Part shown: positions 1-64,000 of the stretch, one piece after another | Layout of the letters: each line of letters starts with the position of its first letter | Position numbering within the stretch: the stretch's first letter is position 1 | Assembly (NCBI GenBank): GCA_965205485.1 | Contig: OZ242180.1 | Location: forward strand, 3,296,001-3,360,000 | Direction of reading: 5' to 3' | From: Candidatus Latescibacterota bacterium | GTDB taxonomy: Bacteria > Latescibacterota > UBA2968 > GCA-2709665 | DNA length: 64,000 bases | Translations under genes and position numbers: made by a program | The notes under the pieces: model-generated | Told to the model about the DNA's origin: nothing | Database searches by the model: none | Seen by the model: the letters and a program-made list of their open reading frames with translations, nothing else

Positions 1-802
1 TCTGCCTGCCTACGCGAGCGAGTTTTACAAGCAATCGGGACGCGAGCGTCTTGCTGTCGTTCGTACCGCGGTGGCGTCCGCCGCCGGGAGGATTCCGGTG
101 GTCGGCCAGTCGAACCACCCTTCGGCCCGGCAGGCGGCGAATTTCGCGCGGGCAAACGCGGATGCCGGCGCCGACGTGATCAGTTTCGCGATTCCGAGAC
201 AGTTCGGCACGACGGATGCGGACCTGCTGGCCTATTGCCGGACGATCTGTGACGCGGTGCAGGTCCCGATCCTGATACAGGATTTCAATCCGGGCGGGCC
301 CACCGTCGATGGCGCCTACTGCCGCCGGCTTCGCGAATCCTGCGACAATTTCAGGTATATCAAGCTGGAGGAACCGCTTCTGGGTCGCAAGCTTCGCGGC
401 ATTCGGGAGGAAACGAGCGACCAGGTCGCCGTGCTGGAGGGTTGGGGCGGCATGTATATGCCTGACCTGTTCGAGTGGGGCGTTGCGGGCGTGATGCCGG
501 GGCTCGGGCACGCCGACGTGATGAATCGGATCTGGGAACTGGGGTCGGCCGGTGACGTGGACGGCGCACTGGACGTGTTCGATGGGGTCCTGGCGCAGAT
601 CGTCTTCTCCCTTCAGGATATGGAGCTCTATCTGACGGTGGAGAAGCGGCTGTTGGCCGCCAGGGGAATTATCAGACATTCAACGGTGCGCAGCCTCGCA
701 TTGACGCCGGACCGGGAAACACTGTTGCACGCGGACCGGCTGAATGAACGCGTGTTGCGGGCCGCCGACCGGTTGGGCTTGGCGCGGCAACCTCTGGACT
801 GA
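1..802 (+). CDS. Dihydrodipicolinate synthase (DapA/NanA) family aldolase, 5'-truncated by the window edge
   Basis: Frame is open from base 2 (LPAYASEFYK...). Contains ILIQD and the Schiff-base Lys region RYIKLEE, plus GVAGVMPG. Confidence 0.85.
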   Translation, partial: LPAYASEFYKQSGRERLAVVRTAVASAAGRIPVVGQSNHPSARQAANFARANADAGADVISFAIPRQFGTTDADLLAYCRTICDAVQVPILIQDFNPGGPTVDGAYCRRLRESCDNFRYIKLEEPLLGRKLRGIREETSDQVAVLEGWGGMYMPDLFEWGVAGVMPGLGHADVMNRIWELGSAGDVDGALDVFDGVLAQIVFSLQDMELYLTVEKRLLAARGIIRHSTVRSLALTPDRETLLHADRLNERVLRAADRLGLARQPLD

Positions 803-859
803 CCCGAAGTGCGAGTTTTCGCTTGCCTGAGGGAAAAGAACAGGCTAAATTGTCCACGT

Positions 860-1300
860 ATGAAAGTGCGCCCGCGGCAGTGGCGAGGTCATCGGTCGAA
901 CGAGGAGTCATTTTCCGGTATGCGAGGACCCCGATACAACACGGTGCTGGAGCGGTGTCATCCCCGAACGGAGACGGTGCCGCTGTCATTCATCCTCCGG
1001 CATTCGCTCGATCCCGATCCCTATGCGAACATGGATCTGGACGTTGAAAAACTGGATGCCGTCAAGAACGTGATCGAGCCCACGCTGACCGGCCGCAAGT
1101 ACGAGGTACTGCTCCTTCGCTCGCAGGGCAAGTCCATGGCGGAAATCGCGATGCTGCTCTCCGTCTCCAAGAGTACGGTCCGGAACTATTACCTTCAGGC
1201 GATAAAGCAGGTACGCGAGGCGCTGGGCGTCGAAACGGAACCGAAAGGGACGCCTGTCCGTAAGGACGAAAACGAAACGGTTTCGCCGGCTACGGCGTAG
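860..1300 (+). CDS. Small protein with a C-terminal sigma-70 region 4 / LuxR-type HTH
   Basis: LTGRKYEVLLLRSQGKSMAEIAMLLSVSKSTVRNY is a LuxR/sigma-4 HTH pattern. Start uncertain (809 GTG, 860 ATG or later). Confidence 0.65.
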   Translation: MKVRPRQWRGHRSNEESFSGMRGPRYNTVLERCHPRTETVPLSFILRHSLDPDPYANMDLDVEKLDAVKNVIEPTLTGRKYEVLLLRSQGKSMAEIAMLLSVSKSTVRNYYLQAIKQVREALGVETEPKGTPVRKDENETVSPATA

Positions 1301-1399
1301 CAGTCCGTTGTTAAAGTCGCTCTGCAGGCGAGGCCGAGCAACGCAGGTTTTCGACCGCAAGGGCCGGCCGCAGCCCCGATGGGCCTTTTCAACGGGCTG
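1301..1399. mobile_element. Small TIR-bounded element (MITE family 2), full copy
   Basis: Ends CAGTCCGTTG ... CAACGGGCTG form a 9/10 inverted repeat. The first 31 nt recur in reverse complement at 36586-36616 (30/31 identical). Confidence 0.55.
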
Positions 1400-1430
1400 A
1401 TTGACGGACGGGACGGAAGGAGCGGTTACA

Positions 1431-1456
1431 GGGGCAGCTACTGGCTGTCTTTTTTT
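1431..1456 (+). terminator. Putative intrinsic terminator
   Basis: GGGCAGC-tactg-GCTGTCT hairpin followed by a T run. Confidence 0.55.
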
Positions 1457-1513
1457 GTTGGACGGTTGCACGGCTGGTCCGGCCGACATCGATTTCGAAG
1501 AAAGGAGCCTGAG

Positions 1514-1894
1514 GTGGCGGTATTCCTTCACACCAGGATTCGGGTAAGCGACCTGGACAGGTCGGCGGCGTTTTATTGCGACCATTTCGGTTTCGTGGTG
1601 AAGAGCCGGTCGGAAAAGTCGCCGGCGGGAAACCAGATCATGCACCTGGAACTGCCGGGCAACGCCCATACGCTCGAACTGACCTGGTCGGACGACTACG
1701 AGCTGAACGTGCCGGAAGATCTGATGCATCTTGCAATCGGCGTGCCGGACCTCATTGCGTTTTGTGACGGTCTCGAGACCAAGGGCATCGAAATCTGGCC
1801 CGGCGATTGGCGTGAGACGTTTCCCGCGGGACGAAAGATGGCCTTTGTGGACGACCCGGACGGATACGAGATCGAACTGCTGGAGCGGACATAA
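1514..1894 (+). CDS. VOC / glyoxalase I (lactoylglutathione lyase-like) protein
   Basis: FLHTRIRVSDLDRS...FY, LELTW, HLAIGV, FVDDPDGYEIEL. RBS AAGGAG precedes GTG at 1514. Confidence 0.88.
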   Translation: MAVFLHTRIRVSDLDRSAAFYCDHFGFVVKSRSEKSPAGNQIMHLELPGNAHTLELTWSDDYELNVPEDLMHLAIGVPDLIAFCDGLETKGIEIWPGDWRETFPAGRKMAFVDDPDGYEIELLERT

Positions 1895-1976
1895 CCAGGG
1901 GAGGCCGGCGTCCGATACGACTTACGCGTTACGTCCTTCTTCGGCTTCGGCCCAACGGGACGCGACGTCGGTGCGC

Positions 1977-2870
1977 CTATCCCCGTTTGGGTACGCGCCA
2001 GTTGGGATGCCAGACGGAGGTTTCGGGCAGGGTTTCCGCCGACCAGCTGTTCTGCATGGTTTCGAATTCCGCGAACGCCGGACCAACCACGGTCTCCCAG
2101 AGGACCTCCACGTCTTCATAGGTTCGCAGCTTGTGATCCGGCTTCCCGCTTTCGTATTCGTCGAGCAGTTCCCGGGCTTTTTCGCCCAGCCAGCGGACTT
2201 CGTCCGCCACCATGCGCTCGCCAACGCGGCGATCTGATTTCCGGACCGTTGGCCCCATTGCAAAATGAGGTCCTGGGGCGTCTTCGCGAGGCAGCCGGGA
2301 CATGTCCACGCAGTCAGGATGAAGCGCCCAGAGCAGCGACGTCTCGACCTTGCCGGCGTGGTCGCCGCCGCTTTTCCCGTCTTTATCGAAGCCGGGCTGG
2401 TTGGCTTCGTGGTCCGGAAGGCCGTAGAGCCTGGTGCCCACGTGGGGTTGCACCAGGTCGATCAGCGTTTTGAGGTCCTTCCAGTTGGGGCCATAATGAC
2501 CCGTAATAAAGATGGCGGCGTGGAATCTGAGGTGATCGGCCATCCGGATGTGGTAGCAGATGTTCTTGAAATGCTGCCAGGGCGGCATGCAGGTCATCCA
2601 GGAACGTTCGACCTGCCCCACCGTTCGCTCGAGCCACAGCGCATACCCGCCCAGTTCGTGTATGTGCCAGAAGTCCGGCGGGGCAACGATGCCGCCGTGC
2701 GCACGCGCGGCCTCGCAGGCGATGCCGTGGGCTTTTAATCCATCCAGGCCCACCGCGTCGTGGGGCCCGTGAGGTTCGCAAAGGCCGTATGTGAAGTAGA
2801 CAAGCGGGCAATCCTCCCATGCGGCTTCCAGCTGATCGGGAAACATGCGTTCCCATTGTACCTGGCGCAT
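1977..2870 (-). CDS. Creatininase family amidohydrolase
   Basis: GLCEPHGPH..GLD, GHYG, DHAGKVETS motifs. ATG at 2870 with a GAGGAG RBS; the longer ORF-track start runs through a MITE fragment. Confidence 0.88.
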   Translation of the reverse strand: MRQVQWERMFPDQLEAAWEDCPLVYFTYGLCEPHGPHDAVGLDGLKAHGIACEAARAHGGIVAPPDFWHIHELGGYALWLERTVGQVERSWMTCMPPWQHFKNICYHIRMADHLRFHAAIFITGHYGPNWKDLKTLIDLVQPHVGTRLYGLPDHEANQPGFDKDGKSGGDHAGKVETSLLWALHPDCVDMSRLPREDAPGPHFAMGPTVRKSDRRVGERMVADEVRWLGEKARELLDEYESGKPDHKLRTYEDVEVLWETVVGPAFAEFETMQNSWSAETLPETSVWHPNWRVPKRG

Positions 2871-2916
2871 TGCGCATCTCCTCTCGGATCGTCGAACTCC
2901 GGAGTTTACCGGCTGA

Positions 2917-2972
2917 GAAGTTGTTTTTAAATAGCCGGTGAGTTCCCGAGCGCGAGCGAAAAAGTGGCGGTC
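2917..2972 (-). mobile_element. MITE family 1, truncated/degenerate copy (one end only)
   Basis: gaagttgtttttaaatagccggtgagttcccgagcgcgagcgaaaaagtggcggtc matches the start of the 27760 copy. Confidence 0.8.
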
Positions 2973-4012
2973 TATTGCACCCGGCCCCGGCCGGCAACGG
3001 CCCACACGGCTTCCACAACGCCGTTCCTCACCGCGTAGGCGGTATCGTGCAGATTGGTCGTCATGCCCTGGTGCTGGGGAATGATCGAAAGGCGTTCCCC
3101 TACCTGGAACGCATGTTCGCAGGCGCTGACGTCAATATGGCCGTGTTCCACTGACATGCCGTATATTCTGGCATCGGGGTGTTCCACGATGTAACCGTAC
3201 GGGATGGGGGGGTAGCTCGCGAAGGTCTTCTGGCCGCCATCCACAATAATACGTTCGGGGGTGGGGGTGCTGACGACGGTTACGATCATGCGCTCCGCGC
3301 AGGTGACGGGGTTCGGAGGGTTGTCCGTGTGATTGATGCGGCGCATCCCCTCGAAAACGTAGGAGCCGATGCGGGTTTCGGTGCAGCCAATCTGTTTGGA
3401 AACGGCTTCGCTTCCCGTCCCGCCCCCGCTGACGACGGGCGCCGGGATGCCGGCGTCTTCCAGCAGCGCTCGTGTCCGTGTAAGAAAGGGTTCCGCCTGC
3501 GGACGGCTGGGATAGGTCATGATACCCCTGAAATGGAGGCCGGGCATCCGGACGACTTTACGGGCGAGTTCCAGGGCTGCCTCGGGAGACTGGACGCCGC
3601 ATCGATTGCCGCCGGTATCCAGTTCGATCAATACCGGGATGTCCGGATTTCCCGCCTTTTCTGAAATGCCGCGGGCCGTTGTTTCCGAATCCAGGGCTAC
3701 GGATATTGTTGCCCTCTTCCGGAGACGGACAAGGCGTTCTACTTTCCTCGCGCCAACGATGTTGTACGGAATGAGGATGTCGGCAATCCCCGCATCGGCC
3801 ATCGCCTCCGCTTCTCCGAGCTTCTGGCAGACGATACCTGCGGCGCCGGCCTCAAGCTGAAGGTGGGCGATTTCGGGGATCTTGTGGGTCTTGGTATGGA
3901 CCCGAAGCGCGATTTCGTGCCTGCGGCAGGATTCGGCCAGATCGTGGATATTTCTGGATAATATATCCAGATCTATGGTCAGCGCGGGCGTATCAAGTTC
4001 CTCGACTCGCAT
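2972..4012 (-). CDS. DSD1-family PLP-dependent enzyme (D-threonine aldolase / D-serine dehydratase-like, alanine racemase fold)
   Basis: LDTPAL, LRVHTKTHK (PLP Lys), CQKLGEAE, DTGGNRCGV, SVEHG, GRGRVQ end. Confidence 0.9.
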   Translation of the reverse strand: MRVEELDTPALTIDLDILSRNIHDLAESCRRHEIALRVHTKTHKIPEIAHLQLEAGAAGIVCQKLGEAEAMADAGIADILIPYNIVGARKVERLVRLRKRATISVALDSETTARGISEKAGNPDIPVLIELDTGGNRCGVQSPEAALELARKVVRMPGLHFRGIMTYPSRPQAEPFLTRTRALLEDAGIPAPVVSGGGTGSEAVSKQIGCTETRIGSYVFEGMRRINHTDNPPNPVTCAERMIVTVVSTPTPERIIVDGGQKTFASYPPIPYGYIVEHPDARIYGMSVEHGHIDVSACEHAFQVGERLSIIPQHQGMTTNLHDTAYAVRNGVVEAVWAVAGRGRVQ

Positions 4013-4203
4013 GGCAACTGTCCTCATCATCCAGGGATTGACGTGTGAGTGGGACGGGTAAGTTAAGCGCCGGGCGGGGATAATTCAAAGACAAAAGCAC
4101 GCGCGTGAACTTTTTTCATTTGTTGATTTCTCTTGACAGCGCCGGCCGCGCCCGGCTAATTATGAATCTGGCACTTGGCTTCACCATATCCTGAGGGGGT
4201 GTT

Positions 4204-5220
4204 TTGGCAATTCAGATCGGGTTTATCGGCGCCGGGGGTCGTGCGAGATCCCACATGCGGGTGTTACAGGCGATTGAGGACGTGGACATCATCGCGATCT
4301 GCGACGTGCGGCGGGAAACCGCCGAGCAGGTGGCGGGTGAAACCGGCGCGAGGGCGTATACGGACCATCGGAAGATGCTGGATCGTGAGCCGCTGTCCGT
4401 CCTGTATGTCTGCGTACCCACGTTTGCGCATACCGACGCCGAGATTCTGGCGGTGCGGAAGGGTGTGCATCTGTTCGTGGAAAAGCCCGTGGCGCCGACA
4501 ATGGAGAAGGCCCTCGAAATCCTGGAAGCCGTGCGGGAGGCGGGCGTATTGACCTGCGTGGGATACCAGTTGCGCTATTCCGGAATCGTACAGCAGGCGA
4601 AGGCGTTCCTGGAGGGTCGAAAGATCGGGATGGCCGCGGTCCACAGATGGGGCGGGCTGCCCGGAACCCCGTGGTGGCGCGTGATGGCGCAGTCGGGCGG
4701 CCAGATCGTCGAACAGACCACGCACCAGGTGGATCTGCTTCGCTATCTTGTGGGCGAGGTGGCGGAAGTGCACGCCTATTACGCGTTGCGTACGCTGGAT
4801 GACGAGGAAGGCCTGGATATACCGGACGTACACTCGATCAATCTGAAATTCGAGACGGGGGCAATCGGCTCATTGACCTCCACCTGCACGTTTCGAAACG
4901 GCGGGGGGACGGGACTCATGTCGTTCGTGATGAAAGACCTGCGAGCGGAATTCGGTGCGGAAGGCCTGGTGGTCTATCCTGAATCCGCCGCAGACCCGGG
5001 ACCCGTTCATCCTGACGCCGGAGATATCGACGAGGTTTTTATGGATGCCATCCGCAAGGGCGACGGGTCGGCCGTTCTGTCGGACTATGAGGACGGCGTC
5101 CGTTCACTCGACGCGACCCTCGCAGCCAACCGTTCCGCCGTCAGCGGACGGCCGGAAGCGCCCTGTCTCTCAGGTACTGGCGCCGCCGGGCGGGAACCGG
5201 CGGCCCGGTTCCGCGTGTAA
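4204..5220 (+). CDS. Gfo/Idh/MocA family oxidoreductase
   Basis: IGFIGAGG, HLFVEKP, VGYQLRY, SGGQIVEQTTHQVD. Confidence 0.92.
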   Translation: MAIQIGFIGAGGRARSHMRVLQAIEDVDIIAICDVRRETAEQVAGETGARAYTDHRKMLDREPLSVLYVCVPTFAHTDAEILAVRKGVHLFVEKPVAPTMEKALEILEAVREAGVLTCVGYQLRYSGIVQQAKAFLEGRKIGMAAVHRWGGLPGTPWWRVMAQSGGQIVEQTTHQVDLLRYLVGEVAEVHAYYALRTLDDEEGLDIPDVHSINLKFETGAIGSLTSTCTFRNGGGTGLMSFVMKDLRAEFGAEGLVVYPESAADPGPVHPDAGDIDEVFMDAIRKGDGSAVLSDYEDGVRSLDATLAANRSAVSGRPEAPCLSGTGAAGREPAARFRV

Positions 5221-5268
5221 TCATGAGTACATGAAACAGCTTCTAATGGACGTAATGGAGGTTAACCT

Positions 5269-5946
5269 ATGAAGTCACAGCGTCACCGGCGGCCGCGTAC
5301 CGGACGGATACTGGTAGATTATCTGAAGTCGATCTTCTTTGCTGTCTTTCTGGCTGTATTGATCAGGGCAACGCTGGTGCAGGCCTATCACATTCCGTCG
5401 GGTTCCATGGAAAACACGTTGATGGAGGGCGACTACGTTCTGGGCGACAAGTTGACGTTCGGTACGCAGATTCCCGATCGTCTCCCGGTTCTGAACTACA
5501 AGCTGCCTTCCTTTCGATTGCCGGGTTTTCGTTCTCCGCAACCCGGCGATCTGGTGATTTTTGAATACCCGCAGGATCCGTCCCGGGACTTCATCAAGCG
5601 TTGTATCGCGGTGGAAGGTCAAACGATCGAGATCAGGAACAAGGTTGTCTATGTCAACGGCAAGCCATTCGTGAATCCCGCGGGCGTGAAGTTCATGGAC
5701 CGGCGGACGCAGACAAGACGGTATAGCCCGCGCGACAACTACGGCCCCTATATGGTGCCTCCGGGTCATGTATTCGTGATGGGCGACAATCGGGACAACA
5801 GCGACGACAGCCGGTTCTGGGGCCCGGTGTCGCTCGACAGGGTGAAAGCGCACCCGCTGCTGATCTACTTTTCGTGGAATTCCGGAGCGCCGCTATGGAA
5901 TCCGTTCGTCAAGATTCGATGGAGACGACTGGGCATAGTGCAATGA
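5269..5946 (+). CDS. lepB: Signal peptidase I
   Basis: N-terminal TM, IPSGSMENTL (catalytic Ser), FIKRC (Lys), MGDNRDNSDDSRFWG. Confidence 0.95.
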   Translation: MKSQRHRRPRTGRILVDYLKSIFFAVFLAVLIRATLVQAYHIPSGSMENTLMEGDYVLGDKLTFGTQIPDRLPVLNYKLPSFRLPGFRSPQPGDLVIFEYPQDPSRDFIKRCIAVEGQTIEIRNKVVYVNGKPFVNPAGVKFMDRRTQTRRYSPRDNYGPYMVPPGHVFVMGDNRDNSDDSRFWGPVSLDRVKAHPLLIYFSWNSGAPLWNPFVKIRWRRLGIVQ

Positions 5947-5999
5947 TCGTCGCCCGGTGCTTTCCGCAAGCGGTGACGGGACTGTGAGTTCAGTAATAA

Positions 6000-6188
6000 G
6001 AAGCTGTTTTAAAATTCCCAGCGGTCTTCGCACGGCTGCAAAAGTGCCGGTCGGCGTTGGGCAAATCCACCCAAGAGTGGCGAGGGGCGCGCAGCCACGA
6101 TACATTAGTATATGGGCGGATTTTCCCGCCTTGACCGTCACTTTTTCGCTCGCGCTCGGGAACTCACCGGTAATTTTAAAACAGCTTC
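6000..6188 (+). mobile_element. MITE family 1, full copy (189 bp)
   Basis: Perfect 17-bp TIRs GAAGCTGTTTTAAAATT / AATTTTAAAACAGCTTC flanked by TAA on both sides; non-coding. Confidence 0.9.
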
Positions 6189-6205
6189 TAAGAAAGGCGG
6201 GCCCG

Positions 6206-6787
6206 ATGACCAGACGACATTACAGTTTCCGGTTCTGCCTCGTATTTCTCTTCGCGACGCTGAGTTGCGGCCCGATACCGGAGGACACCGCCAATAATCC
6301 AACCGACGCCGCCGATGGCGACCGGGTGTATTCCAACGATGAATGGGGATTCCGGATTACAGTCCCGGACGTGTGGGGATGGACGGCCCAGACGTCCTTC
6401 CAGACCCGGGAGCCGAATGGATTGCCCAGGGTTGAAGTGGTTATGAACCGCGAGCCGATCTCGGGATTCGTGGCCGTACTGACCTTAAGGCCTCGCGCAC
6501 TTTCGGAAAGAGCGACGCTTCAGACCGTTACGGCCGAACTCGAGGAGGAGTTCAAGGCCACCTTTCTGGGATACACGGCGCAGGAGAAGCGCACGTTTCA
6601 GATTTCCGGGCGCGAAGGCATCGAGTGGATTTTCCGGACGGTGTTTCTGCGTCGGCGGGGCGACCGGTTTCTCGTTACGGTCGTCCTGGACGGGCGAAAA
6701 GCCTATCTGATGATGGGCAACGGGACGTCCGCCGCCTTTCCCGTCGACGAGTACCAATCAATAGTGAAGTCGCTTGAATTCCGATAA
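6206..6787 (+). CDS. Putative lipoprotein, PsbP/DcrB-like fold
   Basis: Signal peptide with lipobox-like TLSC; YSNDEWGFRITVPDVW and IVKSLEFR are PsbP-like. The ORF-track extension upstream is MITE sequence. Confidence 0.65.
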   Translation: MTRRHYSFRFCLVFLFATLSCGPIPEDTANNPTDAADGDRVYSNDEWGFRITVPDVWGWTAQTSFQTREPNGLPRVEVVMNREPISGFVAVLTLRPRALSERATLQTVTAELEEEFKATFLGYTAQEKRTFQISGREGIEWIFRTVFLRRRGDRFLVTVVLDGRKAYLMMGNGTSAAFPVDEYQSIVKSLEFR

Positions 6788-6870
6788 AACCGGGACAGCG
6801 GGACGTATTTCACGCATTCCGAAGACCGCTTCTGGACGTTTTATGTATTGGAGCACTGCTGTTTAGGATA

Positions 6871-7208
6871 GGTTGAAAAAGACGATTTTGGATGCGTAAA
6901 CACCTGTTTTTCTTCAAAGTCGATTCGAAATGCCAATGCAGGTTCCCTTCTTTTGGCCACGGTTGTCCAAGACAGGAACCGATTTGGGGCCGGTGTGGTT
7001 GGCGTTCCCGGGAGCGAGGGCATCCTGCCCTCGACGTCGGATAACTCGTCGCACACGGTGTTTTGCGCGAACCGGTGTCGGATTGAATGGACGCGTCAGG
7101 ACCTCGACGCGAATAGGGATAGGTGACGCGAAGTTCGAGGGCAGGATGCCCTCGCTCCGGTTACTGGTGGGTCATGTCGTGATATCGGTTGGAAAAGACG
7201 ATTTTGGA
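6871..7208. repeat. 22-bp imperfect direct repeat pair (6871-6892 and 7187-7208)
   Basis: GGTTGAAAAAGACGATTTTGGA vs GGTTGGAAAAGACGATTTTGGA (21/22). Confidence 0.7.
7011..7158. repeat. REP-like inverted doublet (24-bp arms, 100-bp spacer)
   Basis: GGAGCGAGGGCATCCTGCCCTCGA at 7011-7034 and its exact reverse complement at 7135-7158. Each arm contains the palindrome CGAGGGCA-tcc-TGCCCTCG. Confidence 0.8.
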
Positions 7209-7341
7209 CATGTGTGGTATTGGAGAGGAGTTCACCGGCTGCCCCGCGTCCGCAATTGATACGCGGAGATACGCTCTGCTCCAAAGGGTCCCGGCGGGAT
7301 GCGTCAATGTCCCCCGCGACCCTGTTTTTTTGTTGCGCCGT

Positions 7342-8970
7342 TCAGTCCACAGGCTCACAACGTCTTCGAATTGTCACCAGGCCGAGCCCTTCGTTTTGAA
7401 GGGCTTCCCTGAAGACACTGCGCATTCGGGCCTCCGGGTCCGCTTCCTCAACCGTCCAGACCTGGTCGACGCCGCAGGCCGCCGCCAGGTTGTTGATGGC
7501 AACCACGGGTCCGGTTTTTCCGTTGACCGGGACGCCTCGATCCGGGGTGGGCTGGCCCCCTGTCGTGAGTGAACCGGCGTTGTCGAGTACCACAAGCAAC
7601 AGGTTGGCGCCGGTGGATCCGGCGTGGATCAGCGCGTTGACGCTGCTGTGATAGAAAGCCGAGTCGCCTGTAATGGCCACGGCGCGCTCCTCAATACCGG
7701 CCTTCTGGAGTCCCAGCGCCGCGCCGACGGCGGAGCCCATACACAGTTTGGTGTCGAGATATCGGGCGGCGATAACGACGCAGCCGGGATCGGCGGTAAG
7801 GAACGGGTTCTGGCCCAGCGCCGCCGCTTCTTCACGCAGCGCGGCAAGGATTTCATTGTAGGGGCAGCCGGCGCAATGCGACTTTCGGTATGGCTTTTCC
7901 TCCTGCCAGCCCGCTTCCGTGAAGACGCGCTTCGGGCTCAGGTCAGGCAGACAAGCCTTCAGCGCCTGCTGCATCTGCCAGCGGAAGAGTTCGCCTTCTC
8001 CGGGGACATGACCGCTGCGTTTGCCGATGACCGGCGGCGTGACGCCCGCGTCGTACCCGATGGTCTTGACGCCGTCTTCCAGATACGGGTCTACTTCCTC
8101 CAAAACCAGCACCTTCCTGCATCTTTTCAGGAAATCCGCGATCAGGCCGCCCGGAAGGGGATAAATGGATGCGAGTTTCAGGAATCTGAGCCCCGAGATA
8201 TCCGCGCCTTCAAGCGCGTCCTGAAGTTTATTGTGGACGAATCCCGACGCGATGACGCCCAGTTCTCCGGCGCCGTCGATCCGGTTGAAGGGAATATCCT
8301 CGAACGAGTGAGAGATGTCCTTGAGATTACGATGGAGCCGTCGGTGGTTGGGTATGCAGTTTGAGAGGGACGAAATCCAGCGCATCGGCTCTCTGTCCGG
8401 TTCCAGCGCCTGCCGGGACGCGGGTCTCCGGACAGGGTACAGGTCGGCTTCGCAGACGCTGAAGCTCCGGGTGATGCGGAGGATCACAACCGTACGGAAC
8501 GACTCGGAGAATTCGAAAGCCCAACGCATCATTCGCCGTCCTTCCGCCGGCGTCGCGGGCTCGAGCATGGGGATTTCCGCAAGGGGGGCGAAAAACCGGC
8601 CGTCCTGTTCATTCTGCGACCCCCACGCTCCCGGATCGTCGCCCATGAGGATCACCAGCCCCGCGTGAACGCCGGTCATATTCAGGACCATCAGCGTATC
8701 CAGCGCCACGTTCATACCCACGCTCTTCAAGCACACGAGTACGCGGCGGCCGCCCTGGGAGACGCCCGCGGCGACGTCCAGGGCGATGCGTTCGTTCAGA
8801 CACCACTCGGCATCGTGGCCGTATTCGTCCGCGGTGTCGGACAGCGCCGTAAACGTGCCGGTGCCCGGCGAACCGGGATATCCGGTAACGCAGCTGACAC
8901 CGGCCTCGATCGCGCCCCAGGCCAACGCCGTATCTCCATTGATTCGCATTGCATCCATCGGGGTCTCCAT
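7342..8970 (-). CDS. iorA: Indolepyruvate:ferredoxin oxidoreductase alpha-subunit-like (TPP-dependent), lacking the C-terminal ferredoxin domain
   Basis: GYPGSPGT, NERIALDVAAG, KSVGMNVALD, DDPGAWGSQNEQD, CAGCPY, GDSAFYHS...LDN (TPP motif). Start 8970 or 8958. Confidence 0.85.
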   Translation of the reverse strand: METPMDAMRINGDTALAWGAIEAGVSCVTGYPGSPGTGTFTALSDTADEYGHDAEWCLNERIALDVAAGVSQGGRRVLVCLKSVGMNVALDTLMVLNMTGVHAGLVILMGDDPGAWGSQNEQDGRFFAPLAEIPMLEPATPAEGRRMMRWAFEFSESFRTVVILRITRSFSVCEADLYPVRRPASRQALEPDREPMRWISSLSNCIPNHRRLHRNLKDISHSFEDIPFNRIDGAGELGVIASGFVHNKLQDALEGADISGLRFLKLASIYPLPGGLIADFLKRCRKVLVLEEVDPYLEDGVKTIGYDAGVTPPVIGKRSGHVPGEGELFRWQMQQALKACLPDLSPKRVFTEAGWQEEKPYRKSHCAGCPYNEILAALREEAAALGQNPFLTADPGCVVIAARYLDTKLCMGSAVGAALGLQKAGIEERAVAITGDSAFYHSSVNALIHAGSTGANLLLVVLDNAGSLTTGGQPTPDRGVPVNGKTGPVVAINNLAAACGVDQVWTVEEADPEARMRSVFREALQNEGLGLVTIRRRCEPVD

Positions 8971-9002
8971 TGGGAGTCGTTCTGATTATGGAAGGAACGA
9001 CG

Positions 9003-9031
9003 ATGGTACCCGTACATCCGGGGCTTGTCAA
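9003..9031 (-). promoter_or_regulatory. Sigma-70-type promoter for iorA
   Basis: Minus strand TTGACA-17 nt-TACCAT. Confidence 0.65.
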
Positions 9032-9056
9032 GCGGTAATGCGAATTCGGCGGATTA

Positions 9057-10454
9057 TCAGATCAACCCGATAAGCCGCCAGTAAAGGAAGTTGAGGGGAA
9101 TAAGAAACAGGAGCGAGATCAGCGCCAGCAGAACCATGAGCCGGATGAATTGCCCCATATGCACGTAGCGGAAGCTGTACGCCAATATGAACGGCGCCGC
9201 CTGGTACGGAAAGAACCCGCAACTTGCGACAATGGCCATACAGAGGGCGGCGGGAAGCGGCGCCAGGCCGGTCTGTGCGGCGACCTCCAGGAGGACGGGC
9301 GTGAGGATGGCGGCAACCGCAGCCGTGTCCGCCAGAAAATTGAAGGGCAGAATGAAGGCCGAGAGCGCACCAAGCTGTGTAACCAGGCTGCCGTCAAAAC
9401 GGCTCAGCCATTCGGTAAATTGGCTGGCGAGCAGGGGGCTGAAACCGGTGGTCTCGAGCGCGTGACCCACGGAAAACGCGGCGGCGATGTAGATGAGCAG
9501 CGGAAAGTTGATCTTTTTCAGCAGGTCGGGATGCAGGGGTCCCAATCCGGGTAGATAACAGGCCAGAACAAGCCCCAGGCCCACGTAGGCCGGATGGATG
9601 CCGTGCAGCGCGTCTGTCGCCCAGAGCAATATGCCCGCAAACAGGATGCACAGGGTTTTCTTCTCTGCAGCCGTTACGCGGTCGGGGACTTCCTCATCGA
9701 CGTCGAGTCTCGTCCCGATGCGGTAATCCCCTCGCACCGGCAACAACAGCCGGATCAGCGCGTAACAGCACGCAACCCGGCACAGGGAGAATACGGGAAA
9801 GAGATACAGCGTCCACTGACCCCAGTAGACGATGATGTCCCGGGATTCCAGGACACCGAAGACCACCAGGCTGGGCACGGAAGCCGTAAGGACGCCGGTG
9901 CCGCCGTAGTATGTGGAACAGGCCAGGGAGAGGATCAGCGCCGCGCTCACCCGTGAACCGGGCGGTTCTCCAAGCGTCCGCAGCAGGGTGACGATGAGAG
10001 GCATCAGGATCAGGATTCGCACGACCCCCGAGGGGATGAGAAGCGCGGAGAGCATGCCCAGGACGTGGAGCGCGAGGATCAGCCCGTTCAGGCTCCCGAT
10101 GCGCCCCAGGACGAGGCGCGAGAGCCGTGTGCCCAACGGGGTTTCGGTAATGCCCAGGCTGAGGGCCATGCCGGCGAAGATGAGCCAGACGGTCTTGCTC
10201 GCGAAGGGTCCGAAGGCGGTCTCGAACGGGAGTACGCCCAGGACGGGAAAGAGGACGATCAGCAGCAGCGAACTGTATTCCAGGGGGACCGGTTCGAAGG
10301 TCCATAGAACGATCGTTGCAAGAGACAGCGCCAGCGCCAGACGCGGCACCGTGTCCAGGTCTCCCGGATACAGGATGACGAGCAGCGGTAGAAGAATGGC
10401 CAGAATCAGCCCGGCTGCGGTTTTTCGGGTCATTGTGGCGATACCTTGGTTCAT
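9057..10454 (-). CDS. DASS/SLC13 family anion or dicarboxylate transporter
   Basis: Many hydrophobic segments, F.SKTVWLIFAGM, IPSGVVR, GVLTASVPSL, FFPYQAAP. Start may be 10433. Confidence 0.88.
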   Translation of the reverse strand: MNQGIATMTRKTAAGLILAILLPLLVILYPGDLDTVPRLALALSLATIVLWTFEPVPLEYSSLLLIVLFPVLGVLPFETAFGPFASKTVWLIFAGMALSLGITETPLGTRLSRLVLGRIGSLNGLILALHVLGMLSALLIPSGVVRILILMPLIVTLLRTLGEPPGSRVSAALILSLACSTYYGGTGVLTASVPSLVVFGVLESRDIIVYWGQWTLYLFPVFSLCRVACCYALIRLLLPVRGDYRIGTRLDVDEEVPDRVTAAEKKTLCILFAGILLWATDALHGIHPAYVGLGLVLACYLPGLGPLHPDLLKKINFPLLIYIAAAFSVGHALETTGFSPLLASQFTEWLSRFDGSLVTQLGALSAFILPFNFLADTAAVAAILTPVLLEVAAQTGLAPLPAALCMAIVASCGFFPYQAAPFILAYSFRYVHMGQFIRLMVLLALISLLFLIPLNFLYWRLIGLI

Positions 10455-10652
10455 TGTGTGAACGCGAGAGATCGAAAATAGACAAAGAACTCACAAGATG
10501 CAATGAAATTAACAGGTTATGCGCGATTGAGGTCGTTCAATGCAATTCGCAGAGAGTACAGGTACTTTGCATGAAGATTGCCTTGCAGACTGGGACGGAT
10601 TTGGATCATTTAATGTGTGCCTGCCCCCTCCTTCGGGACAAAATACTCATGC

Positions 10653-10681
10653 TTGACATTAGTAATGTATTTCGTTATTAT
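10653..10681 (+). promoter_or_regulatory. Near-consensus sigma-70 promoter of higBA
   Basis: TTGACA(10653)-17 nt-TATTAT(10676), 8 nt upstream of the higB ATG. Confidence 0.75.
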
Positions 10682-10689
10682 ATGAATTT

Positions 10690-10968
10690 ATGAATCGGTT
10701 TAGAAATGACGACTCCCAGCGCCTCTTCGCCGGGCAACGGATCCGGCGATTGCCGGCCGACATTCAGCGACGTGCGCGTGTGAGATTGCAAAGAGTGATG
10801 GCGGCAGCGGCGCTCACCGACCTTTCGGTACCTCCTTCCCACCGACTCGAAGCCCTGAAAGGCGACCGCAAGGGCCAGTTCAGCATCCGCATCAATGACC
10901 AGTGGCGCGTGTGTTTTGTCTGGACGGACCGGGGCGCCATGGAAATCGAAGTCACCGACTACCACTGA
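10690..10968 (+). CDS. higB: HigB-family toxin (RelE/ParE superfamily, plasmid-maintenance killer type)
   Basis: DLSVPPSHRLEALKGDRKGQFSIRINDQWRVCFVW...VEVTDYH. Confidence 0.93.
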   Translation: MNRFRNDDSQRLFAGQRIRRLPADIQRRARVRLQRVMAAAALTDLSVPPSHRLEALKGDRKGQFSIRINDQWRVCFVWTDRGAMEIEVTDYH

Positions 10969-10979
10969 GGAGGTTGCTT

Positions 10980-11270
10980 ATGACAACCCCTGAACCGATA
11001 CACCCGGGAGAACATCTGGCGGAGATCGTCGAGGAGCTCGGCATTACACAATACCGCCTGGCCAAGACGATAGGCGTGCCGCAAGTACGCATCCACGATA
11101 TTGTCCATTGCCGCAGGTCCATTACGGCGGATACAGCGCTGCGAATCGGCAAGGCCCTGGGCATGACCCCCGACTTCTGGCTCAATCTGCAGCGGATGTA
11201 CGACCTTGACGTCGCCCGTTCCAGGACAGACGTCAGCGCCATCGAGCCGCTTGTCAAGGTATCGGGTTGA
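10980..11270 (+). CDS. higA: HigA-family antitoxin (XRE HTH)
   Basis: PIHPGEHL, ITQYRLAK, ITADTALR, FWLNLQ..YDL. GGAGG RBS; follows the toxin gene. Confidence 0.93.
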   Translation: MTTPEPIHPGEHLAEIVEELGITQYRLAKTIGVPQVRIHDIVHCRRSITADTALRIGKALGMTPDFWLNLQRMYDLDVARSRTDVSAIEPLVKVSG

Positions 11271-11310
11271 GCCCGCCCTGCACGACCGAATAGTACGTCA
11301 GGAGATCGAA

Positions 11311-11892
11311 ATGGCAGTGGATTTCCGCATCGTTGAGGAAACCTCCGACGTTCTTCCCGAATACGGTAGCGTGCCCATCGCCTTCGAAGTGAGCAGCCGA
11401 TTCCGGGTTGAACGGGTGTCCTGTGGCCTGGGGGGAATCCGGCTGATCGAGGAAGCCGTGAAGCCGCCCTATATCAAGGACTATGACGAACCCGATGGCC
11501 CCGAACGACTGGCGCGCAGATCGTGGGATTTGTCGAACTGGATCTTCCTGGGCGCGTTCCGGGAGCGAGAGCGCATCGGCGGCGCGATCGTCGCCTTTCA
11601 CGTCGACGACATGAACTATTGCGAAGGGCGGGAAGACCTCGCCGGCCTGTGGGACATTCGCGTCCGCCCGGACGACCGGGGACGGGGCGTCGGCAAGTCG
11701 CTGTTTCAACACGCCGAGACCTGTGCGAGGAATCGTGGTTGCAATCAGTTGAAGATAGAAACCCAGAACACCAACGTCGCCGCCTGCCGCTTCTATGCGC
11801 GCATGGGGGCCCGGCTGGGCAAGGTTCATATGTACGCCTACCACGGAGAAGGCCTGGACGAGGTGGAACTGACATGGTACAAGGATCTGTAG
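11311..11892 (+). CDS. GNAT acetyltransferase (streptothricin acetyltransferase-like)
   Basis: LWDIRVRPDDRGRGVGKSL, LKIETQNTNVAACRFYARMG. AGGAG RBS. Confidence 0.88.
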   Translation: MAVDFRIVEETSDVLPEYGSVPIAFEVSSRFRVERVSCGLGGIRLIEEAVKPPYIKDYDEPDGPERLARRSWDLSNWIFLGAFRERERIGGAIVAFHVDDMNYCEGREDLAGLWDIRVRPDDRGRGVGKSLFQHAETCARNRGCNQLKIETQNTNVAACRFYARMGARLGKVHMYAYHGEGLDEVELTWYKDL

Positions 11893-12092
11893 AGAAGTGT
11901 CAGTTCCCGACCAGAATCAGATAGCCCGCGACCCGATCGAAGTCTCCGCTCCCACCCGGCTCTTCCAATGTATCGCGGCGACGCCGGCGCCAGGATGGTC
12001 ATTGAATTAGCGCTGCGACTTCGATATATTTAAATGACTACAATGCACGAGGATTACTGCAAGGTTCCTCAACGTGACGATGAGAAAATAAA

Positions 12093-12788
12093 ATGACGCG
12101 CGACACTCCGAAACGTGGAGCCTCGGAATGCGGCCCGGCAGTTCGTCTGTCCGAAGACGCGCTCAAGGTGCAACCCTATTTCCCGACGCTCATTTTTTCT
12201 TTGGAAGTTCCGGAAAGCGAGACTCTGAACGGCGACCTGATCGAGGCGATCTACGCCGAACGAGAACGCGACAAAGCAGGGGTGCCCAAGTCGAACTTCC
12301 CGGAGTTGGGGAGTTGGCACAGCCACGTCAATCTGCACAAGGAGGTTACGTTTTCGGAGTTGGTTCAATACGTCGATGCGGCCTCGGACATGATGTGCCG
12401 CGAGCTCGGATATCACAGGTCCTATCATCTGAACATCGGCACCATGTGGTCGATCATCAATCCACCGGGTGGCGTGAACCGTGCTCATATCCATCCCGGC
12501 TGCACCTGGAGCGGCGTCTACTACGTCCAGGCGCCCAGGAATTCGGGTCGAATCGAGTTCATCGACCCGCGCACCCAGAACCTGATGAGTCCCGTCAAAT
12601 ACATCCCCGACACCAGGCGTCCACGAATCTGCTGGACGAAAGTCCGATACAAACCCGTGGCCGGTAGAATGCTGATCTTCCCGAGTTGGCTGTACCATAG
12701 CGTGGCGCCGAATCGATCCAGAGCCAGGGGTAAGGACGCCGATCGGATCATCGTGAGCTTCAACCTGTCTCAGAAAAAGCGCAGGTAG
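12093..12788 (+). CDS. TIGR02466-like putative 2OG-Fe(II) oxygenase
   Basis: WSIINPPGGVNRAHIHP...SGVYYV, IEFIDPR, MLIFPSWLYHSV, RIIVSFNL. Confidence 0.88.
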   Translation: MTRDTPKRGASECGPAVRLSEDALKVQPYFPTLIFSLEVPESETLNGDLIEAIYAERERDKAGVPKSNFPELGSWHSHVNLHKEVTFSELVQYVDAASDMMCRELGYHRSYHLNIGTMWSIINPPGGVNRAHIHPGCTWSGVYYVQAPRNSGRIEFIDPRTQNLMSPVKYIPDTRRPRICWTKVRYKPVAGRMLIFPSWLYHSVAPNRSRARGKDADRIIVSFNLSQKKRR

Positions 12789-12831
12789 TTACTCTGTAGT
12801 CTGCATTTACAGGACAGTAAAAGAGATTGAA

Positions 12832-13692
<861 letters not shown>

Positions 13693-13931
13693 CCGGCATT
13701 TCCGTGATTAGCGCGATTATCTTGATTGCGAGTTCCGGATAGCGTTTCTTACGCCGTCCGTCTCTTGAGTGTCCTGACCCGCGTGAAATTTGATCCGGAC
13801 TGCATCCCGAGAAGGGGACGGGCCATTCGCCGCGTTCCACACTTCGACGGATGAAAATTCACCAATATGCGAGTCTATTGCGATGAGCAGTGGTGAAGAC
13901 GCGCGACCGGCCTTATCGTGGTCTACGTGGA

Positions 13932-14165
13932 ATGAGCCGGAAAGGCGTATTGACCCGGCAGGTTGACGGCGCCCCGGTTGCAGTCTTCAGGATTCTGTTC
14001 GGCGCGTTGATGTTTGTGGAAGTCCTTCGATACTGGAAGTACGGCCGGATTGCCCGTTATTATGTCGATCCGGCCTTTTTTTCTCGTTTATCGAAGGAAT
14101 CCTCCCGTGCGGAAACTGGATGTATCTGGTGTATGCGTTGATGGGCGCCTCTTTACTATTGACGC
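13932..14165 (+). pseudogene. 5' remnant of an HTTM-domain (vitamin K-dependent gamma-carboxylase-like) gene, frameshifted in a T7 tract
   Basis: VDGAPVAVFRILFGALMFVEVLRYWKYGRIARYYVDPAF, then after the T7 at 14076-14082 another frame reads FSFIEGILPCGNWMYLVYALMGA. Both match the HTTM N-terminus. No downstream part found. Confidence 0.7.
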
Positions 14166-14203
14166 GTTTCTCCGAAGGAGCCGCGAGGGGTCCGTACATC
14201 GCC

Positions 14204-14232
14204 TTGACTTTCCGGAACGCGCTGGTCATATT
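14204..14232 (+). promoter_or_regulatory. Putative promoter of beta-propeller copy 1
   Basis: TTGACT-17 nt-CATATT; the surrounding sequence is conserved upstream of copy 2. Confidence 0.6.
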
Positions 14233-14341
14233 GGCATCCGCAAGTCCGACGCGAAGTCGAAACAGCCTGGCGAGGAGGAATAACCAAGGACAGCTTGGAC
14301 GAGAACAACCCCGCCATCGTCAATCCAACGGAAAATTAAAC

Positions 14342-16246
14342 ATGAGCCTTCTTCTCTTCGTGGCATTTGCGACAGTCCTCGCGGCACTTCTGTTGATCTT
14401 CAGGCGCGCGGCAAGCGCGGGGACCCGTGATTTCGGTGACGGGTTCGCGCGCCACGGCGTGGCGGCTCCGGTGTGTCGCGCGCGAGGGGTAGCGGCAACG
14501 GTTGACGGCGACGGGCGGCCGATCGTTCTGGCGTGGCCAATGGACCATCGGGGTTGCGGGTCGATTCTCGTGATCGACGCCCGGTCGGGTGAGGTGGAGC
14601 AGATTCCGACTCCGTTCGGGATGGCCTCCACGCCCTTTGCCGTGCTGCTGTCCTCCCGGAACCGGTTCTATTCTTATTTCGACAAGTTCGTGGAGTTCGA
14701 CGCCGAATCACGCCGCTTCACGTTCTGGTCCGACGCGCCGCCGAGATTCGCCATGTCGTTTACAGAAGACGATAACGGCACGGTCTGGACGTCCGCGTAT
14801 CCCAACTGCGAATTGCTGAGCTTCGATCCCGACAGTAGAAAACTGGAGAACCACGGCCCGCTGAACCATGAGAGTTGGCCGCAGTACCCGAGGACGATCG
14901 CGGTGGACAGTTCCGGGTGGGTCTACGCGGGCATCGGTTCCACGCGCGGGCAGATCGTTTCGTTCAATCCGGCAACAGGCGAACGTGCCGCATTGATTCC
15001 CGAGTCCGACCGCCGGCACGGCTCATCGACCGTCTACAGGGGCGTGGACGGCAAGGTGTACGGGAGGACGTTCGACACCGGTGCGTGGTGGGCGATGCTC
15101 GAAGGCGCGGTGACGCCCGTGGACGCGCCCGCCGCCGAGCGGCCGATCCTGGCCGGCATCCAGGAAGCGGTCCTGGACAATTTCCCGGATGGCTGGTCGC
15201 TCGACGAGATCAACCTTCCGGAGAAGTTCGTCGAGATCAACGAGGCGGGAACGGTAAGACGTCTGGAAATCGACTATGAATCGGCCGGGTCCCCCATCCT
15301 GTCGATCGCGGAGGGTCCGGACGGCAGAATCCACGGTTCGACCGGGCATCCCCTGAGGTTCTATACGTACGATCCGGAGGCGGATGCGTTCACCCACCAC
15401 GGGCTGTTGGACCTGATCGGACACCTGAACGCGCTCGCCGTTCAGGGCGAAAAGATCTACTGCGCGGAGTACGCGGACGGCAGGCTCTGGGAATACGACC
15501 CCGCGCGGCCCTGGGACGATCGGGCGCCCGAGGACCCGAACCCCAGGGTTTTGATATCCGTGAATCCCACGATTATCCGCCCGCACGCGCTGCTGGCGCA
15601 CCCGGACGGGCGGCGGTTGATCATGACGGGAACGCCGGGCTATGGCTTGACGGGCGGGGGGATGCTGATCTGGGATACCGGGTCCGGGAGCCATACGCTG
15701 TTGACCCACGAGGAGCTGATTCCCGCCCACAGCACGGTTTCGATTGTGGCGCTGCCGGACGGGAAGATCGTGTGCGGGACGACGATAAGTCCCGGAACGG
15801 GAGGTGAGACGCACGCGAAGGAGGCGGAACTCTACATTCTGGATCCGGATGATGGCCGTGTGCTGTTTCGCGAAGTGGTTGTGCCCGGCGCCACGGTGAT
15901 TCCGGACATGCTCCTGGGTCCCGACGGATTGATCTACGGCCTGGCCGCCGGATCCGCATTCTTCGTTTTCGATCCCGGGTCGCGCGAGATCGTCCACTTC
16001 GAGGCGACGCTGCCTTACGGCGACCTGGCGGGCCAACAGGCCCCCAGGATCATGGCGGCGGGGCCGGACAACGAGATCTACGTGCTCTTTCGCAACGCGA
16101 TCGTTCGGATCGAACCGGGTTCGTTCGAACACGCGTCGCTGGGAACACCCCCGGTGAATGCGAATGCGGGCATTGTCATTCGCGAAGGCAGGCTCTATTA
16201 TACCCACAGATCCGAAGTCTGGAGCTTCCGGATACCGGGCGTGTAG
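14342..16246 (+). CDS. Secreted beta-propeller repeat protein, paralog 1 (634 aa)
   Basis: Signal peptide; recurring blades (AEGPDGRIHGST, ALPDGKIVCGT, LGPDGLIYG, YDP). Same length as the paralog at 16586. Confidence 0.8.
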   Translation: MSLLLFVAFATVLAALLLIFRRAASAGTRDFGDGFARHGVAAPVCRARGVAATVDGDGRPIVLAWPMDHRGCGSILVIDARSGEVEQIPTPFGMASTPFAVLLSSRNRFYSYFDKFVEFDAESRRFTFWSDAPPRFAMSFTEDDNGTVWTSAYPNCELLSFDPDSRKLENHGPLNHESWPQYPRTIAVDSSGWVYAGIGSTRGQIVSFNPATGERAALIPESDRRHGSSTVYRGVDGKVYGRTFDTGAWWAMLEGAVTPVDAPAAERPILAGIQEAVLDNFPDGWSLDEINLPEKFVEINEAGTVRRLEIDYESAGSPILSIAEGPDGRIHGSTGHPLRFYTYDPEADAFTHHGLLDLIGHLNALAVQGEKIYCAEYADGRLWEYDPARPWDDRAPEDPNPRVLISVNPTIIRPHALLAHPDGRRLIMTGTPGYGLTGGGMLIWDTGSGSHTLLTHEELIPAHSTVSIVALPDGKIVCGTTISPGTGGETHAKEAELYILDPDDGRVLFREVVVPGATVIPDMLLGPDGLIYGLAAGSAFFVFDPGSREIVHFEATLPYGDLAGQQAPRIMAAGPDNEIYVLFRNAIVRIEPGSFEHASLGTPPVNANAGIVIREGRLYYTHRSEVWSFRIPGV

Positions 16247-16250
16247 AGGA

Positions 16251-16367
16251 AACGCTGCCTGCCGATTCTACGCGCGCATGGGGCCCCGGCTCGGCAGGGT
16301 CCATATGTACGCCTACCGCGGAGAAGGCCGGGACGAGGTGGAACTGACCCGGTTCATGGACCTTTAG
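16251..16367 (+). pseudogene. 3' fragment duplicated from the GNAT gene (11773-11892)
   Basis: NAACRFYARMGPRLGRVHMYAYRGEGRDEVELTRFMDL* vs NVAACRFYARMGARLGKVHMYAYHGEGLDEVELTWYKDL*. Confidence 0.88.
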
Positions 16368-16447
16368 CGAAGCGGCAAGCCGGGAGCCGAATAAGCATGC
16401 ATTGGCGCGCATGCCGAAGGGATCTGCCGTAGTACCGGTGCATCCGC

Positions 16448-16476
16448 TTGACTTTCCGGAACGCGCTGTTCACAAT
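16448..16476 (+). promoter_or_regulatory. Putative promoter of beta-propeller copy 2
   Basis: TTGACT-17 nt-CACAAT; spacer ttccggaacgcgctg shared with 14204. Confidence 0.6.
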
Positions 16477-16585
16477 TGACATCCGCGAGCCTCTGGCGAA
16501 GTCGAAACGGTCCGATTAGAACGAATAACGAAAGGCGGCTTCTGCGGTAGCGATCCCGCCGTCGTGAATCCTACAGAAGACAAAT

Positions 16586-18490
16586 ATGAGCCCCTTTCTC
16601 TTCGTAACTTTCACTACATTTCTCGCGGCCGTCCTGTTGTCAACCAGCCGATCGGCGAGCGCGGGGACCCGTGATTTCGGAAACGGCTTCGCGCGCCACG
16701 GCGTGGCGGCTCCGGTGTGTCGTGCGCGAGGGGTAGCGGCGACGGTTGACGGCCACGGGCGGCCGATCGTCCTGGCGTGGCCGATGGACCACCGCGGCTG
16801 CGGGTCGATTCTCGTGATCGACGCACAGACGGGTGAGGTGGAGCAGATTCCGACCCCGTTCGGGATGGCCTCCACGCCCTTTGCCGTGCTGCTGTCCACG
16901 CGCAACCGGTTTTATTCCTATTTCGATAAATTCGTGGAGTTCGACGCCGAGTCACGGCGTTTCACGTTCTGGACCGACGCGCCGCGAAATTTCGCCATGT
17001 CGTTTACGGAAGACGATAATGGCGTGGTCTGGACGTCCGCGTATCCAAACTGCGAACTGCTGAGTTACGTTCCGGACAGCGGGGAATTGAAAAACCACGG
17101 TCCGATGAACCGTGAGAAATGGCCGCAGTACCCCAGAACCATCGCGGTGGACAGCTCAGGGTGGGTCTACCTGGGTATCGGCTCCACGCGCGGACAGATC
17201 GTGTCATTCAATCCGACAACCGGCGAACGTAACGCGTTGATTCCCGAGTCCGACCGTCGACACGGCGCATCGACCGTCTACCGGGGGGTGAACGGCAAGG
17301 TGTACGGGAGACCCTACAATCGAGGACCCTGGTGGGAACTGCTCGAAAGGGCGGTGACGCTTGTGGACGCGCCCGCCGCAAAGCAGCCGATTCTGGAGGG
17401 CAGCCAGGAGGCGGTCCTGGACAATTTCCCGGAGGGCTGGTCGCTCGACGAGATCAACCTTCCGGAGAAGTTTGTCGAAGTCAGGGAGGCGGGAACGGTA
17501 AGGCGTCTGGAAATCGACTATGAATCGGCCGGATCCCACATTCTGTCGATCGCGGAGGGCCCGGACGGCAGGATCCACGGATCGACCGGGCATCCGCTCA
17601 GGTTCTATACGTACGATGCGCAGGCGGATACGATCATCGACCGCGGCCTGTGGGACCTGAGCGGACACCTGAACGCGCTCGCCGTTCAGGGCGAAAAGAT
17701 CTATTGCGGAGAGTATTCCGGCGGCAGGCTCTGGGAATACGACCCTGCCCGGCCGTGGGACGATCGGGCGCCCAAGGACCCCAACCCCAGGGTTTTGATA
17801 TCCGCGAGCCCGACGATTATCCGCCCGCACGCGTTGCTGGCGCACCCGGACGGGCGGCGGTTGATCATGACGGGAACGCCGGGCTATGGATTGACCGGCG
17901 GAGGGATGCTGATCTGGGATACCGGGTCCGGGAGCCATACGCTGTTGACCCACGAGGACCTGATTCCCGCCCACAGCACGGTATCGATTGTGGCGCTGCC
18001 GGACGGGAAACTCGTGTGCGGGACGACGATCAGTCCCGGCACGGGCGGGGAGGCGCACGCGAAGGAGGCGGAACTCTACATTCTGGATCCGGATGAAGGC
18101 CGTGTGCTGTTTCGCGACGTGGTTGTGCCCGGCGCCACGGTGATTCCGGACATGCTCCTGGGTCCGGACGGTCTGATCTACGGCCTGGCCGCCGGATCCG
18201 CATTCTTCGTATTCGATCCCGGGTCACGCGAGATCGTCCACTTCGAGGCGAAGCTGCCCTACGGCCACCTGGCGGGCCAGCAGGCGCCCAGAATCATGGC
18301 GACGGGACCCGACAATATGATCTACGCACTGTTTCAAGACGCGATCGTACGAATCGAACCCGGCACGTTCGAACACAAGGCGCTGGGAAAGCTCCCGGTG
18401 CGCGCGGGCGCGGGAATCGTAATTGACGACGGCAGGCTGTATTTCACACACGGTTCCGAAGTCTGGAGCTTCCGGATACCGGGCCTGTAA
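16586..18490 (+). CDS. Secreted beta-propeller repeat protein, paralog 2 (634 aa)
   Basis: Colinear and highly similar to 14342-16246. Confidence 0.8.
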   Translation: MSPFLFVTFTTFLAAVLLSTSRSASAGTRDFGNGFARHGVAAPVCRARGVAATVDGHGRPIVLAWPMDHRGCGSILVIDAQTGEVEQIPTPFGMASTPFAVLLSTRNRFYSYFDKFVEFDAESRRFTFWTDAPRNFAMSFTEDDNGVVWTSAYPNCELLSYVPDSGELKNHGPMNREKWPQYPRTIAVDSSGWVYLGIGSTRGQIVSFNPTTGERNALIPESDRRHGASTVYRGVNGKVYGRPYNRGPWWELLERAVTLVDAPAAKQPILEGSQEAVLDNFPEGWSLDEINLPEKFVEVREAGTVRRLEIDYESAGSHILSIAEGPDGRIHGSTGHPLRFYTYDAQADTIIDRGLWDLSGHLNALAVQGEKIYCGEYSGGRLWEYDPARPWDDRAPKDPNPRVLISASPTIIRPHALLAHPDGRRLIMTGTPGYGLTGGGMLIWDTGSGSHTLLTHEDLIPAHSTVSIVALPDGKLVCGTTISPGTGGEAHAKEAELYILDPDEGRVLFRDVVVPGATVIPDMLLGPDGLIYGLAAGSAFFVFDPGSREIVHFEAKLPYGHLAGQQAPRIMATGPDNMIYALFQDAIVRIEPGTFEHKALGKLPVRAGAGIVIDDGRLYFTHGSEVWSFRIPGL

Positions 18491-18561
18491 AGGACACGCC
18501 GACTGCCGTGACAGGTACGCGCGCCGGCACGAATTTCCTTCGTACGAGGCGGGGCGCCGGA

Positions 18562-19326
18562 TCAGGCAACCAGGGCCTCCCACAGCGCTTTGTAGTAACG
18601 CAGGAGCCGTTCCGGCTCCGGGCTGTCGGGGATTTCGGCCAGGGTATATCCGTCGTATCCTTCGGCTTTCAGCAGCCCGAAGAGTTCCCGCCAGGGGTAT
18701 TCGGCCTTGTGCAATTCGTTGATGTGCACGAGCCCGATTTTGTGTTTCAACATGTCGAAGCCGCTCCTGACCGAGCCGTCAACGACGTCCTGGGGGTTGC
18801 AGTTCCAGCAGATGTAGACGTTGTCATGGCCGGCATGGTCGATGATCGTGCGCATGCGCCGGGGTTCGCACGTGTCCCTGCCGTGTACCTCAACGCGAAT
18901 CTGGACGCCCAGGTCCACGGTTGCTTCGCCGCATTCTCCCAACGCGTGTCCGATCTGTTCCAGGGTCACTTCTTCCGGAATGCCTTTGTCCGTCTGCAGC
19001 GCGTTGGGACGCACCTTGACGCCGGAGCAGCCCAGGTCCGCGGCGAGTCTCGCGTATTCGACGGTCCCGTCGATATTCCGGCGCACGGTCTCCGGATCCG
19101 CGTCATGGTACTCGTAGACGCTTCCCAGGCCGACGATGTCGACTCCCGCGTCCTCGAACCGGCGTCTGACAGCGCTCCGTTCGGCGGATGAAAGCGCGAT
19201 CTCCACGCCGTGGGCGTGGGTGGTGCGCAGTTCAACGCCCTGGATCCCCGTGGTCTGGCACATGTCGATCAGCGTGGGTACATCCCAGTCTTTCGCGATC
19301 TGGTACGTGACGATTCCAAGTTTCAT
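18562..19326 (-). CDS. Sugar phosphate isomerase/epimerase (xylose isomerase-like TIM barrel)
   Basis: GVELRTTHAHGV, RVEVHG, CWN, LVHINEL, YTLAE. Confidence 0.88.
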   Translation of the reverse strand: MKLGIVTYQIAKDWDVPTLIDMCQTTGIQGVELRTTHAHGVEIALSSAERSAVRRRFEDAGVDIVGLGSVYEYHDADPETVRRNIDGTVEYARLAADLGCSGVKVRPNALQTDKGIPEEVTLEQIGHALGECGEATVDLGVQIRVEVHGRDTCEPRRMRTIIDHAGHDNVYICWNCNPQDVVDGSVRSGFDMLKHKIGLVHINELHKAEYPWRELFGLLKAEGYDGYTLAEIPDSPEPERLLRYYKALWEALVA

Positions 19327-19370
19327 CCGGGCGCTCCTTTCGTGCCTGGTTGGTTTTGGCGTTTGACTTC

Positions 19371-19398
19371 AAGATATCGGCATCCGGACGAATGTCAA
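19371..19398 (-). promoter_or_regulatory. Putative promoter of the isomerase gene
   Basis: Minus strand TTGACA-16 nt-TATCTT. Confidence 0.5.
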
Positions 19399-19568
19399 CG
19401 CCTTTGTATTTCGGGAATACCGTCGTCAGCCCCGCGTCCGTCGCTGATGTCCATTCGCAGGAGGGAACCCGCCGAAGATGCCATGGCTCGATCCTGAAAT
19501 GCGTTTGCATTTCCTGACAATGAGTTACGCGAGGAACCCGAGCTCTACGGAAAATACCGGGAGGACGG

Positions 19569-20088
19569 ATGAGCATCCCGGCTTCTGAACTCACCGCGGG
19601 GTTTCGAATTCGACGGGCGGCTCAGGAGGATATGGAGCGTGTGGGCAAGATCGCCCGGCAGGCATGGCAGAGGATCCACGCCAGTACGACCGAGATCATG
19701 GGTGAAGAAATGCACGCCGTGCTGTGCGCGAATTGGGAGGATGAGAAAACGGCCGCGGTCCGCCGCCACTGGGAGGCGCATCCCGAGTGGTTCCGCGTTG
19801 TCGTTGCGCACGGAGACGGGGATTGTCGCTGCGTTCCTGACGTTTTCGATCGATCGGAAGAAATCCCTGGGCAGAATTACGAACAATGCCGTTGCGCCCG
19901 AAGCGCAGGGCAAGGGGCTCGGTACGGCGATGTATCACTACGCCCTGGACTGCTTCAGGTCTGAGCGCCTCCGCTTTGCGTGCGTGGGTACGGGTCTGGA
20001 CGAGGGTCACGCCCCTGCGCGCCGCGCATATGAGAAAGCGGGTTTCAACATTGCCCAGCCCCAGGTAATGTATTATCAATACCTTTAG
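19569..20088 (+). pseudogene. GNAT acetyltransferase with one frameshift near 19805-19820 (pseudogene or assembly error)
   Basis: N-half FRIRRAAQEDMERV...PEWFRVVV in one frame; C-half NNAVAPEAQGKGLGT...GHAPARRAYEKAGF in another. Confidence 0.8.
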
Positions 20089-20189
20089 CCCGGCTTAGAG
20101 GGTTTCCGAATTCAATACCGGTTCGAAAACCTTGACTGTATATCCAAATGGTTATATATGATGTTCCCATGATTACAGGAGTATGATTC

Positions 20190-20848
20190 ATGAAAGTTCT
20201 GATTACATCGGCAGGGACGGAGCTTGCCCAGGCATTGGCGGCGGTCCTGTCGCGGAACAGGAGGTGACGTTGACCGACGTCGAGGAGGTGTCGACTGAAT
20301 TCGCATTTCGCCGGTCACTCGGCTTTGAGGTTTTTCTGGGCCACGAGGGCGAGACGGAGTCGCTGGTACACGGGATGGATGCGATCGTGCATGTCGCGGA
20401 GCTGCCCCAGGGCCAGCAGAGTGACGAGCGTGAGATCGATTTCCAGACGCGCTGTACGTACAATCTGATGGTTGCTGCCAGGGAGAAAAACGTCCGCCAC
20501 GTGGTGTACCTTAGTTCGCTGAGCCTGTTCGAGACGTGCGATCCGAACTGGAACGTGACGGAACAATGGGCGCCGAGGCCGTCAACCGACGCGGACCTCT
20601 GGGCAAGTACCTCGGTGAGTTCACGTGCAGAGAATTCGCGCGGGAACATTCGGTGCGCGTGACGTGTTTGAGGCTCGGCGAAGTCGGCGGTGACGGCGAC
20701 ACGGCGTTGTCGGTGAAGGACGCGGTCCGGGCCATCGCATCGGCACTGACGAATGAAGGGCCGATGTGGCGGGTGCTGCACGTGACAGTCCGAGGTCGAA
20801 GACGCGAGGTTTCCCGTCGACGCGGCAAAAAAGGCCCTCGGCATCTAA
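20190..20848 (+). pseudogene. NAD-dependent epimerase/dehydratase-like gene with about three frameshifts
   Basis: MKVLITSAGTELAQALA (ATG 20190) / EVTLTD...GMDAIVHVAE...VYLSSL / GKYLGEFTCREFARE...CLRLG / SEVEDARFPVDAAKKALGI* lie in successive different frames. Confidence 0.75.
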
Positions 20849-21003
20849 CCTTGATTCGCAATAGTTCGGCGACCTGAATGTCGAATATGCTCAGAAGAGC
20901 AAAGACGAATTGACGTCAAGGTTCCCGGAAACCTGACGTCACTGGGCGTGAAGGGGAATTTCATCCATTTGAACGACCTCAATGCCCCGCATCGCACCGT
21001 CAC

Positions 21004-21031
21004 CTTCTGTGCCTTTTGTGCTTTCTGTGGT
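21004..21031. repeat. Short 9-nt tandem repeat (x3), intergenic
   Basis: CTTCTGTGC CTTTTGTGC TTTCTGTGG. Confidence 0.5.
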
Positions 21032-21103
21032 AAATTGACTGTTGTCTTTTTTCAAATTGAGGCTAATGCGGTAATTCGATTCCGCGTGACCCTGGTGACG
21101 GAT

Positions 21104-21832
21104 ATGAGAGTCGTGATCTACGGCGGCAACGGGATGCTGGGGCCGCACGTCGTGAAGGCGCTTGAAGGGCGCGTGTCCCTTCGGATTACGGATCTGGAGC
21201 CGTTTGAAACGTCCCACGAGATGTTGCCCGTGGACGTGGCGGACCCTGTGGCCGTCACGCGCGCCGCGGAAGGGATGGACGCGATTATCAACCTGTCCGT
21301 TCTGCGGCCGCATCGAAAAATCGCGTTCGACGTGAATACCCTCGGATGCTATAACGTGATGCGCGCGGCCGTGAAAAACGGGATCCGGCGCGTCATCAAC
21401 ACGGGGCCGTACTTTACCGTACAGGGAGACCCCTACAGGGACTGGGACTATCACATCGTTCCGGACGTGCCCTCCAGGCCCGGAACGGGTCTGTATGTGC
21501 TGTCCAAGGGACTGGGCCAGGAAATCTGCCGGATCTTCACCTCTAACTTCGACGTGTACGTGCTGTGTTATCTGTTCTGGAGTTTTCGCGGTCACGAACC
21601 ATCCTCTCAACCGGTTCACGACCGGCCCTTTCTCGTGACGTGGCGGGATGCCGCCGGCGCGTTCCTCCCCGGACTGGAAATCCCGCTGGAGCGTCTGCCG
21701 TCGCGTTGCGAGGTATTCAATATTCTCGGCGACCGGCCGCACGGGCATTTTACGAACGCAAAGGCCAGACGGGTTTTGGGCTGGCAGCCCCGTGATGGGT
21801 TGGAATACACGTATTTGAAGAAACCGCGGTAA
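21104..21832 (+). CDS. NAD-dependent epimerase/dehydratase (uronate dehydrogenase-like), copy 1
   Basis: GGNGMLG Rossmann motif; YVLSK catalytic YxxxK. Confidence 0.88.
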   Translation: MRVVIYGGNGMLGPHVVKALEGRVSLRITDLEPFETSHEMLPVDVADPVAVTRAAEGMDAIINLSVLRPHRKIAFDVNTLGCYNVMRAAVKNGIRRVINTGPYFTVQGDPYRDWDYHIVPDVPSRPGTGLYVLSKGLGQEICRIFTSNFDVYVLCYLFWSFRGHEPSSQPVHDRPFLVTWRDAAGAFLPGLEIPLERLPSRCEVFNILGDRPHGHFTNAKARRVLGWQPRDGLEYTYLKKPR

Positions 21833-21860
21833 CCGAAGCCGACCAACGCTGGAGACAGGT

Positions 21861-22589
21861 GTGAAAGTCGTGATTTACGGCGGCAACGGGATGCTGGGGC
21901 CGCATGTCGTGAAAGCGCTCGAAGGCCGTGTGTCCCTGCGGATCACGGACCTGGAACCGTTCGAAACGCGCCATGAGACGATGCCCGTAGACGTGGGTGA
22001 CCCGGAGGCCGTCATGCGCGCGGCGGAAGGAATGGACGCAATCGTCAACCTCTCGGTATTGCGTCCGCATCGAAAAATCGCATTCGACGTGAATACCCTG
22101 GGATGCTACAACGTGATGCGTGCGGCGGTGAAACACGGCGTACGCCGGGTCATCAATACGGGGCCGCACTTTACCGTGCAGGGCGAATCCTATGTGGACT
22201 GGGACTCCCACATCGGTCCGGACGTGCCCCCGAAGCCTGGGACGAATCTGTACGCCCTGACCAAGGGACTGGGCCAGGAAGTCTGCAGGGTTTTCGCCTC
22301 GAACTTCGACCTGTACGTGCTATGTTACCTTTTCTGGAGCTTTCGCGATCACGACCCTTCCTCGCAGCCGGTTCACGACCGGTCGTTCATGGTGACCTGG
22401 CGGGACGCCGCCGACGCGTTCCTGCCCGGACTGAAAATTCCACTGGAACGTCTGCCGTCGCGCTGCGAGGTATTCGATATATTCGGTGATCGGCCGCACG
22501 GGCACTTTACAAACGAAAAGACCAGGCGGATTCTGGGATGGAGACCCTTGGACGGCATGGAGTACACGTATACGAAGAAACCGGTGTAA
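21861..22589 (+). CDS. NAD-dependent epimerase/dehydratase, copy 2
   Basis: GGNGMLG; YALTK. Starts 757 bp after copy 1. Confidence 0.88.
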   Translation: MKVVIYGGNGMLGPHVVKALEGRVSLRITDLEPFETRHETMPVDVGDPEAVMRAAEGMDAIVNLSVLRPHRKIAFDVNTLGCYNVMRAAVKHGVRRVINTGPHFTVQGESYVDWDSHIGPDVPPKPGTNLYALTKGLGQEVCRVFASNFDLYVLCYLFWSFRDHDPSSQPVHDRSFMVTWRDAADAFLPGLKIPLERLPSRCEVFDIFGDRPHGHFTNEKTRRILGWRPLDGMEYTYTKKPV

Positions 22590-22617
22590 CCGAATCTGAC
22601 CAACGCTGGAGACAGGT

Positions 22618-23340
22618 ATGAAAGTCGTGATATACGGCGGCAACGGGATGCTGGGGCCCCACGTCGTGAAGGCGCTTGAAGGGCGTGTGTCCCTGCGGAT
22701 GACGGACCTGGAGCCGTTCGAAACGTGCCATGAGATGATGCCCGTGGACGTGGCTGACCCGGAGGCCGTCATGCGCGCAGCCGAGGGAATGGATGCGATC
22801 ATCAACCTGTCCGTCCTGCGTCCGCATCGAAAGGTCGCATTCGACGTGAATACCATCGGCTGTTACAACATCATGAGGGCCGCGGTCAAACACGGGATCC
22901 GGCGCGTCATCAACACCGGTCCGCATTTCACCGTACAGGGCCCACCCTATGAGGCGTGGGACTACCGGATCGGTCCCGACGTGCCGCCGAAGCCCGGTAC
23001 GAACCTGTATTCGCTTTCCAAGGGTCTGGGACAGGAAATCTGTCGGATCTTTACCGAGCATTGTGACGTTTACGTGCTGTGTTACCTGTTCTACATCTTC
23101 AGAGATCACGACGCGTCTGCCGAGCCGGTTCGGGACTGGCCGTTTCTGGTATCGTGGCGCGACGCGGCAGCCGCTTTCGTTCCGGGGCTGGCCATTGATC
23201 TGGACCGGTTGCCTTCGCGGTGCGAGGTCTTCAACATTTTCGGTGATCGCCCCCACGGGCAGTTCTCGAACGAGAAAGCGAAGCGGATTCTCGGGTGGCA
23301 GCCCGGAGACGGTCTGGAATATACGTATTTGAAGGAATAG
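22618..23340 (+). CDS. NAD-dependent epimerase/dehydratase, copy 3
   Basis: GGNGMLG; YSLSK. Starts 757 bp after copy 2. Confidence 0.88.
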   Translation: MKVVIYGGNGMLGPHVVKALEGRVSLRMTDLEPFETCHEMMPVDVADPEAVMRAAEGMDAIINLSVLRPHRKVAFDVNTIGCYNIMRAAVKHGIRRVINTGPHFTVQGPPYEAWDYRIGPDVPPKPGTNLYSLSKGLGQEICRIFTEHCDVYVLCYLFYIFRDHDASAEPVRDWPFLVSWRDAAAAFVPGLAIDLDRLPSRCEVFNIFGDRPHGQFSNEKAKRILGWQPGDGLEYTYLKE

Positions 23341-23377
23341 GGATTTCCGCACCGATTCAATACGCGAGGTCGTGTTT

Positions 23378-24715
23378 GTGAATTATACACCGCACACGAA
23401 TCAGGACATTCGAACGATGCTGGACACGATCGGGGTCGATTCAACCGGGGCGCTCTTCGATCCAGTCCCCGCGTCTCTGAGGATGGCCTCCCTTGATCTG
23501 CCTGCCGGGATCAGTGAGATGGAGGCGTTGGGACTGATCGAGGAACTCGGCCGTTCGGCGCGGGCGCAGGCCCCCGCGTTGTCATTCACGGGCGGCGGCG
23601 CCTACGAGCACTTCACGCCAAGCGTCGTTGACGCGATGATTTCCCGCAGTGAGTTCTATACGGCATATACGCCGTATCAGCCGGAAGTGAGCCAGGGTAC
23701 GCTGCGGGCGATTTTCGAGTTCCAGACCATGGTGTGCGAGTTGACCGGTATGGAGGTGGCCAATGCCTCCATGTACGACGGCGCGTCGGCCCTGGCGGAA
23801 GCGGTGATGATGGCGGTCCGGATCAATGACGGGACGCGCGTAATGCTGCCGCGCAGCCTGCACCCGTTCTACCGTCGGGTTGTCGAGACCTATGTTCGGG
23901 GAATCGGGCTGGAAGTGGTGGAAATTCCCTGGTCGGTTGCCGGGACGATCGATATGGCACGGGTCGAGGCAGAGTTGAGTGACGATACCGCCGCGGTCTT
24001 GGTGCAGAATCCGAATTTCCTGGGTGTGCTGGAACCCCTTGACGCACTGGGCAGCCTGTTGCAGAACCACCCGTCGGCCTTTGTCGCGTCGGTGAATCCC
24101 ATCTCACTTGGGGTGATCCGGCCGCCGGGTGACTTCGGAGCGGACATTGTGGTTGCCGACGGTCAGCCGTTGGGCCTGCCGTTGTCCTTTGGCGGCCCAT
24201 ACGTGGGCATGTTTGCCACGCGCGAACAGCATGTTCGACGAATGCCCGGGCGGGTGGTCGGACAGACCACCGACGTGGACGGGAAGCGCGGGTTTGTGAT
24301 GACGCTCCAGACACGCGAACAGCATATTCGCCGGGAACGCGCAACCTCGAACATCTGCACGAATCAGACGCTGTGCGCGACAGCGGCGACCGTCTATCTG
24401 GCGTCGCTGGGGCCGAACGGCCTGCGTGAAGTCGGCATGTTGAACTGGAACCGTAGCCACGAAGCAGCGTCCGCGCTGTGCGGGATCGACGGGATTTCCC
24501 TGAAGTTTTCCGGCGCGTCGTTCAACGAGTTCGTGGTTGAAACGCCCCGCCCCGCGCGTGAAGCGCTCAAAGCGTTGCGGCGCAAGGGCATCGCGGGCGG
24601 AATAGACCTGGGGCGCTTCTATCCGGAATTGGACCGGTGTGTCCTGACCTGCGTGACGGAAACGAAGTCCGGTTCGGACGTGGCGCGCCTGGTTGACGCC
24701 TGGAGAGACATTTAA
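23378..24715 (+). CDS. gcvPA: Glycine dehydrogenase (decarboxylating) subunit 1
   Basis: EFYTAYTPYQPEVSQGTL, ANASMYDGASA, TREQHIRRERATSNICTNQ. Start GTG 23378 (or 23372). Confidence 0.96.
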   Translation: MNYTPHTNQDIRTMLDTIGVDSTGALFDPVPASLRMASLDLPAGISEMEALGLIEELGRSARAQAPALSFTGGGAYEHFTPSVVDAMISRSEFYTAYTPYQPEVSQGTLRAIFEFQTMVCELTGMEVANASMYDGASALAEAVMMAVRINDGTRVMLPRSLHPFYRRVVETYVRGIGLEVVEIPWSVAGTIDMARVEAELSDDTAAVLVQNPNFLGVLEPLDALGSLLQNHPSAFVASVNPISLGVIRPPGDFGADIVVADGQPLGLPLSFGGPYVGMFATREQHVRRMPGRVVGQTTDVDGKRGFVMTLQTREQHIRRERATSNICTNQTLCATAATVYLASLGPNGLREVGMLNWNRSHEAASALCGIDGISLKFSGASFNEFVVETPRPAREALKALRRKGIAGGIDLGRFYPELDRCVLTCVTETKSGSDVARLVDAWRDI

Positions 24716-26166
24716 TGGACAGGGATCTGCTGATTTTCGAAAGGGGCGGTCGCGGGCGCCGGTGCGCGGGGTTTCCAGACGCAGGCGACGCGGTTGTACC
24801 CGTACCAGACGGGATGTATCGGAATGACGCGCCCGCGCTGCCGGAAGTCAGCGAGTTGGAACTGGTGCGCCATTACGTGAATCTCTCGTCCATGAATTTC
24901 AGTATCGAGACGGCGTTCTACCCGCTGGGATCCTGCACCATGAAGTACAATCCCAAAATACATGAGCGCGTCGCTCGCCTGCCCGATTTCGCGGGGTTGC
25001 ATCCATTTGCGGACGAGGAGGCGTCGCAGGCTGCATTGCGCGTTCTGTGGGAGATGGACGGGATATTGACGGCCGTAACCGGAATGGACGGGTTTACGTT
25101 TCAACCGGCCGCCGGCGCGCAGGGAGAATTCGTGGGCATTTCACTGATTGCGGCGTACCATCGAGAGAGACAGGACGACAGGCAGGTTGTGCTGATTCCG
25201 GATTCGGCGCACGGAACAAACCCCGCGACGGCGGCGATGTGCGGCTATCGGGTGGAGACGTTGAAATCTACCGGCCGCGGAACCGTGGACGTCGCGGACC
25301 TGAAGGCCAAGATGAACGACCGGGTCGCGGGATTGATGCTGACAAATCCGAACACATTCGGCGTGTTCGAGGACGAAATCCTGGACATCCAGCAGGTGGT
25401 CCACGACGGCGGAGGCCTGCTCTATTACGATGGTGCGAATCTGAACGCATTCCTGGGACAATGCAGGCCTGGGGACATGGGCTTTGACGTTGTCCACATC
25501 AACCTGCACAAGACCTTCACGACCCCGCACGGCGGCGGGGGTCCCGGTTCCGGACCCGTCGGCGTGAAGGAAGCGCTGCTGCCGTACCTGCCGGTCCCCG
25601 TCGTCACGAAAACAGGCGACCGCTTCGGACTGGACTACGACCGCCCGCGAACGATCGGAAAGGTCAGTACGTTTTTCGGGAATTTCGGGATGGTGATTCG
25701 CGCCTACGTCTATGCAAGAATGCTGGGTGCGGAAGGGATGCGGCGCACCAGCGAGATGGCCGTACTGAATGCGAATTACATCGCCAGCAGGCTGGATGGG
25801 CACTACGACCGCCCTAAGTCCGCGCAGCCCATGCACGAAATGGTGTTCTCGGCGTCGCGACAAAAAAAGTCCAGCGGGGTAAGCGCGCTGGATATTGCCA
25901 AGAGACTCATCGACTATGGCCATCATCCGCCTACCATCTATTTCCCGCTGCCCAGGGTGGCGCCGGAAGCGATGCTGATCGAGCCCACGGAAACGGAAAG
26001 TCTGGAACAGCTTGACGAGTTCATCGAATCCATGATTCGGATCGCCGGCGAGGCGGAGGAAAATCCGGACTTGCTTCACGATGCGCCGCACCACACGCCT
26101 GTACGCCGGCTGGACGAAGCCACGGCGGCGCGGAAACCCGTGTTGCGAGCGACAGGGCGCGAATAG
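24715..26166 (+). CDS. gcvPB: Glycine dehydrogenase (decarboxylating) subunit 2
   Basis: YPLGSCTMKYNPK, PDSAHGTNPA, HINLHKTF.TPHGGGGPG (PLP Lys), IEPTETES. TAATG overlap with gcvPA. Confidence 0.96.
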   Translation: MDRDLLIFERGGRGRRCAGFPDAGDAVVPVPDGMYRNDAPALPEVSELELVRHYVNLSSMNFSIETAFYPLGSCTMKYNPKIHERVARLPDFAGLHPFADEEASQAALRVLWEMDGILTAVTGMDGFTFQPAAGAQGEFVGISLIAAYHRERQDDRQVVLIPDSAHGTNPATAAMCGYRVETLKSTGRGTVDVADLKAKMNDRVAGLMLTNPNTFGVFEDEILDIQQVVHDGGGLLYYDGANLNAFLGQCRPGDMGFDVVHINLHKTFTTPHGGGGPGSGPVGVKEALLPYLPVPVVTKTGDRFGLDYDRPRTIGKVSTFFGNFGMVIRAYVYARMLGAEGMRRTSEMAVLNANYIASRLDGHYDRPKSAQPMHEMVFSASRQKKSSGVSALDIAKRLIDYGHHPPTIYFPLPRVAPEAMLIEPTETESLEQLDEFIESMIRIAGEAEENPDLLHDAPHHTPVRRLDEATAARKPVLRATGRE

Positions 26167-26187
26167 CCGGTCTGACATGTTCACCCC

Positions 26188-26233
26188 AGACGAAGAACGG
26201 GCCGCGATATCCATCGCGGCCCGTTCTTCGTCT
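26188..26233. terminator. Long perfect hairpin between convergent genes (likely bidirectional terminator)
   Basis: 21-bp arms AGACGAAGAACGGGCCGCGAT / ATCGCGGCCCGTTCTTCGTCT with a 4-nt loop. Confidence 0.7.
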
Positions 26234-26248
26234 CGACTCAATGACGGT

Positions 26249-26683
26249 TCAATCTTCGCGATTTGCCGCTCGGCAGGTGATTTCAATCAGGTTGCCGTCG
26301 GGATCATGGAGAAACACGAAGCGGCTCCCGTCGTGCGGTCTGACGCCCGGGCCGCCGACGACATGTACCCACCCGCCATCCAGAGATTTGACGACGCGTT
26401 CGAAGTCGGGGACTTCGAACGCGATATGTCGCCTGGACGGATCGCGGTGTTCTTCCGCCACCAGCAGGTGAATCTCCACGCTTCCGCATTTGTACCAGGC
26501 GCCTTCGAAATCGTAATCGGGCCGCGGTATTGGGCTCAATCCAAGGAATTTCTCATAGAAGGACCGGGATCGATCCAGATCGCGTGCAACCAGTGTGATG
26601 TGATGTACGCCCACGATATCCAGCACCGGGGTGACTGCGCCCCTGAGGGAGAATTCCGGGTTATTGAGGGTATCGTGTGCCAC
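26249..26683 (-). CDS. VOC family protein
   Basis: VHHITLVARDLDRSRSFYEKFLGL, GAWY, IHL, HIAFEV, FLHDPDGNLIEI. Start uncertain. Confidence 0.88.
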   Translation of the reverse strand: MAHDTLNNPEFSLRGAVTPVLDIVGVHHITLVARDLDRSRSFYEKFLGLSPIPRPDYDFEGAWYKCGSVEIHLLVAEEHRDPSRRHIAFEVPDFERVVKSLDGGWVHVVGGPGVRPHDGSRFVFLHDPDGNLIEITCRAANRED

Positions 26684-26688
26684 GGTTC

Positions 26689-27570
26689 TCAGTTCTCCGT
26701 GAGGTACGCCCGGATCTTTCGCACCCTCGACGGGTGTTTGAGCGCTGCAAGCGCCTTGTCCCGAATCTGCCGAACGCGCTCCTTTGTTAAACTGAGTTGA
26801 TTGCCGATTTGTTCCAGTGTCATGGAGTCTTCGCCGTTGATTCCGAAATAAAGCCGCAGGATTCGGGCCTCGCGGGAAGACAGGGAATCGAGCGCGGCCC
26901 GGACCTCGTCGGCCATCGCCTGTTCCATCACTTCGTTTTCGGGTGAGACCTGGTCCTTGTCTTCAAGGACCTCGAGCAGAGACGAGTCCGGACCTTCTTC
27001 CAGCGGCATATCGAGGGACACGTGCCAACGCGAGGCGTTAAGCAGATCCTGCGCCTGCTTGGGCTGCATATCGGCCCCAACCGCGATTTCGTCGATGCTT
27101 GGTTCCCTTCCGAGTTTCTGCTTGAGGTTTGAGGCAATGCGCTCCAGCCGGCACAGGTGTTTGATTTTGTTTACGGGCAGCCTGACCATCCGTGCTTTTT
27201 CCGCCAGGGAAGAGAGGATGCCCTGCCGGATCCACCAGACCGCGTAGGTTGTAAATTTGACACCCACCGTTTCATCGTACCGCGTTGCCGCGCGAACCAG
27301 ACCGAGATTGCCCTCCGCAATCAGATCTTCAAGGGGCAATCCCCGCCCCTGGTATTCCTTTGCGATCGTGATGACGAACCGGAGGTTGGATTCGACCATC
27401 TGTTCCAGGCTCTTGCGGTCTCCGGCTCTGATACGCCTGGCCAACGTCACTTCCTGTTGCGGCGTGAGCAGATCGTTATATGCGATATCCTTGAGATAGA
27501 GTTCAAGCGCTGATCGCTTTTTTCCCTGTGACGAGATTCCGTTCTGCTGCCTCATTACCGTTGCAGGCAT
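26689..27570 (-). CDS. RNA polymerase sigma-70 factor, RpoD/RpoS-like, lacking region 1.1
   Basis: LYLKDI, SNLRFVITIAKEY, DLIAEGNLGL, KFTTYAVWWIRQ, MTLEQIG..LTKERVRQI. Start 27570 or 27555. Confidence 0.93.
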   Translation of the reverse strand: MPATVMRQQNGISSQGKKRSALELYLKDIAYNDLLTPQQEVTLARRIRAGDRKSLEQMVESNLRFVITIAKEYQGRGLPLEDLIAEGNLGLVRAATRYDETVGVKFTTYAVWWIRQGILSSLAEKARMVRLPVNKIKHLCRLERIASNLKQKLGREPSIDEIAVGADMQPKQAQDLLNASRWHVSLDMPLEEGPDSSLLEVLEDKDQVSPENEVMEQAMADEVRAALDSLSSREARILRLYFGINGEDSMTLEQIGNQLSLTKERVRQIRDKALAALKHPSRVRKIRAYLTEN

Positions 27571-27759
27571 TACTTTCCCCCAGACAATGGTAGGGCCGTC
27601 TGCGCGACGGTTCCCGTCCTGATTCAATCGACTGGGAACAACCGGAGTTCGCGCGGACGGATCCCGTGCGCACAGAATGCACGACCTGCGACACACGGGC
27701 TCGACAGAGCCGACCGTGGACGTGAATAACACAATCTGGAAAGGGGAGGAATCGAATAA

Positions 27760-27947
27760 GAAGCTGTTTTAAAATTACCGGTGAGTTCCCGAGCGCGAGC
27801 GAAAAAGTGGCGGTCAAGGCGGGAGAATCCGCCCATATCCAATGTATCGTGGCTGCGCGCCCCTCGCCACTCTTGGGTGGGTTCGACCAACGCCGACCGG
27901 CGCTTTTGCAGCCGCGCGAAGACCGCTGGGGATTTTAGAACAGCTTC
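27760..27947 (-). mobile_element. MITE family 1, full copy in opposite orientation (188 bp)
   Basis: Reverse complement of 6000-6188 with few changes; TAA on both flanks. Confidence 0.9.
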
Positions 27948-28215
27948 TAAGGGAGAAGGGAAATTCGGAAAGTTCAACCCATCCGGGGGTGAGGTGTTGA
28001 ACTGGCGGGGAACTGAGGATGTATCCGGAAACCGATCAGGGGAACCGATTCCCGATGTTACGGCCCTCCCGGGTTCTGCAGCCCGGATGCTGTCCGGTCG
28101 GAGAGCCGTTACTTGCCGGAATCACCGTTTCAATGCCGAGGGGTGGCGGCTGAAACTGTAGTCGACTCCGAATTCAAATGAGACTACCTTTTTACAGAAA
28201 GCCCTGTGAAATAAC

Positions 28216-28244
28216 AAGATAACATACGAATGGCGTTTTGTCAA
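28216..28244 (-). promoter_or_regulatory. Sigma-70-type promoter about 640 nt upstream of the sigma factor gene
   Basis: Minus strand TTGACA-17 nt-TATCTT with an extended -10 TG. Confidence 0.65.
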
Positions 28245-28335
28245 GTTACGATCATGATTTTTTCCGGTGAAACACCACAGGCGCCGGTTGGCGAAGAGGT
28301 CAGTATGCGGTAACGGTTGTGCGGAGGCGAGGCCC

Positions 28336-28845
28336 CTATTCATCCCCGTCCGGCTCCTGGTTTCGGGTCCCCAGGTCTCTGTCCAGAAGAAACAGGCCGT
28401 TGCCGTCGCTACCGACCAGTTTGAGCTTGTTTACGATATCGCTTGCCGTGGCCTCTTCTTCCACCTGTTCGGTCACGAACCACTGAAGGAAGGTGTTCGT
28501 CGCATGGTCACGTTCCTCGACGCTCAGGTCCACCAGGTCGTAAATCTGGGCGGTTACCGCCTTTTCGTGCCGATAGGCATCTTCGAACGCTGCCAAAGAA
28601 TCGTCCCAATTACGTTTGGGTGCCGCAACGGTCGTCAGCACCACGTCGCCTTCCCTGTCATTGATAAAGTCGTAAATCTTCATGGCGTGCATCAGTTCCT
28701 CCTGGGCCTGAGCGCGCATCCAGGAGGCGAAACCCGTCAGGTTCGTGGCATGAAAATAGGCCGACATCGAAAGATAGTAATACGAGGCGTACAGTTCTGA
28801 ATTCAACTGTTGATTCAAGGCAGCCTGTACGTTTTCCTTAATCAT
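28336..28845 (-). CDS. ftnA: Non-heme ferritin
   Basis: ELYASYYYLSMS, EELMHAMK, HEKAVT, FLQWFVTEQVEEE. AGGAGG RBS before ATG 28845. Confidence 0.93.
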   Translation of the reverse strand: MIKENVQAALNQQLNSELYASYYYLSMSAYFHATNLTGFASWMRAQAQEELMHAMKIYDFINDREGDVVLTTVAAPKRNWDDSLAAFEDAYRHEKAVTAQIYDLVDLSVEERDHATNTFLQWFVTEQVEEEATASDIVNKLKLVGSDGNGLFLLDRDLGTRNQEPDGDE

Positions 28846-29348
28846 CGACGTCCTCCTTGAGTACACGAGAGCAATTCAGACAGGATGTCAATACGCCGAA
28901 CCCGGGATGCGTCTCGCACGGAGAACCGGCGAGTTTCTTGCGCGATCTGGTAACACTGGCGGGACGTTAAGTATATCAAAAAGCGAAAAAAAAACAAGGG
29001 TTTCCTTTAATGCTCACCAAAGGGACGGATGTTCTGTTTTTCGGGTAGAACGGTCGTGCGCCGCGAGCGGATTGTGGAATGATCAGGAGGCGCGGCCGAG
29101 TCTGAATTCAACGGGTACTGCCGGCCGGGCGCTCACGATCCGGAGATCGTCCGACACGGGTTCAATCAACGGCCGAACGGCCAGGCATTCGTGGGACAGG
29201 ACTGGAATCCGGTCTTGACGCCGCCGATCGGTGTGCGAGGAGGACCCGGCCGCACACCCGGCGGGCCCCGAAAAAAGGATTGGCCGCGATGCTTGAGGAT
29301 TTCTATTTTACGAAAGGTCACCGTTGATTTCACTATACTGGAGCGACT

Positions 29349-30341
29349 ATGCGCGATGAGTCTCTCAGAGTCGCCGTTATCGGCGCCAGCGGAATCGGTC
29401 AGCATCACGCCCGGTGGTACGATCTCTCCGGTTGCGAGGTGGTTGCGTTCGCCGGTACATCGAAGGATTCGTGCGAGCGAACCCGCGAACGGCTGGCGTC
29501 GTACTTCGGGTTCAGCGGACGGGCGTATCAGGACGTGGAGGCGATGTTGCGGGACGAAACTCCCGACATTGTCGCGGTGACGAGTCCGTACCCGATGCAC
29601 AGGGCTCACGCGATCGCCGCGCTCGACGCAGGCGCCCACGTGCTTTGCGAGAAGCCGTTCTGCTGGGACAAAAACAAGGAACTGGATGAAATCCTCGCCG
29701 ACGGACTGGCAGTTGTCGCGAAGGCGAAGGACGCGGGCCGCCTGCTGGGCGTGTCTGCCCAGTATCCTGCGGGTATACCGCACTACCGTGCGTTTTATGA
29801 GCGGGTTCGCGGAACCTGGGACCCCGTGACGCGGATTACGATGGAAATGGAGGTGAAGGGAAGAAAAGGGCCCAAACGCCGCGAGGAAATCTGGGCCGAC
29901 GTCGCTCCGCACGCATTGAGCCTGGTCATTGGCTTCCTTCCGGATGGAAGGATGGATATGACAACCGCCGAATGCGAGATCGACGAGCGCGAGAACCGGG
30001 CGCGATTCGACACCGTCAGCCCCCGCGGACGGTGCGGGGTGGATCTGGTTATGCGGGATATCGACGAGGGCATACCGGCGCGCCGGTTCGGTGTCAACGG
30101 CTTTATGGTGGATTGGGAGGGGTACGTAGACGACGATGGAATCTACCGCGCCCGCCTCGTCCATGAAAGTGAATCTCTCCAATGCGACGACTTTCTGCAC
30201 GTACTGGTCGATGCATTTGTTTCATGCGTGCGGGGTTCGGGCGGTCGGCCCGTCGTTTCGGGCGCGGACGGATTGCTGGGGCTGGAGTACCAGGTCGAAC
30301 TGTTGCGCCTGGCTAGAGCTCAATCCCGTTCCCGGACCTGA
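29349..30341 (+). CDS. Gfo/Idh/MocA family oxidoreductase
   Basis: VAVIGASGIG, AHVLCEKP. Confidence 0.85.
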   Translation: MRDESLRVAVIGASGIGQHHARWYDLSGCEVVAFAGTSKDSCERTRERLASYFGFSGRAYQDVEAMLRDETPDIVAVTSPYPMHRAHAIAALDAGAHVLCEKPFCWDKNKELDEILADGLAVVAKAKDAGRLLGVSAQYPAGIPHYRAFYERVRGTWDPVTRITMEMEVKGRKGPKRREEIWADVAPHALSLVIGFLPDGRMDMTTAECEIDERENRARFDTVSPRGRCGVDLVMRDIDEGIPARRFGVNGFMVDWEGYVDDDGIYRARLVHESESLQCDDFLHVLVDAFVSCVRGSGGRPVVSGADGLLGLEYQVELLRLARAQSRSRT

Positions 30342-30358
30342 GCACGGGGCGCGCAAGA

Positions 30359-31138
30359 ATGGAGCCGAAGCGCAAGGCCGATATTGCCGTTATCGTCACC
30401 TGTCACAATTACGGCCGTTACCTCCGGCAATGCCTGCGTTCGATTGAAAACCAGGTGCTGAAACCGGCGTCCGTTCTGGTGGTGGACGACGCAAGCACGG
30501 ACGAAACCGGGGAAGTCGCCCGGCAGTTTCCGGAGATGGAATACCGCCGGGTTGAATTCCTGAACGCCAACAGGTCCCGGAATTACGGGTTCACGCAGGT
30601 ATCCGCCGAATGGGTCGTGTTCTTCGACGCGGACAACTATATGTCGCCCGGATTTCTGGATGAGCTTTACGTGGCGGCGCGCACGCATCCGGACCTCGAT
30701 TTCGTATATTGCGATCGCGTCAACTTCACCGACGGGGACGGCTCCTGGCATCCCGAGCCGGACGGAATCAGGAAATCCGGGCCCTTCCAGCCGGACAGGC
30801 TGCGAAGGGGCAACTATGTGGACATCGCCTCGCTGTTGCGGTCAGGCAGTTTTCCGGGTTTCGACGAATCTCTGCTGCGTTATCAGGATTGGGACCTGTG
30901 GCTGAATGTTGTTCTGAGACGGCAGGGCTGCGGTCACTATGTTCCGAAGCCCCTTTTCTACTATCGGATCCACGACGCCAATATCAGCCGCAGGGAGTCC
31001 GACGACAGGGCGGTCTGGTGTGTCCGACGGAAGTATCGACTCGGGCTCTACTTTAATTTACCGCTCGTCAGAGACGCATGCTGGCTGTTTTGCGCGCTCC
31101 GGAAATTGAAGAGAACCGCGTTCGGTCGCAGCCGCTGA
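30359..31138 (+). CDS. Family 2 glycosyltransferase
   Basis: VIVTCHNYGRYL, VVDDASTD, FFDAD (DXD), FDESL..QDWDLW. Confidence 0.9.
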   Translation: MEPKRKADIAVIVTCHNYGRYLRQCLRSIENQVLKPASVLVVDDASTDETGEVARQFPEMEYRRVEFLNANRSRNYGFTQVSAEWVVFFDADNYMSPGFLDELYVAARTHPDLDFVYCDRVNFTDGDGSWHPEPDGIRKSGPFQPDRLRRGNYVDIASLLRSGSFPGFDESLLRYQDWDLWLNVVLRRQGCGHYVPKPLFYYRIHDANISRRESDDRAVWCVRRKYRLGLYFNLPLVRDACWLFCALRKLKRTAFGRSR

Positions 31139-31147
31139 TCCTGGCAC

Positions 31148-31882
31148 GTGAAAACAGGGGGGCGTTTGGACGTTACGCATCTGGTGCTGGCGTTGGCGGG
31201 CCTGCTCGTTGGCGTTATGAAAGCCGGGTTCGGCGGCGGCGTAGGCGTGGTCGTGACGCCGCTGCTGGCGCTGGTGATACCCGCCAAGCTGGCGCTGGGC
31301 GTCATGTTGCCGCTTTCACTCGCGGCGGATCTGATTGCGATCCGGTACTATTGGAAGTACCGCGTGTCCAGGGTTGTCGGTAGCCTGATTCCGGGGATGG
31401 CGGTGGGTGTGCTGGTTGGATGGGTATTATTGGACGCCATTCCCGAACTGTGGTTCCGGCGCGTGCTGGGCGGACTGGCGTGCGTGTTCGGCCTGTTGCA
31501 GGCGTTCAGAGACCGACTTCCGAGCGTGCCGAATGTCTCCGCCGTCGCCGCCGGCGTGGCGCTCGGCGTCGTCTCGGTACTCACCCATTCCGGCGGCATC
31601 ATCCTGATGTTGTATCTGATACCCCAGGGCCTGAGCGGGAGGGTATTTGTGGCAACCGCGGTGCTTGTGGGGCTGGCGTTGAATTCCATGAAGGCGCTGG
31701 CCTATGCGCACCTTGGCCTGCTGGGCCCGGAAGTGTGGCGCATGGATCTCTTCATGCTGCCGACGCTTGCCGCGGGCGTGGGCCTGGGCATCCTCATGAA
31801 TCGTGGGCTGTCGGTCGTATGGTTCAACAGGGCAATCCTGGTCCTGGTGCTGGTGATCGGCGTCCGGTTGATGCTATCCTAG
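31148..31882 (+). CDS. TauE/SafE family (sulfite exporter-like) membrane protein
   Basis: GVMKAGFGGGVG...PLL, HSGG; about 8 TM segments. Confidence 0.85.
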   Translation: MKTGGRLDVTHLVLALAGLLVGVMKAGFGGGVGVVVTPLLALVIPAKLALGVMLPLSLAADLIAIRYYWKYRVSRVVGSLIPGMAVGVLVGWVLLDAIPELWFRRVLGGLACVFGLLQAFRDRLPSVPNVSAVAAGVALGVVSVLTHSGGIILMLYLIPQGLSGRVFVATAVLVGLALNSMKALAYAHLGLLGPEVWRMDLFMLPTLAAGVGLGILMNRGLSVVWFNRAILVLVLVIGVRLMLS

Positions 31883-31926
31883 GATTTCGTGTGTCCCGCG
31901 GCCGCTGGCGAGAAGCGGAGGAATGG

Positions 31927-32667
31927 GTGTCACGACCGGTAATCGGCATCACCACCAGCATCGAGACATCGAAGGGCCGCGACTCACGCCAGACCGTTGG
32001 CTGCGCATATGTCGGCGCCGTGGAACGGGCCGGCGGTTGCCCGGTGATTCTCCCGATGGTCGATCGACAGGCGGCGCTTGCGCCGGTGCTGGATCTGATC
32101 GACGGGCTGATTATTACGGGAGGTCCGGGCATTACGGACGGTCTGATCGGCGTGCTTCCCGACGACCTCCCCCCGGTAGATCCGATCCGGGCTCAGACGG
32201 ACAACTGGATTTACCGAGACGCACGGAAACGGGACCTGCCAATGCTGGGCATCTGCTACGGTATGCAGTTCATCAACGCCAGATTCGAAGGCGCGATCTA
32301 CGCTGATATACAGGTCCAACTCGGCAAATGCCCCCATTCCCCCAAACGTTCGGAACAGCTTCCGCTCCGGCACCGCGTTCGGACGCTGGCGGACACCTGG
32401 CTCGCAAGCCTGACCGGCCGGCCGGGCGAGCCCCTCGAAGTGAACAGCTCCCATATCCAGGCCATCGAGAGGCCCGGTAGCGGGCTTCGCGTCAATGCGG
32501 TAAGCAATGACGGTGTTATCGAAGGGATAGAGACGCAGGACGGACGCATCATTGGCCTGCAGTTTCACCCCGAGGCGATGCCAGGTACGGTGTGGGACCG
32601 CGTATTCGAACATCTGGTTTCAATTTCGCGGGCCGGCAGGAACAGGGAAACCGTCGACCGGGACTGA
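31927..32667 (+). CDS. Peptidase C26 / gamma-glutamyl-GABA hydrolase-like class I glutamine amidotransferase
   Basis: RPVIGIT, DGLIITGG, LGICYGMQ, VNSSHIQ, GLQFHPE. Confidence 0.9.
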   Translation: MSRPVIGITTSIETSKGRDSRQTVGCAYVGAVERAGGCPVILPMVDRQAALAPVLDLIDGLIITGGPGITDGLIGVLPDDLPPVDPIRAQTDNWIYRDARKRDLPMLGICYGMQFINARFEGAIYADIQVQLGKCPHSPKRSEQLPLRHRVRTLADTWLASLTGRPGEPLEVNSSHIQAIERPGSGLRVNAVSNDGVIEGIETQDGRIIGLQFHPEAMPGTVWDRVFEHLVSISRAGRNRETVDRD

Positions 32668-32760
32668 AATAATCGCGGCGGCCGGCGCCGTTGTCGTTCC
32701 GGAGTGTTGCAAATTGCGGGCGTTACCGTTCAATGGTACGAATTCAGGAAGGAAACCCGG

Positions 32761-33420
32761 ATGAGAGAGCGACCCGTTTACTGCTGCAGAAGCGTCTCAA
32801 CGCCGCCGCCATTGGATGGGAACATTGCCGGAACCGTGTGGGCGTCGGCAGAGAAAGTCAACCGGGCATTCCATCTGATTGGGACCCGGGCCGACCCGCC
32901 CGGCTACTTCCTGGAAGCCGCGGCGCTATGGGACGACGAGGCCCTCTACGTATGTCTTGTATCCGATCCTTCCCCCGTTCCCGTGACGATGCGGGAGCGT
33001 GACGAAGACCTGTTCAACGAGTGTGCGGTGGAGGTCTTCCTTCGAGCGGGAAGCGGCTACTATGAAATCGAGGTGAATCCTCTGGGCGCCGTATTGGATC
33101 TTTACTTCCCGCGGGAGGAAGAGACCGACTGGCGGGCGATGGCGAAATTCGACGTGCCGGGGCTGGTGTGGACGGTCGGGGAGGTGGATGCGAACGGCCG
33201 CTGGTGCGCGCAACTGGCCATCCCGTGGGACGGCGTACCTGAGGTGAGCAGAGCGCGACACGACGGCATGGCCTGCATTTTCGCCAATTTTACGCGAAGC
33301 CAGAAGTTACCGGACGGAAGGTATCATCTGACCACGTGGGGGCCCGCGCAGAATGCGTTTTGCGAACTTGCGAATATGGGCTGCGTCGTACTCTCGTCCC
33401 GCGAACAGGCGGATCGATGA
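32761..33420 (+). CDS. Carbohydrate-binding family 9-like (DOMON-like) protein
   Basis: PPPLDG, ALWDDEALY, ECAVEVFL, YYEIEVNPLG, LAIPW. Confidence 0.78.
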   Translation: MRERPVYCCRSVSTPPPLDGNIAGTVWASAEKVNRAFHLIGTRADPPGYFLEAAALWDDEALYVCLVSDPSPVPVTMRERDEDLFNECAVEVFLRAGSGYYEIEVNPLGAVLDLYFPREEETDWRAMAKFDVPGLVWTVGEVDANGRWCAQLAIPWDGVPEVSRARHDGMACIFANFTRSQKLPDGRYHLTTWGPAQNAFCELANMGCVVLSSREQADR

Positions 33421-33986
33421 ACGAAGGAGCCCCCCCTGCCGCGCGCGGCCGGACTCGACCGGCAGATAGGTTCTGGACGACTGCAAACGGACTGAGCCTG
33501 CTCCGCGCCGTGTTGACCGGACCGGTACTCTGGATGATCTGGATGGGTCCGGCGTATAAGTGGTATATGTTCTCCGTTGTCATGGCGATGATTATATCCG
33601 ATATTCTGGACGGATTTCTCGCACGGCGCTCGGGGACCGTAACGCGGTGGGGAAAGATCCTGGACCCGCTTGCCGACAAGGTGGCCATCGATGCGATCGC
33701 GATCATGCTGGCGATTGTGAAGGGATTGCCGCTCTGGGTCGTTGCCGTGGTTGTCGGACGGGATGTTGCCATTGTAGCAGCAGGCGTTTTCTTGCTGAAA
33801 CGGGACCGAATCGTACACTCTTCCAATGTCTGGGGCAAGCTGACCAGCTGTGCGATGAGCGTCCTGCTGATTGCCTACGCAATGGACGCTCAGCCTCTGA
33901 AAGCCCCCTTTTTGTACCTGTCGGCGCTGCTCCTTCTGGCTTCGTCCGTAAGCTATACGCGCAGATTTCCTATCGAAAGGCGGTAG
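33417..33986 (+). CDS. CDP-alcohol phosphatidyltransferase (PgsA-like)
   Basis: TTANGLSLLR, SDILDGFLARR...WGKILDPLADK signature. Confidence 0.92.
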   Translation: MNEGAPPAARGRTRPADRFWTTANGLSLLRAVLTGPVLWMIWMGPAYKWYMFSVVMAMIISDILDGFLARRSGTVTRWGKILDPLADKVAIDAIAIMLAIVKGLPLWVVAVVVGRDVAIVAAGVFLLKRDRIVHSSNVWGKLTSCAMSVLLIAYAMDAQPLKAPFLYLSALLLLASSVSYTRRFPIERR

Positions 33987-34010
33987 AGCGTCAGGCGTGA
34001 TTCTACCCAC

Positions 34011-34694
34011 TTGCGAATCAGTGTTATTATTCCCGTTGTCAATGAAGCAGAAGTCATAACCGGATGCCTGGCGCAGTTCCGAGGACAACGGAACGTTGAA
34101 GTGATCGTGGTCGATGGCGGCAGCCGGGACGGTACGCAGGACAGGACCCGGGCAGCCGGAATCGCGCAGCTGGTGACGTCGCCGAGATCGTTCCGATCCG
34201 CGCAGATGAATCGCGGGGCGGGGTCGGCCTCGGGGGACGTGCTGCTGTTTCTGCACGCCGATACGTTCCTCCCTGACGGCGCGATCCGGATGATCCGGGA
34301 ATCGCTCGAGGATCCGGTCGTGGCGGGTGGAAGCTTCCGCATGGGGCTTTCCGAAGATACGTGGGTGTTCCGGACGATCGCCTTCCTCTCCACGATGCGG
34401 TCCAGGTATCTCGGGGTTACCTACGGCGACCAGGGAATATACGTCCGCCGGGAAGTCTTCGACCGTGTGGCCGGTTTTCCGGAATTGGCGCTTTTCGAGG
34501 ACTCGGAGTTCTGTGCCGCCGTGAGGAAGCTGGGACGTTTCGTGCTGCTGGACGGCAGCGTCCGTACGTCCACTCGCCGTTGGCGGCGTTGGGGGGTCGT
34601 GCCCACGATTCTCTGGATGTGGACGTTGCGTATCCTGTTTCTGTGTTCAGTCTCGGATAAGCGGCTGTGCCGTCTCTATCGCGACGTGCGTTGA
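34011..34694 (+). CDS. TIGR04283-like family 2 glycosyltransferase
   Basis: ISVIIPVVNEA, VVDGGSRD, QMNRGA, LFLHADT, YGDQG, FEDSEF, TSTRRW. Confidence 0.9.
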   Translation: MRISVIIPVVNEAEVITGCLAQFRGQRNVEVIVVDGGSRDGTQDRTRAAGIAQLVTSPRSFRSAQMNRGAGSASGDVLLFLHADTFLPDGAIRMIRESLEDPVVAGGSFRMGLSEDTWVFRTIAFLSTMRSRYLGVTYGDQGIYVRREVFDRVAGFPELALFEDSEFCAAVRKLGRFVLLDGSVRTSTRRWRRWGVVPTILWMWTLRILFLCSVSDKRLCRLYRDVR

Positions 34695-34714
34695 ACAGAT
34701 CGAGGAGGCTTGGG

Positions 34715-35782
34715 ATGAACGCGGCGCGACTGGGTTTTGTCGGCCTGGGGTACATTACGGTCAATGCCCATCTTCCGCCACTGGCCGTACTGGCGGAAAA
34801 AGGCCATGTGACGTTGCAGGCATTCTGCGACGCAGACGGTGGAACGGCCGCCAGCCAGGCGCGGACCTTCGGTGCGAATGCAGTATACACGGACCATCGT
34901 GAGATGTTCGATAAGGAGGATCTGGACGGCGTCTACATCTGCATCCCGCCCACCCTGCATACGGATGCCGAATTGATCGCCGCGGAGAAGAGGATCCCGG
35001 TAATGGTGGAGAAACCACAGACGCTCGACATCGCGCAGGCCGTCCGGTTCAGCGAGGCGATCAGCAAATCGGGGGTCCCTTCTCAGGTTGGTTTCATGAG
35101 CAGGTATTACACGACCGCGGAGTTCCTGAGGGACCGGGTCTCGGAGCGGACGCCCAGACACGCCCTGGTCCAACTGCTCTACAGTGGCGGTCACATTCGC
35201 TACTGGACAAGCCGATTCGAACTCTGCGGCGGATCGTTCGTGGAGAATACGATTCACATGGTGGACCTGCTCAGATTTTTCCTGGGCGACATCACGGAGG
35301 TTTCCGCGTTTTATCATTATCGCAAGCCCGGGGAAGGTCCCGATCCCATCAATCTGCCCCATGTGTACGACGTGAATTACCGCTTCGAGAGCGGCGTCGT
35401 GGCCAGTGTGACCACCTCGCGCGTGCTGACGAACGTCAATTCGTCCAGGCGGGAGGTGCTGGTCGTATGCGACGATTCGCTGATGGAGTGGTCGGCGGAA
35501 CGGGTCGTGGAAAACGGTGAGACGGTCTTCGAGCCGACGTGCGCGGACAATCCGTTCGCCATCCAGGCTCGTGAATTTGTCAAAGCGATCCGTTCGGGCG
35601 ACGCGTCCGGACTGCGAAACGGGTACCCGCAGGCGTTGAACAGCCTGGCCGCGGTGTTGGGGGCGAATGCGTCCGCCTCCGAAGGGGGTGCGCTGATACG
35701 GCTGGACGATTTCGTGTCCGGTACGGTCGGCGCACGGGATCGAGTCCACGCAAATGCGGGTGCGGCGACCGGCGCTTCATGA
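34715..35782 (+). CDS. Gfo/Idh/MocA family oxidoreductase
   Basis: LGFVGLG, VMVEKP, CGGSFVENTIHMVD. GAGGAGG RBS. Confidence 0.9.
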   Translation: MNAARLGFVGLGYITVNAHLPPLAVLAEKGHVTLQAFCDADGGTAASQARTFGANAVYTDHREMFDKEDLDGVYICIPPTLHTDAELIAAEKRIPVMVEKPQTLDIAQAVRFSEAISKSGVPSQVGFMSRYYTTAEFLRDRVSERTPRHALVQLLYSGGHIRYWTSRFELCGGSFVENTIHMVDLLRFFLGDITEVSAFYHYRKPGEGPDPINLPHVYDVNYRFESGVVASVTTSRVLTNVNSSRREVLVVCDDSLMEWSAERVVENGETVFEPTCADNPFAIQAREFVKAIRSGDASGLRNGYPQALNSLAAVLGANASASEGGALIRLDDFVSGTVGARDRVHANAGAATGAS

Positions 35783-35798
35783 ATAGGGGGTGTGGTCG

Positions 35799-36266
35799 AT
35801 GAGCGATATCAGATATTTCACGCCGGTGGAGGCCAACCGGACCCTGCCGCTGGTGAAGCGCATCGTTGCCGACATCCAGGCATCCGGACGCCGGCTGAGG
35901 CGCCTCGCCGAGAAACTCGGGCCTGCAGCGGCCGACGATGCCGAAATCAGGAAACTGATTGCGTCGCTGAATGAGTTCTTCGAGGAACTGGAGGGCATCG
36001 GCTGTTCGTATAAAGATCCCAATTTCAACCTCGGCCTTGTAGATTTCCCCGCCGTGATTGACGGCGAGGAAGTGCTTCTGTGCTGGCGAAGCGATGAGCC
36101 GGCCGTCACCCATTACCACGGTCCCATGGAAGGTTATCAGGGGCGCAAGCGGATTCCCGATGAATTGCTTCGGGAACCCGGAACGGATCAGGGAGAGGAG
36201 CAGTACGATGACAGTTCAGGAACTGGCGAGCCGGTTTCCGGAGATCCCGGCCGATCTGCACGGTGA
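35799..36266 (+). CDS. DUF2203 family protein
   Basis: FTPVEANRTLPLV, KD...GLVDFP, LLCWRSDEP.V.HYH...GYQGRK. Confidence 0.85.
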   Translation: MSDIRYFTPVEANRTLPLVKRIVADIQASGRRLRRLAEKLGPAAADDAEIRKLIASLNEFFEELEGIGCSYKDPNFNLGLVDFPAVIDGEEVLLCWRSDEPAVTHYHGPMEGYQGRKRIPDELLREPGTDQGEEQYDDSSGTGEPVSGDPGRSAR

Positions 36267-36546
36267 GCCGCTGCTGGCGGCGTTCGCGGAGGCGTTTGAC
36301 GCGCAACTTGAAATTGCTCACAAGCCCAGCGCCTGCGCGGAGGAGCATGACGCGGGCAACCATTTCTATCTGAAACTGATCGGGCCGATCGACATCTACC
36401 GGTACGGACTCTACGACCGCGAACGGGTGCTGAAAGAGATCGGGCAACTCGTTGAAGGGCATCGGTCCGATCCCGACGGGTTCCCGCGCGGGTTGCTGCC
36501 GGAACAGGTTGCGCGGCAGGAGGTCAGAGGACCGGGTTGCGGATAG
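36208..36546 (+). CDS. Hypothetical protein (112 aa)
   Basis: GAGGAG RBS before ATG 36208; globular-looking sequence; overlaps the DUF2203 tail by 59 nt. Confidence 0.6.
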   Translation: MTVQELASRFPEIPADLHGEPLLAAFAEAFDAQLEIAHKPSACAEEHDAGNHFYLKLIGPIDIYRYGLYDRERVLKEIGQLVEGHRSDPDGFPRGLLPEQVARQEVRGPGCG

Positions 36547-36585
36547 GCCGAAGCCCGCGGTGTTCCGGGTATTGTGGCGGCGGCG

Positions 36586-36616
36586 TCGCCTGCAGAGCGA
36601 CTTTATCAACGGACTG
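36586..36616. mobile_element. MITE family 2, terminal fragment
   Basis: TCGCCTGCAGAGCGACTTTATCAACGGACTG equals the reverse complement of 1301-1331 with one mismatch. Confidence 0.6.
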
Positions 36617-36618
36617 TT

Positions 36619-38019
36619 ATGGCACAGCACGCGCTTCATTTTCGGACGGCCACAGAACTCGCCGGTCTGTACCGCAGCGGCCAGGTTTCGCCCGTGGAGG
36701 TAACCGAAGCGTATCTGGAACGGATCCATCGGTATCAGCACGGGTCGAAAGCCTTCATTACGGTAACCGCCGATCGCGCGCGGGCGGATGCGAAAGCCGC
36801 GGAACTGGCGCTCCGGTGCGGCAACGATGCCGGGCCGCTGCACGGCGTGCCGATCGCATTGAAGGACCTGTGCGATACCGCGGGCATACGCACCACCTCG
36901 GGAGCCCTGGCGAGGAAGGACTACGTGCCCGCGGCCTCCTCGACGGTCGCGAAGCGACTGGCGCGGGCGGGCACGGTGCTGCTGGGCAAGACGAACCTCG
37001 TGGAATATGCCTTCGGTCCGTTCGGAATCAACCCTCACTTCGGCACGCCGCCGAATCCATGGGACCCGGAGCGGGTTCCAGGCGGGTCCAGCAGCGGATC
37101 CGGTCTGGCGGTGGCGGCCGGTCTGGCTGCTGCCGCGATCGGAACGGACACGGGCGGTTCGGTGCGTATTCCCGCGGCATACTGCGGCGTCGTCGGTCTC
37201 AAGACCACAACGGGCCGCATTGGCACGGCGGGGGTCATGCCGCTTTCCTGGACGCTGGACACGATCGGACCCATGGCCAGATGTGTTGAAGACGCCGCGC
37301 TGATGTATTCGGCGACCGCGGGTGCGGAGACCGGAGACACCACGGCACTCGATTTGCCGGTCGGCGACGTCATGGGTCTCCTGAAGAAGGACGTCACGGG
37401 CCTGCGGCTCGCGGTGGTCCGCGAGCCGTTCTTCAGAGGGGCGGACCCGGACGTCGTCTCTCTTGTGGAAGACGCGATTCAGGTCCTTGCCGGCCTGGGT
37501 GCTGACGTCCGGGAAATGACGTTTCCCGAGGCGGTTCAGGCCGAAAGAGAGGAAGATAACCTCAGGCTCCTGCGGACCGAGGCGGTCGTTGTCCATCGCG
37601 AGGCGTTGACGGAAGCGCCGGATTCGTTCGGCTCCGACGTCCGTGCGCGTCTTCAGGTCGAGCCGGGCCTGCTGGCCGTCGATCTTGCGGAGATCCAGCG
37701 CAAACGTGCCGAAATGATGGAGACTGCGGCGGCGAGGTTGAGAGACGTCGAGGCCGTCGCCGGTCCCACGATGTTGTCTCCCGCGCCGTGTTTGAGCGAT
37801 CTGGACCGCGGCGAGCCGCACCGCTTGCTCACGCGGCTTGTAAACTGGCTGGGTCTGTGCGCGATATCCGTACCCTGCGGATTCACGTCCCGGGGACTTC
37901 CGGTGGGACTGCAGCTGACGGGCAAGCCCTACGACGAGGCGACGATTCTGCGGCTGGCCTACGCGTACGAGCAGGCGACGGACTGGCGGGCGGCGCACCC
38001 GCCCGGCTATTCGCCGTAA
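36619..38019 (+). CDS. Amidase signature family enzyme (GatA-like)
   Basis: GVPIALKD, GKTN, PGGSSSGS, GTDTGGSVRIPAAYCGVVGLK. Confidence 0.93.
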   Translation: MAQHALHFRTATELAGLYRSGQVSPVEVTEAYLERIHRYQHGSKAFITVTADRARADAKAAELALRCGNDAGPLHGVPIALKDLCDTAGIRTTSGALARKDYVPAASSTVAKRLARAGTVLLGKTNLVEYAFGPFGINPHFGTPPNPWDPERVPGGSSSGSGLAVAAGLAAAAIGTDTGGSVRIPAAYCGVVGLKTTTGRIGTAGVMPLSWTLDTIGPMARCVEDAALMYSATAGAETGDTTALDLPVGDVMGLLKKDVTGLRLAVVREPFFRGADPDVVSLVEDAIQVLAGLGADVREMTFPEAVQAEREEDNLRLLRTEAVVVHREALTEAPDSFGSDVRARLQVEPGLLAVDLAEIQRKRAEMMETAAARLRDVEAVAGPTMLSPAPCLSDLDRGEPHRLLTRLVNWLGLCAISVPCGFTSRGLPVGLQLTGKPYDEATILRLAYAYEQATDWRAAHPPGYSP

Positions 38020-38095
38020 GGGGACGATTGCGTCGACACCACATCGATTGACAACTGAAAATCAATACGAAGACTCAAAGCAAGGGGAGCGCGAT

Positions 38096-39682
38096 ATGCT
38101 GGTGGGATACGTGAGTGATGAGCGCTATGTCGCGATGTCCGACGTGGCCCTTGAGTTCAGGGACGCGTCGGGAAACGCGGTGCCCGCACGTTCGTCGGCA
38201 TCGGGTGCGGTATACGCGGACGTTTCGCCCGGGCGGTATCAGGTGGTTCTGGCGCGGCATGGTTACGGGTCGAAGATTGTCGATTTGGAGGTGAAGCCCG
38301 ATGAACCCCATCAGTTTCGTCTGTTGAAGGACTGCCTCATGGGCTACGTGTGGCCCAAGTGCGTCAGGTCGGGCGATCGCTCCGAATTCCGCGTGCATTC
38401 ACACGAACAGTACAAGCTGGAGTTGTGGCGTTACGGCTGGAAAAAGGAACTCATCAGGCCAGTCGGGTGGTACGACGAGCACGGGCCGCGGGCCACCGTG
38501 CAGCTGACTCCCGACGGCGACTATACGCAGGTGGGCGCACAGTGGAACAGGTTCGGCTATACCAGCCCGGGTCATAAACAGCTGGTCACGGCGCCCGAAC
38601 GGTCCGGTCTCTACTATTTTCATGCGAAAACGGAGTCCGGTCTGTTCTTTTCGTTTCCGTGGGTTGTCGCGCCGGCCCGACCGCGGGCGAGAGTGGCCGT
38701 GCTGGCGTCGAACATCAACTGGAACTGCTATAACAACTTCGGCGGGCGCAGCAACTATATTCACCCTGACAGGATGCCGCCCACACCAACCATCAACGCC
38801 CGGCTCGAATTGAAACGCTACACCGATCCGGAGCACATCAACTACGATGCGGAGGAATACCTGCCGCTTTCTTTCGAACGACCTGAGCCGATCAATTTCG
38901 TGCCGGAGGATGAACAGGTAACCGACCCGATCGAAGGGCGGGCGCCGAATCACGTCGCGCCGGCGGAATGGCGGTTGATGGGTTGGCTCGAACGGGAAGG
39001 GTTCGAGTACGACCTCTACTCGGAGACACAACTGCACTTTGGAGCGCTCAATCTGGACGATTACGCCGTTTTGATTCTGGGTCCCCATCCTGAATACTGG
39101 TCCGCCAGGATGTATTACGAGGTGAAGGACTGGGTCTTCAGCCGCGGCGGCAGGCTGATGTATATGGGCGGCAACGGGCTGAACTGCGAGGTGGAGTTGC
39201 CGGACGAGGAAACAATGATCGTCCACAACGGAAACCTTCGTCAACAGAGGGACGGACGATTTGAAAGCCGGATGCACATGCGCCAGGAATCCGAGGCCAA
39301 CCTGCTGGGTGTCGTGTTCACCGATGCCGGCATTATGACAGCGGCGCCTTACCAGGTCGTCGACGCAGGACACTGGGCATTCGAAGGCACCGGTCTCCAG
39401 GACGGCGATATCTTCGGCCGGGAGTGCCTGCATATGCGAATTCCGGGAGGGGCGTCGGGGCACGAAACGGACAAGATCTCGCCCAGATTCTCTCCCGAGA
39501 ACGTGAAACTGCTCGCCCGCGGGACCAACGACAACGATGGCGGCGCTCATATGGTCGTTCACGAGCCGGACGGGGGCGGCGCCGTCTTCTCGACGGGGTC
39601 GATCACCTGTATCAGTTCCCTTCTGGTCAGCGATGAACTGTCACGGTTGACGGGCAACGTGCTGAGGCGGTTCCTGGCGTAA
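38096..39682 (+). CDS. N,N-dimethylformamidase beta-subunit-family protein with an N-terminal carboxypeptidase-regulatory-like domain
   Basis: WNCYNNFGGRSNY, LSFERP, WLEREG, HPEYWS, YMGGNG, SGHETD, VFSTGSI. Confidence 0.8.
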   Translation: MLVGYVSDERYVAMSDVALEFRDASGNAVPARSSASGAVYADVSPGRYQVVLARHGYGSKIVDLEVKPDEPHQFRLLKDCLMGYVWPKCVRSGDRSEFRVHSHEQYKLELWRYGWKKELIRPVGWYDEHGPRATVQLTPDGDYTQVGAQWNRFGYTSPGHKQLVTAPERSGLYYFHAKTESGLFFSFPWVVAPARPRARVAVLASNINWNCYNNFGGRSNYIHPDRMPPTPTINARLELKRYTDPEHINYDAEEYLPLSFERPEPINFVPEDEQVTDPIEGRAPNHVAPAEWRLMGWLEREGFEYDLYSETQLHFGALNLDDYAVLILGPHPEYWSARMYYEVKDWVFSRGGRLMYMGGNGLNCEVELPDEETMIVHNGNLRQQRDGRFESRMHMRQESEANLLGVVFTDAGIMTAAPYQVVDAGHWAFEGTGLQDGDIFGRECLHMRIPGGASGHETDKISPRFSPENVKLLARGTNDNDGGAHMVVHEPDGGGAVFSTGSITCISSLLVSDELSRLTGNVLRRFLA

Positions 39683-39706
39683 GACCCTTGGCGATCGGAG
39701 CGTAGC

Positions 39707-40609
39707 GTGCTATTCGACACGCATACGAACCTGTTGTGGTATCCGGACCATCTGTCGGATGAATTCATCGAGTCGGCGCTTGCGGCCAAGAAGGCGAAGA
39801 TGCGATTGTCGCCCGACGTGTACTACGCCGACGACGCCAGGGACGAGCGCAATGCGTTCGATGCCAGGCCCGAGCAATTGCTGGAGGCCACGGAAGACTG
39901 CGACCGCGCCATCGTGTTCGGCCTGCGTGCGCCGCACGTGGGAATCGACGTGCCCCAGGAACTGGTTGCCGGATTCGTGGACGAAAACCCGGAACGGTTC
40001 TTTGGCTGGTGTTCGGTCAACCCGAACGACGCGGATTGTATCGATCAACTGGTATATTGCGTGGAGGGCCTCGGGCTGCGGGGGTTGAAGGTGGCGCCGA
40101 TCTACCAGAACTGGGACCCGCAGGATCCCCGTCACCTGCCGTTCTTCAAAATGGCGGAATCGCTGGGTATTCCGCTGAATATCCATCAGGGGACCTCTTT
40201 CGTCCGGTTCGGCCCGTTGAAGTACGCGAATCCCATTCAACTCGAGGATATCGCGATTGCGTGTCCCGATCTTCGCATCGTCATTTCCCACATGGGGCAT
40301 CCCTGGGAAGATGAATGCGTCGTGCTGATCCGGAAGCATCCAAACCTCTTCACGAACGTATCCGCGATCCACTACCGTCCGCGGCGGCACTACCACGCCC
40401 TCATGTCGGCGATTGAATACGGCGTGGAACACAAACTGATATTCGGATCCGACTTCCCGTCGGCCACGGCGGCGCAGGTCATCGCCGGACAGTGGAAGGT
40501 GAATGACGTGGTCAGGGGGACCGGTTTCCCGACGGTCCCGGACGAGGTGATCCACAATATCATCTACGAGAACTGGAAGCTTGCCCTTCCCGAATATATT
40601 GGACGATAG
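39707..40609 (+). CDS. Amidohydrolase family 2 protein
   Basis: FDTHT, LRGLKV, IHQG, ISHMGHPW, IFGSDFP. Confidence 0.9.
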   Translation: MLFDTHTNLLWYPDHLSDEFIESALAAKKAKMRLSPDVYYADDARDERNAFDARPEQLLEATEDCDRAIVFGLRAPHVGIDVPQELVAGFVDENPERFFGWCSVNPNDADCIDQLVYCVEGLGLRGLKVAPIYQNWDPQDPRHLPFFKMAESLGIPLNIHQGTSFVRFGPLKYANPIQLEDIAIACPDLRIVISHMGHPWEDECVVLIRKHPNLFTNVSAIHYRPRRHYHALMSAIEYGVEHKLIFGSDFPSATAAQVIAGQWKVNDVVRGTGFPTVPDEVIHNIIYENWKLALPEYIGR

Positions 40610-40652
40610 TCGGCCGGAATCTGAGATTCCAAACTCACAATGAGAGGCCTTG

Positions 40653-41894
40653 ATGAGCCGATTGTATTATAGCGAAGAAGGGCGGGTGATGCCGACGCTT
40701 TGCGAGGAACTGACGACGTTCCGCCGGGTCCGCAAGAGGCTGGCGTTGCCGGCTACCGACGCGCCGGGGCAGGTCTATCTCCTTGCCCGGCCCTATCCTG
40801 ATAACGCTGCTTCGCTTCGAGTGGCCGTGAACGGCGTTGAAGTCATCGCGATCGAGCCCGATCGGCCGGGCGCGTATTCCTGGTATGAATTCCCGGTGTC
40901 GGACCTGAGGGCCGGCGACAACACCTTCGAACTGTGGACCGACGGGACGGCGATGGACGGCTGGTCTCTCGCGATGGAAGCGGGACGCGCCGGAACCGGC
41001 AGCGGGGTCAGTGACGACGGCGGGGAGACCTGGCGGAGCGACCGGATGGGTTATCTCAACTCGGTCCTGGGCGAGTACGTCGTCCGGGTGCGGCTGGCCG
41101 AGGGCGAGGACCCGCCGCCTCCCGCCATGGTCTGGGAGGTCGCCAGGTCGCCCAGGCTGTTGTCGTTGAGGCGTTTGCTGCCGCCGGTCGCAAGAGACCA
41201 GGGGCCGCTGATCAACCGGGTCCGCGCGTTAACGTCCTGGCTGGCGTCCAGCTGGGAGCATACCAACTCATTAAGGGCGGGCCAATACGCGCCCTGGGAC
41301 GCCGAAACCCTGCTCGCATGGGCTCCCCGACAGGCCGGACACAATGGCAAACGCCCGGTGGCGATGTGCGTACACTACGCGGCGGCGTTCGTGAGCTGCG
41401 CCCAGGCGGCGGGCATCCCGGCTCGGTGCGCCGTACTCACCGAGGCGGTCAACGGTTTCAACGGACATTTCGTGGCCGAGGTCTGGTTCGAGGAGTACCG
41501 CAAGTGGGCCGTGGTGGATCCGAACACCGATGCGCTTTTCATCAGGAATGGGGTACCCATGTCGATGGGCGAGGTGCAGGCCGAGGGAGAAAGCCTGAAG
41601 ACTTATGTCGAATACGGGCCGGGGGCGGAGTACCAGAGGACGTTCCCGCATATGGTTGAATTCGCCCGGGAGAATCTTGAGAAGGGGGTGTGCTTCGGGC
41701 ACCGGAGCGTGTGGTTCCGGAGCGACCTGCTGGGACGACCGGAATTTTCGCCGCCCGCGCACGGATCCCTGAGCTATTGCGAGACCGGCCTGGTCTGGGA
41801 GCAACGCGACCTGGCCGAGGGGTTTGGAATGTTTCCTTATTTCGGCGGCGAAGGCTACTTCGATGCCGCACCGGCGGGATTCGGTGACCGTTGA
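40653..41894 (+). CDS. Transglutaminase-like domain protein
   Basis: Cys-His-Asp triad pattern MCVHYA...GIPAR...GHFVAEVW...WAVVDP. Confidence 0.8.
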   Translation: MSRLYYSEEGRVMPTLCEELTTFRRVRKRLALPATDAPGQVYLLARPYPDNAASLRVAVNGVEVIAIEPDRPGAYSWYEFPVSDLRAGDNTFELWTDGTAMDGWSLAMEAGRAGTGSGVSDDGGETWRSDRMGYLNSVLGEYVVRVRLAEGEDPPPPAMVWEVARSPRLLSLRRLLPPVARDQGPLINRVRALTSWLASSWEHTNSLRAGQYAPWDAETLLAWAPRQAGHNGKRPVAMCVHYAAAFVSCAQAAGIPARCAVLTEAVNGFNGHFVAEVWFEEYRKWAVVDPNTDALFIRNGVPMSMGEVQAEGESLKTYVEYGPGAEYQRTFPHMVEFARENLEKGVCFGHRSVWFRSDLLGRPEFSPPAHGSLSYCETGLVWEQRDLAEGFGMFPYFGGEGYFDAAPAGFGDR

Positions 41895-41959
41895 AGCGAC
41901 GACCGACGGCGTTCGCGGTCGTGCAAAGCCGGAGTCATCGTCATGATGGGAGTCCCGTG

Positions 41960-42946
41960 ATGAAAATTGGTACGCGAATCGATCCGGCTTGGCTGGACCG
42001 GCCGGAGGACCTGAGGTTCCTGCGGCAGATCGGCGTGGACGTGGTGGATGTGACGCTGGATATCTTCCCGGGATACAGGGAGTCCGGGCAACTGCGTCGC
42101 GAAAGCCTGGAGCGCGTGGTGGAGGTGGTGGACGGCGCCGGCCTCAAGATCGAACGGGCGAACGCCACCAACAACTATATGCGCGCTGTCTACCTGGGTG
42201 AATCGGGTGCCGCTGAGGAACTGGATCATCTCGTGGCGAACGTCGCGCTCTGCGGGGAATACGGATTTCCCGTCGTCGGGATTCAGTGTTTCCAGGCCGC
42301 CCAGTTCGGAGGGTTGCCTCGCGGCGTGTTCGAGTGGGTGGAAGGCCGGGGCGGCTACCGGCACCTGAGGGTCGATTTGCGGGACGCGCTGAACAGACCC
42401 GCGCAGGACGGCGCGCCCACGCACGAGGAACTCTGGGAACGGACGTTGGAGATCTTTCGGGCGACGGTGCCGGTCGCCGAAGCAGGGGGCACACGGGTCG
42501 CGATGCATGGGAACGACCCTCCCGTGCCCAGCCTGCATGGCGTACCTCAGATTCTGCACGATTTCGCGTCGTTCGATCGGTTGTTCTCGGAGGTGCCGTC
42601 GCCCGCAAACGGGATGACCTTCTGCGTGGGCACACGGTACGAGTCGGGCGAGGACGTATTCGAGGGAATCCGGCGGTTTGGCGGGCAGGGGAGGATCTTT
42701 CACGTGCATTTTCGAAACGTACGGGGAACCATTCCCGAAACCGGGGGTTATGAGGAGGTGAGTCCGGATCTGGGAGACCTGAACATGTTTCAGGTCGTCC
42801 GGGCCTTGCACGAAGTGGGATTCGAGGGCGCCATCGACTACGACCATATTATGAAGTTGGCCGGTGACGCGGAGGGGCGGGCCTATATAGCGCTATGCGT
42901 CGGGCAGATGCACGGATTCCTGCAGGCGCTCGAAACGGACCGTTAA
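41960..42946 (+). CDS. Mannonate dehydratase (UxuA)-family protein
   Basis: VAMHGNDPP, NGMTFCVG, HVHFRNVRG, GDLNM, YDH. Confidence 0.85.
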   Translation: MKIGTRIDPAWLDRPEDLRFLRQIGVDVVDVTLDIFPGYRESGQLRRESLERVVEVVDGAGLKIERANATNNYMRAVYLGESGAAEELDHLVANVALCGEYGFPVVGIQCFQAAQFGGLPRGVFEWVEGRGGYRHLRVDLRDALNRPAQDGAPTHEELWERTLEIFRATVPVAEAGGTRVAMHGNDPPVPSLHGVPQILHDFASFDRLFSEVPSPANGMTFCVGTRYESGEDVFEGIRRFGGQGRIFHVHFRNVRGTIPETGGYEEVSPDLGDLNMFQVVRALHEVGFEGAIDYDHIMKLAGDAEGRAYIALCVGQMHGFLQALETDR

Positions 42947-43036
42947 CGGGTGATGCACACTGTGGCAGACGCCCTGCACGGCCGATGTTCAGCGGGCTGA
43001 ACGCAGACATACCGGGAGATGACTCTGAGCGTTGCC

Positions 43037-45648
43037 ATGGCTGAAACGGCGGAATTCGTTGTTGATCTTGCGCGGGCCTCGCGTGCTTCGCTCGATCAGG
43101 TTGGCGGAAAAGCGCGAAACCTGGGGCGTCTGCTTGTCGGGGGATTCCGCGTTCCGGACGGATTCTGCGTGACAGCGGACGCCTGTACGCGGTTTCTGGA
43201 ACACAATGGGCTTGATCCCGCCGGCGCGACCGAGGAGACGGTTGCCGGGGGTTCGTTTCCCGAATCCGTGGAACAGGCCATCAGGACGTCTTCCGAATCG
43301 CTCCTCCGCCAGGGCGCAGGACCGTTGCAGTGCGGTCGTCCGGCGCCTCCGAGGACGGCAGCGCATTTGCGTTTGCGGGTCAGTTCGAGACCTACCTGAA
43401 CCTGACGGATGTCGCTTCCGTGCTCGAACACGTCCGGATGTGCTGGGCGTCCGCATGGAACGTCCGCTTGCGAACCTATGCCCCGGAGCTGATTCCCCGT
43501 ATTGCGGTTGTGGTCCAGGAAATGGTGGCGGCGGAGAAGTCCGGCATCCTATTCACGCAAAACCCGGTGGCGTCAGGCGCACCGGGTATTTTCGTGGAGG
43601 CAAACTGGGGACTCGGCGAGACGGTGGTCGGGGGGGAGGTTTCGCCCGATTCTTACGTGCTGGACCGGAAATCGGGCCGTGTTGTCGAGAAACGTATCGC
43701 GCATAAGCTGTGGCGGCTCCTGCCGGGCGACCGCCGGGCCGAACCCATGCCGGAGGAGCTCCGGAATGCGGAAGCGCTTTCTTCTGATGAACTGAGCACG
43801 CTTTGGCGGCAGGGCACGAAGATCGAGGCTTTATCCGGGGGCCGACCCCAGGACATCGAATGGGCGTTTTCCGGGAGCCGGCTTTTTCTCCTGCAGACGC
43901 GTCCGATTACCACGGCGGTGTCCCGCCCGCGCGGCGCATGGTCTCGGGGGATCTGCGACGACCTCTGGTCCGAGGCCCTCTGTCCGATGGCCGCGTCCAT
44001 CATTGCCGGTCGTCTGAGCGAAGCCTATACCTTCCAGCGTCCCGCGCGGCGCCTGGGCATGAGAGCATTTGTACGCGATGACATCTTGAATGTGATCGAC
44101 AGCTATATGTACGTGAATGCGGACGCAGTGGCGCAGGCGCTCCGCCTGATCCCTGAAAGACTGACCGCAGATGACGCCCTGGATATCCTGCCCAGGAGTC
44201 TCCAGGCGGAGGTCAAGGGTTCGCCGCGGACCTGGCGGCGGATTCTCCCGGCACTGCTGCGCCTTCCGGGCCTGCTGATGACTGAACCCTACGGTCTGAT
44301 TCACAGCAATCACCGGCGGGTCAGGCAGGCGTTTTTCCCGGTATTCAGCCGGCGGATTCGGGCCATAGAGCGCCAAATTTCCTCGGCGAGGGCTCCGGAT
44401 GACCTGCTCGAGGCCGCGGATCGTCTGAATGAACTGGCCATGCGCCAACAGGGGCATGTCAACCAGTGGAGCTACGCATTCGCGATGAACTGCATCTGGG
44501 TGCTGCGAATGATGGTGGTCCGCTGGGCGAAGCTCGACATGGAAGTTTTCAAGGATCTGCTGATGGTCCCTGTTAGAAACAAGACTTCGGAGGCCAACGC
44601 CGCCCTGGAGGAATTGACGGAGGAGATCCGGAGCGACGCCGGACTGCGGCTGGTGTTGGAAAACGGCACGGACGCGGCGTTCCTGAAACATCTGCGGGCG
44701 GGCGAACGCCGCTTTGCTTCCAGGTTCGATGCATTCATCCAGGTGTACGGGGTTCGCGCCACAAATCGGGATTTCACCATTGCGCGCTGGCGGGAACGCC
44801 CGGAAATCGTTGTTCAGATGCTCCGACAGAACCTCTGCGCGGAACCCGTATCGCTGCGAAGAGATCCGCGGGAAACGATGCAGACGGCGGAATCGACGGT
44901 ATTTGAATGTCTGTCCGAAAAACCTTGGGGAGCGGTGCGTGTTCCGGTGTTTCGGTACGTATTGAGATATGCGAGGATCTATCTCGGACTTCGTGAGGAA
45001 TTGCGATTCCACCTCGACAGACTGTTCGCCGGGTACCGGGCTGTTTTTCTGGGGCTCGCAGACCATCTTGTACACCGAGGGCTGCTTCGCCGGAGGGATG
45101 ACGTGTTTTTCCTGACCTGTACCGAAGTCGAGAACGCGTTCCAGGGCGGCCCCCTGCCATCCGAAGATGAAATCCATCGACGGATCGCGGATTTCGAACG
45201 CGCGCGCGTCAGACAGCCGTTTTATTTCTGGATTGACGGGCGCGGTGAGAATCCGGTCGCCGACAATAGTCAGGATGCACAACGGTTGGAGGGCGTTGGA
45301 ACCAGCCCCGGAACGGCTACCGGGTTTGCCAGGCTGATACGCGGGCCGGAGGATTTCGGGACACTTGGGCAGGGTGAGGTGCTGGTTGCATTGGGTACGG
45401 ACCCGGGATGGACGCCGCTCTTCCGGCGGGTGAGGGCGGTCGTCACGGAAATTGGCGGGGTCCTGAACCACAGTTCGGTGATCGCAAGGGAGTATCAGGT
45501 CCCCGCGGTCGTGGGGGTGTCGGGCGCCACGCGGCGCATCCGCACCGGAGACCGCGTGACCGTGGACGGGAGTCGCGGTGTTGTCGAGATTCACGGCGAC
45601 GTGAGCGGGTCCCCTGTATCTCGCGATCGGGCAGACGAGGCCGGATAG
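43037..45648 (+). pseudogene. PEP-utilising phosphotransferase with rifampin-phosphotransferase-like architecture; single frameshift near 43320 (pseudogene or assembly error)
   Basis: VGGKARNLG...VPDGFCVT in frame 1, then VAVRSSG.SED..FAGQFET, VQEMV, DIEWA, LQTRPIT, a helical middle domain and TDPGWTPLF...GGVLNHSSVIAREY (phospho-His swivel) in frame 2. Confidence 0.85.
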
Positions 45649-45765
45649 GGGACCGGACACGGAGATCTTCAGCGTGCTTCCGTATAACTTTCTTGTTTTT
45701 AACTATTTGGGACAATATGGATCCTTTGTGCCGTCGGACTGCGGATTTGCCGGTCAGCGAATCGG

Positions 45766-45794
45766 TTGCCAATAAGCGCACGTTATTGTAAATT
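45766..45794 (+). promoter_or_regulatory. Putative promoter of the yggS operon
   Basis: TTGCCA-17 nt-TAAATT. Confidence 0.55.
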
Positions 45795-45848
45795 TACTCT
45801 TCTGTATCGGAACTTCTATTAACCGTTTTTCGTTTCGGCGCAGCGCCA

Positions 45849-46538
45849 ATGACGTCGATTTCCGAGAATCTGAGGCGGGTCCGTGAACGCATCGCCCGGG
45901 CCGCGGAGCGTGCGTCGCGGCAGGCGCGGGATGTGACCCTTGTCGCGGTTTCCAAGACGAAGCCCGTCGAGGTCATCGGGGAAGCGGTGGAGGCGGGGGT
46001 CCGGGTGCTGGGCGAAAACCGCGTGCAGGAAGCCGAGACGAAGGTTGGTAACGTCGCGGAAGCCGTGGAATGGCATCTCGTGGGACATCTCCAGCGTAAC
46101 AAGGTGAAGAGTGCGCTGCACATGTTCGAGCTGATCCATTCGGTGGACAGTCTGCGGCTTGCAAAGGAGATTGGAAAACGCGCCGTGCAGGCCGGAATCT
46201 GCGCACGGACGCTCGTACAGGTGAATACTTCCGGGGCGGACTCGCAGTTCGGAGCCGCGCCTCACGAAGCAGTCGACCTTGTCGGGCGGATTTCAGAGGT
46301 GGAAGGCGTGGGTGTGGAGGGGTTGATGACGATCGGCCTGTTCCTTCCGGACCCCGAGGCGGTGCGACCATGTTTCGTACAACTGCGGGAACTGAGTGAA
46401 GAGATCGAATCGGCGCGAATACCGGGTGTGTCGATGACACACCTGTCGATGGGGATGACGGGGGATTTCGAGGTGGCGATAGAGGAAGGCGCCACGATGG
46501 TGCGCGTCGGATCGGCGGTCTTCGGCTCGAGACAATGA
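45849..46538 (+). CDS. yggS: PLP homeostasis protein
   Basis: LVAVSKTK, GENRVQE, WHLVGHLQRNK, LSMGMTGDF, GATMVRVGS. Confidence 0.96.
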   Translation: MTSISENLRRVRERIARAAERASRQARDVTLVAVSKTKPVEVIGEAVEAGVRVLGENRVQEAETKVGNVAEAVEWHLVGHLQRNKVKSALHMFELIHSVDSLRLAKEIGKRAVQAGICARTLVQVNTSGADSQFGAAPHEAVDLVGRISEVEGVGVEGLMTIGLFLPDPEAVRPCFVQLRELSEEIESARIPGVSMTHLSMGMTGDFEVAIEEGATMVRVGSAVFGSRQ

Positions 46539-46595
46539 CGGACGGGCAGCGCTCCCGGCGGTCGGCGGCAGAGGGCGTCCAAGTCAAGGATTACA

Positions 46596-47198
46596 ATGTT
46601 ATACGTCTTGTTGCAGGTCATTGACTATTTGCGTGCGGCCGTCAATTTCGCGGCATTCGCTGTGGTGGTGGTCGTTATCGTCCTGATGGTCCTGCGATGG
46701 ATACTGTTCAGGGCGCAGCCCTTCGGGCGGCTCGCCCAGGTCGTTCGGGAATGGACCGACCCCATGATCTGGCCGGTGGCGCAGAGCCTGCCGGCGTCCA
46801 ACAGTCTCAGCATTGCGCCGCTGTTTGTGATTCTGGCGGCGTTGCTGGCCGCGTTTTTTCTGAAGTGGGTCAGCAACGATGTGCTGCTGGCGCTGGAAGG
46901 GGTGGTTCGGGCATTGATGAACGTGGCTTTTCTTCAGGTCATCGGCTGGCTCTTTTACGGCGCGATTTCCGTCTTCCTGGTGTTGATCCTCGCCCGCATC
47001 ATTGTCTCCTGGATGCCCTTTCTGCAAAGCGGGCGGCTGGTCTGGACGCTGTATGCGCTTACCGAGCCCGTCATGGCGCCTTTCCGTCGCATGATTCCGC
47101 CCCTTGGGATGTTCGATCTGTCTCCCATTCTGTTGATCCTGCTGTTGAATTTCGCAAAGGGCGCGGTTCTCGCCGTCTTCGGACTGGGCGCGTCGTAG
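46596..47198 (+). CDS. yggT: YggT family membrane protein (two repeats)
   Basis: ARIIVSW...LTEPVMAPFRRMIPPLGMFDLSP. Confidence 0.92.
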   Translation: MLYVLLQVIDYLRAAVNFAAFAVVVVVIVLMVLRWILFRAQPFGRLAQVVREWTDPMIWPVAQSLPASNSLSIAPLFVILAALLAAFFLKWVSNDVLLALEGVVRALMNVAFLQVIGWLFYGAISVFLVLILARIIVSWMPFLQSGRLVWTLYALTEPVMAPFRRMIPPLGMFDLSPILLILLLNFAKGAVLAVFGLGAS

Positions 47199-47229
47199 GG
47201 TCGGATTTCCGTAAGGACTGAGTGGATCC

Positions 47230-48117
47230 ATGACAGACATGAAGCCACTACGCCTTGGCGTAATCGGCGGGTCCGGGTTCTACGAGATGGACGGCGTCAG
47301 GGTTGTGCGGGAGCACGACGTGGACACGCCGTTCGGCCGGCCATCTGACCTGATGGTTGAAGCGGAGATCGACGGACGCACGGTCGTCTTTCTGCCCCGG
47401 CATGGACGCGGACACAGGTTGTTGCCGTCCGAGGTGCCATACCGCGCCAATATCCATGCCCTGAAACAGCTGTGCATAACCCACGTCCTCGCGGTCGGCG
47501 CCGTGGGAATCATGAAGGAACACATCGCGCCGGGAGACATGGTCGTTCCGGACCAGGTTTTCGACCGCACAAAGGGGAATCGGGCGTCAACGTTCTTCGG
47601 CGGCGGGGTTGTCGGGCACGTGTCCTTCGCCGACCCGTTTTGCGCCGGGATGCGCAGTCTGGTTGTGCAGGCGGCGAAGGCAGGGGGCGCTTCGGTCCAC
47701 GACGGCGGTACGTACGTCTGCATGGAAGGGCCGCAGTTTTCCACCCGGGCGGAGTCGCACTTCTATCGCCGGGCCGCCGACGCTACGGTGATCGGAATGA
47801 CGGCGCTTCCAGAGTCCAAACTGGCGCGTGAGGCGGAAATGTGCTACGCCGTGCTGTCGATGGGCACGGACTACGATTGCTGGCACGAGCAGGAGGGGGA
47901 CGTCGATATCGAGTCGGTTCTGGCCATCCTGAAGGCGAATACCCGGACGGCCAATGCGGTCGTGAAGGAAATCTCGGGGATGCTGCCGGAAGCGTCGGAC
48001 TGCGAGTGTCAGCGCGCGGCGCGGGATGCGATCATTACGGCCCCAGGCGCCGTTCCCAAAGAAGCGAAACGCCGGCTGAGCGTCCTTTACGGACACTATC
48101 TGGACGGGACGGGATGA
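47230..48117 (+). CDS. mtnP: S-methyl-5'-thioadenosine phosphorylase
   Basis: GVIGGSG, LPRHGRGH, MEGPQFSTRAES, IGMT, TDYDCW. Confidence 0.95.
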   Translation: MTDMKPLRLGVIGGSGFYEMDGVRVVREHDVDTPFGRPSDLMVEAEIDGRTVVFLPRHGRGHRLLPSEVPYRANIHALKQLCITHVLAVGAVGIMKEHIAPGDMVVPDQVFDRTKGNRASTFFGGGVVGHVSFADPFCAGMRSLVVQAAKAGGASVHDGGTYVCMEGPQFSTRAESHFYRRAADATVIGMTALPESKLAREAEMCYAVLSMGTDYDCWHEQEGDVDIESVLAILKANTRTANAVVKEISGMLPEASDCECQRAARDAIITAPGAVPKEAKRRLSVLYGHYLDGTG

Positions 48118-48584
48118 TCGACGAACAATGGTACAAGAGACCCGACGGCGTACCGGAAGCCGTTTCGGCGGGTGGCGTGGTTGTCAGGGTGGATGGCGGC
48201 CGGGTGATGGTGGCGCTGATTCGGGAGCAGTCCTACGAGGAGTACGTGCTGCCCAAAGGACACGTGGACGAGGGCGAGTCCGTCGAGGAGGCTGCGCGTC
48301 GGGAGATCGAGGAGGAGGCAGGGTTTACGGAACTGGAATTGATCCGTCCGATGGGCGTTCGGAAGAGGATGAACTATCGTCGAACGGAGTGGAAGACCAC
48401 GCACTATTTCCTCTATCGGACCGAGCAGGTGGACGTCGTGCCAACCGACGTCGAAAATCACGAAGTCGTGGACTGGTTTCCGGTCGACAGGCTGCCCGTG
48501 ATGATGTGGCCGGAACAGAAGGACCTGTTACGGGAGAATAAGCACCGGATCCTCGCAATGGTGAACGGCCGGTCAACTCGATGA
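48114..48584 (+). CDS. NUDIX hydrolase
   Basis: SAGGVV; Nudix box LPKGHVDEGESVEEAARREIEEEAG. Confidence 0.92.
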   Translation: MIDEQWYKRPDGVPEAVSAGGVVVRVDGGRVMVALIREQSYEEYVLPKGHVDEGESVEEAARREIEEEAGFTELELIRPMGVRKRMNYRRTEWKTTHYFLYRTEQVDVVPTDVENHEVVDWFPVDRLPVMMWPEQKDLLRENKHRILAMVNGRSTR

Positions 48585-48722
48585 CCCCCAAAAGCGTCCG
48601 CCGGTACGCTTCCGCCTGAACGAGTCGGCAGTGCGGCGTGCAGGGACGTGGGACCGCATCGGCAAAGAATCCGGAATCATCCGCGGTTTCCCCGAAACCA
48701 ACAATGACGGTGAATAGCGTTC

Positions 48723-51700
48723 ATGGCGACGGTTAAAGAGGCAGAAAGCGCGTTTGAAGACGTTTCCGGCGGAATGGATTTTCCCGGAATGGAGAGGGAG
48801 ACCCTTCGGTTCTGGGAGGAAAACCGCACGTTCGCGAAGTCGGTGGCAACCCGGCCGGAATCCAATCCGTTCATCTTCAACGACGGGCCGCCGTTCGCCA
48901 GCGGGCTTCCGCATTACGGGCACCTGCTGGCCTCCATTATCAAGGACGTCGTACCGCGGTACTGGACGATGCGGGGATATCGCGTGGACCGGCGTTTCGG
49001 CTGGGACTGTCACGGGCTCCCGGTGGAAAACGAGGCCGAGAGGCAACTGGGCCTGAAGTCCAGGAAGGACATCCTTGCATTCGGCGTGGATCGATTCAAC
49101 GAATTCTGCCGTGAACAGGTACTCCAGTACACCGCCGAGTGGAAGCAGGTCATCCAGCGGTGCGGTCGGTGGGTGGACTGGGACCACCAGTACCGGACGA
49201 TGGATCCGGACTTCATGGAGTCCGTGTGGTGGGTGTTCAAGAGCCTCTGGGAGAAGGACCTGGTGTATGAGGGATACTATTCCCTCGCCTACTGTCCCAG
49301 ATGCGCCACCCCGCTCTCCAATTTCGAGGTGAATCTCGGGGGCTACCGGGATACCCAGGATCCATCCATCACGGTGCGGTTTCGCGTACGCGGGCAGGCG
49401 AATACGTCGATTCTGGCCTGGACGACCACACCGTGGACCCTGCCTTCGAACATGGCGCTCGCGGTTGGAGAAGACATCCCGTACGTGCGCGTCTACATGG
49501 AAGACGGCGAGCAGCTGATCCTTGCGGAACCGCGTTTCGACGCCGTGTTCGGCAGTCGCGGCGGGGAGGCGCTTCGGGTGGAGCCGGAACCGGTCGCAGC
49601 ACTGCTGGAAATGCGTTACGAGCCGTTGTTTACCTACTTCACTGATCTTGCGAAAAACGGCGCGTATCGCGTAGTTGCGGCCGATTTCGTGTCGACCGAC
49701 GAAGGCACAGGGATCGTGCACGTCGCCCCCGGTTTCGGCGAAGACGACTATCAGTTGGGTGTCGAAAAACGTATCCCGGTCGTGTGTCCGATCGACGAGG
49801 ATTGCGCGTTTACGGACGCAATACCGGAATATACCGGTCGATTTGTAAAGGACGTCGATCGCGAGATCGTGCGGCGGTTGCGAACGGAAGACCTGTTGTT
49901 TTCCGAGGGCACGCTGGTTCACAGCTATCCTTACTGCTGGCGGTGCGATTCTCCCCTGATCTATCGCGCAATCTCAACCTGGTTCGTTGCAATCGAGCCG
50001 ATCAAGGAGATGATGATTGCCTCGAATCAGCGGGTCCGCTGGGTGCCGGAGCACATCAAGGACGGACGATTCGGCCGTTGGCTGGAGGATGCGCGCGATT
50101 GGGCGATCAGCCGGAACCGCTACTGGGGCACGCCTCTGCCGGTTTGGCGCAATGCGGAAACGAAGGAGACGATCTGTGTCGGTAGCCGTGAAGAACTGGA
50201 ACGCCTGAGCGGGCAGAGGGTGGAGGACCTTCACAAACATCTGATCGATCACATCGAAATCCCCAGCCCCAGCGGCAGAGGCGTCCTGAGGCGTGTGCCC
50301 GAGGTTCTGGATTGCTGGTTCGAGTCCGGGTCCATGCCCTACGGCCAGACGCACTATCCGTTTGAGAACCGGTCGTTTTTCGAGGCGAATTTCCCGGCCG
50401 ACTTCATTTCGGAAGGCCTCGATCAGACCCGGGGCTGGTTCTATACATTGACCGTTCTCGCCGCGGCGCTGTTTCAGGAGCCGGCGTTCAGGAATTGCAT
50501 TGTTTCCGGTATGCTGCTTGCCGAGGACGGACGCAAGATGAGCAAGCGCCTGAAGAACTATCCTGAACCCACCGAAATGCTGGACGCGTACGGCGCTGAC
50601 GCGCTGAGGCTGTATCTGTTGAACTCGCCGGCGCTGAAGGCCGAGGAGTTGAGAATCAGCGAACGCGGAATTCAGGAGAGCCTGCGTTCGGTCATCATTC
50701 CACTGTGGAACGCGTACGGCGGCATATTCGTCACCTATGCGAATATCGACGGCTGGACCCCCGCCCGGGCCCGGGGGGCGCCGCGCACGCACGAACTGGA
50801 CCGCTGGATCCTTTCGGAATTGCAGACCCTGCTGCATGAAATGAATGCAGAAATGGCGGCCTACCGGCTGTACAGGACTGTGCCGGTCATGGTTTCGTTT
50901 GTAGAGAAGTTGACGAACTGGTACATCCGCCGCAGCCGCCGCCGCTTCTGGAAGTCGGAAGACGACGAGGACAAGGCGGCTGTCTATGAGACGCTCTACG
51001 AGGTGCTGGTTACGCTTGTCAAGGCGATGGCGCCCGTGCTTCCGTTCGTGACCGAGCAGATCTATCAGAATCTGGTCAGACGAGTCGACGGGGAGGCCCC
51101 GGAAAGCGTACACCTGTGCGATATGCCGCAGGCGGACGAGACGTTGAGGGACCCGGAACTCGAGGCGCAGATGCATCTGGCGATGCGCGCTGTCGCTCTG
51201 GGCCGGTCGCTTCGCAACCGTCACGACCTCAAGGTGCGTCAACCGTTGCGCCGGGTCTACCTGCTTCCGCCCGATACGGCCGGTCGAAAAGCACTCACGT
51301 CCATGCAGGTTCTGATCGCCGACGAACTGAACATCAAAGAGGCCGTGTTCGTGGAGGACGAGACCGAGTTGAGCGAAATCTCGTACAGACCCAACTTTCG
51401 CGCGCTGGGGCCGCGTTTCGGGAAACGCATGAAGGAGGTTGCCGGTCGCATCGCCGAACTGGCGCCAGGGGACGTCGAACGTCTGCGAACCGGGGGGAAA
51501 CTGGCGTTTGCAGGAGGAGAAATCGGTCTCGAGGATCTGGAAATCCAGCGACGGGAAAAAGACGATGTGGTGGTGGCCGTCGAGAACAATCTGTGCGTAG
51601 GGCTGGACGTCCACCTCGACGAAGAGCTGGTCGACGAGTGTACGGCGCGCGAATTCGTAAACCGGGTACAGAACATGCGCAAGGAGATGGGTTTGCAGGT

Positions 51701-51893
51701 TGTAGACCGCATTCGCGTTGGGGTAAAGGGAGAAGGCTGTCTCGAGCGTGCGGTCGCCCGCCATCGGGCATACGTCAGCGGGGAGACGCTGGCGGAGGAC
51801 TTGCTGGTGGGTCAACTGCCGGACGCCAGTCCGTTCACCCGGGAATGGCAGGTGAACGGACTGCGCGGCACAATCGGCGTTTCGCGCAATTGA
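48723..51893 (+). CDS. ileS: Isoleucine--tRNA ligase (type 2, eukaryote/archaea-like)
   Basis: DGPPFASGLPHYGH, GWDCHGLP, WTTTPWTLP, ISRNRYWG, EGLDQTRGWF, KMSKR; long C-terminus without the type-1 zinc finger. Confidence 0.97.
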   Translation: MATVKEAESAFEDVSGGMDFPGMERETLRFWEENRTFAKSVATRPESNPFIFNDGPPFASGLPHYGHLLASIIKDVVPRYWTMRGYRVDRRFGWDCHGLPVENEAERQLGLKSRKDILAFGVDRFNEFCREQVLQYTAEWKQVIQRCGRWVDWDHQYRTMDPDFMESVWWVFKSLWEKDLVYEGYYSLAYCPRCATPLSNFEVNLGGYRDTQDPSITVRFRVRGQANTSILAWTTTPWTLPSNMALAVGEDIPYVRVYMEDGEQLILAEPRFDAVFGSRGGEALRVEPEPVAALLEMRYEPLFTYFTDLAKNGAYRVVAADFVSTDEGTGIVHVAPGFGEDDYQLGVEKRIPVVCPIDEDCAFTDAIPEYTGRFVKDVDREIVRRLRTEDLLFSEGTLVHSYPYCWRCDSPLIYRAISTWFVAIEPIKEMMIASNQRVRWVPEHIKDGRFGRWLEDARDWAISRNRYWGTPLPVWRNAETKETICVGSREELERLSGQRVEDLHKHLIDHIEIPSPSGRGVLRRVPEVLDCWFESGSMPYGQTHYPFENRSFFEANFPADFISEGLDQTRGWFYTLTVLAAALFQEPAFRNCIVSGMLLAEDGRKMSKRLKNYPEPTEMLDAYGADALRLYLLNSPALKAEELRISERGIQESLRSVIIPLWNAYGGIFVTYANIDGWTPARARGAPRTHELDRWILSELQTLLHEMNAEMAAYRLYRTVPVMVSFVEKLTNWYIRRSRRRFWKSEDDEDKAAVYETLYEVLVTLVKAMAPVLPFVTEQIYQNLVRRVDGEAPESVHLCDMPQADETLRDPELEAQMHLAMRAVALGRSLRNRHDLKVRQPLRRVYLLPPDTAGRKALTSMQVLIADELNIKEAVFVEDETELSEISYRPNFRALGPRFGKRMKEVAGRIAELAPGDVERLRTGGKLAFAGGEIGLEDLEIQRREKDDVVVAVENNLCVGLDVHLDEELVDECTAREFVNRVQNMRKEMGLQVVDRIRVGVKGEGCLERAVARHRAYVSGETLAEDLLVGQLPDASPFTREWQVNGLRGTIGVSRN

Positions 51894-51998
51894 TTTTCGC
51901 ACGGCATTGGAGCAATATGGGTTTCGGGCCTCACGCTCGCAGGACGGCGTCGGCATCCGGCTCGTGCGCGAGTATTGAATTGACAGGCGGAGAGGACG

Positions 51999-52382
51999 AT
52001 GAACGAGAAAGATCTGAAATACTTCCGTGAGATCCTGGAAGAAAAGCGGTTGTCCATCGTTCAGGACCTGGGGATGCTGGAGCAACGATCCATGCACGCA
52101 ACCTCCGAAGAGGCGTCGGGAGGGCAGATTTATTCGGATCACATGCCGGAACTGGGCAGCGATTCGATCGAGCGGGAGAAGGCGTTCCTGTTCGCTTCCC
52201 GGGACGGCGCGTATCTGACGCAGGTGGAGGACGCGCTCGAACGCATCAAGCGCGGGACGTTCGGAGCGTGCAGGGTCTGCGAAAAGGGGATCCCGAAAGC
52301 GCGTCTTGAGGCCGTTCCCACCACCCGGCTGTGCGTACCCTGCAAAGAAGAGGAACAGCGGCAGGGTACACGCGCCACTTAA
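51999..52382 (+). CDS. TraR/DksA family C4 zinc-finger protein
   Basis: ALERIKRGTFGACRVC...RLEAVP...CVPC. Confidence 0.92.
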   Translation: MNEKDLKYFREILEEKRLSIVQDLGMLEQRSMHATSEEASGGQIYSDHMPELGSDSIEREKAFLFASRDGAYLTQVEDALERIKRGTFGACRVCEKGIPKARLEAVPTTRLCVPCKEEEQRQGTRAT

Positions 52383-52432
52383 TTCGAATTTACGGCGACG
52401 GGCTCAAGCTATCCGTTGCCACGGGAGGCGAT

Positions 52433-52897
52433 GTGCGGAGCCTCTGGATTTCGGGTGTCGTCCTCATTCTGGACCAGGTGTCAAAGCGGATGGTGATGGA
52501 ATCGATGTTTCTCGGCGAGTCGATTCCCGTACTGGGCTCATTCTTCAGGTTGACCTATATACAGAACCCCGGCGCCGTGTTCGGCTTGAGGCTTGGCGGA
52601 AACGTCGCTCACCTGGTGTTCGCCGGTCTGGCGTTGATTCTGGTGGCGGTGATGTGGCTCCGCCTGCCCGCCCATGAGCGGGTGGCTTCGGCCGGTCTGG
52701 CGCTTGTGCTGGGCGGCGCCATCGGCAACGTCATCGACCGGATCCGCTTCAGCGCGGTGATTGATTTTCTGGATTTCGGATTCGGATCCGTTCGCTGGTG
52801 GGTGTTCAACGTCGCCGACGCCGCCGTCACGGTCGGAGCCGTGCTGTTGATACTCGGCTGTGGAATACTCAAGGGCGGAAAGGATGAGGCAGTTTGA
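52433..52897 (+). CDS. lspA: Lipoprotein signal peptidase II
   Basis: LDQVSK, NPGAVFG, GGAIGNVIDR, VIDFLD, FNVAD. Confidence 0.95.
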   Translation: MRSLWISGVVLILDQVSKRMVMESMFLGESIPVLGSFFRLTYIQNPGAVFGLRLGGNVAHLVFAGLALILVAVMWLRLPAHERVASAGLALVLGGAIGNVIDRIRFSAVIDFLDFGFGSVRWWVFNVADAAVTVGAVLLILGCGILKGGKDEAV

Positions 52898-53852
52898 AGT
52901 TAACGTCCTTCCGGAACACGCGGGCGGTCGACTCGACCGGATGCTGGCCGGCGTCTGCGAACCGCTCTCCCGGTCCAGAATCCAGGCGTTGATCGCCTCC
53001 GGAAGAGTACTCGTAACGGGCAGACGCGTTCGATCCAGCTACCGGGTTTCGGCCGGCGAGAAGGTCGTGGTTCGTCTGCCCGCTCCCGAGCCGGCCGGAC
53101 TCGGTCCAGAGGAGATTCCTCTGGATGTTTTCTTTGAGGATGCCCATCTGCTTGTCGTGAACAAGCCGGCAGGCATGGTCGTACACCCGACGGGCGGCCT
53201 CCGGTCTGGCACGCTGGTGAACGGTCTCCTTGCCCATTGCGACGGTCTTTCTGGAATCAACGGCGTACTTCGTCCCGGAATCGTCCACCGGCTGGATAGA
53301 GAAACCTCGGGCCTGCTGATGGTGGCCAAGGATGACGCGGCGCATCGGGGGCTTGCGTCGCAACTGGAGTCGCGGACGGTGGTAAGGCGTTATTCCGCCT
53401 TCGTGTGGGGTCAACCAGAAGCGAAGAGCGGCCGAATCGAGGCGGCCATCGGCCGGAGTTCCGCGGACCACAGGCGCATGGCCGTGGTGGATACCGGCGG
53501 CCGCCGGGCCGTCACCCGGTACGAGGCAAAGGCGTTCCATGGATTCGCTTCGACCCTGGAATTGAGTCTGGAAACCGGGCGAACCCACCAGATTCGCGTC
53601 CATCTCGCCCACGTCGGCCATCCGGTCTTAGGCGATGCCGTGTACGGTGGAGGGGCGAAACGAATTCGTGGCATTTCGCCGTCCCACCGGAATGCGGCCA
53701 GGACGGTCCTGAATGCGGCGAGCCGTCAGATGTTGCACGCCGGGTGCCTCGGATTCGTCCATCCGGTCACGGACAAAGCGCTGGAATTCCACGCGGAGCC
53801 GCCTGAGGACATGCGTCGCGTCCGCGAGCTGCTTTCATCCGTCGGCCGCTGA
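52884..53852 (+). CDS. rluD: RluA/RluD family 23S rRNA pseudouridine synthase
   Basis: S4 domain, NKPAGMVVHP, GIVHRLDRETSG, TGRTHQIRVH. Confidence 0.92.
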   Translation: MRQFEVNVLPEHAGGRLDRMLAGVCEPLSRSRIQALIASGRVLVTGRRVRSSYRVSAGEKVVVRLPAPEPAGLGPEEIPLDVFFEDAHLLVVNKPAGMVVHPTGGLRSGTLVNGLLAHCDGLSGINGVLRPGIVHRLDRETSGLLMVAKDDAAHRGLASQLESRTVVRRYSAFVWGQPEAKSGRIEAAIGRSSADHRRMAVVDTGGRRAVTRYEAKAFHGFASTLELSLETGRTHQIRVHLAHVGHPVLGDAVYGGGAKRIRGISPSHRNAARTVLNAASRQMLHAGCLGFVHPVTDKALEFHAEPPEDMRRVRELLSSVGR

Positions 53853-53887
53853 AGCGACAGCACGGTCCGCCGGCTCTGCCACACAAA

Positions 53888-53919
53888 AAAAGCGTCAACC
53901 CGATCGGGTTGACGCTTTT
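53888..53919. terminator. Bidirectional intrinsic terminator
   Basis: Perfect 32-bp palindrome AAAAGCGTCAACCCGATCGGGTTGACGCTTTT between convergent genes. Confidence 0.85.
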
Positions 53920-53945
53920 GCATATGACACGCGGCCGTTAACGGT

Positions 53946-54680
53946 CTACAACGTCCCCACGGGGATTCCGTATGCCTCTTCAACCTGCTGGGTATCCACC
54001 ATTTCGATGGCCTCCCAGGGGCAGATGTGTACGCACTGGATACATCCGATACAGTCTTCCAGACGGACTTCACAGAACGTGCCGATGCCGTCCAGGCCGG
54101 CGTCGGCAACGTCAACTTCCTCGATACAGTCCGTCGGACAGACTTCGATGCAGGCGTTGCAGCCTGTGCAATAGTCCGGATTGATGATGGCGATATGCCG
54201 CGGCCGCTTCTTCTTGGCCGTCATGCCGGAGCGGGAATCCAGCCACAGGTGTTCGTGGTAGTCGACGCGTTCTTTTTTCGCGACCCGCTCCGGACGGTAG
54301 ACCTCTGACTTTGGAGCGAATTCCAGCGTGCCCTCCGCGTGGGCGTGGCTGAGGCGGTACCGGTCCGAGGTAACGAGCTGGTCGGGGTCGTCGTCGTAGA
54401 CGAAACTGACCATGTCGTAACGGATGCCCACGGTGCGTCCGGCGCGTCCGTTCAGTTTGAAATGGATTCCGGGCCTGAATTCCAGAATGGCAAGGCCGGC
54501 GGGTTCTTTTTCAACTTCCGCGACGGCAGTCGCGGCGTCCGATTCAGCTTTGGCCGCGTCGGGCGCGGCTTCCGCGGCGTCGCCAGCGCCCTCTTTGGCT
54601 TTCCGCATGGCTTCGGCCTTGGCCCTGGCGCGCGCCACCCGGTCGGAGATGTTGTCAAACTGGGTAAGGTCGACGTTCAC
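53946..54680 (-). CDS. 2x[4Fe-4S] ferredoxin-domain protein with a long N-terminal extension
   Basis: CTGCNACIEVCP and CIGCIQCVHICP. GTG at 54680 after GGAG. N-terminal DLTQFDNISDRVARARAKAEAMRKA motif. Confidence 0.88.
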   Translation of the reverse strand: MNVDLTQFDNISDRVARARAKAEAMRKAKEGAGDAAEAAPDAAKAESDAATAVAEVEKEPAGLAILEFRPGIHFKLNGRAGRTVGIRYDMVSFVYDDDPDQLVTSDRYRLSHAHAEGTLEFAPKSEVYRPERVAKKERVDYHEHLWLDSRSGMTAKKKRPRHIAIINPDYCTGCNACIEVCPTDCIEEVDVADAGLDGIGTFCEVRLEDCIGCIQCVHICPWEAIEMVDTQQVEEAYGIPVGTL

Positions 54681-54738
54681 TGAGTCGTTATCTCCGTCTT
54701 GAATGTGCCTGACTGCGTGACTCATACGATTCAGGGCT

Positions 54739-54848
54739 AAAATAAGGTCTTCCACCGGGGTTGTCAAGGATGAATCGGCGGCCGAACGGCGCGGAATTTC
54801 TGTGAAACAACACCGATCTTGACAGCGCGTGTGGCCTCTGGTTATATT
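54739..54848. promoter_or_regulatory. Back-to-back divergent sigma-70 promoters
   Basis: Minus: TTGACA(54767-54762)-17 nt-TATTTT. Plus: TTGACA(54819)-18 nt-TATATT(54843). Confidence 0.65.
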
Positions 54849-54916
54849 GGAACCCGTGTTCTTGCGGATCGGCTCGAACGTTAACACAACGTGTTTATTG
54901 ACACAGAGGCTGTGGT

Positions 54917-55825
54917 ATGGACCAACCGACTCCCGACGAGGAACTCAGAAAAATCGCCGAAGACGCCTCCGCCCCGGTTTCGGACGCGGACGTCTCGCGG
55001 GCAAGGCTGGTCTCGCAGTTCGTCATTTTTCCCGTGGCGATCATTCTGGTGGCGCTCGCAATATATCTGGGATTGGGGCTGTTGACGGTCGAGCGAAAAA
55101 CGGCGGAGGACTATCTCAATACAATTCGGGTGGGCGGAATCAACAGCCGGTGGCAGGCCGCGTACGAACTGGCCACCGTGCTGGACCAGGAACAGCGGGA
55201 AGGACGGATCGGCCGCAGGTTCGTCGGAGAGTTGATCCGGGTGTTCGAGGCCTCCCGGTCGGACGACCCCCGTGTCCGGCGCTTTCTGGCCGCGGCCATG
55301 GGGAGGGTGAGGGATCCCGAACTCGTGGGCGTTCTGATTGCAGCGCTGGACGATCCGGATGACGAAACGCGGATCAACGCGATGTTTTCACTCAGGGCGC
55401 AGGGAGATCCGGGGGCCGTACCGCACCTCATCAGGATCGCTTCGAACGACGATGCGGGACTGCGCAAGGCGGCGGTGTACGCCCTTGGAGGGCTGGACGA
55501 CCCCCTCGTGCCGCCGGCGCTGGAGCAGGCGCTTCACGACCGTGCGCCCGACGTTCGCTGGAACGCCGCCCTCCAGTTGGCCGTGGCGGGTAACAGCGCG
55601 GGCCTGGAGGTGCTGGAAGAGATGCTGAGCCCGGGGTACCTGGAAGGATTCGATCGTATAAGCGGCGAGGGGAGGCGCAATATCCTGGTCGAAGCGATCA
55701 GGGCCGTGGGCATGCTCAACGCGACGTCACTGGCCCCCGCGCTGCAGCGCCTTCGTGAGACAGACCCGGACCTGCGGGTCCGACAGGCGGCCATTGAAAT
55801 CCTGAATGGCTGGGAAGCGAAATGA
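54917..55825 (+). CDS. Membrane-anchored HEAT-repeat (PBS lyase-like) protein
   Basis: One N-terminal TM; repeats DPRVRRFLAAAMG, DETRINAMFSL, DVRWNAALQL, DLRVRQAA. Confidence 0.88.
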   Translation: MDQPTPDEELRKIAEDASAPVSDADVSRARLVSQFVIFPVAIILVALAIYLGLGLLTVERKTAEDYLNTIRVGGINSRWQAAYELATVLDQEQREGRIGRRFVGELIRVFEASRSDDPRVRRFLAAAMGRVRDPELVGVLIAALDDPDDETRINAMFSLRAQGDPGAVPHLIRIASNDDAGLRKAAVYALGGLDDPLVPPALEQALHDRAPDVRWNAALQLAVAGNSAGLEVLEEMLSPGYLEGFDRISGEGRRNILVEAIRAVGMLNATSLAPALQRLRETDPDLRVRQAAIEILNGWEAK

Positions 55826-55853
55826 GCGGCTGGAATCGATGGAATTGCAGTGG

Positions 55854-55895
55854 GGGATCCGGCCTGTACAGACTCGCGTCGGATCCCTCTTTTTT
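55854..55895 (+). terminator. Putative intrinsic terminator
   Basis: GGGATCCG...CGGATCCC followed by TCTTTTTT. Confidence 0.55.
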
Positions 55896-55931
55896 GTCCC
55901 CGGGCAGGCGCGAATCTTCCCAAAATCCCGC

Positions 55932-55960
55932 TTGACAATTCGGGGTGGTTTGGATATATT
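55932..55960 (+). promoter_or_regulatory. Sigma-70 promoter of the Rieske/cytochrome b operon
   Basis: TTGACA-17 nt-TATATT. Confidence 0.72.
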
Positions 55961-56083
55961 GGCCCGGTGCCGGTGGCGCCGTAAGTGATGCAATTTCCGG
56001 TATTTCTTTAACTTATATCGTTTATTATTCAGTCCTGACGAATTCCCGCACAAAAACCGACCGCCCGGTTTCCGGGGTGCCCA

Positions 56084-57034
56084 ATGGCGGAAGATAAAAT
56101 CGACCTTTCGGAATTCGACGAAATACCCGATCGGGTGGCCAGGGCCAAGGCCAAGGCGGAAGCGCTTCGCAAGGCCCGGGAGGCCGCCGGAGGCGAAACG
56201 TCCGCGCCGAAGCCGGCCGACGAAGCTCCCGCGCAGGCCCCGGCCGAACCGGGTGGAGATTCCGGGCCATCCGAAGTGGATCTTTCGTCGCTGGACGAGA
56301 TCCAGGACCGCGTTGCCCGTGCGAAGGCCAAAGCCGAGTTGATGCGAAAGGCCCGCGGGAGTGGTGGAGCGGCGCCCGCACGCGCGCCGGTCAAGAAAGC
56401 CGCGTCCACCGCGGACCGCGCCGCCGCCGCCCGGGCTTTAACTCAGAAGACCGACGAGCCGGCCGCGGAGCGCGTGATCGTGCAGACCTCGCCGGCGCCG
56501 CCCGAAATCCGCCCCGGTCCGGAGAGAACGCAGGCCGTTGCCGAAGGCGGCATGACCACCCGGCGCGGGTTTTTCACCTGGCTGACCCTTGCGTGGGCGT
56601 CGTTCGCGGTCGCGTCCGGCGCCGGGCTCCTGGGTTTTGCGCGCTTCCTGTTTCCGAACGTGCTGTTTGAGCCGCCGCAGTCTTTCAAGATCGGGTTTGC
56701 GGAAGATTACGACCTGGGCGTGGACGAACGCTGGAAAGACAAGTTCAGCGTCTGGATTGTCAAGACCACGCAGGACATGTTCGCGCTCATTTCGGTGTGC
56801 ACGCATCTGGGGTGTACGCCCAACTGGCTGGGCAACGAACAGAAATTCAAGTGTCCCTGCCACGGCAGCGGATTTTATATGACGGGCATCAACTTCGAGG
56901 GTCCGGCCCCGCGTCCGCTGGAACGGGCGCGCATCGTGCTGGCCGAGGACGGGCAGGTGCTGGTCGACAAGACCCGCAAATTCCTGTACGAGAAGGGTCA
57001 CTGGGACAATCCGGAGTCCTTTTTGCGGATCTGA
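56084..57034 (+). CDS. petC: Rieske Fe-S subunit of a Rieske/cytochrome b complex, with a ~155-aa N-terminal extension
   Basis: Internal Tat motif TRRGFF plus TM; CTHLGC and CPCHGS. Confidence 0.93.
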   Translation: MAEDKIDLSEFDEIPDRVARAKAKAEALRKAREAAGGETSAPKPADEAPAQAPAEPGGDSGPSEVDLSSLDEIQDRVARAKAKAELMRKARGSGGAAPARAPVKKAASTADRAAAARALTQKTDEPAAERVIVQTSPAPPEIRPGPERTQAVAEGGMTTRRGFFTWLTLAWASFAVASGAGLLGFARFLFPNVLFEPPQSFKIGFAEDYDLGVDERWKDKFSVWIVKTTQDMFALISVCTHLGCTPNWLGNEQKFKCPCHGSGFYMTGINFEGPAPRPLERARIVLAEDGQVLVDKTRKFLYEKGHWDNPESFLRI

Positions 57035-57061
57035 ACGGGGCAGACGGCGGAATCGCCCTTA

Positions 57062-57223
57062 GAAGCTGTCTTAAAATTCCCAGCGGTCTTCGCACGGCTG
57101 CAAAAGCGCCGGTCGGCGTTGGTCAAATCCACCCGTATAGACAAATATGGGCGGATTTTCCCGCCTTGACCGCCACTTTTTCGCTCGCGCTCGGGAACTC
57201 ACCGGTAATTTTAAAACAGCTTC
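57062..57223 (+). mobile_element. MITE family 1, internally shortened copy (162 bp)
   Basis: TIRs GAAGCTGTCTTAAAATT / AATTTTAAAACAGCTTC, TTA on both flanks, net 27 bp shorter than the 6000 copy. Confidence 0.9.
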
Positions 57224-57278
57224 TTAACACGTTTTTCTTTTCTGTTTCAGCATCGCGGTACAATCGGGAGAATACGGT

Positions 57279-58064
57279 ATGCCGAAGATCTCGGGCCTTC
57301 TGGACCGGACCAAGCGCTCTCAGATCTGGAAGTCCATCTTCAGGCACGACGTGCCGAGAGACGAACGCGGTCGCGCGCAGGTGGTGCTGACCAACGTATT
57401 CTTGCATCTGCATCCCGTGCGCACGCCAAAATCGGGAATCAGGGTGCGCTACACGTGGTGTATGGGCGGGCTCACCTTCTTTATTTTTCTGATCGAGACC
57501 ATCACGGGCATTCTGCTCATGTTCTACTACCGGCCCACCCTCGAATACGCCTATACGGACATCATCGATCTGGGCGAGCAGGTGCCGCTGGGAATCATGC
57601 GGGAGATTCACCGATGGGGCGCCCACGCGATGATCATTACGGTCTGGCTGCACATGTTGCGCGTGTTCATGACGGGATCGTACAAGCCACCCCGCGAATT
57701 CAACTGGGCGATCGGCGTCATTCTGCTGCTTCTGACGTTGCTGTTGAGCTTTACAGGGTACCTGCTGCCCTGGGACCAGCTTGCCATCTGGGCCATTACG
57801 GTGGGGTCGAATATGGCGCGGGCAACCCCTTTTCTCGGTCACGAGGGGCCCGGAGCGGCATTCCTTGTGCTTGGCGATATCAATCTGGTGCACGCAGGCG
57901 ACGATGCCCGATTCGCGCTGTTGGGGGGCCGCTTTGTCGGGGAAGGCGCGCTGCTGAGGTTTTATGTCCTGCATTGCCTCTTCATCCCGTTCGTGGCGGC
58001 TGTACTCATGGCCGTTCACTTCTGGCGGGTCCGAAAGGACGGCGGAATATCCGGACCGATGTAG
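57279..58064 (+). CDS. petB: Cytochrome b, N-terminal (b6-type) subunit
   Basis: Heme His pairs IHRWGAH...LHM and LHC...VHF (14 residues between), TGYLLPWDQ, and WCMGG (heme ci Cys position). Confidence 0.93.
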
Positions 58065-58109
58065 ATACGGCCGGGACCTGGTAGAATTCGGGATTCACCG
58101 AGGAAGACG

Positions 58110-59186
58110 ATGGACTTACTGAAGGGCTTCGTCAACTGGCTTCTCACGCCTGAATATTTCCTGCCGTTGTTTGCCATTCTCTTCTTTCTGGCTTTGCGGA
58201 CCCGCTGGGTATGGACGGTCCGTTTCGGCCTCCCCGCCCTGATCGCCTCGATCGTATTCTTCCTTGTAAGTTTCCAGGATGAGAATTTCCGCATCATCGT
58301 GACCAAGGGTGACAATATCCCCATTGTCATGTTGCTGTTTCTGGTGGGTTTCTTTGTCTGGTACAGCCTGAAACAGGGGTACGACAACGACGAACGCATC
58401 GCGCGGGGCGAAGGGCCGGTTGAGAAGGCGGAATTCAAGGAGAAGGTCCTCACCTGGCCCCATCTGGTCTACACGGAGTTGATCTGTCTGACCCTTGCGA
58501 CAGTCTTCCTGATTCTCTGGTCCGTGCTCATCAAGGCGCCCATCGAGGAGCCGGCCAACCCGGCGAAAACCCCCAACCCGTCAAAGGCGCCCTGGTATTT
58601 CCTGGGGCTGCAGGAAATGCTGGTGTATTACGATCCGTGGATTGCGGGGGTCGTCCTGCCCACCCTTGTCATCGTGGGCCTCATGGCCATTCCGTATATA
58701 GACCGGAATCCCAGGGGGCTGGGTTACTATACGTTCAAGGAACGCCGGTTCGCCATTACGGTGTTCCTGTTCGGTTTTGTGGTGTTATGGGTGATGCTGA
58801 TCATGATCGGTACGTTTCTGCGCGGTCCGAACTGGAACTTTTTCGGGCCATACGAATTCTGGGACGTACACAAACTGGAAGCGCTGGTCAACGTCAATCT
58901 TTCGGAGTATATCTACGTCCAATGGCTGGGTACGGGACTGCCATCCTTCTGGCTGACGCGCGAGATATGGGGTTTCCTGCTGGTCATCCTGTACTTTCTA
59001 TTGCCGCCCCCATTGCTTGCGCAAACGGTGTTCAAGGATTTCTACAAGAACATGGGATTCGCTCGCTTTAGCGTGATGGTTTTCTTCTTCCTCTGCATGG
59101 TCGCCCTCCCCATCAAGATGTTGCTTCGCTGGCTGTTCAACCTGAAATACATTGTCGCCATTCCGGAATATTTCTTCAATATCTGA
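58110..59186 (+). CDS. petD: Cytochrome b C-terminal subunit (subunit IV-like, extended)
   Basis: ANPAKTPNPSKAPWYFLGLQEML (PEWY-equivalent), IPYIDRNP, FLRGPNW; extra TM helices. Confidence 0.85.
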   Translation: MDLLKGFVNWLLTPEYFLPLFAILFFLALRTRWVWTVRFGLPALIASIVFFLVSFQDENFRIIVTKGDNIPIVMLLFLVGFFVWYSLKQGYDNDERIARGEGPVEKAEFKEKVLTWPHLVYTELICLTLATVFLILWSVLIKAPIEEPANPAKTPNPSKAPWYFLGLQEMLVYYDPWIAGVVLPTLVIVGLMAIPYIDRNPRGLGYYTFKERRFAITVFLFGFVVLWVMLIMIGTFLRGPNWNFFGPYEFWDVHKLEALVNVNLSEYIYVQWLGTGLPSFWLTREIWGFLLVILYFLLPPPLLAQTVFKDFYKNMGFARFSVMVFFFLCMVALPIKMLLRWLFNLKYIVAIPEYFFNI

Positions 59187-59291
59187 GGATTCCTGTTTGT
59201 CTTCCGGCGCTGCTGCAGCATACCGTGGAATTTCTGAAGGGGTTGGTGGACGCGGCACTAAGGGCATATGCCGCCTCCCTGGAGCCGTTCG

Positions 59292-62200
59292 ATGAATGAG
59301 CCGAGGCGCTTCATAGACTTTGTCTACAACGTAGACAAAATGAACATGATTTTCGCCATCTCCAGCGTGGTGCTGGTTATCGCCGTGGTCTGGATGGTCT
59401 GGGACGACTACGACCGGGAATGGAAGGGTTTTCAGCGGGAGGCGATGGCGCTGGAGGCCTATAACACCGAGGCGGAAATCAAACTGGCGCAGGAGAACAT
59501 CGATCAGGACGCGCTGAAATCGATTGAGGACGAACTTGCGGGAATCGAGGCGTCGATCCAGGCGCACCAGAAACGATTCGATTCGGCAACGGCCGAGTTG
59601 AAGCGGCTCACACAAGCGGAGTGGTACAGCGCCGATCAGAGGCTGAAGTTCGAAAAAGCGCAATACGACGTGGTGAAGTTTGAGTATGAAGACGCTGCCA
59701 AAGCGGGACGTAAGAAAACGGCGGCGAAGAAAAAGGCCGAGATGGAGGTTATGGAGGCCCGGATTTACGAATTCCGGCTGGCTCTGGAGGCCGTGGAAGA
59801 AAAGCAGGCCGCGCAGCAGAAGATCATCGACGACGTCGCCGGGCAGCGACAGGCGCTGGAGTCCAGGCGGCGCTCGCTGAATAAGGATGAAGACAACCTG
59901 AGGCGCAAATTGACGGGTCTTGTGCCCAGTTTCCCCAACGTGTTCCGAAACCTGCCGATGGTGGATTTCATCGATCCATCCATCAAGGTACGGCAGGTCG
60001 TCCTGGCCGATCTGAGGAACGAACTCAACTTTACCCGGGTTCCGCGGGTGGACCGGTGTACCACGTGTCACGTAAACATCGACCGTCCGGGCTACGAGCT
60101 GGACCCGGAATCCGGCTGGTTCAGGAATGAAACCCTCAAAACCTACATGGAGACGGTCTACGCGGATCAAGACGTCCGGCTCGGCCGAACCCGGGCGTTT
60201 GCCACCCATCCGAGGCTGGATCTCTTCCTGAGCAGCGGCTCGCCCCATCCGATCGACGAGTCAGGGTGCACCACCTGTCATCTCGGTCGCGACCGGGGGG
60301 TGACGTTCAAGAATACCGCCCATACGCCGAGCGACGACGTCGAGGCCGCCCGCTGGAAGAAGCTGTACGGCTGGAAGAAGATGAAATACTGGGACCACCC
60401 GATGCTGCCCGGCCGCTACGTGGAATCCACGTGCGCACAATGCCACGCGGGCGTTGTCGACGTGCCGGAGGCGGACGATCTGAATCGCGGCATCCATCTC
60501 GTGCGCACGCTGGGTTGCCACGGTTGCCACAAGATCGCGAAACACACGCTTCAGGACCTGCGCAAGGTCGGGCCGGACCTGCGCAAGGCAGCCGGCAAAC
60601 TGGATCAGAATTGGGCCGTGAAGTGGGTGCGTGACCCCAAGGGGTTCCGGCCATCCACCAGGATGCCCAAGATTTTCGATCTGGCCAACGTGAGCGGGCC
60701 TGAAGATATCGCCCGCAATACGGCCGCGGTCAACGCCGTTGTGACGTATATCTTCGACAAGTCCGAACGGCCCGAGTACCCGACGCCGCCCGTACAGGGC
60801 GATGCAGGCCGGGGCGAGCGCCTCGTCGAAATGGTGGGCTGCAAGGCGTGCCACGTGGTGGGCGCGGACGACAAGTTGGGCCAGGAGTACGGGCTGCGGA
60901 ACTTCGGACCGAACCTGAACGACGTGGGCAGCAAGCTGTCGGAGGGATGGCTGTTCGCATGGCTGAAGGAACCCACGGCCTATTTCCCCGATACACGGAT
61001 GCCGAATCTGCGGCTGACCGACCGTGAAGCGGCCGACATCACGGCCTATCTGCTCACCCTTCGGAATACGGAGTTTGAAGCGCGGCAGGTGGCGGCGGTG
61101 GACCCGCAGGTGCGCGACGACCTGGTGTTGAACTATCTGCGCAGCAGGCTGCCCGTGAAGACCGCGAAGGAACAACTGGATCAGATGTCCGGCCATGAGC
61201 GGGACATCTGGCTGGGCGAGAAGATTATCTCCCGGCAGGGCTGCTTCGGGTGCCACCTCATCCCTGGGTTTGAAGATACACAGCCCATCGGCACGGAACT
61301 GACCGAAGAAGGCAGCAAGGACCTGGACAAGCTGGATTTCGGTCTGCTGGCCAAAAAGCCGGGTTCCTACAACACCGATCCCGACGCCATTCCCTATACG
61401 CGACACGACTGGTTCTATAAAAAGCTCAAACAGCCCCGGGTCTTCGACAAAGGTAAGGTGAAGCTGTACGACGACAAGCTGCGCATGCCCCAGTTCGGTC
61501 TGAGCGACGAGGATGCGCACGCGCTGACTACGGCGCTGCTTAGCATGAACAGGAGCCAGGCGGGCACCGATGCAATCAAGCGCCTGTCTCCCGATGAAGT
61601 CGATATCGAGAAGGGCCGCTGGCTGGTCTACGACAGGAACTGCAAGGGCTGCCACGTTGTGGAGAATCAGGGCGGGGCCATCCAGGATCCTCTCGTGGAG
61701 GCGTACGGAGACGAGGAAGTCCCGGCCGCCGACGCCGTGGGATTCGTGCCGCCGTCCCTCAACGGAGAGGGCAGGAAGGTGCAGCCGGACTGGTTCTTCG
61801 CCTTTCTGAAGAACGTGCAGCCTGTCCGACCGTGGCTCGAGGTGCGGATGCCCACGTTCGGTTTCGAAGACCCGCAGGCCATCGACCTGGTCACCTATTT
61901 TTCGCGTCTGGACAAGGAGCAGTTCCCCTACGCGACCTTTGTGGATAAACATTTGAGCTCAAAAGAGATGCGCGGCGCGAAGAGGCTGTTCAGCGCGGAT
62001 ATCTACAACTGTTTCACCTGCCACCAGCAGGGCGATATCAAGCCCACGGGCGATCCGGCAAGCTGGGCGCCCGACCTGAAACTGTCCAGGGAGCGGTTGA
62101 AGCCCGCGTGGATCAGGGACTGGCTGTGGGATCCGCAGAAGCTGCAGCCGGGCACCAAGATGCCCACGTTCTTCGGCGACGAAATGACCTACCTCCCCGA

Positions 62201-62345
62201 GGAAATGGCCGCCTATCTGAAGCTGCCCGAGGGGGTCAGGCCCGAGGACGGCCTGCTCGTATTGCCGACCGACGTCGTCATCGAGGCGCTCACCGACTAC
62301 ATCATCCACGGCCTCCACCAGGATTCACGGCTCACCAGACGATAG
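59292..62345 (+). CDS. Membrane-anchored multiheme cytochrome c (8 CxxCH) with a coiled-coil region
   Basis: CTTCH x2, CAQCH, CHGCH, CKACH, CFGCH, CKGCH, CFTCH; N-terminal TM; repeated GPxL...MP class I cyt c motifs. Confidence 0.92.
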   Translation: MNEPRRFIDFVYNVDKMNMIFAISSVVLVIAVVWMVWDDYDREWKGFQREAMALEAYNTEAEIKLAQENIDQDALKSIEDELAGIEASIQAHQKRFDSATAELKRLTQAEWYSADQRLKFEKAQYDVVKFEYEDAAKAGRKKTAAKKKAEMEVMEARIYEFRLALEAVEEKQAAQQKIIDDVAGQRQALESRRRSLNKDEDNLRRKLTGLVPSFPNVFRNLPMVDFIDPSIKVRQVVLADLRNELNFTRVPRVDRCTTCHVNIDRPGYELDPESGWFRNETLKTYMETVYADQDVRLGRTRAFATHPRLDLFLSSGSPHPIDESGCTTCHLGRDRGVTFKNTAHTPSDDVEAARWKKLYGWKKMKYWDHPMLPGRYVESTCAQCHAGVVDVPEADDLNRGIHLVRTLGCHGCHKIAKHTLQDLRKVGPDLRKAAGKLDQNWAVKWVRDPKGFRPSTRMPKIFDLANVSGPEDIARNTAAVNAVVTYIFDKSERPEYPTPPVQGDAGRGERLVEMVGCKACHVVGADDKLGQEYGLRNFGPNLNDVGSKLSEGWLFAWLKEPTAYFPDTRMPNLRLTDREAADITAYLLTLRNTEFEARQVAAVDPQVRDDLVLNYLRSRLPVKTAKEQLDQMSGHERDIWLGEKIISRQGCFGCHLIPGFEDTQPIGTELTEEGSKDLDKLDFGLLAKKPGSYNTDPDAIPYTRHDWFYKKLKQPRVFDKGKVKLYDDKLRMPQFGLSDEDAHALTTALLSMNRSQAGTDAIKRLSPDEVDIEKGRWLVYDRNCKGCHVVENQGGAIQDPLVEAYGDEEVPAADAVGFVPPSLNGEGRKVQPDWFFAFLKNVQPVRPWLEVRMPTFGFEDPQAIDLVTYFSRLDKEQFPYATFVDKHLSSKEMRGAKRLFSADIYNCFTCHQQGDIKPTGDPASWAPDLKLSRERLKPAWIRDWLWDPQKLQPGTKMPTFFGDEMTYLPEEMAAYLKLPEGVRPEDGLLVLPTDVVIEALTDYIIHGLHQDSRLTRR

Positions 62346-62400
62346 TTGGAACTTAGGCCGTCTTAACGATTGGAAATAATAGAGGAACGTCAGCCGGCGC

Positions 62401-62437
62401 GCCGCGCGAAGACCGCTGGGAATTTTAAGACAGCTTC
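62401..62437 (-). mobile_element. MITE family 1, terminal fragment
   Basis: GCCGCGCGAAGACCGCTGGGAATTTTAAGACAGCTTC followed by TAA matches the end of the 27760 copy. Confidence 0.8.
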
Positions 62438-62462
62438 TAACGAGGAAGAGAGGGGACGCAAG

Positions 62463-63209
62463 ATGAAACGACGTGGATTGATCGCAGCATTCATGACCCT
62501 GAGCTTCGCCGGTTTCGCGTGGAGTGACGCGACGGCGGGCGCGACGGTTTCCGGAACCATCAAATTGGAGCTGCCCGGCGGCAAGAAACCGGGGCGGAAG
62601 AAAATTCAAATGGCGGCCGACCCCGTATGTGCGGGAAAACACACCAGCGGTCCGGCATTGAGCGAGGTCGTGTTGGTTGAAGACGACGGAGGCCTGCACA
62701 ACGTGTTCGTGTACGTCAAGAAGGGTCTGGAGGGCAGGAAGTTCGACCCGCCGGCCGAGCCCGCCGTTCTGGACCAGCAGGGCTGCATCTACGTACCACA
62801 CGTTATGGGCGTCAGGGCAGGGCAGCCGATCACCGTGCTCAACAGCGACGGGACCCTGCACAATATCCACCCGAAGCCGCAGAACTCCGCCGAAATCAAC
62901 AAGGCGATGCCGAAGTTCATGAAGAAGACCACCATTTCGTTCGCAAATTCGGAGGTGATGGTACCGGTCAAGTGCGATGTGCATCCCTGGATGCAGTCCT
63001 ATATCGGCGTGATGGATCACCCGTTCTTCGCCGTCAGCGGCGAGGGCGGCAAGTTCGAGATCGCGGGGCTGCCGGCAGGCACATACACGATCGAGGCGTG
63101 GCACGAGAGCGAGCGGCTGGGCACGATGACGCAGGAAGTGACGGTCGCAGAGGGCGAGTCAAAATCCCTGGAGTTCATGTTCAAGATCAAGCCGAGAAAG
63201 AAAAAGTAG
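62463..63209 (+). CDS. Secreted cupredoxin-like / carboxypeptidase-regulatory-like domain protein of respiratory operons
   Basis: Signal peptide; LDQQGCIYVPHV, NSDGTLHNIH, KCDVHPWM, GTYTIEAWHE. Confidence 0.8.
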   Translation: MKRRGLIAAFMTLSFAGFAWSDATAGATVSGTIKLELPGGKKPGRKKIQMAADPVCAGKHTSGPALSEVVLVEDDGGLHNVFVYVKKGLEGRKFDPPAEPAVLDQQGCIYVPHVMGVRAGQPITVLNSDGTLHNIHPKPQNSAEINKAMPKFMKKTTISFANSEVMVPVKCDVHPWMQSYIGVMDHPFFAVSGEGGKFEIAGLPAGTYTIEAWHESERLGTMTQEVTVAEGESKSLEFMFKIKPRKKK

Positions 63210-63281
63210 GCGCAATCCTCAGGATCGACCATGCGGGGTGGGATTTCGGGTCCGCCCCCCATAAATACTGGAGGGTCCCGA

Positions 63282-64000
63282 ATGCAAGAAAAGGTGTACG
63301 GTTACTGGCTGCCAATTGACATCTCAACCCACGGCGCCGTCGTGGATTGGCTGATCAATTGGCTGCACGTGTTCATGATCGCGTTGTTTCTGGGTTGGGG
63401 CGTCTTCTTCGTCTACTGCCTTGTCCGCTACCGGAGGAGGGCGAACCCCGATGCGTCCTATGATCCCGTTAAGGGGAAAGTCGCCAAGTACGTGGAATAC
63501 GGCGTGATCGTCGTCGAGGCCGTGCTGCTGGTGGGACTGTCCATGCCGCTCTGGGCAGACTTCAAACACGCGTTTCCAAACGAATCCGAAGCGCTGGTGG
63601 TGCGGGTGGTGCCCGAGCAGTTTGCCTGGAATATCCACTACTCGGGGAAGGACGGGAAATTCGGACGGACGGCGCCCGAGTACGTGAGCGCCGAGAATCT
63701 GCTTGGGCTGGACCCCGACGATCCTGCCGGCAACGACGATTTCAATTCCATCAACAACCTGCATATCGTGAAGGACAGGCCCGTCATCGCGCACATTTCG
63801 TCGAAGGATGTCATTCACAGCTTTAAAATTCCCGTGATGCGCCTGACGCAGGATGCGATTCCCGGACAGGACATCCGGATCTGGTTCGAGGCAACCAGGG
63901 CCGGAACGTTCGACATCGCCTGTGCTCAATTGTGCGGTCTGGGGCACTATCGCATGCGCGGGCAGTTGACGGTGGAGTCGGAAGAGGCGTTTCAGGCCTG
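63282..64000 (+). CDS. coxB: Cytochrome c oxidase subunit II, 3'-truncated by the window edge
   Basis: Absent from the ORF track because it has no stop. Reads MQEKVYGYWLPIDISTHG..., two TMs, EQFAW, SKDVIHSF, DAIPG, CuA motif CAQLCGLGHYRM. Confidence 0.93.
   Translation, partial: MQEKVYGYWLPIDISTHGAVVDWLINWLHVFMIALFLGWGVFFVYCLVRYRRRANPDASYDPVKGKVAKYVEYGVIVVEAVLLVGLSMPLWADFKHAFPNESEALVVRVVPEQFAWNIHYSGKDGKFGRTAPEYVSAENLLGLDPDDPAGNDDFNSINNLHIVKDRPVIAHISSKDVIHSFKIPVMRLTQDAIPGQDIRIWFEATRAGTFDIACAQLCGLGHYRMRGQLTVESEEAFQA

Follow-up and report, generated by a model that had tools for sequence, protein, structure and literature searches.

The peripheral subunit-binding domain (PSBD, E3_binding) of 2-oxoacid dehydrogenase E2 chains binds E1 or E3, and holds these partner enzymes through basic residues. 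The 26-residue tag described here, encoded three times in a 64,000-nucleotide stretch of a Candidatus Latescibacterota genome (contig OZ242180.1; hereafter the window), resembles PSBD in that it too is a small, predicted helical module between Ala/Pro-rich disordered linkers, but it has no Pfam E3_binding match, is common to unrelated proteins, and occurs on membrane respiratory complexes. Basic, Ala-rich helix repeats are also found in the flexible C-terminal tails of Escherichia coli RsxC (RnfC), a component of an ion-pumping redox complex, and have the letters ARAKA in common with the tag, although they are without its DL..F/L.D.I loop and Asp-Arg start. The likeness to RnfC tails proposed in an earlier note on this DNA was not supported, E. 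coli RsxC being left unscored in HMMER by three tag profiles (A2, broad, and distant-only).

In photosynthetic complex I, the SH3-like NdhS is the ferredoxin docking site, according to the portion of PMC9283085 considered here. As with NdhS/CRR31 (same portion of PMC9283085), the present locus ties an SH3-like barrel to ferredoxin at a quinone-reducing membrane complex, but here the barrel, only a generic fold match, bears the tag, has a 2x[4Fe-4S] ferredoxin of its own (in the same protein or encoded alongside), and goes with a Rieske/cytochrome b operon. For 11-subunit complex I, the sections of PMC3144371 drawn on here state that no designated electron-donating partner has been found, describe a NuoC N-terminal extension as limited to Bacillaceae, and suggest that the NuoC extensions of Bacillaceae contact partner proteins. 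The tag likewise occurs as a tail on the Q-module of a complex I that seems to be without NuoEFG, with a proposed partner contact (cf. those sections of PMC3144371), but differs in being present on Rieske/cytochrome b complexes too. A search of 13 tag pieces against NCBIfam, including the NF005832 extension, matched no family, whole-protein models being poor at scoring short pieces. APWY-clade b6f-type complexes share with this locus a split cytochrome b and subunit IV, the WCMGG and APWY motifs, and a multiheme cytochrome c, but the parts of PMC4122944 and PMC5600118 consulted for this clade mention neither a tagged Rieske tail nor a linked ferredoxin adaptor. Section 15 of PMC4122944 lists WCMGG cytochromes as unverified for heme ci, which the earlier note had taken as established.

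A tagged Rieske/cytochrome b locus

The Rieske [2Fe-2S] protein (56084..57034, plus strand) begins with a 157-residue N-terminal tail that is predicted to be cytoplasmic, followed by a twin-arginine motif (at 56555; residue 158) and a predicted membrane helix (residues 160-189), which was missed by a hydropathy scan at a threshold of 1.6. The twin-arginine motif lies directly ahead of this one membrane helix, as in Tat-exported Rieske proteins, and its RR pair is invariant in 39 of 39 aligned Rieske proteins. Both Rieske tags precede motif and helix, as the earlier note had it. On the same strand follow a short, b6-type cytochrome b (57279..58064; WCMGG at 57456), subunit IV with an APWY-type Qo motif (58110..59186), a multiheme cytochrome c with eight CxxCH motifs (59268..62345), and cytochrome c oxidase subunit II (63231..64000). 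The split cytochrome b and subunit IV with CxGG and APWY motifs are those of an APWY-clade b6f-type complex. Past the window end, open reading frames (ORFs) read like cytochrome c oxidase subunits I and III.

Encoded on the minus strand is a 244-residue protein (53946..54680) without a membrane helix. It does contain the 2x[4Fe-4S] domain claimed for it, but rather than a plain ferredoxin it is a three-part fusion, in which a tag and an acidic Ala/Pro linker are followed by an SH3/Tudor/KOW-like beta barrel (residues ~61-124; 54309..54500), a connector, and the ferredoxin domain (53949..54200). The GTG at 54680 is the likeliest start since homologues begin there, so the tag most likely sits at the very N-terminus. 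The ferredoxin domain has two CxxCxxCxxxCP motifs, scores above the Fer4 cut-off, and carries a net charge of -14; its structure model is poor (pLDDT under 50). The barrel was modeled at pLDDT 76-90 and has no Pfam match. A fold search (VIA) gave a generic SH3-like match (Z 5-7, rmsd about 2 over about 50 residues), with CarD and UvrD Tudor-like domains among the top matches. Foldseek returned NdhS (6a7k, 6khi) at E 0.17-0.22, and NdhS was absent among the best 50 VIA matches. In a sister family, two genes stand in place of the fusion: one encodes a membrane-anchored tag-SH3 protein, with which the barrel can be aligned, and the other, directly behind, a free ferredoxin (family f3; G077, G079, and metagenome loci L117, L124, and L127). 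The tag stays on the cofactor-free half, and the split form ties tag, ferredoxin, and complex together.

Between the ferredoxin fusion and the Rieske gene lies a gene for a HEAT-repeat protein with one N-terminal membrane helix (residues 35-53; 54917..55825, plus strand), and a HEAT gene holds this position between the ferredoxin/SH3 partner and Rieske in all 20 genome loci examined. The ferredoxin, HEAT, and Rieske genes each have their own sigma-70-like site (three found vs 0.6 expected); those ahead of the fusion (54739..54767, minus strand, 10/12 matches) and the Rieske gene (55932..55960, plus strand, 11/12 matches) are consensus matches only. The fusion is divergently transcribed, as claimed, but from the HEAT-repeat gene, which precedes the Rieske gene. 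As to the HEAT protein as a candidate receptor for the tag, no HEAT neighbor was present in the loci seen where tag families occur elsewhere, and one genome (G048, below) combines a HEAT gene with a Rieske protein that has no tag.

Sequence and predicted fold of the tag

Translations of the three copies, one on the fusion (54597-54674, minus strand) and two on the Rieske protein (56099-56176 and 56276-56353, plus strand), agree with those reported earlier. Pairwise, they are identical at 19, 19, and 20 of 26 residues, but only at 52-57 of 78 bases, which argues against a recent DNA repeat. Structure models of both proteins predict helices at residues 5-8 and 14-30 of the fusion, and at residues 9-13 and 17-35 (pLDDT 76-77; copy 1) and 76-91 (copy 2) of the Rieske protein, flanked by disordered linkers. 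The models are consistent with the helical module first suggested; a helix-loop-helix fold and a cytoplasmic location are predicted.

Among 93,138 six-frame ORFs of the same genome, a profile of the three copies scored these at 61-63 bits, as expected by construction given that the same copies built it, and the next match at ~11 bits, so that the genome has no copies besides these three. A profile of 14 NuoI and SRPBCC repeats from other lineages, themselves first retrieved with the tag profile, also ranked the three window copies top (domain E 4.6e-5 to 4.7e-3; next 3.6). In line with the view that the tag is no named domain, it had no match in Pfam, either within whole proteins or alone (E up to 0.5-1), or in NCBIfam. 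One PDB sequence search with the tag gave three chance matches (E 3-6), another gave none, and neither the Rieske tail nor a NuoI tail had a usable match in the ESM Atlas. The openly accessible literature searched does not describe the motif, and within that scope the tag is undescribed.

In the window copies, the N-terminal half is acidic (-2 to -4) and the helix basic (+5). Across 240 copies, the helix charge is +2 or more throughout (mean +4.7), R(+4) and K(+8) are present in 240, and R/K(+1) in 239, counts that are biased by the choice of copies with a profile in which those residues were fixed. R(+1), R(+4), and K(+8) are predicted to share one helix face. Amphipathic targeting helices usually have a hydrophobic moment of about 0.4 or more. 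The tag helix lacks the strong moment of such a membrane or microcompartment peptide, its values being 0.01-0.06 (not amphipathic) in the window copies and 0.20 on average over the 240 copies (maximum, 0.57).

Distribution and selection in Latescibacterota

Of 168 Latescibacterota genomes, 30 carry the tag (82 copies, every one at the Rieske/ferredoxin locus), and a broader profile separated tag copies from other sequences in the phylum by a score gap of 55 to 19.5 bits. The same 30 genomes hold tag, Rieske, and ferredoxin domain, a strict co-occurrence that extends to the SH3-like barrel; in 102 of the 132 genomes of the class, the queries used detected neither tag nor Rieske nor ferredoxin domain. 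Retention of the tag in orthologues, on which the earlier note had staked its reading, is complete (30/30 genomes of the class holding this Rieske). These genomes form one clade, so that the co-occurrence counts as about one event. Five untagged Rieske homologues (four genomes outside the class and one paralogue) have no SH3-like partner within 15-16 kb. Two ferredoxin homologues have only a decayed tag (P0046) or none (P0040). One genome (G048) has the HEAT gene and an untagged Rieske protein, in which the tag's place is taken by another module, likewise duplicated, that gave a ribosomal S3-like match.

The tag is under purifying selection. Its dN/dS is 0.105 on the fusion (from 15 genus-level loci) and 0.049 and 0.034 in Rieske copies 1 and 2, or 0.03-0.10 overall, vs 0.45-0.52 in adjacent linkers. 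The identity of ferredoxin and Rieske tags is 0.748 within genomes (27 pairs) vs 0.746 between genomes (785 pairs); no concerted evolution of the copies was seen in this comparison, and such equality is expected if the ligand is fixed and lies outside the tagged proteins.

Two candidate partners were considered by distribution. MamK-family actin was rejected as a required ligand: of the 168 genomes, 31 have it, but these include just 9 of the 30 tag genomes, the other 22 being tag-less, and it is absent from the genome and genus of the window (0/15). The NuoEF-like subunit of an NAD-linked formate dehydrogenase occurs in 28 of 30 tag genomes (missing, at the threshold used, from the two f3 ones) and also in 54 tag-less genomes, a distribution that neither picks it out as the donor nor argues against it.

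Tag relatives in other lineages

Related repeats occur in other lineages on tails of NuoI, NuoC, one cytochrome b subunit IV, and SRPBCC proteins; with a Latescibacterota-only profile, all 14 distant carriers that were chosen reached 15-71 bits, vs at most 7.3 for window shuffles. The likeness to some NuoC N-termini noted earlier is thereby upheld. Enrichment on the termini of redox proteins held in part: NuoI, NuoC, and subunit IV fit, but so tagged are also 15 SH3-TM and eight SRPBCC-type proteins without a redox cofactor, the latter with three to four copies each and no obvious need for an electron donor. All 16 tagged NuoI/NuoC proteins tested scored best to the 11-subunit complex I operon of the window's genome, which is itself untagged. 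The complex I operons of L116 and L121 read A-B-C-H-I-J-K-L; the absence of NuoEFG was seen in only two operons, both of which also lack nuoD. In each lineage, a flavor of the tag particular to that lineage is common to two different proteins (Rieske and SH3 partner; SRPBCC and NuoC P0157; NuoI and subunit IV on high-GC contigs). P0113 was discarded as a carrier, its false match stemming from an unrelated repeat, and the barrel-like N-terminus of P0123/P0129 had no score with the SH3 profile.

Possible function of the tag

The explanation that we tentatively prefer, at somewhat below even chances, is that the tag is a portable docking arm, the Arg-Arg-Lys face of which grips a shared acidic electron-transfer partner and so brings ferredoxin to the complex. 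The conserved 26-residue module would be a short and a long helix on floppy linkers, by which the Rieske tail and the ferredoxin fusion may meet at the cytoplasmic face of the b6-type complex. Their common outside ligand would most likely be a soluble donor enzyme or a ferredoxin-type domain, gripped at an acidic surface. As the fusion is without a membrane anchor, it would reach the complex through its tag; the SH3-like barrel may help position ferredoxin, a role that NdhS fills in photosynthetic complex I, and electrons could move between ferredoxin and the quinone/heme ci site in either direction. The same arm on NuoC or NuoI of complexes seemingly without NuoEFG would capture the absent electron donor. 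Opposite charges (tag helix, +2 or more; ferredoxin domain, -14), purifying selection, co-occurrence with Rieske and ferredoxin, the split form, and the equal tag identity within and between genomes count for this reading. The SRPBCC-type carriers, the untagged complex I of the same genome, P0046/P0040, the generic barrel match, the single clade behind the co-occurrence, the bias in the residue counts, the mere two operons in which NuoEFG were seen to be absent, and the unverified heme ci of WCMGG count against it. The tethering role put forward in the earlier note gains from a tag that is unnamed, conserved, predicted to be helical, and found on other redox proteins, but loses from its presence on cofactor-free proteins and the missing RnfC/RsxC score.

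The main rival is tag-tag pairing, which we consider fairly unlikely. Copies on the Rieske tail and its partner would zip antiparallel, the acidic N-half of one lying along the basic helix of the other, and thereby fasten the fusion or SH3-TM adaptor straight to the complex; in other lineages, such pairing would gather tagged proteins into clusters. The charge pattern of the window copies, the retention of the tag on a soluble fusion, and a copy number that swaps between the ferredoxin and Rieske genes (2+1, 1+1, 1+2) all suit such pairing, as does the lineage-specific flavor, although duplication within a genome would also lead to the latter. Against pairing, tags within a genome show no co-drift, and the face that is conserved consists of basic rather than hydrophobic residues and is constant across lineages. 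To a lesser degree, the Rieske model (pTM 0.41, linkers under 50) also speaks against it, its two tags giving no sign of a packed unit. Complex prediction with ferredoxin fusion residues 1-135 and Rieske residues 1-36 scored 0.00 twice with controls that were not folded, and speaks neither for nor against pairing.

It is distinctly unlikely that the basic helix instead has a polyanion as its ligand (nucleic acid, polyphosphate, or the head groups of anionic lipids). Respiratory proteins with the tag would then gather in a membrane domain or close to nucleoid or ribosomes, and ferredoxin would meet the complex only because both are located there. Such binding would suit the mean helix charge, carriers that are all membrane-bound or beside membrane complexes, the CarD and UvrD matches of the barrel, and the S3-like module of the G048 Rieske. 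The window helices are not amphipathic, however, Arg and Lys do not stand in for each other at +4 and +8, unlike in generic polyanion binding, and strict linkage to one ferredoxin gene would be left unexplained. Less probable still is a signal for the assembly or quality control of Fe-S proteins, by which the tag would call in a chaperone or an Fe-S maturation factor or hold back Tat export. The carriers Rieske, ferredoxin, and NuoI do belong to this class and the tag lies ahead of the twin-arginine motif, but a motif for an Fe-S cluster is missing from the NuoC, subunit IV, SH3-TM, and SRPBCC carriers, the remaining Fe-S proteins of the genome are untagged, and the split form keeps the tag on its cofactor-free half. 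A low-complexity Ala/Lys/Arg helix without a binding role, similar through composition, is most improbable despite an Ala-rich tag within Ala-rich linkers, being largely refuted by the low dN/dS and opposed by an ungapped, 31-column alignment of 41 copies, shuffle controls, and the clean score gap.

Extended beyond this locus, the docking arm could be part of a cross-phylum docking code, in which a peptide on NuoC, NuoI, Rieske, subunit IV, and adaptors recruits a soluble electron-input partner; we regard this as possible but doubtful. As a peptide common to both kinds of complex, the tag is a ready bait with which to fish the partner, since it can be synthesized and three of its residues changed by mutation. 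The ferredoxin adaptors, in fused and in split form, offer a defined four-protein system for reconstitution. The tag touches two questions: the electron donor of 11-subunit complex I and ferredoxin exchange with b6-type complexes outside photosynthesis. A docking code would serve complexes without a fixed input partner, such as these two, and in Latescibacterota it would provide a dedicated ferredoxin branch on the Rieske/cytochrome b-oxidase chain.

The tag and its locus

Three copies of a 26-residue motif, the tag, occur exactly as the earlier note had described: one on the ferredoxin fusion (54597-54674 (-), gene 53946..54680) and two on the Rieske protein (56099-56176 and 56276-56353 (+), gene 56084..57034). 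Between copies, 19-20 of 26 residues and 52-57 of 78 bases are identical, and a profile check of the organism's own 5.13 Mb genome placed all three at 61-63 bits, with the next best match at ~11 bits. The view that the motif is not a named domain also held, as no Pfam or NCBIfam family matched; weak WASH_WAHD rows (E 0.004-0.5) fell under the cut-off, PDB chains gave no match, the literature searches turned up no account of it, and passages of PMC5449189 and PMC5317091 contain nothing on the motif. The suggested likeness to RnfC tails was not borne out (RsxC repeats gave no score).

The fusion most likely starts at GTG 54680, because homologues of the ferredoxin open with the tag. Behind the tag come an acidic linker and a beta barrel (~residues 61-124) that is predicted well; a connector then leads to the 2x[4Fe-4S] domain, whose net charge is -14, and scanning found no membrane helix in the protein. 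Structure comparison makes the barrel SH3/Tudor/KOW-like at a generic level, the highest Z being 7.0 and no match reaching 8. Encoded in order on the opposite strand are a membrane-anchored HEAT-repeat protein (54917..55825), the Rieske protein and a short WCMGG-bearing cytochrome b (57279..58064), then subunit IV with APWY (58110..59186) and a cytochrome c with 8 hemes, followed by oxidase genes. AlphaFold2 predicts one short and one long helix for each tag (pLDDT 74-79; linkers <50); the longer one is basic and shows no amphipathic character in the copies of the window. The Rieske tail is predicted to form one more helix, its third (residues 109-120; 56411-56443 (+)), which opens with Asp-Arg; dN/dS is 0.10 in the conserved stretch that holds it, and it may be what is left of a decayed tag. 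The HEAT protein N-terminus ahead of the membrane helix (54917-55020 (+)) is short and apparently conserved in several relatives. The element between the Rieske and cytochrome b genes (57045-57240) is likely a dispersed repeat; its translation recurs elsewhere, e.g., close to position 62380 of the window and around 4.833 Mb in the genome.

Distribution and conservation

The tag was found in 30 of 168 Latescibacterota genomes (22/22 in the organism's own family, 6/31 in a second, 2/3 in a third and none in eleven others), with three copies in 22 and two in 8; a broader profile gave no additional match in the 168 genomes, leaving an empty gap from 55 down to 19.5 bits. The Rieske core was found in 34 of 168, namely the 30 tag genomes and four outside the class, and the ferredoxin domain in those 30 tag genomes, a further match at 44% being interrupted by a stop. 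Within the regions fetched, neither tag nor SH3-like gene accompanied those four or a Rieske paralogue in genome G079. In a tree of 34 rows (one truncated tagged Rieske excluded), the tagged Rieske proteins formed one supported clade (96/84), with the third family sister to the remainder; the distribution counts therefore reflect about one gain, copy number changing later.

Gene order was identical in 20/20 genome loci examined. Across 15 genus-level loci, tag dN/dS was 0.105, 0.049 and 0.034. The linkers after the first tag copies gave 0.447 and 0.516, the second Rieske linker 0.10, and folded parts 0.015-0.05. The tag is a real, selected, unnamed module. It is borne by 45 of 47 fetched ferredoxin-fusion homologues, the exceptions having a decayed tag (P0046) or an unrelated start (P0040). 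Record titles of related loci named Latescibacterota or Latescibacteria in 16 of 23 cases, and otherwise Gemmatimonadota/Gemmatimonadetes or bacterium.

In some relatives, the SH3-barrel gene has as neighbours a gene for a MamA-like TPR protein, one for a MamK-family actin (401.7 bits against a cut-off of 400; 31/168 phylum genomes, none in the organism's own genus) and a ParB-like gene (L113:5903-9114; L061:4473-7629; L060:8985-11924; L099:6087-9430). The G077 actin gene (L060:9627-10508) is interrupted by a gap or a break in frame, and the G021 Rieske gene (L022:9886-10290) is disrupted at a run of N; both are possibly assembly faults. In G038, an ORF reading like a transposase piece (L024:5306-6022) lies between the HEAT and Rieske genes. 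The G048 Rieske N-tail (L090:8792-9856 (-)) holds another module, 40 residues long and present twice, which matches Ribosomal_S3_C (E 1.1e-4) and the S3 gene of the G048 genome at 51% over 37 residues (E 0.23).

Split and fused adaptors

In G077 and G079, the SH3-barrel protein combines two tags and the barrel with a membrane segment at the C-terminus, with no Fe-S motif in its sequence; directly behind it, ferredoxin is encoded by a gene of its own (105 aa in G079), whose product is 79-82% identical to the window ferredoxin domain. Metagenome loci L117, L124 and L127 are likewise split. Tag, barrel and ferredoxin therefore move as one unit, the fused form being without its own membrane anchor. 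This comparison shows the tag to be part of the adaptor and not of the Fe-S domain, and no other finding speaks as strongly for the ferredoxin working with the complex.

A wider family of carriers

Against 1.84 billion representatives, a 41-copy profile returned 28 matches (27 real, one false); a 13-row profile found 169 proteins among 7,995 scored candidates, 120 of them listed, and a metagenome scan gave 31 loci. The motif was present in 152 of 158 fetched proteins, a set that is not a census and whose classes follow motif rules: SH3-ferredoxin (45), Rieske (41), SH3-TM (15), NuoI of a type named Marinimicrobia in the sources (21) or of another type (4), NuoC (2), SRPBCC-type (7, plus P0124, named Fidelibacterota) and fragments or other (17). 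On a 70% GC contig (L119), it stands at the N-terminus of cytochrome b subunit IV. A Latescibacterota-only profile recovered 14 of 14 chosen distant carriers at 15-71 bits, with reported window shuffles at ≤7.3 bits. The common core is I-x-D-R-h-x-R-(A/G/S)-K-A-K, in which helical geometry would place R(+1), R(+4) and K(+8) on a single face; counts of these residues are biased, the carriers being profile-selected.

All 16 tagged NuoI and NuoC proteins tested were closest to the organism's own untagged 11-subunit complex I operon outside the window, which has neither nuoEFG nor tails (G000:C1:4242905-4253681 (-)), and two loci with tagged subunits read A-B-C-H-I-J-K-L. A second operon, with nuoEFG, lies near 1.356-1.367 Mb, its nuoI seemingly apart at 4.832 Mb. 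Formate dehydrogenase-like genes, NAD-linked by our reading, occur at G000:C1:4122276-4127674 (-) and in L131; in the second family, the NuoEF-like subunit of formate dehydrogenase is found in all 6 tag-bearing genomes of the 31 and in none of the rest. Two SRPBCC-type proteins (P0123, P0129) have four tags each, and P0123 is without a membrane helix; their N-terminal segment resembles a small beta barrel, with no score against the SH3 profile.

Possible function

Our tentative preference, at somewhat under even chances, is that the tag is a tethered docking arm that would grip a common acidic electron-transfer partner. This fits best because the basic face is fixed across lineages, paired tags show no co-drift, the fused ferredoxin retains the tag, and carriers sit at cytoplasmic points of entry into quinone-linked complexes; the SRPBCC carriers are not accounted for. 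Pairing of tag with tag predicts the same outcome at the locus but is less likely, given that missing co-drift. Polyanion binding is unlikely, and a role as an assembly signal is improbable. A docking arm would work much like the peripheral subunit-binding domain, yet the tag is not a member; tethered docking modules are an already known kind, of which it would be a variant.

As to the direction of electron flow, the downstream oxidase suggests forward respiration, while a passage of PMC4122944 links APWY to operation in reverse. The locus-level tie of tag to ferredoxin is well supported by genomics. Delivery of the ferredoxin module to the complex by the tag is reasonably probable, and likelier than either mechanism alone, because both docking and tag-tag pairing would lead to it.
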